Shown piece after piece: positions 1-64,000 of a DNA stretch of 64,000 nucleotides (position 1 is its first letter; each line of letters starts with the position of its first letter). The DNA comes from Octopus vulgaris (taxonomy: Eukaryota). Both the position numbers and the translations under genes were made by a program. The notes beneath the pieces were generated by a model. The model was not told where the DNA came from. It made no database searches and worked only from the letters and a program-made list of their open reading frames with translations. Where the stretch lies: contig OX597841.1 of assembly GCA_951406725.2 (NCBI GenBank), positions 13,888,001 to 13,952,000 on the forward strand. Reading direction: 5' to 3'.

Positions 1-85
1 ACAAGCAAATCTGTGGTATTGAGCAGAATATTTGCTGTAGGCCATCTTTTATACCAAGACAAAACAATGTACATGATGACACTTC

Positions 86-143
<58 letters not shown>

Positions 144-744
144 GTTATTATTATAGACTGAAAGATATTGGGGAAAGGAATTTCAAGTGGAAAGGAATTT
201 ATTTTTGCCAACTCATGTGGAAAATCAGGGACTATTAAAAAAAGCTTATCTCGAGATATGATAAAGCCATGAATAGTCAAAGTCACAACAAGGACTGGCT
301 GTTGATAGACATAGGTCAATATATGTGTGTGTGTGTGTGTGCATGTGTTCATGTGTTCATGTGTGTATAATCGTGCGTATACATATGTATGTGTGTTTGT
401 GTGTGATCATGCATGTACATATGTGTGTGTGTTCAGGTTTGTAGTGTACATATTCTACAAGTCTGACCTTCTTAGTGAGATACGAATTGTAAAGTCTTCA
501 AAGACTCCTACAACTTTCCAGACATGTACAAATTCTTTTATTCTTTTATTCTTTTGCTTGTTTCAGTCATTTGACTGTGGCCATGCTGGAGCACCGCCTT
601 TAGTCGAACAACCCAACCACAGAACTCACTCTTTGTAAGCCTAGTACTTATTCTATCGGTCTCTTTTGCTGAACCGCTAAGTTACGGGAACATAAACACA
701 CCAACATCAGTTGTCAAGTAATACATATACATACACATATATAT

Positions 745-958
745 ATATAAATACAGTGTACATTTAAACATATAAGAGGTATCAATCATTTAAAGTCAGA
801 AACCAGGGTCCAGGAGTTAGATGGCAAATGTTTTTATTTTTCTTTCCCTTCGAAGTTTATCCCTAATAGTGGCTTGGATTTTGGCTATTCCTTCTAGCAT
901 GTCAGGTATCCTATGATTGATACCTCTTAATGTGTTTAAATGTACACTGTATTTATAT
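745..958. repeat. Inverted repeat, ~45-bp arms (745-789 / 913-958) around a ~125-bp spacer
   Basis: atacagtgtacatttaaaca...gaggtatcaatcat versus atgattgatacctc...tgtttaaatgtacactgtat. Confidence 0.85.
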
Positions 959-1042
959 GAATAATATATAGTCTATTGACTAATTTTTCTACACGCTAGG
1001 CCACAGGTAGTAAAAATTTCCAAAATTTTTCTTACCCTGATA

Positions 1043-1335
<293 letters not shown>

Positions 1336-2009
1336 TAGGCGCAGGAGTGGCTGTGTGGTAAGTAGCTTGCTTACCAACCACATGGTTCCGGGTTCAGTCC
1401 CACTGCATGGCACCTTGGGCAAGTGTCTTCTACTATAGCCTCGGGCCGACCAAAGCCTTGTGAGTGGATTTGGTAGACGGAAACTGAAAGAAGCCTGTTG
1501 TATATATGTATATATATATATGTATTTGTGTGTGTGCGTGTATGTTTGTCCCCCCTTCCACATTGCTTGACAACCGATGCTGGTTCCGTCTACCAAATCC
1601 ACTCACAAGGCTCTGGTTGGCCCGATATATAGTAGAAGACACTTGCCCAAGGTGCCATGCAATGGGACGGAACCCAGAACCATATGGTTGGGAAGCCAGT
1701 TTCTTACCACACAGCCACTCCTGTGCCTATATGCACAGCCACTCCTGCACCTGTTACTCATAAAATATTTAATACAACTTTTAATTTCTGAACCAATAAA
1801 TGTAAGTATTTGAACGTTCGTTTTATGCCTACAATAAGTACAATATATATATATATATATCCACACCCACCAGATACACTTTCACATAAATATCACAATA
1901 AAGAAATATTTCACATAAATATCACAATAAAGAAATATTTCACATAAATATCACCATTATCAACAAGGAAGCCAACCAGTAAATTTGTTGTTGTTTACTA
2001 TTTTTTTGG

Positions 2010-2725
2010 TACTCTTTTACTTGTTTCAGTCAGTTGACTGCGGCCATGCTGGAGCACCGTCTTTAGTCGAGCAACTCGACCCCGGGACTTATTCTTTGTA
2101 AGCCCAGTACTTATTCTATCGGTCTCTTTTGCCGAACCGCTAAGTGACGGGGATGTAAACACACCAGCATCGGTTGTCAAGCAATGCTAGGGAGACAAAC
2201 ACACAAACACATACACACACATAGATATATATATACATATATACAACAGGCTTCTTTCAGTTTCCATCAACCAAATCCACTCAGTTGTCAAGCAATGCTA
2301 GGGGGACAAACACATACACACACATAGATATATATATACATATATACAACAGGCTTCTTTCAGTTTCCATCAACCAAATCCACTCAGTTGTCAAGCAATG
2401 CTAGGGGGACAAACACATACACACACATAGATATATATATACATATATACAACAGGCTTCTTTCAGTTTCCATCAACCAAATCCACTCAGTTGTCAAGCA
2501 ATGCTAGGGGGACAAACACACAAACACATACACACACATAGATATATATATATACATATATACGACGGGCTTCTTTCAGTTTCCGTCTACCAAATCCACT
2601 CCCAAGGCTTTGGTCGGCCCGAGGCTATAGTAGAAGACACTTGCCTAAGGTGCCACGCAGTGGGACTGAACCCAGAACCATGTGGTTGGGAAGCAAGCTA
2701 CTTACCACACAGCCACGCCTGCGCC
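2010..2725 (-). mobile_element. tRNA-derived SINE family A with its central ~103-bp segment repeated four times
   Basis: Head tggctgtgtgg (A box) and ggttcagtcc (B box), (aaagagta)n tail; segment restarts near 2173, 2284, 2387, 2490. Other copies near 1338(+), 7415, 14930, 16000, 25455, 31485, 33275(+), 42565, 43358, 48693(+), 55665. Confidence 0.85.
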
Positions 2726-3129
2726 TTGTTGTTGTTGTTTTTGTTTGCTTTTTTGTAATTGTTTACAAACTGAATTGTTGCCAAATTGGGTGGAATTGAA
2801 ACTGCCTCTCCTTGGTTTAGATTCAAGGAGTGTGAGTGGTGGTGAGAGGAAGTTGGAGAAAAGGGTCAAGGATGGGGAAGAGACTGGGGGAAGGGTTAGG
2901 GTGGTTGGAGCAAGGAGGAAGGTCAGGGAGGGGGAATGGTGATAGAAGGGGGAGATAGGAGAGAAAGAGGAAGAGAGATATAAATGAGAGAGGGAGAAGT
3001 GGGAGAGAAGGTGTGGAAATAGAAAGGAAAGCAGAGAAAGAAGTTGAATAGGAGAGAGAGAGAGACAGACAGACAGAGGTAGAGTAAGAGAGAGATAGGA
3101 TAAGGAAATAGAAGGGAGAGAAGGTGGAA

Positions 3130-3620
3130 ATAGAATGGAAGAGAAAGAGAGAGGATGAAAGGAGAGAGAGAAGTGTGTGTGTGTGTAAGAGAGAGAGAGA
3201 GAGAGAGACAGGCAGAAGTAGAGACAGAGGATGTAGAGCAAGAGAGAGATGTGTGTGAGAGAGAGAGAGATAGGATAAGGAAAGAGAATGGAAGAGAAAG
3301 AGAGAGGTTGAAAGGAGAGAGAGAAGTGTGTGTGTGTGTAAGAGAGAGAGAGAGAGAGAGACAGGCAGAAGTAGAGACAGAGGATGTAGAGCAAGAGAGA
3401 GATGTGTGTGAGAGAGAGAGAGATAGGATAAGGAAAGAGAATGGAAGAGAAAGAGAGAGGTTGAAAGGAGAGAGAGAAGTGTGTGTGTGTGTAAGAGAGA
3501 GAGAGAGAGAGAGAGACAGGCAGAAGTAGAGACAGAGGATGTAGAGTAAGAGAGAGATGTGTGTGAGAGAGAGAGAGATAGGATAAGGAAAGAGAAGAGA
3601 GAGGATGAAAGGAGAGAGAG
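3130..3620. repeat. GA-rich tandem repeat, 153-bp unit, ~3 copies, within a wider purine tract (about 2830-4210)
   Basis: tgaaaggagagagagaagtgtg recurs at 3156, 3309, 3462. Confidence 0.85.
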
Positions 3621-4559
3621 AGAGAGAGGAGGTAGAGAAGTGTGTGTATGAGAGAGGGAGAGAGATCGTAAAGCATGGCCTAGATGCTGCGGCCCTCTCT
3701 TCCCAGCTCGAGCCAGCGAGACTAGACCGAAGGGATGGTTAAAGGCTTGACAGTATGATAGTTTCCCCGTTCCATGTTAGTAGGTCCCTGATCAGAAATG
3801 CCGTCTGGGAAAGAGAACAAGAGAGAGAGAGAGAGAGAGCGAGTCAAAGGTAAGAGTAGGATAAAGAGAAAAGGAGATGAAGAGATAGAAGAGGAGAAAG
3901 AGGGAGTGAGGGTGAGAAAGAGAGATAGAGAGATAGAAACGGGAACGGAGAGAGAGAGAGAGGGGGTGAGTCAAAGGTAAGAGTAGGATAAAGAGAAAAG
4001 GAGATGGAGAGATAGAAGTAGGATAAAGAGGGAGTGGGGGTGAGAATGAGAGATAGAGACGGGAACGGAGAGAGTGAGAGAGAAGGGGAGGAGGCGAAAC
4101 GTGAAGAAGTGTGAGAAAGAGAGATAGAGACAGAAACGGAGAGAGTAAGAGTTAGAGAGGTAGGAGAGAGAGAAGGGGAGGAGGAGGCGAAACGTGAAGA
4201 AGAAGTGAAAGTTAAGTGCGCCGTAAAAGGTTTACTCTGCGCATGCGTAGTTGTGGGTTCTGTTGGACCAAAATCCATTTCGCGTCGTCCTGCCCGAGTT
4301 TGGGTGTCTCTCTTTTGGGATCCCCTTTTTTACCTGAAACCTTCTCCACCCGACCAAACAAGGAACGATCTTCACCCGACAACAGACGGTAGGAACCACC
4401 TCTACGTCTAAGGTTTACCATTTTACGCTTAATTTTCGTTGAACTTTGATTAAAGGGGTTTTGTTTACATGATAAAGAGACAAGTCCACAGTAAGCCCCT
4501 GTTACCATGGATCCTAACGGGGTTTGCGCCCCACATTAGGGTTCGCCCCGTTATTCATG

Positions 4560-5176
4560 TGAGACAGTATTAAATGGGGTCCTACTTTTCTAATTATTGC
4601 TTCTGTTGTTCTTATTACATTCGCTATTTACATGTTTGGTGCTGTAGTAGTGGTATTAGGGGTTAATGGTGCGGTCCCCCGTCGTCAAAGGGGCCTTTCT
4701 GCTGGTATTTATAAGGGACAGTGTTAAATGGGGTCTTGTTTTGCTAATTATTGCTTCTGCTGTTGTTATTACATTCGCTATTTACATGTTTGCTGTAGTA
4801 GTAGTGGTGTTGGGGGTAATGGTGCGGCCCTCCATCGTCAAAGGGGCCGTTTTGCTGGTATTTATAAGGGACAGTATTAAATGGGGTCTTGTTTTGCTAA
4901 TTATTGCTTCTGCTGTTGTTATTACATTCGCTATTTACATGTTTGCTGTAGTAGTAGTGGTGTTGGGGGTAATGGTGCGGCCCCTCGTCGTCAAAGGGGC
5001 CGTTTTGCAGGTATTTATAAGGGACAGTATTAAATGGGGTCTTGTTTTGCTAATTATTATTGGTATTTTTTTTCTGTTGTTGTTGTTACATTCGCTATTT
5101 ACATATTTGCTGCTGTAGTAGTGGTGTGGTCCCCCCGTCGTCAAAGGGGCCTTTTTGCTGGTATTTATAAGGGACA
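4560..5176. repeat. Tandem repeat, ~153-bp unit, ~4 copies
   Basis: gacagtattaaatggggtcttgttttgctaattattg recurs; 51-aa periodicity of ORF 4666-5118. Confidence 0.88.
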
Positions 5177-5501
5177 GGGTACTACTAGCGAACAAGTGGT
5201 CCCGGTGCGCGCACTCGCGCTAGCTAGTCGTAAGTAGTCGATCCTACAACGACCTTTTAACCCTAAACCGAACCCTAACCCTGACCTTAGTTTGTTTATA
5301 AAAAATAATTTATTTTCTTAGTTTAAAAAAATTATTTACTTTGCGTTTTATTTACTTTGTTCGAAAAATATTATTTAATTTTCTTTGATATGGATTCAGC
5401 CTTGAAATACAAACACACGCGCAAGTCCCTGTAGGATCGACTACTTACGACTACCTAGCGCGAGTGCGCGCACCGGGACCACTTGTTCGCTAGTAGTACC
5501 T
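5177..5501. mobile_element. CpG-rich MITE with ~70-bp terminal inverted repeats and 6-bp TSD (gggaca)
   Basis: ggtactactagcgaacaagtggtcccggtgcgcgcactcgcgctag... and its reverse complement; gggaca at 5171-5176 and 5502-5507; related copy about 31148-31340. Confidence 0.82.
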
Positions 5502-6208
5502 GGGACACACATTAAATGGGGTCTTGTTTTGCTAATTGTTGCTATTGCAATCGTTATTTATATGTTTCCTGTTGTGATGTTACTGGTAAGGGTGCAGTCC
5601 CCCGTTAAATGATTCCCCCCTCTCGTTATTCATGTAAAACCGTATTAAATGGGGTCTTGTTTCGCGTGTTGTTCATGTTCCTGCTCTTCTTTGCACGGTG
5701 TTAGCGGTTGGTGTTGCAGACCTTCCCTCAGACACAAATCTCTACACGAAACAGTCGCCGACCGGCAAATATATATAATAAACCCAGTGTTATCCACCAC
5801 AATAATGGTTCAACTATTAAATCCGTCTTCAAACTGTCCTTCATCAGATTTTGAGGAATAACTCTCAATTACTTCACGAAGGACGAAAAGGATCACGAAC
5901 CGGATTTTTGTTTTCCTCAGTGAAAGAATTTTCCGTCTAAATATTTCAATTATTTTTTTAACAAATTCTTTCGTTTTTTTTACAACTTAGTCCCCAATTC
6001 CGTCCCCTTTTTCTCGGTTATTTTATTTACTATTTCACTTCACTCAAAAGCCGACTTTAATAGAAAACAGCAGGAGCAAAAAAATACGTACACCACCCGT
6101 TTTCGGCGTAACAAAAAACCGAAACCCTAACCCTAAACACCGGGGTGTGCGTATTCTTTACTTTCGCCACAGGATACATTTGCCTTTATTTTATTGTACA
6201 CATTTAAG

Positions 6209-6242
<34 letters not shown>

Positions 6243-7414
6243 ATCTTGAAGTCATAGAAGAGGAGGGCGTAGCTTAAATGCTCCTTTATAGGGGTCCCTT
6301 AGAACTGGTAGGAGGAATGGGATAAAGTGATCCCTAGACCGAGAAATCTAGCCCGAATTATAGCAAGCGAGTGAACCTTGCTGAAAGACACCCGTGAACC
6401 GGGTGAGAGTGCTAACCCGGACAACAGATTGATATTAACCTTAAAACCCACCGGCTTAACGCAAGGGCAGTACACCGGACAGTTATAGAGAAGCTGAAGG
6501 CTCATAGGTCTAAGGCCCATTGCCAATTTTTGTCGGTTGTCGTTTGCTGTCAGTAAAAAAAAAATGTAAAACCACCAACCTTGCCACTTCGCCCAGGGGT
6601 TTTTTTTTTGTTTTTGCGGGCCTCCAATAATGTTACAACAACTCAAAGACTATTTTATTAAGGGCCTCGCTTTCTTCTCGGATTTGCACTGGTTTATTAT
6701 TTGGACTGTAGAATGACAGTGTTAGGAACATAAATTGTGCCTAAGGTTTGGTGGAAGATTTTAATTAAAAACTTATGAAAACAAGACATTTGTACTACAG
6801 AGCCAGAGGTGGTTTCAGCCAGGTTGGCATCGAAAGAGTTAAGCATGCCTCTACATAAGAGCAGATGCACATTACAAGCAGTTGGGAGGGTGTGGATTGA
6901 AGGAAATTTAGGCTATTATTTCTAGCATATAGAATGACCACATTGAGGTCTCCTTCTCTCATGTCTTCTGCTGATTATTTTTCTTCTTAACCCTTTTCTT
7001 ACCATATTTCTGTTGAGATGCTCTGTGTTTCTTTCAATTACTTTAAATATAACAAAGAATTTAGTAAAATAACTTCATTATCATTAAGCTAGTGTTAGGA
7101 ACATAAATTTTGACTAAGGTTTGGGGGAAGATTTTAATTGAGAACTTATGAAAACAAGACATTTGTACTACAGGGCCAGAGGTGGTTTCAGCCGGGTTGG
7201 CATCAAAAAGGTTAACACAGCTTAAACTTGAACCAACAGATCTTTGATATCAAAAGCATGACAGAATGACCATCCCATCTTTTTCCTTCAGGCACAAGTG
7301 TACTTTGGACTACATTGTGCAATGTGCCCCATTTTTAATGTCTTATATTCACAAACGAAGCTGATTACCAAAGTCCACATTGTGTTAGGTTTTATTTTGG
7401 AATTCTTAAATATT

Positions 7415-7621
7415 CTCTTTTTCTCTTTTACTTGTTTCAGTCATTTGACTGTGGCCATGCTGGAGCACCGCCTTTAGTTGAGCAAATCGACCCCGGGACT
7501 TATTCTTTGTAAGCCCAATACTTATTCTATCGGTCTCTTTTGCTGAACCGCTAAGTGACGGGGACGTAAACACACCAGCATCGGTTGTCAAGCAATGCTA
7601 GGGAGACAAACACAAACACAT

Positions 7622-7660
<39 letters not shown>

Positions 7661-7822
7661 CGACAGGCTTCTTTCAGTTTCCGTCTACCAAATCCACTCA
7701 CAAGGCATTGGTCGGCCCGGGGCTATAGCAGAAGACACTTGCCCAAGATACCACGCAGTGGGACTGAACCCGGAACTATGTGGTTGGTTAGCAAGCTACT
7801 TACCACACAGCCACTCCTGCGT
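7415..7822 (-). mobile_element. SINE family A, full length
   Basis: Same head, internal (TA/CA)n and tail as other copies. Confidence 0.88.
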
Positions 7823-8251
7823 GCATACATAAATATATATATATAATCAAAATAATCAAAATAAGCAACAAGTATATCCAAGGTAGTGTAGTACAACCGC
7901 TTCATGCTACTTCATTTTATTAAACAATGTAAGTATTACATCAGTTTTTAAGCTACTTACCACACAGCCACTCCTGCGCCTATTCATTTGTTTGTTTCTA
8001 CGTTTGGTTGCTATGTCTAGCAGTCTGGATGACCATGTAGAAAGGCCTTATTGTTGTCGTCGTTTAACCCAGATTAACTTTGAACCATTAAATTTTTAAT
8101 AGCAAAAGCATGACTGCATGACCATCCCACACACAGGAATATACAGGAGGTCACAAAAAAACCTCCCTTGTTTCACAGAACCATTCTTGTGGTGCTACTG
8201 ACATTAGGCAGGTGGAAATGCCATCTGCTCATAGTTAATGTTTTACGATTT

Positions 8252-9130
8252 CATCATCGTTTAACATCTGCTTTCCATGCTGGCATGGGTTGGACGGGTT
8301 GACTGAGGGCTGGCAAGCCAGGAGGCCACACCAGGTTCCAATCTGATCTGGCAAAGTTTCTACAACTGGATGCCTTCCCTATCGCCAACCACTCTGAGTG
8401 TTAGTGGGTGCTTTTTACGTGCCACTGGCACGGGAGCCAGTCAGGCAGCACTGGCATCGGCCACATTTGGATGGTGCTTTTTACGTACCGCCAGCATGGG
8501 AGCTGGTATCATCCACGTTTGGATGGTGCTTTTTAGGTGCCACCAGCATGGGAGCCAGTCAGGTGGTACTGGCATCGGCCACATTTGGATGGTGCTTTTT
8601 GTATGCCACTAGCACAGGAGCCACTCAGGCAGCACTGGTATCGGCCACATTCAGATGGTGCTTTTTACATGCCACCGTCACAGGGGCCAGTCAGGCGGCA
8701 CTGGCATCAGCCACATTCAGATGGTGCTTTTTACGTGCCACCGTCACAGAGGCCAGTCAGGTGGCACTGGTATCATCCACGTTTGGATGGTGCTTTTTAG
8801 GTGCCACCAGCATGGGAGCCAGTCAGGTGGTACTGGTATCGGCCACATTCAGATGGTGCTTTTTACGTGCCACCGTCACAGGAACCAGTCAGGTGGCACT
8901 GGCATCGGCCACATTCAGATGGTGCTTTTTACGTGCCACCGTCACAGGGGCCAGTCAGGTGGCACTGGTATCGGCCACATTCAGATGGTGCTTTTTACGT
9001 GCCACCGTCACAGGGGCCAGTCAGGTGGCACTGGTATCGGCCACATTCAGATGGTGCTTTTTACGTGCCACCGTCACAGGGGCCAATCAGGTGGCACTGG
9101 TATCGGCCACAACTACAATTTCCATTTGAT
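8252..9130 (-). mobile_element. SINE-like family C copy with internal 66-bp minisatellite (~10 units, 8400-9110)
   Basis: (ATG)n-tailed family with ggttggcgttaggaagggcatccagctg core; 22-aa periodicity in overlapping ORFs. Confidence 0.82.
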
Positions 9131-9379
9131 TGTGATTCGATTGATTTACTTCACTGAATAGGTGTCCTCAAGCACTGCATGTCACCCGACGATTCAACTA
9201 GGGTCAAGTCCAGTGTTCTGCTTGGTTGACTTCCTTGTAGGGACTCCATAATTTATCTTGGCATGATAGTCATCTACCATTCTTAAGAAGTCATGGCCTG
9301 TATTTTTCTTAGGGCCCAGTTCTGACCAGAGGGAAAATTTCATTGGTTTTGTGTGAGGTGATGTCAGAACACCATACAC

Positions 9380-9539
9380 TGTGTGAGTGTGTGTCTGTGT
9401 ATGTTGGCAAACGAGGCCAGGTGAATGAGTGAATGTAACCTGGCCACCTCACCTGGTTCTAATGTCTGTGGTTCGCTGTTATCTTCAGTGTTAGACAGAC
9501 AATAGGCTTCGTTAGAACTGCAAAAAGAAATGGGGGCTC

Positions 9540-9586
<47 letters not shown>

Positions 9587-9881
9587 CTCTCTCCCACCTT
9601 CTCTTTCTTTGTCCTACAGGGGTCACCAAGTAAGACAACTATCTCTCGGGGTCTGTCTATTACACTCTAACCTCTTGCCTGGTATACAACTCCCTCCTTC
9701 GGATCCATTCCTTCTCTCAACTGAAAGGCCTTTGTCTGGCAGGTTACTTGGCAACCCTGCTGGTGCTGGTGCCACACACATAGTACCCGTGTTAGTGCCA
9801 CATAAATGGACCTGTGCTGGTGCCACGCAGAAAGCACCTGTGCCAGTCCAACGTCAAAGGCACCTGTGCTAGTGCCACATA
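9380..9881 (-). pseudogene. Inverted duplicate of 13529-14015 containing a copy of TANGO2 exon 4 (9453-9517) with both splice sites
   Basis: Reverse complement aligns end to end by eye; 64/65 identity over the exon. Confidence 0.9.
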
Positions 9882-9982
9882 CCTGCAGGGGCCGACTGAT
9901 CTGAATGTCCCCCCATTGGTTGGTTGTTTTGCTACATCTCTCTCCCTTTCTCTCCCAATAGGGGGACACGCTCATCCTGACG

Positions 9983-10124
9983 ATGTGTATGCTCTTCTTC
10001 CATTTCCTTGCGGATCCTTCGCCAGATAAATATCGCCTGATCTTAGCCAATGTCCGTGATGAAAGCTGGGATCGGCTCACGTTGCCCCTCGGATTCTGGA
10101 AGGACAATCCCCAGTGTATTGGTG
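9983..10124 (+). CDS. TANGO2: TANGO2 coding exon 1 (acceptor AG ends 9961, so an upstream non-coding exon is likely)
   Basis: MCMLFFHFLADPSPDKYRLILANVRDESWDRLTLPLGFWKDNPQCIG, donor G|gtaagc. Confidence 0.92.
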
Positions 10125-10175
10125 GTAAGCAGTATTTCTTGTTATCTTTCATCTTTTGCTTGTTTACCAGCTCAC

Positions 10176-10231
<56 letters not shown>

Positions 10232-10460
10232 TAATAATTATAATAATAATAACAATAATAATAATAATAATAATAATAACAATAACAATAATAATAACAA
10301 TAACAATAATAATAATAATAATAATAATAACAATAACAATAATAATAACAATAACAATAATAATAATAATAACAATAATAATAATAATAATAACAATAAT
10401 AATAATAATAACAATAACAATAATAATAATAATAATAACAATAATAATAATAATAATAAC

Positions 10461-10501
<41 letters not shown>

Positions 10502-10911
10502 TAATAATTATAATAATAATAACAATAACAATAATAATAATAATAATAATAATAACAATAACAATAATAATAACAATAACAATAATAATAATAATAACAA
10601 TAATAATAATAATAATAACAATAATAATAATAATAATAACAATAACAATAATAATAATAATAATAACAATAATAATAATAATAATAACAATAATAATTAT
10701 AATAATAATAATAATAATAACAATAACAATAATAATAATAATAATAATAATAACAATAACAATAATAATAACAATAACAATAACAATAACAATAATAATA
10801 ATAATAATAACAATAATAATAATAATAATAATAACAATAATAATAATAATAATTATGATGATAATAATAATAACAGTAATGACAATAACAATAATAATAA
10901 CAATAATAATT

Positions 10912-10942
<31 letters not shown>

Positions 10943-13900
10943 TAATGATAATAATAACAATAATAATAATAATGATAATAATCATCCTCGTCATCGTTTA
11001 ACGTCCGTTTTCCACGCTAGCATGGGTTGGACGGTTCGACCGGGGTCTGGGAAGTCAGGGGCTGCACCAGGCTCCAGTCTGATCTGGCAGTGTTTCTACA
11101 GCTGGATGCCCTTCCTAACGCCAACCACTCCGCGAGTGTAGTGGGTGCTTTTTACATGCTACCGGCACAGGTGCCAGGGGAGTCTGGCATCAGCCACGAT
11201 TGGTTGGTGCTTTTAACGTGCCACCAGCACGGAAGCCAGCCAAGGCAGCGCTGGCATCGGCCACGTTCGGATGGTGCTTTTTATGTGCCACTGGCACAGA
11301 AGCCAGTCGAGGCGACGCTGAATAATAATAATAATAATGATAATAATAATAATAATAATAATAATTGTAATAATAATAATAACAATGATAATGATGATTA
11401 CAATAATAATAATGATAATAATAGTCCTTTCTCTTAACGGCACAAGGCCTGAAATATGGGGGGAAGGGGACTAATTGATTACGTCAGCCCAAGTGTTTTC
11501 ACTGTTACTTAATTTATTGACCCTGAAAGGATGAAAGGCAAAGTCAGCTACAGCGGGATTTGATCTCAGAACATAGTGGCAGATGAAATACCACTAAGCA
11601 TTTCGCCCAGTGAGCTAGCGATTCTGCCAGCTTTGATGATCATGATAATGTTGATATGATGATAGTGTTGGCGGGTGACGGTGATGTAAAGCTGCGTTTA
11701 AAAATGTGTGAATTTGTATACCTAATCAACCGACACTGTCTTTAGCTCTTCTGCATGTTTTGTTTCATCAAGGTATGGATCTTATGGAGGGACGAGAAGG
11801 TGGAACGTGGCTAGCTGTGAACCGGAATGGTAAATTATCTTGTTTACTAAACATTTACTGTGAAGAACCAGACCCTTCCAAGAAGCATCGTGGTAGGTGA
11901 ACTGTCCTTGGTTTTGATTTTGTCTTCATTTACACACACACACACACACACACAAGCTTGAAAGAAATGAAGGTAGTGTGCTTCGCTGGATGTGCAATGT
12001 CAGTGTGTCTGTTCGACAGAGTGTAAGCATCTTGAGAGAAAAGCTGGGCATAAGAGGCATCAGATGTGGTGTGCAAGAGAGACGACTGCACGGGTATGGT
12101 TATGTGATGCATTTGGACGAGGACAGCTGGGTAAAGAAGTGCTGATCTCTAACATTGGAAGGGACCTGTGGAAGAGGTAGACCCAGGAAGACATAGGACG
12201 AGTTGGTGAAGCATGATCGGTTTCTTTATTACCCACAAGGGGCTAAACACAGAGGGGACAAACAAGGACAGACAAACGGGTTAAGTAAATTACATTGACC
12301 CCAGTGCGTAACTGGTACTTATTTAACCCTTTAGTGTTCAGATTACTCTGTTAAATGTAATACTTTTTCTCTCAAATTGTTTTGAATTAATCAAGCATTA
12401 TCTCATAGCTTTGAGGTTTCAATGATGTGATTGTTTATTTTGAGAATGTCAATGTAGGTTAGGTGTGAGAGGCTAAATATGGCCAGATTGAATTTGAATA
12501 TAAAACATGTAGAATATCTGGGCCAGATATGGCCGGTTTAAACACTAAAGGGTTAATCGACCCCGAAAGGATGAAAGGCAAAGTCGACCTCGGCAGAATT
12601 TGAACTCAGAACGTAACGGCAGACGAGATACCGCTAAGCATTTCGCCTGACGTGCTAACGTTTCTGCCAGCTCGCCATCTCTCTATCTTTCTGTCTATCT
12701 CTCTAGCTACCTGGTCTATCTTTTTAGCTACCTGTCTCTCTATCAATCAATCAATCCATCCAAACACACACACACGCACACATATTTGTGTCTCTGTTTC
12801 TCACGGCACTCTCTTTCTTTCCATTCCAAGGTCAACTTGTGTCTGATTATTTGAATAATGACCAATATACTGCTGTGTCTTACTCTAACACCTTAGCTTC
12901 GCTCCGCACGGATTTCTCACCTTTTACTATTGTCTTAATGGATCTCAGGTAAGTTCTACTGACTTCCTAAAATGTCTGTAGATTATTATTATTATTATTA
13001 TTTGAGGTCAATGTTGCCTTTCATCCTTTCAGTGTTGATTAAACATGTACCAGTTATGCACTGGGGCCGATGTAATCAACTTAATTCTTTCCCCCAAATT
13101 CGAAGCCTTGTGCCTACAATAGAAAAGATTATTATTATTATTATTATTATTATTATAAAGGCTGTGAGCTGGCAGAATCATTAGCACGCCAGGTGAAATG
13201 CTTAGCAGTATTTCACCCGCTGTGTTCTTAGTTCAAATTCCACTGAGGTCGACTTTGCCTTTCATCCTTTCAGGGTCGGTAAATTAAATACCAGTTATGC
13301 ACTGGGGTCGATGTAATCGACTAGTCCCCTCCCCCAAAACTTCAAGACCTTGCGCCTTCAGTAGAAAGGATTATTATTATTATTAGAAGGTGTCGAACTG
13401 GCAGTATTGTTAATTCACTGGGCAAAATGCTTAGCACCATTTCGTGTGTCTTTGTTCTGAGTCTAGGTTGTCATTTGAGTGGTGCAGAGGAGTAGGGAAT
13501 CACCAAGAAATGGATCTCAGGCTCACCATATGTGGCACTAGCACAGGTGCCTTTGACATTGAGATGGCACAGGTGCTTTCAACGTGGAACCAGCACAGGT
13601 CCATTTTATGTGGTACCAGCACAGGTACTATGTGTGTGGCACCAGCACCAGCAGGGTTGCCAAGTAACCTTCCGGACAAAGGCCTCTCAGCTGAGAGAAG
13701 GAATGGATCCGAAGGAGGGAGTTGTATACCAGGCAAGAGGTTAGGGTGTAATGGACAGACACCGAGAGATAGTTGTCTTACTTGGTGACCCCTGTAGGAC
13801 AAAGAAAGAGAAGAAGGTGGGAGACAGTTATGTATATATATATATATATTTAAATGAGCCCCCATTTCTTTTTGCAGTTCTAACGAAGCCTATTGTCTGT

Positions 13901-16900
13901 CTAACACTGAAGATAACAGCGAACCACAGATATTAGAACCAGGTGAGGTGGCCAGGTTACATTCACTCATTCACCTGGCCTCGTTTGCCAACATACACAC
14001 ATATACACTCACACACACAAATCTATGCATAAACACATATAAATCTACATATATACACACAAGTGTCTTAGACGCACAGATGCTCACACACACACACACA
14101 CACGTGTACACATGCGTGCACATTAATCTACACAGCTACATTATGCATACACATACAAATCTACATAAACATACACACACACACAGATACACATAAATAC
14201 ATACAGACACATGCATATACGCACATTCATACACAGACACCCAAAATGCTGGGGAGACAAACACACACACATCTATAAACAAAGGGCTTCTTCCAGTTTC
14301 CGTTGTATGGCAATGTGTAATTCTGGCAGCTTCCTTTTGCCAACATGACCAAACATCAAGAAATACAGCAGACATACCACAATTACAAGTTTAACATACA
14401 CACACACACACACATGTATATATATATGTATATACATATATATAATCAAAACATTACTTCTAACCTTATAGCAGTTAGATACAGCCATAGCTTGGTCAGT
14501 CAGTGGTTGGACTTCACAACCTCATATGTTCTTAAAATTTAAATCTACATCTTTGTGTATATATCTACCTTCTCTATAATGTTGCCACTTGATATGAAAA
14601 TTTTTGTATTAATGGAAAACCTCTATAATTGGCTGATGAGTACTCAGCATTTTAAATCTGTTGTAATACTTACAACATTTAATAAAATGATGTAGTGTGA
14701 AACAATTGTACCAAATTACCGGAATCATTCTTGTTGCTTATTTTGATTATAACCACCCCACAAATTTTTATGGATAACACCATACAAAATTCTGGTGCAT
14801 CTAAATTAAGTACCATATTCAATCGAATCTAAATTTTTGCTGTACATATATATATATCATCATCATCATATATATATATATATATATACATATGTATGTG
14901 TGTGTATTATATATATATATACACATATATACAACGGGCTTCTTTCAGTTTCCGTCTACCAAATCCACTCACAAGGCTTTGGTCAGCCCGAGGCTATAGC
15001 AGAAGACACTTGCCCAAAGTGCCATGCAGTGGGACTGAACCCGGAACCATGTGGTTGGTAAGCAAGCTACTTACCACACAGCCACTCCTGCGCCTATTTA
15101 CCACACAGCCACTCCTGCGCCTATATATGTATATTATATAAATGCATAGAGTCTCTTTTTCACGTCTGTGTTGCATTGTGTTAACAGACTTGCATTTAAA
15201 ATGCCCAGTTTTAATCGAAAGTTGTTAGTTACTAAAATAGCAATACCAACTGCTTATCTCTTCCACATACAACATAAGATTAATGACTATGTGTTATATA
15301 TATCCAAATAGTCTCTTTTTGAGGTTTGTGTTGTAGTGTTTTAACAGGTTTGCACTTAAAATTCCCAGTTTTAATCATAACTTGATAGTTACCAAGGTAA
15401 CAATACAACCTATTTATTTATCTTTCACACACACACACACCTATACACGCATTCATATACATACTCATACACACACCCATATATACACATACGTACTCGT
15501 ATTCATACACATCCTCATATACACACACACCCATATGTACAATCATATACACACCCATACACACATCCACACTCAGACACTGACCCATGCACGCATACAC
15601 AGCACCCCCCCACACGTTTACACGACCATGCTGTATCTCCCCCCTAACACTCCATCTCTCTCTCTCTCTCTCTCTCTCTTTCCTCCACCAGGTACTTCTT
15701 ATGTGTTTGGAAACTCTGAGTTGCTGCACCCGCTCCAGAAGGTGTGCAAGGGTAAAGAATTATTCGATGACGTCATCGCAAAATACTCCACGACGCAACA
15801 CCAACAGCAACTCAAAGACAGCCTTTTTCAGATGATGATGAACAAAGAACCGTAAGACCTGCCACCACGGCTCCTTCTTTATCTTTTACTTGTTTCAGTC
15901 ACTAGACTGCGGCCACGCTGGAGCACTGCCTTGAAAAAATTCTAGTCAAACAAATTGATCTCAGTACTGTTTTTTTGTGGGTTTTTTCTTATTATGCTTA
16001 CTCTTTTTACTCTTTTACTTGTTTCAGTCATTTGACTGCGGCCATGCTGGAGCACCGCCTGTAATCGAGCGACTCGACCCCGGGACTTATTCTTTTGTAA
16101 GCCCAGTACTTATTCTATCGGTCTCTTTTGCCGAACCGCTAAGTAACAGGGACATAAACACACCAGCATCGGTTGTCAAGCAATGCTAGGGAGACAAACA
16201 CACACACACATATATATATATACATATATACGACAGGCTTCTTTCAGTTTCCGTCTACCAAATCCACTCACAAGGCTTTGGTCGTCCCGAGGCTATAGTA
16301 GAAGACACTTGCCCAAGGTGCCACGCAGTGGGACTGAACCTGAAACCATGTGGTTGGTAAACAAGCTACTTACCACACAGCCACTCCTTGCTATTTATTT
16401 TATCAGTTACTTTTGCTGAACTGCTAAGTGACAGCAATATAAACACGCCAATACTGATTGTCGAGCAAGGTTGGAGGACAAATGCACATGCGCGGTCGTG
16501 CGCACATAATTCAATGGGCTTCTTTCAGTTTCCATCTACCAAAACCACTCGCAAGGATTCGGTTGGCCCAAGGCTATAGTAGAAGAAAGTTACCCAAGAT
16601 GTCATGCAGGGTGATTGAACCTGGAACCATGTGGTTGGGAAGCAAATTTCTTACCACACAGCCATGTCTGCACCCAGCGAGGTGACACCATTTGAGGGCT
16701 AAAGCAATGCAAAAGCGCATTGTGACCAGCAAGGTATAACAACATCTGATAGCCTGCTCCATCACGTGATCACACACACACAACAGGCTTCTTTTAGTTT
16801 CCATCTACCAAATCCACTCACAAGGCTTTGGGGAGCCTTGAGGCTACTGTAGAAAACACTTGCCCAAGGTGCCATGCTGTGGGACTGAACCCGGAACCAT

Positions 16901-18706
16901 GTGGTTGGGAAGCAAGCTTCTTCGTGTTCTGCGTGCTAATTAATCATGTCATGTTTTTGATAAAACTCTTCCATCCCTTATTTGTCGATGTTTGCCAGAT
17001 TACTTTTTTTTAAATTTTTATCTCGTTATCCAGATATTATGACCAGGAATACAGCCAGAAATTTCCATCCTTCAATTCAACCATTCCTTATATCTATTTC
17101 CAATGTGAAGAGGAACGAAGAGGATCAAGGTAAAAAAAGAAGACAGAATATTTCTGACTTTTTAACCTTTAGCACACTGCAGGTGCATCATGGTGTTGTA
17201 TGAGTTTTCTCCCCTCTCAATGCAACACAATGTGCCTGCAGCTACAGGGGAGATAATTCTACAGTGGTGCAATGCATCTAAGCATGCTTAACAAGTGATG
17301 TAAGTGCACTGCTAACACAGCAGAATATGATATTGACTTATGGAAACGTTTAATACACTTAATAATATACTAGCAGTATCGCCCCGTGTTGCTCAGGTTT
17401 GTTTCGACCCTTTAGAATTGGAATTTTTGAAAAGTAAAAATTCTGTATTATGTAGCTTGTTATTCTCTTTACATGAACATTTTTGTGGTTGAAATACACC
17501 GATAAATGGCGACACAGCAGTCAAAAAATCATAAAAATAAGGATTTTCATAGAAAAAAAGCACCTTTTTGATGTAAATAATTTTTGATGTTAACATGGTC
17601 CGATTTGAATTTTTTCTTCTACGGAAGGAAGAGCAAGCCTTCTTCTATCATACTCTCAATTTTGGTCAACTTGCACCACAGGGTCTCGGAGGAGATAGTG
17701 TTAGATGAAGGCTGCCATACATGGACAACTTCAGCTTTATATATATAGATTATTTTTATAATGGCATTGTAGAGCAAGTGTGACAGGCTGGATTTGACCT
17801 GTCTGAACATAAAGCAAAATATGTGGGCCCAATATGGCTGGTTTATATACTAAATGGTTAAAGAGAGTAGGGAGTTTGTTGATAGGAGATTTGGCTGTTA
17901 CATTGTGTAAGGTCAGGTGATTAAATAGAAGCTCCCTCAAATGGTTCATCTGGTCCCTATTCTAACCCCTTAACATTTAGATTATACTGTCAAATGTAAT
18001 GCTTATATATTCATATTGTGTTTAATTAATCCTGCATTATCTCATAGCTTTGAGATTTCAATGATGGGATTGTTTATTATAAATATCAAATGGAAATTGT
18101 AGTTGTGATCCCTGTGCCAGTGGCACGTAAAAAGCACCATCCGAACGTGGCCGATGCCAGCGCCGCCTTGACTGGTTTCTGTGCCAGTGGCACGTAAAAA
18201 GCACTAACCGATCGTGGCCGCTGCCAGCCTCCCCTGGCACCTGTGTCAGTGGTATGTAAAAAGCACCCACTACATTCACGGTGTGGTTGGTGTTAGGAAG
18301 GGCATCCAGCTGTAGAAACACTGCCAGATCAGACTGGAGCCTGGTGCGGCCTCCTGGCTTCCCAGACCCTGGTCGAACCGTCCAACCTGTGCTAGCATGG
18401 AAAACAGACGTCAAACGATGATGATGATGATGATGATGATAATGACATTGTAGAGCAGGCGTAAAAAGCCAGATCTGGCCAGTTTTAACATAAGACAGGT
18501 CAAATATTTTGGGCTGGGTGTGGCCGGTTTAAACGCAATTGCTTTAATTAATGTAAGTAAATGTTTCTCTCTTCAGGACCCACACTGTGCTACTGGTTGA
18601 CGGAGACGGGAAAATAGACATCACCGAGAGGACCCTAGAGACACCGATCAAGGCCGGGGAATTCAGCTGGCAGACCTCCAGTTTCTCTTACAGCCTTGCT
18701 TTATAG
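9983..18706 (+). CDS. TANGO2: Transport and Golgi organization 2 homolog (NRDE/DUF833 family), complete spliced CDS
   Basis: join(9983-10124,11773-11892,12831-12948,13878-13942,15692-15851,17034-17129,18577-18706) = 831 nt, 276 aa + stop; all introns GT-AG with matching phases; N-terminal MC, YRLILAN.RDE, GGTWL, HRG.LV and RTHTVLLVD match the family. Confidence 0.93.
10181..10985. repeat. (AAT)n/(AAC) compound microsatellite, ~800 bp
   Basis: Direct inspection; source of the poly-N, poly-I and poly-L ORFs. Confidence 0.97.
11773..11892 (+). CDS. TANGO2: TANGO2 coding exon 2
   Basis: GMDLMEGREGGTWLAVNRNGKLSCLLNIYCEEPDPSKKHR; aag| and |gtaggt, phase 1-1. Confidence 0.93.
12327..12552. mobile_element. 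piggyBac-like MITE inserted in a SINE B copy
   Basis: TTAA at 12323-12326 and 12553-12556; TIR ccctttagtgtt / aacactaaaggg; host SINE sequence resumes on both sides. Confidence 0.88.
12831..12948 (+). CDS. TANGO2: TANGO2 coding exon 3
   Basis: GQLVSDYLNNDQYTAVSYSNTLASLRTDFSPFTIVLMDL; polypyrimidine+aag| and |gtaagt, phase 1-2. Confidence 0.9.
13878..13942 (+). CDS. TANGO2: TANGO2 coding exon 4 (65 nt)
   Basis: SSNEAYCLSNTEDNSEPQILEP; tttgcag| and |gtgagg; phase 2-1 exactly bridges exons 3 and 5. Confidence 0.87.
14626..14718 (+). ncRNA. Putative type I hammerhead ribozyme motif in a dispersed repeat
   Basis: aattgg-CTGATGA(14633-14639)-long hairpin-GAAAC-aatt-GTA-ccaaatt. Confidence 0.5.
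15692..15851 (+). CDS. TANGO2: TANGO2 coding exon 5
   Basis: GTSYVFGNSELLHPLQKVCKGKELFDDVIAKYSTTQHQQQLKDSLFQMMMNKEP; ccag| and |gtaaga, phase 1-2. Confidence 0.9.
17034..17129 (+). CDS. TANGO2: TANGO2 coding exon 6 (divergent)
   Basis: YYDQEYSQKFPSFNSTIPYIYFQCEEERRGSR; ccag| and AG|gtaaaa, phase 2-2; GSR joins THTVLLVD. Confidence 0.75.
17370..17749 (-). mobile_element. Non-autonomous Helitron
   Basis: On - strand 5' TC start, subterminal GC hairpin, CTAG 3' end, inserted between A and T. Confidence 0.8.
18085..18440 (+). mobile_element. SINE-like family C inserted into a degenerate piggyBac-like MITE (about 17963-18547)
   Basis: (ATG)n tail; flanks resemble the two halves of the 12327-12552 MITE. 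Confidence 0.75.
18577..18706 (+). CDS. TANGO2: TANGO2 last coding exon
   Basis: THTVLLVDGDGKIDITERTLETPIKAGEFSWQTSSFSYSLAL*; ctcttcag| acceptor, TAG 18704-18706. Confidence 0.92.
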
Positions 18707-19796
18707 CAAAGGCTCCCACAACAGCAACACCAACAATAATAGTTAAGTTTTCCAGACAACAAACACACAAGGGGAGACAATTTATAAAGTGAGAACAGAA
18801 TAGTAATAATAATAATAATTTTGAAGAGCGGTAGAGGTTGGTTGCTTGCATGGCCCTCTCCCAGTACACCCACCACCACCACCACCTTCATTTCCCTGTC
18901 CTTGAGGTTATCGGCCCCAAAGAGACGAATTGGCAAAGGCGAGCTCTGTGGGATTTGAACCCAGAAACAATACTACAAGGCGTTTCATTCAACACTAATT
19001 GATTGGTGCTCTTGCTTTTACTGATGGGGTTGAACCCAGATCCACGTGGTTGAGATGTGTGTGTGTATACATACATATACTTTTATATATGTGTGTGTAT
19101 ATATATATGACAGCGAGCTGGCAGAATTGTTAGCACGCTAGGCATAATGCTTAGTAGTATTTCGTCTGCTGTTACGTTCTGAGTTCAAATTCCGCCGAGG
19201 TCGACTTTGCCTTTCATCCTTTCGGGGTCGATTAAATAAGTACCAGTTACGCACTGGGGTCGATGTAATCGACTTAATCCCTTTGCCTGTCCTTGTTTAG
19301 CCCTGTGGGCAATAAAGAAAATATATATATATATGTGTGTATATATGACAGACTTCTTTCAGTTTCCATCTACCGAATACAGTTGTAGGGCTTTGGTCAG
19401 CCCAAGATTATAGAAGAAACTTGCTCAAGGTGCCATGCAGTGGGACTGGACCTAGAATCACACAGCCATACCTACCCTATAGGGTTTTTTTTAATCTTTC
19501 AATGTAGAATATAAAGGGTCCATTACCCAGCTGACCCTTGTTTAAACAAATTGCGAGGAAGGGGGACAGATACGCTGTGTCTTTCATACCACTTACCAAA
19601 TTGTATTCTGCCCCGTCTCATTTTCTACCCACCCACCCCCAACTTCCCTACGACCCCTTATATTGCCATTAAGCCTTGTCAACTATCCTCACCTCTGGGT
19701 TGGTTAAATCTATTATTTGCAGGAAGAAAACTCCCATCACACTTGGCTATGTAGCCTGTCTGAGTGACACACAGACAACATTGTGGTTTTTCCTAG

Positions 19797-19841
<45 letters not shown>

Positions 19842-19956
19842 TATACATAATATATTATCAAGAATAAAAGGGTAAAATCAATTAATTATTAATTAATTTT
19901 ACCAAGTAGTGTTCAGTATGTAAAAAGACCATTTAAGGTATATCTAAAACATTACC

Positions 19957-20138
19957 TTATATAATTAGGGTTCAGTAAAATAATTTACTTTACCACATAC
20001 CGAACTTTTAGAAATAGCAGCTAAAAAATCTTAGATATTTCTACTACTATAAGAAATAGCTAAGATTTTTTTGGCTGCTATTTCTAAAAGTTCAGTGTGT
20101 GGTAAAGTAAATTATTTTACTGAACCCTAATTATATAA
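19957..20138. repeat. Near-perfect palindrome, ~85-bp arms, ~9-nt loop
   Basis: ttatataattagggttcagtaaaataatttactttaccaca... mirrored at 20052-20138. Confidence 0.92.
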
Positions 20139-20919
20139 CATATATTTATATATATCTTACCCCTGTATATAATAATAGCTGATAAAATATTTGTTGGTTG
20201 CTTGCTTGCTGTAGTCACACCTTACATTGTATAGAGACAGGAAGAGAGATATAGTGAGGGTTAACATAAGAGGTGTCAGATGATTGCACACTCTAGGCTT
20301 GGTGACAGACAATGAGTAAAAGAACATTCCTCTCCCACCACATACATACACACACACACACACATACAGTGAAAAAGAATTGCAGAGGTGGAGTAAATGA
20401 AATTTGTATTATGTAATTTTATTTTAAAAGTAATAAATATTTTCCGTTTTGAAAATCAGTTTTCATTTCATTTCATTATTTTGTATGAAGTCCCAAGAAA
20501 TTTGATAAAAGTTGAACTTGTAATTGTGGTGTGTCTGCCGTATTTCTTGATGTTTGGCCATGCTGGCAAAAGGAAGCTGCCAGAATTACACATTGCCATA
20601 CAACGGAAACTGGAAGAAGCCCATTGTATATGTGTTTGTGTTTGTCCCCACACCATCGCTTGACAATCGATGTTAGTGTCTTTACGTCCCCATATCTTAG
20701 CGACTCGGCAAAAGAGACCGATAGAATAAAGTACTAAGCTTACAAAGAATAAGTCCTACATGGCCTTGCTTTTGCTTTTTGAGCCAATAAAAATTGAATT
20801 GAATTGGTTGCACCGCCTTTTGTTCGACAAAAGACGGTGCTCCAGCATGGCCACAGTCAAATGACTGAAACAAGTATATATATATATATATATATCGTGA
20901 AGTATATCTATCACTTAAA

Positions 20920-21760
20920 TGTGGCTAACCACTAAGGGTGGATGCTACTGTAGCCCCAGGAGGACATCTCCAGCTGGCTATTGACACACTTTCTGTGCCC
21001 TATCAGTATTTGCAAAGGGAAGCCATCCTTCCCATCTTCAACCTGGTATGATACACATGGGCTCGAGTTTCTGGGTATTGACCTGTCATCAGAGTACAAT
21101 GAGTCCAAGACTGGATATGTAAACAAGTGCCTGTCCAACAGTGATTTCATCATCCATACTCTCAACAATATGCCCTTAAATATGGTTTCTGATTACAAAT
21201 ATATTGGGTCATACATATCATCATCTGAAAAAGATTTTCTAACTAGAAAGGGTATGGCCTGGTCAGCCTGTAATGATATGCATAAGATCTGGTCATCAAA
21301 TCTAAGTAGAGACATCAAACTTGAAATCTTCAAAGCCACAGTCGAACCAATTCTACTATATGGCTCAGAAACCTGGACGTTATCAAAGAAGCTTGAGAGG
21401 CGGTTGGATGGAACCTACACTCGCCTCCTTATGAAGGCTCAAAATCTCTCGTGGAAGTGCCATCCAACCAAAATGCAAATATAAGGGAAACTACCACCTG
21501 TGTCATCTCTTGTGAAAGGTAGGAGAGTCCAGTTTGCTGGACATTGTTGTAGAGCTGAAAAAGAGGTAATTTCTAGTCTTCTCCTCTGGAAGCCATCTAC
21601 TCGCGATACCAGAGAGCGCACACTCTCCTACCCTGATGTAATCTCCAGGGATACAGGCATCCAGCAACGGGACCTCCGTAATGCCATGATGGACCGTGTG
21701 GTCTGGCGTAACATAGTAAATTCCATTGTCTCGACCACGGTCGAACAATGAATGAATGAT
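20920..21760 (+). mobile_element. Defective non-LTR retrotransposon (RTE-like), 3' part of the RT ORF with premature stop
   Basis: YKYIGSYI, IFKATVEPILLYGSETW, FAGHC and W..IV motifs; TAA at 21482; (aatg)n tail. Confidence 0.85.
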
Positions 21761-22248
21761 GCGTGAGTTTGCATGTGTGTGTATATATATATACACATAT
21801 ATATACTTACCTATACATGTGTCTGTCCCCCACCACCACTTGACAACTGGTGTTGGTTTGTTTACATCCCCATAGCTTAGCATGCAGCAATGCTTGCGCC
21901 TACATAGATATACATGTATGTGTTTTTGAAAAGCTTCTTTTAGTTTCCACTTTCCAAATCTGTTCACAAGACTTTACTCAGCCTGTGGCTACAGTCGAAG
22001 ACACTTGCTGGAGGCGCTGCACAAAGGGATTGCACTTGAATGCAGCAGTGCTTAACCTGAAGTATTTTTGCAACACACTCCTGTGCATTCTGAGTTCAAA
22101 TCCAGCCAGGGTCAACACTCTGCCTTTCTTCCTTCTGGAGGTGACGTGCCAATAAATCAAAATACCAGTTAACTACTGGGGAACGGTCGATATATTCAGC
22201 TGCTCCATCTCACCAGAATTTCTGAGCCTCTAGCTTTTGTCAGCGTCA

Positions 22249-22311
22249 TCAATGGTTTGCGGCTGAGGCTTGGTCTTCGGATTTCACCTTATCTTCTTTG
22301 TTGAAATAATC
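22249..22311 (-). CDS. ARMC7: ARMC7 last coding exon
   Basis: [20 protein letters not shown]; ttcttccag| acceptor, phase 0. Confidence 0.8.
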   Translation of the reverse strand, partial: DYFNKEDKVKSEDQASAANH

Positions 22312-22327
22312 CTGGAAGAAGAAAAGA

Positions 22328-22358
<31 letters not shown>

Positions 22359-23295
22359 GTTTCAAATTTTGTCACAAGGGCAGCAATTTTGGGGGAAGCG
22401 ATAAGTCTTTTTTATTGACCCCAGTATTTCACTGGTACTTAATTTATCGACCCTGAAAGGATGAAAGGCAGAGCTGACCTCAGTGAAATTTGAAATCAGA
22501 ACGTCCAACCCATGCCAGCATGGACAACGGAAGTTAAATGATGATGACGATGACGATGATGAAATGCAAGAATAATCCGAAGTCAGCATCACTATTATCA
22601 TCAACACCACCCCACCCCCACTACCAACACCACCACTCTAATACAGGTGTAATATTAATAATTTACACTTCTTTTCACCTTTTACTCGTTTCAATCAGTA
22701 GACCGTGTCCATGCTGGAGCACCACCTTGCAAGGTTTTTACTAATAAAAATACATATATAATAGTGTAGAAAGATAGAAAATGGTCGTTTACCTCGATGA
22801 ATATGGTAGCTAAGTTTTTAATGCGTGCGTTAGGGTTTCCCGACCAGTCTATGATTCGTTTCGTGAAATCCTCCGTCAGAATAGCTGGCAAAAAACAAAA
22901 AAAAAAGACAATAAAATTAGTGGTTCATTTTTTTTTGAAGGACATCCATAAACATACTACAAACAGGTGGTGCTCCAGCATGGTCTTAATCATCATGGGT
23001 TTAAAAGCTAAAAAACTGAATGATAGCGGGGGTGGAAGATAGGTGAACATTTTAACAAACATCTACTTAAATTGGTACAGGTGTGGCTGTGTGGTAAGAC
23101 GATTGCTTACCAAGCACATGGTTCTGGGTTCAGTCCCACTGCATGACACCTTGGGCAAGTGTCTTCTGCTATGACCTCAGGCTGACTAAAAGCCTTGTGA
23201 GTGGATTTGGTAGACAGAAACTGAAATAAGCCCATAGTGTGTGTATGTATGTGTATGTGTATATATATATATGTGTGTGTATGTATGTGTATGTG

Positions 23296-23340
<45 letters not shown>

Positions 23341-23548
23341 GTGTGTGTGTGTGTGTATATATATATATGTGTGTGTGTGTGTGTATGTATGTAAATATTC
23401 TTACCTTTTTTGGAAGCTGGGGTTATGAGGAACATCAGACAGGTCAAGGCTGATATTAATGTTTCTTCATTAGCACCACTGAAAGATAAGAGTTAATTAA
23501 ACGAATACATAAATATGCACAATAAATTGGTTTTACATCCTCCTTCTT

Positions 23549-23593
<45 letters not shown>

Positions 23594-25540
23594 GAAAATA
23601 ACGAGAGATATTCAGCAACAGTACTTTGAGTAAAGATTGTTTGCCAAGATAACATGGCAGTCCTGGTTTAGGATGAATGTTGCTGTAATTTATCCCCAGG
23701 AGACATTGTCTCCAGCTGGCCATACGACACAATCTGTGTCCTTATATTTTCAAACAAGGGAACCTAGCACCCCTCACTCAGCTCAAAACAATATCTGTGT
23801 ATCACGATTTCTGGGTTATTTCCCTTCATCAGCACAGAATAATAATCGATTGGCTAGAGGTGGCACTGCCAAATTCCTGTTTGAAATATAGAGTTTTCAA
23901 AGTGACAACTAGTCACTGATTTATAAATTAGAAAATTACTATTTCTCTCTCTCTGGTCGGGTAAACATGTACCCCACCACCTACATTTCTGCCTCTCTGT
24001 CACACTCTAACTTTTCATCATCAGACACAAGATCACTTCCTCCAATGCCCTACCCACTCTCAAAGGCTCTTTGTAATCAACTATCCCCCCTCCTCCAAAT
24101 TTCAGGCCTTGTGCCTATAGTAGAAAGGATTGAGCTGACAGAATTGTTAGCACACCGGGTGAAATGCTTAGCGGTATTTCATCTGCTGCTACGTTCTGAG
24201 TTCAAATTCCGCCGAGATCAACTTTGCCTTTCATCCTCAATAAATTAAGTACCAGTTACGCACTGGTGTCAATGTAATTGACATAATCCCTTTGTCCGTT
24301 CTTGTTTGTCCCCTTTGTTTCGCACCCCGTGGGCAATAAAGAAATATATTATTATTATTATTATAGAAGGCGGCGAGCTGGCAGAAACGTTAGCACGCCG
24401 GGCGAAATCCTTAGCGGTATTTCGTCTGCCATTACGTTGTGAGTTCAAATTCCGCCGAGGTCGACTTTGCCTTTCATCCTTTCGGGGTCGATAAATTAAG
24501 TACCAGTTACGCACTGGGGTCGATGTAATCGACTTAATACCTATGTCTGTCCTCTCTGTGTTTAGCCCCTTGTGGGTAATAAAGAAATAGGTATTGCGTA
24601 TGTCATTACATTCTGAGTTCAAATTCCACAGAGATCGATTAAATAAGTACCAGTTACGCACTAATGAGCCAGATGACAGTGTTGAGGTCCAATGTCAGCT
24701 TTGGCAAGGTTTCAATTCCACGCTCTTGGGGCTAATTTTGAGTGTGAATAAAGTTGTGGGCCTTCATAAAGTTCTTATTATCATCATTCAAAACATTCAC
24801 TTTTTCCCAGGTCAGATAAAAATAGGGATCTCCTCTATGAGGTCCAGCATCCTGAGATCAGTTCTCACTACTTCAATCAATTTAGAAAGCAAAAGATACC
24901 ACCCAAACTCTCTCTCTCTCTCTCTCACCTGACATAACACCTGGAATATCAAAAGTGGTGGCCATATTCCACAAAAAAAAAAAGAAAAAAATCAAAAGCA
25001 CACATCCTGTTCCAAAATGTAATTCTGCACCAACGCAAAAGACATTGCTGCACACACATTCAGGAATGCAGAGATGCACCTGAAGACAAACCTGGTGATT
25101 GATATGAATAATATGAATAAAGATAAATGACTCACCTGAGGCAGTGCTTCTTCACAAGATTTACACCGTCGTTTTTGATAATAAACTCCTTGTTTTTCTC
25201 ATCTGAAATGAGATATAAATTTCTTTAAACCCTTATCATTTAAGTAGAAATCAAGCAAATTAAAGGCTTGGGCCGTTCACTCTACGACGCGAATTCCTTG
25301 ACTTGCTTTAATTATCTCCCCTATAAAGGCAAATACTGATTATCTCCCCTGTAATGGTAACTTCTGCTGGAATTCCTACCAGGAATGGGAAAAATTCCAT
25401 AAGGGAAGAAGAAAGAGAAAAAGATGGGATTGGGGAGCGGTCTTGTTTTTTTCTTTTGTAAGCCCAGTACTTATTCTAAGTGACGGGGACATAAACACAC
25501 CAGCATCGCTTGTCAAGCAATGCTAGGGGGACAAACACAG

Positions 25541-25590
<50 letters not shown>

Positions 25591-28500
25591 GACAGGCTTC
25601 TTTCAGTTTCCGTCTACCAAATCCACTCACAAGGCATTGGTCGGCCCGGGGCTATAGCAGAAGACACTTGCCCAAGGTGCAACGCAGTGGGACTGAACCC
25701 GGAACCATGTGGTTGGTTAGCAAGTTACCACACAGCCACTCCTTCTTTACTATTTTACTTGTTTCAGTCATTTGACTGCGGCCATGCTGGAGCACCGCCT
25801 TCAGTCGAGCAGATCGACCCCGGGACTCATTCTTTTTGTAAGCCCAGTACTTATTCTATCGGTCTGTTTTGCCGAACCGCTAAGTTACGGGGACATAAAC
25901 ACACCAGCATCGGTTGTCAAGCAATGCTAGGGGGACAAACACAGACACACAAACACATACATATATACGACGGGCTTCTTTCAGTTTCCGTCTACCAAAT
26001 CCACTCACAAGGCATTGGTCGGCCCGGGGCTATAGCAGAAAACACTTGCCCAAGGTGCCATGCAGTGGGACTGAACCCGGAACCATGTGGTTGGTAGACA
26101 AGCTACTTACCACACAGCGTTTGTTCAGTTTTATTTCAAGATTTCTTGCCAATAGAGAAAGAACTGGTTTCATTGGAATTTTAACATCAACAACAGGGTG
26201 TGTGTGTGTGTATATATGTATGTGTGTGTGCAGATTTGTATGTGTTCTCATGCATATAGCTACATATCTAGGTAGGCTCATATATACTTAAATGCTAAAC
26301 TTCTGGAAAGTTTTACAGATTTTTACAGTTCCGCTGATGGATCGGATCTGTAGTCTTTGAATTAGCTTTCTCCTTTCTGGTTTTAAGAAGCCTAATATCT
26401 CAAGACTGGTGTTTAGGCAGTGTGTTACATATCCCAGGGCCCCAATAATTACAGGTATAAACCTGAACTTGTAATCTGGATAGAGTAACTACAGATTCCT
26501 CAATAGTTCAGCATAGGTATTTTCTTTTTCACTGATCTTCGTATGTATGTATGTATGTGTGTGTATGCACATATTGTGTGTGTGTATTTGATGTATGTCA
26601 GTCTTTGGAATGCAGCCATGCTGGGACAAGGATTTTTTTTTTTTTGGTCAAATTAACTGCTCCCAGTATTTGTCCGTTTGGTCAAACTTTTCAATCATGG
26701 GGAATGTAAACAAACCAATACTGGTAATCAAATGGTTTGGCCAAACACAGAAACAAAGACACACGCATATGAAGTTATGACAGGCTTCTTACAGTTTCCA
26801 GCAACCAAATTCACTCACAAGGCACTGGTTGGACCACCAGTATAATAGAATGTGCCATGCTGGTACCACATAAAAAGTCCCCAGGACACCCATGCTGGTG
26901 ACATGTTGAAGGCACCCATTCTGGTGCCATGCAAAAGGCACCGAGTCCTCTCTGTAAAGTGGTTGGCATTAGGAAGGGCATTAGTATTAGAACTCCTTTT
27001 GTAAGGGATTATGATACTATCCATGTATAAGAAACTCCCATATTTTTTTAACCTAATTTTAGACAAAAAAGGGTTCCTTTTAAACACGTTAAAATATGGT
27101 AATTCCCAAGATCAATATGAGTGAAGCAAAGCCTTGACAGTAGAGCTCCAGCATGGCCAGTCTGACTGTAATGTGCACAAGAATGAAAGCATGAACCACC
27201 CGAATAAGAAGCCTTACCTAAACAGCAATTGCATAAACCTGCAATGGAGAATTCTACCATTTTCTCATCGTTGTCTTCTAATGAATCTGCAACAACAACA
27301 AAAACAATAACTGTGTCGTTAAACATTTAACGAAATGGGGACTTCACCAGCAGCAGAAGCAGCAGCATCGTTGTCAATAGCAATAACAGTCATCATCATC
27401 ATCATCATCATCATCATTGTCGTCCTTACTGACATCACCACCACTGGATGGAAGCACTCCGTCGGTTACGACGACGAGGGTTCCAGTTGATCCGAATCAA
27501 CGGAACAGCCTGCTAGTGAAATTAACGTGCAAGTGGCTGAGCACTCCACAGACACGTGTACCCTTTACGTAGTTCTCGGGGATATTCAGCGTGACACAGA
27601 GAGTGACAAGGCCGGCCCTTTGAAATACAGGTACAACAGAAAGAGGAAGTAAGAGTGAAAGAAAGTTGTGGTGAAAGAGTACAGCAGGGATCACCACCAT
27701 CCCCTGCCGGAGCCTCGTGGAGCTTTCAGATGTTTTCGCTCAGTAAACACTCACAACGCCCGGTCTGGGAATCGAAACCGCGATCCTACGACCGCGAGTC
27801 CGCTGCCCTAACCACTGAGCCGTTGCGCCTCCACATCACCACCACCAGCACAACCATCGTCACCACCATTAACCGTCCAAGAATTTGGACCTGGAGATCT
27901 TCCAGGGTCACCTCCCAGTGGTATCGGGCGTCAACGAAGAGCCCTCGACTACAACAAGACGACCAAAGTTTTTTTTTCCAATGTCTGGGGTCTCCTGCCT
28001 CTAAGCCCTAGACCATCACCTAATCACCCTTACCCATCTTGCTGCTTAACAACAATAGCCACCACCCTCCTCATAACCTTATGGCTGAGAGGTAAACTTA
28101 ACCACACAGCTACGGTGGCACATAAAAAGCACCATCTGAACGGGATCGATGCCAGTGCCGCATGACTGACTCCTGTGGCACATAAAAAGCAGCATCCAAA
28201 CGTAATGGATGCCAGCCCCCACCAACTGGCTCCCATGCCTGTGACAGGTAGAAAGCACCCGCTACGCTCTCTGAGTGGTTGGCATTTAGGAAAGGCATCC
28301 AGCTGTAGAAACTCTGCCAGATCAAGATTGGAGCCTGGTGCAGTCTTCTGGCTTTGCCAGTCTTCAGTCAAACCGTCCAACCCATGCCAGCATGGAAAGT
28401 GGACGTTAAATGATGATGATGATGGTGATGACAAGAATGACAATGACGATGATGATAATGATGGTGATGATGAGAACAGCAATGACAACAACAATGATGA

Positions 28501-29025
28501 TGATGATGATGATGATGATGTAACCATGGTAAAGTGAATGTTAAAATGATAGTGGTGGTGGTGAGGAGGTGGAGGAGGATGGTGATGATAATGGTGATGA
28601 TGGTGGTGGCAGTGACGATGATGATGATGATGATGATGATGTAGACGGCCCAGATTACAGCAGTGACTCTAAAGAACAAACAGAACAATGCCAATGTTGT
28701 TCTCACACACAACCTTGACCTGACCTGATCATCTGAAATCTGAGTTATCTTGGCCTAACCCAGATCTAACATAACACACCTGCTGTTACACACACACACA
28801 CATCCGAAACCATACTATTTGAAAGGACAACGTCTTGTCGTATCACACACACACATACCTGTATGTGTGTATCATCTTCAGTATTTATTTGCAATTGACG
28901 GATGTTCGTCCTCATCTTGCTTGTTGTTAACACGTTTCGGCTGATATACCCTCCAGCCTTCTTCAGGTGTCTTGGGGAAATTTCGAACCTGGGTTCTCAT
29001 TCCTGAGGTAATTTTCGATATATAA

Positions 29026-29071
<46 letters not shown>

Positions 29072-31683
29072 ATATGTTACATTACTCGATAGTCAAGATA
29101 AAACTCTGAGTTTCAGATGCCGAAGTGGGAATCCACAACACCATCTCTTCGGTTATCTGGCTATAATAGCCAGATAACCGAAGAGATGGTGTTGTGGATT
29201 CCCACTTCGGCATCTGAAACTCAGAGTTTTATCTTGACTATTGAGTATTTGTAACATATTATTTTACAGATAAATTTCCTCTATTTACATAATATTGAGG
29301 TCTCTTTCTTTCTTTTGTTATCTTACCGTTTTACCAATATATATATATATATAAAATAGGCATGGCTGTGTGATAAGAAGCTTGCTTCACAACCACATGG
29401 TTCTGGGTTCAATCCACTGTGTTGGTCAAACCATCCAACTCAATGAACAATGGACATTAAATGATAATGATGCTGATGGGAAGGTGTTTGACCTTGTGGT
29501 TAAGGTGTTGCGCTGACAATCTAGCAACCGTGAGTTCAATTCCTGGACCAGGCAGCACATTGCATACTTGAGCAAGATACTTCCTTTCCCATTACAGCAG
29601 TCCACTCAGCCGTAAAAGGGTAAATTCATAGTGGATTTCCGTACAAGGAAGACCCATCAAGCCAAGTAAAACCACAGTCGTGGCAGATGCCAGTGTCCTG
29701 CAAATGGCACCCATGCCAGTGGCATGTAAGAGCACCCATTACACTCTCAAAGTGGGTGGCGTTAGGAAGGGCATCTAGCTGTAGAAAACCATGCCAAATC
29801 AGACTGGAGTCTGGTGCAACCTTCCATCTTGCCAGCTCTGGTGAAACCGTCCAACCCATGCTAGCATGGAAAACGGACGTTAAATGATGATGATGATGAT
29901 GAAGAAATTTCTACTTACCAAGAAACAAATCCAAGATATTGAGTTGGCGAAAGAAACCATAGTTTAGGGGGTCGTAGCCAAAATTAGCGAGGTTGGCAAG
30001 AATTTCTTTCTTAGCATCTGAAAAGAGATATTTCAGGCATGACTCATTGCATTTTAAGGATTTTAAGGGTTCAACAGGGTTTCAGGGTCCACATGGATTT
30101 TTGGGGAATCTTTAGATTTTGAGGGTGTCAGTGGATTTTAGGGGTGCATTGGTGTACACAAGAAAACCCGCCCAACACTATAGAGTTTATATCCTAAAAC
30201 CAAGGTACCATGTAAAAAGCAGTGGTGATGGTTCCACAGAAAAAGCACTTGGCGATCCTTCGGTGTTGGTATATATAAAAAAATAATAATTTTACGGAAA
30301 GTGACGATCTTCTTCAAATGTAAACAAATACACGTGACGTAAATGGGACTCATATCGAAAGAATGCCTGGCGATCCTTCGGTGTTGGTATGATTAAAGTG
30401 AAAATGAAAATCGGCAATTTCCGTAAAAAATTACTTCCTAAATTTTATACATACGTACATGCACATAAACAGATATATATACATATACTATTTGAAAAAT
30501 CTATCAACACAATCGTACTTTACATCCTCGGAAACGTATCACTGGAAAACCTCATTTAAAAGAAAATACACTGTTTGGAAAGATATGAGGCCGCGGGGTC
30601 CCAAACTGTAGTTATGCCCTTTGCATATTTGATTGATGTTTCTAACACGTTGGGCGGTAAAATTTATAACACACACGTACACAACTACGCATACGTGAAA
30701 CACATACAAATACACAGCCAGAGTGTAACACACAGGGAAACACACACGTAAATATGTAGTCAACATTATTATTCCAGTGTGTGTGTAATGCGTTAATGTT
30801 TATGTACGTGCTTGGGCGAACAAAGAATACGTATTTCTTTACTACCCACAAGGGGCTAAACACAGAGGGGACAAACAAGGACAGACAAACGGATTAAGTC
30901 GATCATATCGACCCCAGTGCGTAACTGGTACTTATTTAATCGACCCCGAAAGGATGAAAGGCAAAGTCGACCTCGGCGGAATTTGAACTCAGAACGTAAC
31001 GGCAGACGAAATACCTCTAAGCATTTCGCCAGGCGCGCTAACGTTTCTGCCAGCTCGCCGCCTTTGGGATACAAACATAGACAGAAAGACATGCATATAT
31101 GGTGGGCTTCTTTCAGTTTCCATCTACCAAATCCACTCACAAGAATACGGGTATTACTTAAGAAGAGTGGCCTCGGTGCGCGCACTCGCGCTAGCTAGTC
31201 GTGACTAGTCGATCCTACAACGACTACCTAGCAGAGTAAATAAAACACAAAATAAATAATTTTTTTACACAAAGTAGAGTAAATAAAACACAAAGGATCG
31301 ACTAGTCATGACTAGCTAGCGCGAATGCGCGAGTACCAGAATATGTACAACCGGTGGTTAGGGTTAGGGCCTTAGTTTAGGGTTTTTGTTACGCCGAAAA
31401 CCCGGTGGTGTGCGTATTCTTTACCTCTGACTCTGTGTGTGTGTGTGTGTGTGTGTAATGCGTTTATGTTTGTGCAGGTGTATTACTCTTTACTCTCTTT
31501 TACTTGTTTCAGTCATCTGACTGTGGCCATGCTGGAGCACCGCCTTTAGTCGAGCAAATCGACCCCGGGACTTATTCTTTGTAAGCCCAGTACTTATTCT
31601 ATCGGTCTCTTTTGCCGAACCGCTAAGTGACGGGGACGTAAACACACCAGCATCGGTTGTCAAGCAATGCTAGGGGGACAAAT

Positions 31684-31714
<31 letters not shown>

Positions 31715-32096
31715 CATATATATGACGGGCTTCTTTCAGTTTCCGTCTACCAAATCCACTCACTTTGGTCGGCCCGGGGCTATAGCGGAAGACACTTGCC
31801 CAAGATGCCACGCAGTGGGACTGAACCCGGAACCATGTGGTTGGTAAACAAGCTACTTACCACACAGCCACTCCTGCGCCTATAATGTGGGTACGTGTGG
31901 GTTAATGTGTTAATGTTTGTGTATGTGTGTGTCTGTGTGGGGCGCGTGTAATGTGTTGGAGTCTGTGTTGTGGATGTTGTTGTTTACCGTCGGATGTTGT
32001 CTCTTCGAACTCTGTCACCAACGACTGCAGATAACTGAGACGACCAACGCCATATTCACCCGTTTTCTTCCTCAAATATTCCTCCGAACTAAACAT
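22249..32096 (-). CDS. ARMC7: Armadillo repeat-containing protein 7 homolog, complete spliced CDS
   Basis: complement join(32096-31988,30017-29919,27286-27218,25202-25136,23478-23405,22884-22793,22311-22249) = 573 nt, 190 aa + stop; [44 protein letters not shown] and [12 protein letters not shown] match ARMC7. Confidence 0.93.
22793..22884 (-). CDS. ARMC7: ARMC7 exon 6
   Basis: [31 protein letters not shown]; gccag| and |gtaaac. Confidence 0.88.
23405..23478 (-). CDS. ARMC7: ARMC7 exon 5
   Basis: [25 protein letters not shown]; tttcag| and |gtaaga. Confidence 0.9.
24367..24660 (+). mobile_element. tRNA-derived SINE family B plus partial second unit
   Basis: ggcgagctggcagaaacgttagc head, gagttcaaattcc B box, gcctttcatcctttcggggtcgataaa core; other copies near 12220(-), 13158, 19110, 30832(-), 39251, 59131. 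Confidence 0.85.
25136..25202 (-). CDS. ARMC7: ARMC7 exon 4
   Basis: [22 protein letters not shown]; tttcag| and |gtgagt. Confidence 0.88.
26288..26540 (-). mobile_element. C-terminal fragment of a restriction-like-endonuclease non-LTR retrotransposon
   Basis: Minus-strand translation [31 protein letters not shown] with an in-frame stop. Confidence 0.65.
27218..27286 (-). CDS. ARMC7: ARMC7 exon 3
   Basis: [23 protein letters not shown]; ttgcag| and |gtaagg. Confidence 0.92.
27447..27832 (-). mobile_element. tRNA-derived SINE family D
   Basis: Head ggctcagtggttagggcagcggactcgc...ggtttcgattccc followed by ~300 bp of non-tRNA body. Confidence 0.75.
29065..29266. repeat. Near-perfect palindrome (~100-bp arms) between (TA)n tracts; each arm has a hammerhead-like motif
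   Basis: Centre ctat-a-atag at 29161-29169; only a few mismatches, all in the outer arms. Confidence 0.92.
29919..30017 (-). CDS. ARMC7: ARMC7 exon 2
   Basis: [33 protein letters not shown]; ttttcag| and |gtaagt. Confidence 0.94.
31988..32096 (-). CDS. ARMC7: ARMC7 exon 1
   Basis: [36 protein letters not shown]; donor |gtaaac. Confidence 0.92.
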
Positions 32097-32444
32097 CGCG
32101 GGCTTGAAATAAACGATAGGGAGAAAGACAGACCGAAGAAGCGGTGGATGAAGGAATAAAATTACAGAGGAAGAGAGACGGAGGGAAGGAAAGACTGGAG
32201 GAAGTCCTGATGAACACATGCGTGCGAAACAGTCTTAATGGCGGAACAGAGTTCCGGTTTAGCAGTTGTTTATTTCGATGGTTCATCAAAGTATGGAAGC
32301 AACGAAGGGAAACAATGTCTTTTGTATCGCTTAATATACAGTGCCGAACGGATTATCTGGCTTCCAAGACTCCAGGAGTATTGTGCAATATCGTGCAATA
32401 ATGCTGTGCACCGTGTTGAGTAAACAGACTCTGTTTTTGAAGTT

Positions 32445-33027
32445 GGGAGCTGGCAGAAACGTTAGCACGCCGGGCGAAGTGCGTAGCCGTATTTCGCCTG
32501 CCGTTACGTTCTGAGTTCAAATTCCGCCGAGGTCGACTTTGCCTTTCATCCTTTCGGGGTCGATTAAATAAGTACCAGTTACGCACTGGGGTCGATGTAA
32601 TCGACTTAATACCTATGTCTGTCCTTGTTTGTCCCCTCTGTGTTTAGCCCCTTGTGGGTAATAAAGAAATAGAAATAGGTATTTCGTCTGCCGTTACGTT
32701 CAGAGTTCAAATTCCGCCGAGGTCGACTTTGCCTTTCATCCTTTCAGGGTCAATAAATTAAGTACCAGTTACGCACTGGGGTCGATGTAATCGACTTAAT
32801 CCCTTTGTCTGTCCTTATTTGTCCTCTCTGTGTTTAGCCCCTTGTGGGTAGTAAAGAAATAGGCATTTCGTCAGCTACTATGTTCTGAGGTCGACTTTGC
32901 CTTTCATCCTTTCACAGTCAATTGAATAAGCCCCAGTTAAGCACTGGGGTCGATATAATCGACTTAATCCCTTTGGCTGTCCTTGCTTGTCCCCTCTATG
33001 TTTAGCCCCTTGCGGGCAATAAAGAAA
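32445..33027 (+). mobile_element. SINE family B head-to-tail trimer
   Basis: Units restart at gtatttcg near 32489, 32678 and 32862. Confidence 0.82.
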
Positions 33028-33720
33028 TATATAATATATATGATGGGCTTCTTTCAGTTTCCATCTATCAAATCCACTCCTATGGCTTTGGTCAGCCCGA
33101 GGCAATAGCAGAAGACACTTGCCCAAGGTGTCACACTGGGACTGAACCCAGAACCATGTGGTTGGGAAAGCAAGCTTCTTACCACATAATCATTTTGTGA
33201 AGTTTCCTATAGCACTTTTGCTAGTTCGTATGTCTTTATCTTTGAGTTTCTTGTAGTGACCAGTTAAGAAGGCCTCTTCTACTATAGCCTCGGGCTGACC
33301 AAAGCCTTGTGAGTGGATTTGGTAGACGGAAACTGAAAGAAGCCTGTCGTATATATGTATATAGATATGTATGTGTGTGTGTATGTTTGTGTGTCTGTGT
33401 TTGTCCCCCAAGCATTGCTTGACAACCGATGCTGGTGTGTTTACGTCCCTGTCACTTAGCGGTTCGGCAAAAGAGATCCATAGAATAAGTACTGGGCTTA
33501 CAAAAGAATAAGTCCCGGGGTCGAGTTGCTCGACTAAAGGCGGTGCTCCAGCATGGCCGCAGTCAACTGACTGAAACAAGTGAAAGAGTATGTGGGCAAT
33601 GACAACATCCACAGCAATGATGTAGTGCTCAACATGCTTGTTGTAAGCAGAGAGCTCAGACCACCATACCTGTGTGTGTGTGTGTGTGTGTGTGCGCATG
33701 CCTGTGTGTATGTATGTATG

Positions 33721-33751
<31 letters not shown>

Positions 33752-34106
33752 TTTGGTTGAGTCACTGCCTTGCTAGTCTCAGGTTTCACCTCTATGTTCA
33801 CAAGGTCATCAAGAAAGTCCTGGTACGTTCCTGTCGGCCTCGCAAACATACAAGTGAAACATGAGTGACAAGAGAAAATATAAAACAGGCACAGGTGTGG
33901 CTGAGTGGTAAGTAGCTTGCTTACGAACCACATGGTTCCAGGTTCAGTTCCACTGCGTGACACCTTAGGCAAGTGTCTTCTACTATAGCCTCAGGCTGAC
34001 CAAAATCTAGTACAGCGGTTTCACTATGGAATGGTGAAACTATTTTTTTCATTTTCTGAAAAAGAAACATTTTGGACTTACAAGACATTTGCATAATAGC
34101 GACAAT

Positions 34107-34241
<135 letters not shown>

Positions 34242-34916
34242 ATATATATATTTACATTAGCAAGTCCAACTTCCACGGAGTACAAACAGCAGAGAAAGTT
34301 AAAGGTCAATTGAAATCCGTGTAATTTGGAAAACTTGATGTAAATATTTATATCACGTAAATGTAAACATTCATATTATGTATATACTCATAAATTCATC
34401 CTCTGACTGTTTCCACTCTCTGCTTTCTTTGGACTTATGCCTCAGAGAGGGAACTTTCTAGGTGCAATCCCATGGTCATTCATGACTGAAGAGGGTCTTT
34501 ACCCTTCACCCTATATAAATATAGGAAGGGCATCCAGCTGTAGAAACACTGCCAGATCTGACTGGGCCTGGTGCAGCCTTCCGGCTTCCCAGACCCCAGT
34601 TGAACCGTCCAACCCATGCTAGCATGGAAAGCAGATGTTAAACGATGATGATGATGATGATATCTATGTGTGTGTGTTTATATATATAGTCAATGTCATC
34701 TGGGTAATAACCTCATAATGTGCACTTCAAAGTTCCTATACAGTTATCGGCTACCTTATGTCATCATGCTGCATAGTTTTTCTTTGAGCTGGATAAACAT
34801 GTGAAACTCCACCAGTGGATAGAATTTACATAAAATTTTATACAAGAAAATGCTTTAAGAGCAGCCAACCTGGTAGAGCGCTGGCACACAACTGTTGCTG
34901 AATCATACTTATGTAA

Positions 34917-35309
34917 TCTATATATATATAAAGCTGAAGTTATCTGTGTATGGCAGGTTTGGTAGCCTTCAACTAACACTATCTCCTCCGAGACCCTGCG
35001 GAGCAAGTTGACCAAAATTGAGAGTATGATAGAAGAAGGCTTGCTCTTCCTTCCGTAGAAGAAAAAAATTCAAATCAGACCATGTTAACACAAAAAATTA
35101 TTTACATCAAAAAGGTGCTTTTTTTCTATGAAAATCCCTATTTTTTATGATTTTTTGACTGCTGTGTTGCCATTTTTCGGTGTATTTCAACCAGAAAAAT
35201 GTTCACTTAAAGAGAAAAACAAGCTACAAAATGCAAAATTTTTACTTTTCAAAAATTCCAATTCTTAAGGGTCGGAACAAACCTTAGCAATGCCGGGCGA
35301 TACTGCTAG
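34917..35309 (+). mobile_element. Non-autonomous Helitron
   Basis: A|TC start, gcaatgccgggcgatactg-CTAG|T end; same family as 17370-17749. Confidence 0.82.
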
Positions 35310-36488
35310 TAGAAAATAAAATAATCTTATGAAATGTTGTTTTTATTCTTTTCCTTGCTTCAGTCATTTGACTGTAGTCATACTGGAGCACCGCCTTAAA
35401 AGCCTAGTACTTATTCTATCAGTCTCTTTTGCCACACCTCTAAGTTATGGGAATGTAAGCACACCAACATCGGCTGTCAAGCGATGGTGGGTGGAGTAAC
35501 ACAGACACAAAGACACACACACACATACACATAAATGCATATACACGCATGAGTCGTCTAAGAGACCCTAAATCAGGGAAAAGATGTACTCATGCATCTG
35601 TCAATAAAGTGGACATATTATCCCAATTGTATAGTATTAAATACGCATCATGGCTGATCTAACGAATTGGTTTTGTGCAAGGAGTGTTAGGTAACAATCC
35701 GGTTATATAACCTTACGCTCATCAGAGTTAGCTTATAAGGAAGAGAATAGGGCGACTGCTCTCTATTGTCAGTAGATTAACCTAACTGGTCAGCGGCTGC
35801 TTTGAAAAAGGGTGGTGAAATGAAAAAGGGCCAAAATCCTAACCTAACCCCCTGGTAGCTGTCTGTTTTTGTGCCCCCTTCATCATTTGACAACCAATGT
35901 TGGTTTGTTTGCATCCCTGTAACCTAGCGGTTCGGCAAAGAGATCGATAAATTAAGTACTAGGCTTACAAAGAATAAGTCCTGGGGTTGATTTGTTTGAC
36001 TAAAGTTGGTGCTCCAGCATGGCCACAGCCAACTGATTGAATAGTGTATAGTTGTTCATAAATCAGGGGGTAAGAAGAAAAAAAACAATCTAAAAGAGAA
36101 TTCGAGCAACAGCAGTAATGGGTTTTGCATCTCTTCTCAGACTGAGCTTAGGATATGGGGAAAGAAATGGTGAGATTTCTATCGGTTCTATGCCAGAACC
36201 AGAAATATACTAGTGTGTGTGTGCGTGAGTTTGAGAATGTGTTTGTGAGCGTGTGTGTGAGTGTGAATGTGTGTTTTTGAGCATGTGTGTGTAAGTGCAT
36301 GTGAATGTGTGTTTGCGTGTGTGAGAGTGAGTGTGAGCGTGTGTGTGTGTGTGTGTGTGAGTTTGAGAATGTGTTTGTGAGCATGTGTGTGAGTGTGTGT
36401 CAATGTGTGTGTGTGAGAAAGTGTGAGCATGTGCGTGTGTGAGAATGTGTGTGTGTGTGAGTGGGAGAATGTGTTTGTGTGTGTGAAT

Positions 36489-36519
<31 letters not shown>

Positions 36520-37354
36520 AGCATGCGTGTGAGTGCTTGCGTGCGTGCATGCATGCATGCGCGTGCGTGTGTGTGTGTGTGTGTGTGTGTACAAAACTTA
36601 TCCCCAAACTTAAAGAACGGTGTTTTTATCTTCGCCTTTGGCGACATTTCACACTTCTACTCTTATTTATATCATTCAATATCCCCGTGTTTTATTTTCT
36701 TCATGTCAAAGTCAAAGTTTTATATCACGTATACTATATATAAATATACATATATATATTATACGTCGGTCATTTCGGCCTGACAGAGCTATATTAATTT
36801 CTTGACCACAGAGAACGTAATTATGGCCATTGTGTAATTCTATCCCATAGTTTTTTCCTTATCGTGGTCAGAAATGATGATTCGCTCAACGGCTCAACAT
36901 CTCTTACATCATAGTCTTAACACGAAGTCGATTTATTAGTCCGAGACGAACTAATTTTTCAGTCTTTCTGGGCCACCGTATTAGTAAATTACTATAAGTA
37001 ACACATAATTGTTAGACTGCACACATTTTAAAGCTTTTGCTAAATAATTAATTAATTGATTAATTAATTAAATAAAATAATACATATATTATTTCATTTA
37101 AAGTAATTTAAATATCAGTTTAGATTTCATACAATCCGATTCAATCCCATCAGGTCAGATCGAAAACCGGGCTGAAACGAAACAGGTTATTTTGTCCGTT
37201 CTGTGCTACCATACTAGTGAGTGGCAAGCCAGTATAAATACGACGTGATTTCAGTGTTGTGTTCCTGTGCTTGCTCACGTCTACCTTGGAGTAAAGGTCA
37301 ACAGAAGCAGGACAGCTTTGAAGGTTTGGATTTTCGGGTTTTGGGGGAAGAATC

Positions 37355-62689
<25,335 letters not shown>

Positions 62690-62774
62690 GTAAGTGACCT
62701 CTGTCCTCCTTTGACCTTTTTAATGCTCAGTGATGTCTACTTTTTTTTTGTTTTTGGTTTGTACCTTTAGATAT

Positions 62775-63215
62775 AGGTTGTGATTTGAGAGGATTTGGCT
62801 GCTATTTCTACCAGAACTAGCTACCATGTAGAGGTCTTCCTCATTGTCTCATACATTCATATATACATATATAGGACAGTGTGTGATTTGAGGGAGGTTT
62901 GGCTGCTATTTCTACCAGCTCTAGCTACCATGTAGAGGTCTTCCCCATTGGCTCATACATAGATAAGACAGTAGTGTGATTTGGGGGAGATTTGGCTGCT
63001 ATTTCTACCAGGTCTGGCTACCATGTAGAGGTCTCCCCCATTGGCTCATACATAGATAAGACAGTAGTGTAATTTGGGGGAGATTTGGCTGCTATTTCTA
63101 CCAGCTCTAGCTACCATGTAGAGGTCTCCCACATTGGCTCATACATAGATAAGACAGTAGTGTGATTTGGGGCAGATTTGGCTGCTATTTCTACCAGGTC
63201 TGGCTACCAAGTAGA
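62775..63215 (-). repeat. About five inverted, shortened (~92-bp) copies of the 107-bp satellite unit
   Basis: gatttggctgctatttctaccaggtctggctaccatgtagaggtctccc is the reverse complement of the intron-1 unit. Confidence 0.9.
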
Positions 63216-64000
63216 AGTTTATATCGGTTGTGTTAACTTACTAAATCGCAATGTCTCTCACAACTTCTCACCTTTTCCTCTCTTCCTCTCTCGTTCTGTC
63301 CATCTGTCTTACTGTTTGTGTGTGTAATCATATTTCTATATATGTGTCTGAGGAGAGGTAAAGTGTCTGTCAGTTGTATTCAATTGTAGTCTCTCTCTTT
63401 CTGTCTGTTTATGTATGAGTATCTAGTTACCTTTGTAAGTATATCTCTCTCTCTCTCGGGCCCTCTCTCTTTCTCTCTGTTTATGTTTGTGAGCATATTT
63501 TGATTTATGTGTCTGAGGAGAGAAAAGTGTTTAATCCCACAGCAGAAGTGTTCAGACCAATCTTTCTGGTTGTGTAAAGCACCCATGGTGGTGCCACGTA
63601 AAAGCACCCATGCAGTGTCACGTAAAAAAGTGTCCATGTGGTGCCACCTAAAAGCATCCAGTACACTCTGTAAAGTGGTTGGCGTTAGGAAGGGCATCCA
63701 GTCTCATTCCGACAAATGTTTCTCTGTATGTGTGTTTGCGTTTAGCGCCAAAAATATCTGTTTTCAAAACAGATTCAGTCTCCATTCAGCCGTGCCAATT
63801 GTCGGCGTCGAAACAGCTGCGCCCAATTTTCTCATTCCAACAAATGATTCTGTGTGTGTTTAGTGCCAAAACAGTTTTTAAAATGGATTCAATCTCCACT
63901 CAGCCGTGCCAAATTGTCAGCGTCGAAACAGCTGCGCCCAGTTGTCTCATTCCGTTAAATAATCTCCCTCACTTCGCACTCTCCCTCCCTCCCCAATATT

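Follow-up and report, generated by a model that had tools for sequence, protein, structure and literature searches.

The TANGO2 gene in the window, the whole stretch of 64,000 nucleotides analysed here, holds in its first intron an inverted copy of its own fourth coding exon. We consider it probable that this copy is a segregating 501-base product of break repair, which is likely matched to its source by conversion near the exon and would pair with it in few nascent transcripts; a selected role is unlikely. Direct observation covers the insertion with its junctions, the empty allele, the location in a transcribed intron and the normal inclusion of the exon in the majority mRNA. We regard the inverted copy as a near-neutral structural polymorphism that might cause editing or skipping confined to one allele.

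The TANGO2 gene and its two arms

Between the open reading frame of 276 amino acids and the TANGO2 protein of O. sinensis, a single residue differs (1/276). The Pfam TANGO2 profile scored above its cut-off in three of the six exons scanned, gave a weak match in one more and did not match the 65-nt exon (13878-13942). A search for a second TANGO2 locus in this genome found none, both matches lying at this locus, and a homologue search with a single exon led to one protein among two candidates and a two-member cluster. The gene is preceded by a non-coding leader exon, whose start is estimated from the extent of leader sequence in an assembled contig (Table 1). Its donor lies at 4389; use of an alternative donor, at 4413, extends the exon to 4412. 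In X9, X12 and X6, loose ends before 9960/9961 match 4358-4387 and 4386-4410; among the rows listed, the loose ends at 9960/9961 carry leader exon sequence only. Transcription hence begins upstream of 9380, as an initial annotation of this DNA had supposed, since mRNA contigs splice the leader (4388 or 4412) to 9962. Because the leader lies upstream of 9380, both arms are contained in one pre-mRNA, where an editing-complementary sequence (ECS) of the exon would have to reside. The exon that was called exon 4 is indeed the fourth coding exon, yet the fifth overall, given the non-coding exon upstream. Its skipping shifts the frame, as had been stated, with a predicted stop after 135 amino acids; 17 of its 24 adenosines are non-synonymous if edited.

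Table 1. Features of the TANGO2 locus and of the inverted copy, in window positions
Feature	Position	Strand	Remark
Non-coding leader exon of TANGO2	4172..4388	+	loose contig ends, 216 leader letters in X12
Intron 1, containing the inverted copy	4389..9961	+	splice joins; acceptor AG at 9960-9961
Inverted templated insertion	9380..9881	-	9380-9880 (501 nt) replaces 7 ancestral bases; some haplotypes only
Exon-proximal part of copy	9396..9542	-	146/147 identical to source
Antisense copy of 65-nt exon	9453..9517	-	retains Thr145 base
Cluster of 11 substitutions and 1 indel, within high-copy repeat	9788..9852	-	
First coding exon, ATG at 9983	9962..10124	+	
Second coding exon	11773..11892	+	
Third coding exon	12831..12948	+	
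Source arm: fourth coding exon and its two splice sites, preceded by the upstream-intron end (old dispersed repeat) and followed by the next-intron start	13529..14015	+	
Fourth coding exon, 65 nt	13878..13942	+	AG/GT ends, in frame
Fifth coding exon	15692..15851	+	
Sixth coding exon	17034..17129	+	
Last exon, coding part up to stop	18577..18706	+	

The alignment of the arms bears out what had been counted by hand. By blastn, 9380-9881 is the reverse complement of 13529-14015 over 506 columns at 90.5%. Global alignment places one mismatch in 147 columns across the exon and its splice sites (13853-13999), and 19 substitutions and 2 indels, i.e. 21 events against a claim of about 21, in the adjoining intron (13529-13830); the hand count had missed another 3 substitutions and one gap at 14000-14015. 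The length of a (TA)n tract is also unequal between copy and source. The copy ends 80 nt before the acceptor of the ATG exon (9962), and the arms bracket coding exons, with the copy upstream of 9962 and the intronic source (13529-13852) downstream of 12948; both points had been claimed. In this arrangement the arms resemble the reverse-complementary matches that drive circRNA formation or exon skipping. The exon-proximal 144 nt occur twice in this genome, while the intronic part belongs to an old dispersed repeat found at 38 other scored places at 68-87%. As the arms are 95% alike, against 68-87% for the other repeat copies, the pair is a local duplication. The substitutions at 9788-9852 are mostly old and located on the copy side; in this region a piece from X10 is source-like, and the X3 copy contig differs from the window at four positions over 9749-9905. 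The X6 copy is source-like at 9846-9848, at a depth of 2.8, and this observation was not relied on.

Origin and segregation of the insertion

Eight of 24 listed runs were examined, as assembled contigs throughout; X1, the best DNA holder and possibly not independent, was left out. X6, X9 and X12 were classed as RNA-derived solely from contigs that join exons across introns, and X7 is DNA-type. The insertion was found in five runs (X2, X3, X5, X6 and X9; species labels A, B and C), with junctions bridged by at least 31 letters, and the empty site in four (X6, X7, X10 and X12), comprising three of the four label-A runs and label D. The empty joint connects 9379 to 9881 in X6, X10 and X7 and appears as a loose end in X12; the same 7 bases occupy it in X10 and X12, and it likewise has 7 letters in X7 and X6. 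In X7, the empty site and the source are each covered by a single unbroken contig, which is what an animal without the copy should show. Both alleles in one sample were seen in X6 alone, at depths of 2.8 and 3.6, and this sample may be a pool. Coverage holes in X10 and X3 over parts of the exon or copy, and the lack of an X2 contig over 9893-10123 (76% of the run read), were not counted as evidence. The copy is thus present under labels A, B and C, and absent from label D and from some label-A haplotypes; label A may itself lump cryptic species, according to the available text of PMC13045820.

X10 (label D) is the most divergent run, with flank differences of 10/267 and 7/290. Since the empty site is common to this run as well, the copy is a derived templated insertion, and the proposal that it was born by inversion-duplication is supported. 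Indeed, an empty ancestral site is accompanied by a nearby template that matches the insert, and the junctions, with 7 bases replaced and 0-1 nt of microhomology, are those of a templated insertion. We conclude that the copy is likely a product of templated DNA-break repair, in which a break in intron 1 would have been filled by synthesis on a template ~4 kb downstream, in reverse orientation, and then end-joined. This event would be older than the divergence between labels A, B and C, without having reached fixation. The divergence between copy and source, 23/465 (4.9%), is near the flank divergence between label-A haplotypes (8/180, 5/290). What counts against neutrality is that an insertion found under three species labels has persisted for a long time.

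Transposition of the copy instead of break repair, through a Penelope-like element, a Helitron or LINE-mediated capture, would be in line with part of the copied segment being an old dispersed repeat. We hold this to be highly improbable: comparison of empty and filled sites revealed no target-site duplication, its place being taken by a 7-base deletion, the copy shows no element ends, poly(A) tail or hammerhead, and the source is a mere ~4 kb away. Rfam gave no ribozyme or other family at the arms, and four weak matches elsewhere on (TA)/(TG) microsatellites. Long-read assemblies can also produce false inverted duplications by fold-back or misjoin; such an artefact, of negligible probability here, is refuted by junctions bridged in five of eight runs from five studies or samples and by arm differences of ~5% that recur in other animals. 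Templated insertions at yeast double-strand breaks, as described in the accessible part of PMC11724301, are alike in that a template is copied inverted into the break, with end-joining on one side and little homology. Local fold-backs there are mostly 5-34 bp, whereas the TANGO2 insertion of 501 bp derives from ~4 kb away, lies in the germ line and occurs under several species labels.

Identity around the exon

The single mismatch within the exon had been described as a G-U pair in RNA. It is not a tuned pair: T at 13931 is a Thr145Ile variant of the gene, giving Ile145 in the window where other sequences have Thr, and the copy retains the Thr base. In a scan test, the p value of a 147-column window with at most one change was 0.029 for 23 substitutions and 0.068 for 20 events, and rose to 0.16 without the distal cluster; the elevation of identity around the exon is borderline once the choice of boundaries is allowed for. 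On the copy side, we counted no changes in the 147 nt around the exon and 6 in the ~140 nt of the middle part (9650-9787), a contrast between exon region and intronic part with a Fisher p of 0.006 when the boundaries of the initial annotation are used and of 0.04 against 13661-13830. Selection could be another cause of this contrast.

At 9413/13982, both arms of the window have the same base, while both X2 arms and the X3, X5, X7 and X9 contigs have another. A private base common to both arms suggests gene conversion, and 9396-9542 is likely a conversion tract that ends where the (TA)n tracts differ in length; the shared base might also stem from polishing of the assembly or from CpG decay in parallel. 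The source-like bases of an X5 contig (9314-9778) were excluded from the evidence for conversion, as this contig is possibly a chimera of copy and source.

Pairing, editing and splicing of the transcript

In all three RNA-type runs (X6, X9 and X12, of unstated tissue), the mRNA contigs carry the exon at a depth of 58-62 without a single other letter, and thus without an A-to-G change; this majority mRNA is the same in the run with the insertion (X9), in the one with the empty site (X12) and in the one with both alleles (X6). Minority forms are lost in contigs, which makes rare edited, skipped or back-spliced transcripts invisible in this data type, and the lack of a skip or back-splice contig was given no weight. 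The low-depth intronic contigs of X9 and X6 have no A-to-G at 37 and 6 arm adenosines, a weak observation given that they may be DNA.

These data bear on the original suggestion of a built-in editing or splicing switch. A fixed, selected ECS on which TANGO2 depends would suit the geometry and the near-perfect identity across exon and splice sites. It is nonetheless very unlikely: the empty alleles in three of four label-A runs and in label D largely refute fixation across individuals and related species, the mRNA is identical with and without the copy and its exon unedited in all three RNA-type runs, and the supposed G-U pair, the sole exon mismatch, is a gene polymorphism in a region where the identity contrast is borderline and bears a signature of conversion.

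The predicted arm duplex is very stable and covers both splice sites; its free energy is -899 kcal/mol at 37 C, whereas each arm folded by itself reaches about -230 at 18 C. A distance of 3.65 kb separates the arms, which lie in different gene segments, and the loop between them spans three introns. For human Alus, the available text of PMC4066801 reports that editing decays on a scale of ~800 bp and is weaker across gene segments; by this analogy, Alu editing at 3.65 kb and in different segments would be near background. As the TANGO2 duplex would exceed an Alu pair in both length and perfection, pairing may be underestimated by the human distance rule. In squid, 119 robust editing sites lie at splice junctions, with high levels in neural tissue, as given in the accessible part of PMC9068888; that part holds no confirmation of coleoid recoding through exon-intron duplexes, which had been taken as established.

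We weighed a young cis-acting allele with a real effect. In its carriers the arms would pair often enough for a considerable fraction of transcripts, though not the majority, to undergo hyper-editing or skipping of the exon, above all in neural tissue; the allele, under mild or balancing selection, would lower TANGO2 output or recode TANGO2. The containment of both arms in one pre-mRNA, the stable predicted duplex over both splice sites, the 17 non-synonymous adenosines, the squid splice-junction sites and an insertion common to labels A, B and C yet still segregating are in its favor; the normal majority mRNA of the insertion holders X9 and X6, the unedited arm adenosines and the 3.65-kb loop across three introns speak against it, and we judge it unlikely. 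An ECS caught at birth, i.e. an insertion segregating across species that renders the exon and its splice sites double-stranded on one allele, is kept matched by conversion and leads, in neural tissue, to TANGO2 recoding or skipping from that allele alone, seems decidedly doubtful; if true, nature would have set up in heterozygotes an experiment on the gain of recoding sites by coleoids. Under the preferred reading of a near-neutral copy, intron 1 would usually be spliced out, or other structures formed, before the exon is transcribed, so that the arms would pair in a small share of nascent transcripts; where a duplex did form, the outcome would be editing at scattered sites or exon skipping with degradation of the frameshifted product, and gene conversion would keep the copy matched near the exon.

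Inverted Alu/SINE pairs, which cause editing, skipping and back-splicing according to the available parts of PMC4066801 and PMC7404189, likewise consist of inverted arms that flank exons within one pre-mRNA. The TANGO2 arms differ in being longer, more alike and a two-copy local duplication, in including a coding exon with both splice sites, and in that any editing by the pair is hypothetical. In Lymnaea, the antiNOS-2 RNA (PMC3537157, available text) is also a molluscan antisense that arose from duplication and DNA inversion of coding sequence; it comes from a transcribed pseudogene, acts in trans and has evidence of regulation, whereas the TANGO2 piece is in cis and intronic, and any function of it is putative. 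Our literature search, which covered little subscription literature, found no paper combining TANGO2 and octopus and no editing element born by inverted exon duplication. Classical intronic ECSs, e.g. that of the GRIA2 Q/R site, are short, imperfect, site-selective and conserved, and usually lie in the adjacent intron. The TANGO2 copy resembles them as an intronic sequence complementary to a coding exon, and differs in being near-perfect, three introns upstream and polymorphic.

Altogether, the locus illustrates cleanly how a templated insertion in the germ line can place an inverted copy of a coding exon within the same gene and be tolerated. The existence of carriers and non-carriers, in a cephalopod host with very active ADARs, allows a direct test of whether editing or skipping follows from a new and perfect duplex at a distance of 3.65 kb. 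If shown in carriers, these would mark one tangible way in which recoding sites are born; their absence would constrain pairing over long distances in cephalopod pre-mRNA. Inverted pairs of at least 200 nt within 10 kb are common in this genome, numbering 63 in 464 kb.

The inverted copy and its transcription

Self-comparison of the window matched 9380-9881 (-) to 13529-14015 (+) in opposite orientation, with 90.5% identity over 506 columns, and thus confirmed the inverted copy of the 65-nt exon (13878-13942) and its splice sites that the initial annotation had described. Alignment of the arms revealed a single mismatch in the 147 columns of the exon and splice-site region. The stretch 13529-13830 differs by 19 substitutions plus 2 indels, in line with the ~21 intronic differences counted earlier, and 14000-14015 by 3 substitutions and one gap; a (TA)n tract of different length in the two arms separates the exon-proximal and intronic parts. 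In a genome search, the exon-proximal 144 nt occur twice, and the intronic part belongs to an old repeat, scored at 38 further places (68-87%). Since the arms are 95% alike, the pair is a local duplication rather than two independent element insertions.

The identity of TANGO2 is supported by 3 of 6 scanned exons that pass the Pfam cut-off and by a seven-exon open reading frame of 276 aa, identical to the O. sinensis protein but for one residue. The reading frame continues through the 65-nt exon and, as anticipated, its skipping would shift the frame, with a predicted stop at 135 aa. The single mismatch lies in the exon, at 13931 (Thr145Ile): the copy's base, encoding Thr145, is found in all three mRNA contigs and in the O. 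sinensis protein, hence the gene in the window carries the variant (Ile145) and the G-U pair is incidental.

In contigs of the RNA-type runs X9 and X12, sequence that matches 4358-4387 fully or almost fully is joined to the acceptor at 9962, and an X6 contig uses a second leader donor, 24 nt further on, with the same acceptor. The copy therefore lies in intron 1 and is transcribed, which removes a transcription start downstream of it as an objection; both arms are in one pre-mRNA, the precondition for pairing. The exon numbered 4 is indeed coding exon 4, but the fifth exon overall, given the non-coding leader upstream. A uORF of 54 or 49 aa starts from an ATG at 4243 and terminates ahead of the main ATG.

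Filled and empty alleles and the mature transcript

Contigs of 8 out of 24 listed runs were compared. At least one insertion junction is bridged by at least 31 letters in X2 and X6 (species label A), X3 and X9 (B) and X5 (C). At the empty site, 7 other bases occupy the place of the 501; this joint is seen in X7 and X6 (A) and X10 (D), and X12 (A) has a loose end with the identical 7 bases. In X7, the empty site and the source are each spanned by a single unbroken contig, which is what an animal lacking the copy should give, and X2 shows the expected fork (shared part at depth 65.9, arms at 34.3 and 27.5). Both alleles occur within one sample in X6 alone (depth 2.8 and 3.6). Altogether, the insertion is not fixed, and the empty state is probably ancestral, as the most divergent run, X10, has it. 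X7 and X12 have common flank and coding variants absent from the window and may represent a separate lineage under label A, since cryptic species have been lumped in this group (PMC13045820).

X6, X9 and X12 each gave one contig (depth 58-62) running from the leader through the 65-nt exon to the next, with no differing letters in that exon among majority transcripts, the forms that contigs show; minority editing, skipping and circles lie below view. X6 has both alleles, X9 the filled and X12 the empty one, and the majority mRNA is the same in all: the copy does not act on the majority transcript. No A-to-G change was found at 37 (X6) and 6 (X9) adenosines of the arm in low-depth intronic contigs, a weak observation because these may be DNA or predate the partner.

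By energy alone, the duplex of the arms is predicted to be very favourable. Against pairing, editing of human Alus drops exponentially (scale ~800 bp) and is weaker when an Alu and its partner lie in different gene segments (PMC4066801); the formula gives ~0.03% above background at 3,648 nt, although the TANGO2 arms are longer and more perfect than Alu pairs. In squid, non-neural editing is mostly low and repeat-linked and robust recoding is neural (PMC9068888). The proposed built-in switch is unsupported, as the insertion is derived and unfixed and the mRNA alike with and without it. The copy resembles a candidate editing-complementary sequence in build, but is not conserved and goes with no A-to-G change in the majority mRNA, so we do not class it as one. 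Our search of partly accessible literature found no paper on the TANGO2 inverted copy. It is unlikely that allele-specific recoding or skipping in carriers is large enough to make the insertion a model for how editing sites are born.

Origin of the copy and identity of its exon part

At the insertion site 7 bases were lost, with no duplication and 0-1 nt common at the junctions, and neither a tail nor an element end nor a ribozyme is present. Because intron sequence is part of the copy, either DNA or unspliced RNA served as the template. The anatomy, from which the mechanism is inferred, fits a copy made by templated insertion as a DNA break was repaired, a known class (PMC11724301).

Of the 19 intronic substitutions, 11 are concentrated in 9788-9852; most of these also occur in the X3 copy and are absent from a source-like X10 piece, which makes them old changes on the copy side, within a high-copy repeat. 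The exon-intron contrast in identity (Fisher p 0.006, boundaries as drawn) weakens once boundaries are not picked after the fact (scan tests, p 0.029, 0.068 and 0.16). Selection on the duplex may nevertheless have kept the exon part alike, given 0 copy-own changes in 147 nt vs 6 in the middle part. At 9413/13982 the window arms have one base in common, and both X2 arms and contigs of X3, X5, X7 and X9 the other. This is the pattern that gene conversion would give; a polishing error or parallel CpG decay could alternatively account for it.

Inverted-repeat background

The surrounding 464 kb contain 63 inverted pairs (at least 200 nt, at least 88%, within 10 kb), 8 of them of at least 450 nt, so that long potential duplexes are ordinary in this region; one covering a coding exon is less so, with exons mapped for TANGO2 only. 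Two of the 63 are low-copy, the TANGO2 pair and a 1.35-kb pair (L041-L042), the latter a possible fold-back element or further local duplication. For editing or looping, a closer candidate is the SINE pair around coding exon 3.

Repeats and minor features at and around TANGO2 (window positions unless stated)
Feature	Position	Remarks
Motif GCGCATGCG	4236-4250	near likely start; resembles an NRF1 site
Leader exon donors	4389; 4413	alternative, 24 nt apart
Inverted repeat, intron 1	5178-5248 / 5430-5500	71 nt, 98.6% alike, 182 nt apart, MITE-like; related piece near 6080-6150
Minisatellite array	8407-9111	unit ~66 nt
Inverted SINE pair	10969-11299 / 18112-18443	within TANGO2 pre-mRNA
Inverted SINE pair	12558-12673 / 13166-13278	within TANGO2 pre-mRNA; brackets coding exon 3, 493 nt
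Decayed piece	20900-21750	resembles an RTE-type LINE, 3' end; related copy near 48267-48669
Minisatellite array	41456-42490	unit ~62 nt
Minisatellite array	44865-47729	unit ~107 nt; inverted match at 62774-63218
Low-copy inverted pair	G000:C28:13991564-13996040 (genome)	1.35-kb arms at 94.5% identity, separated by 1.8 kb
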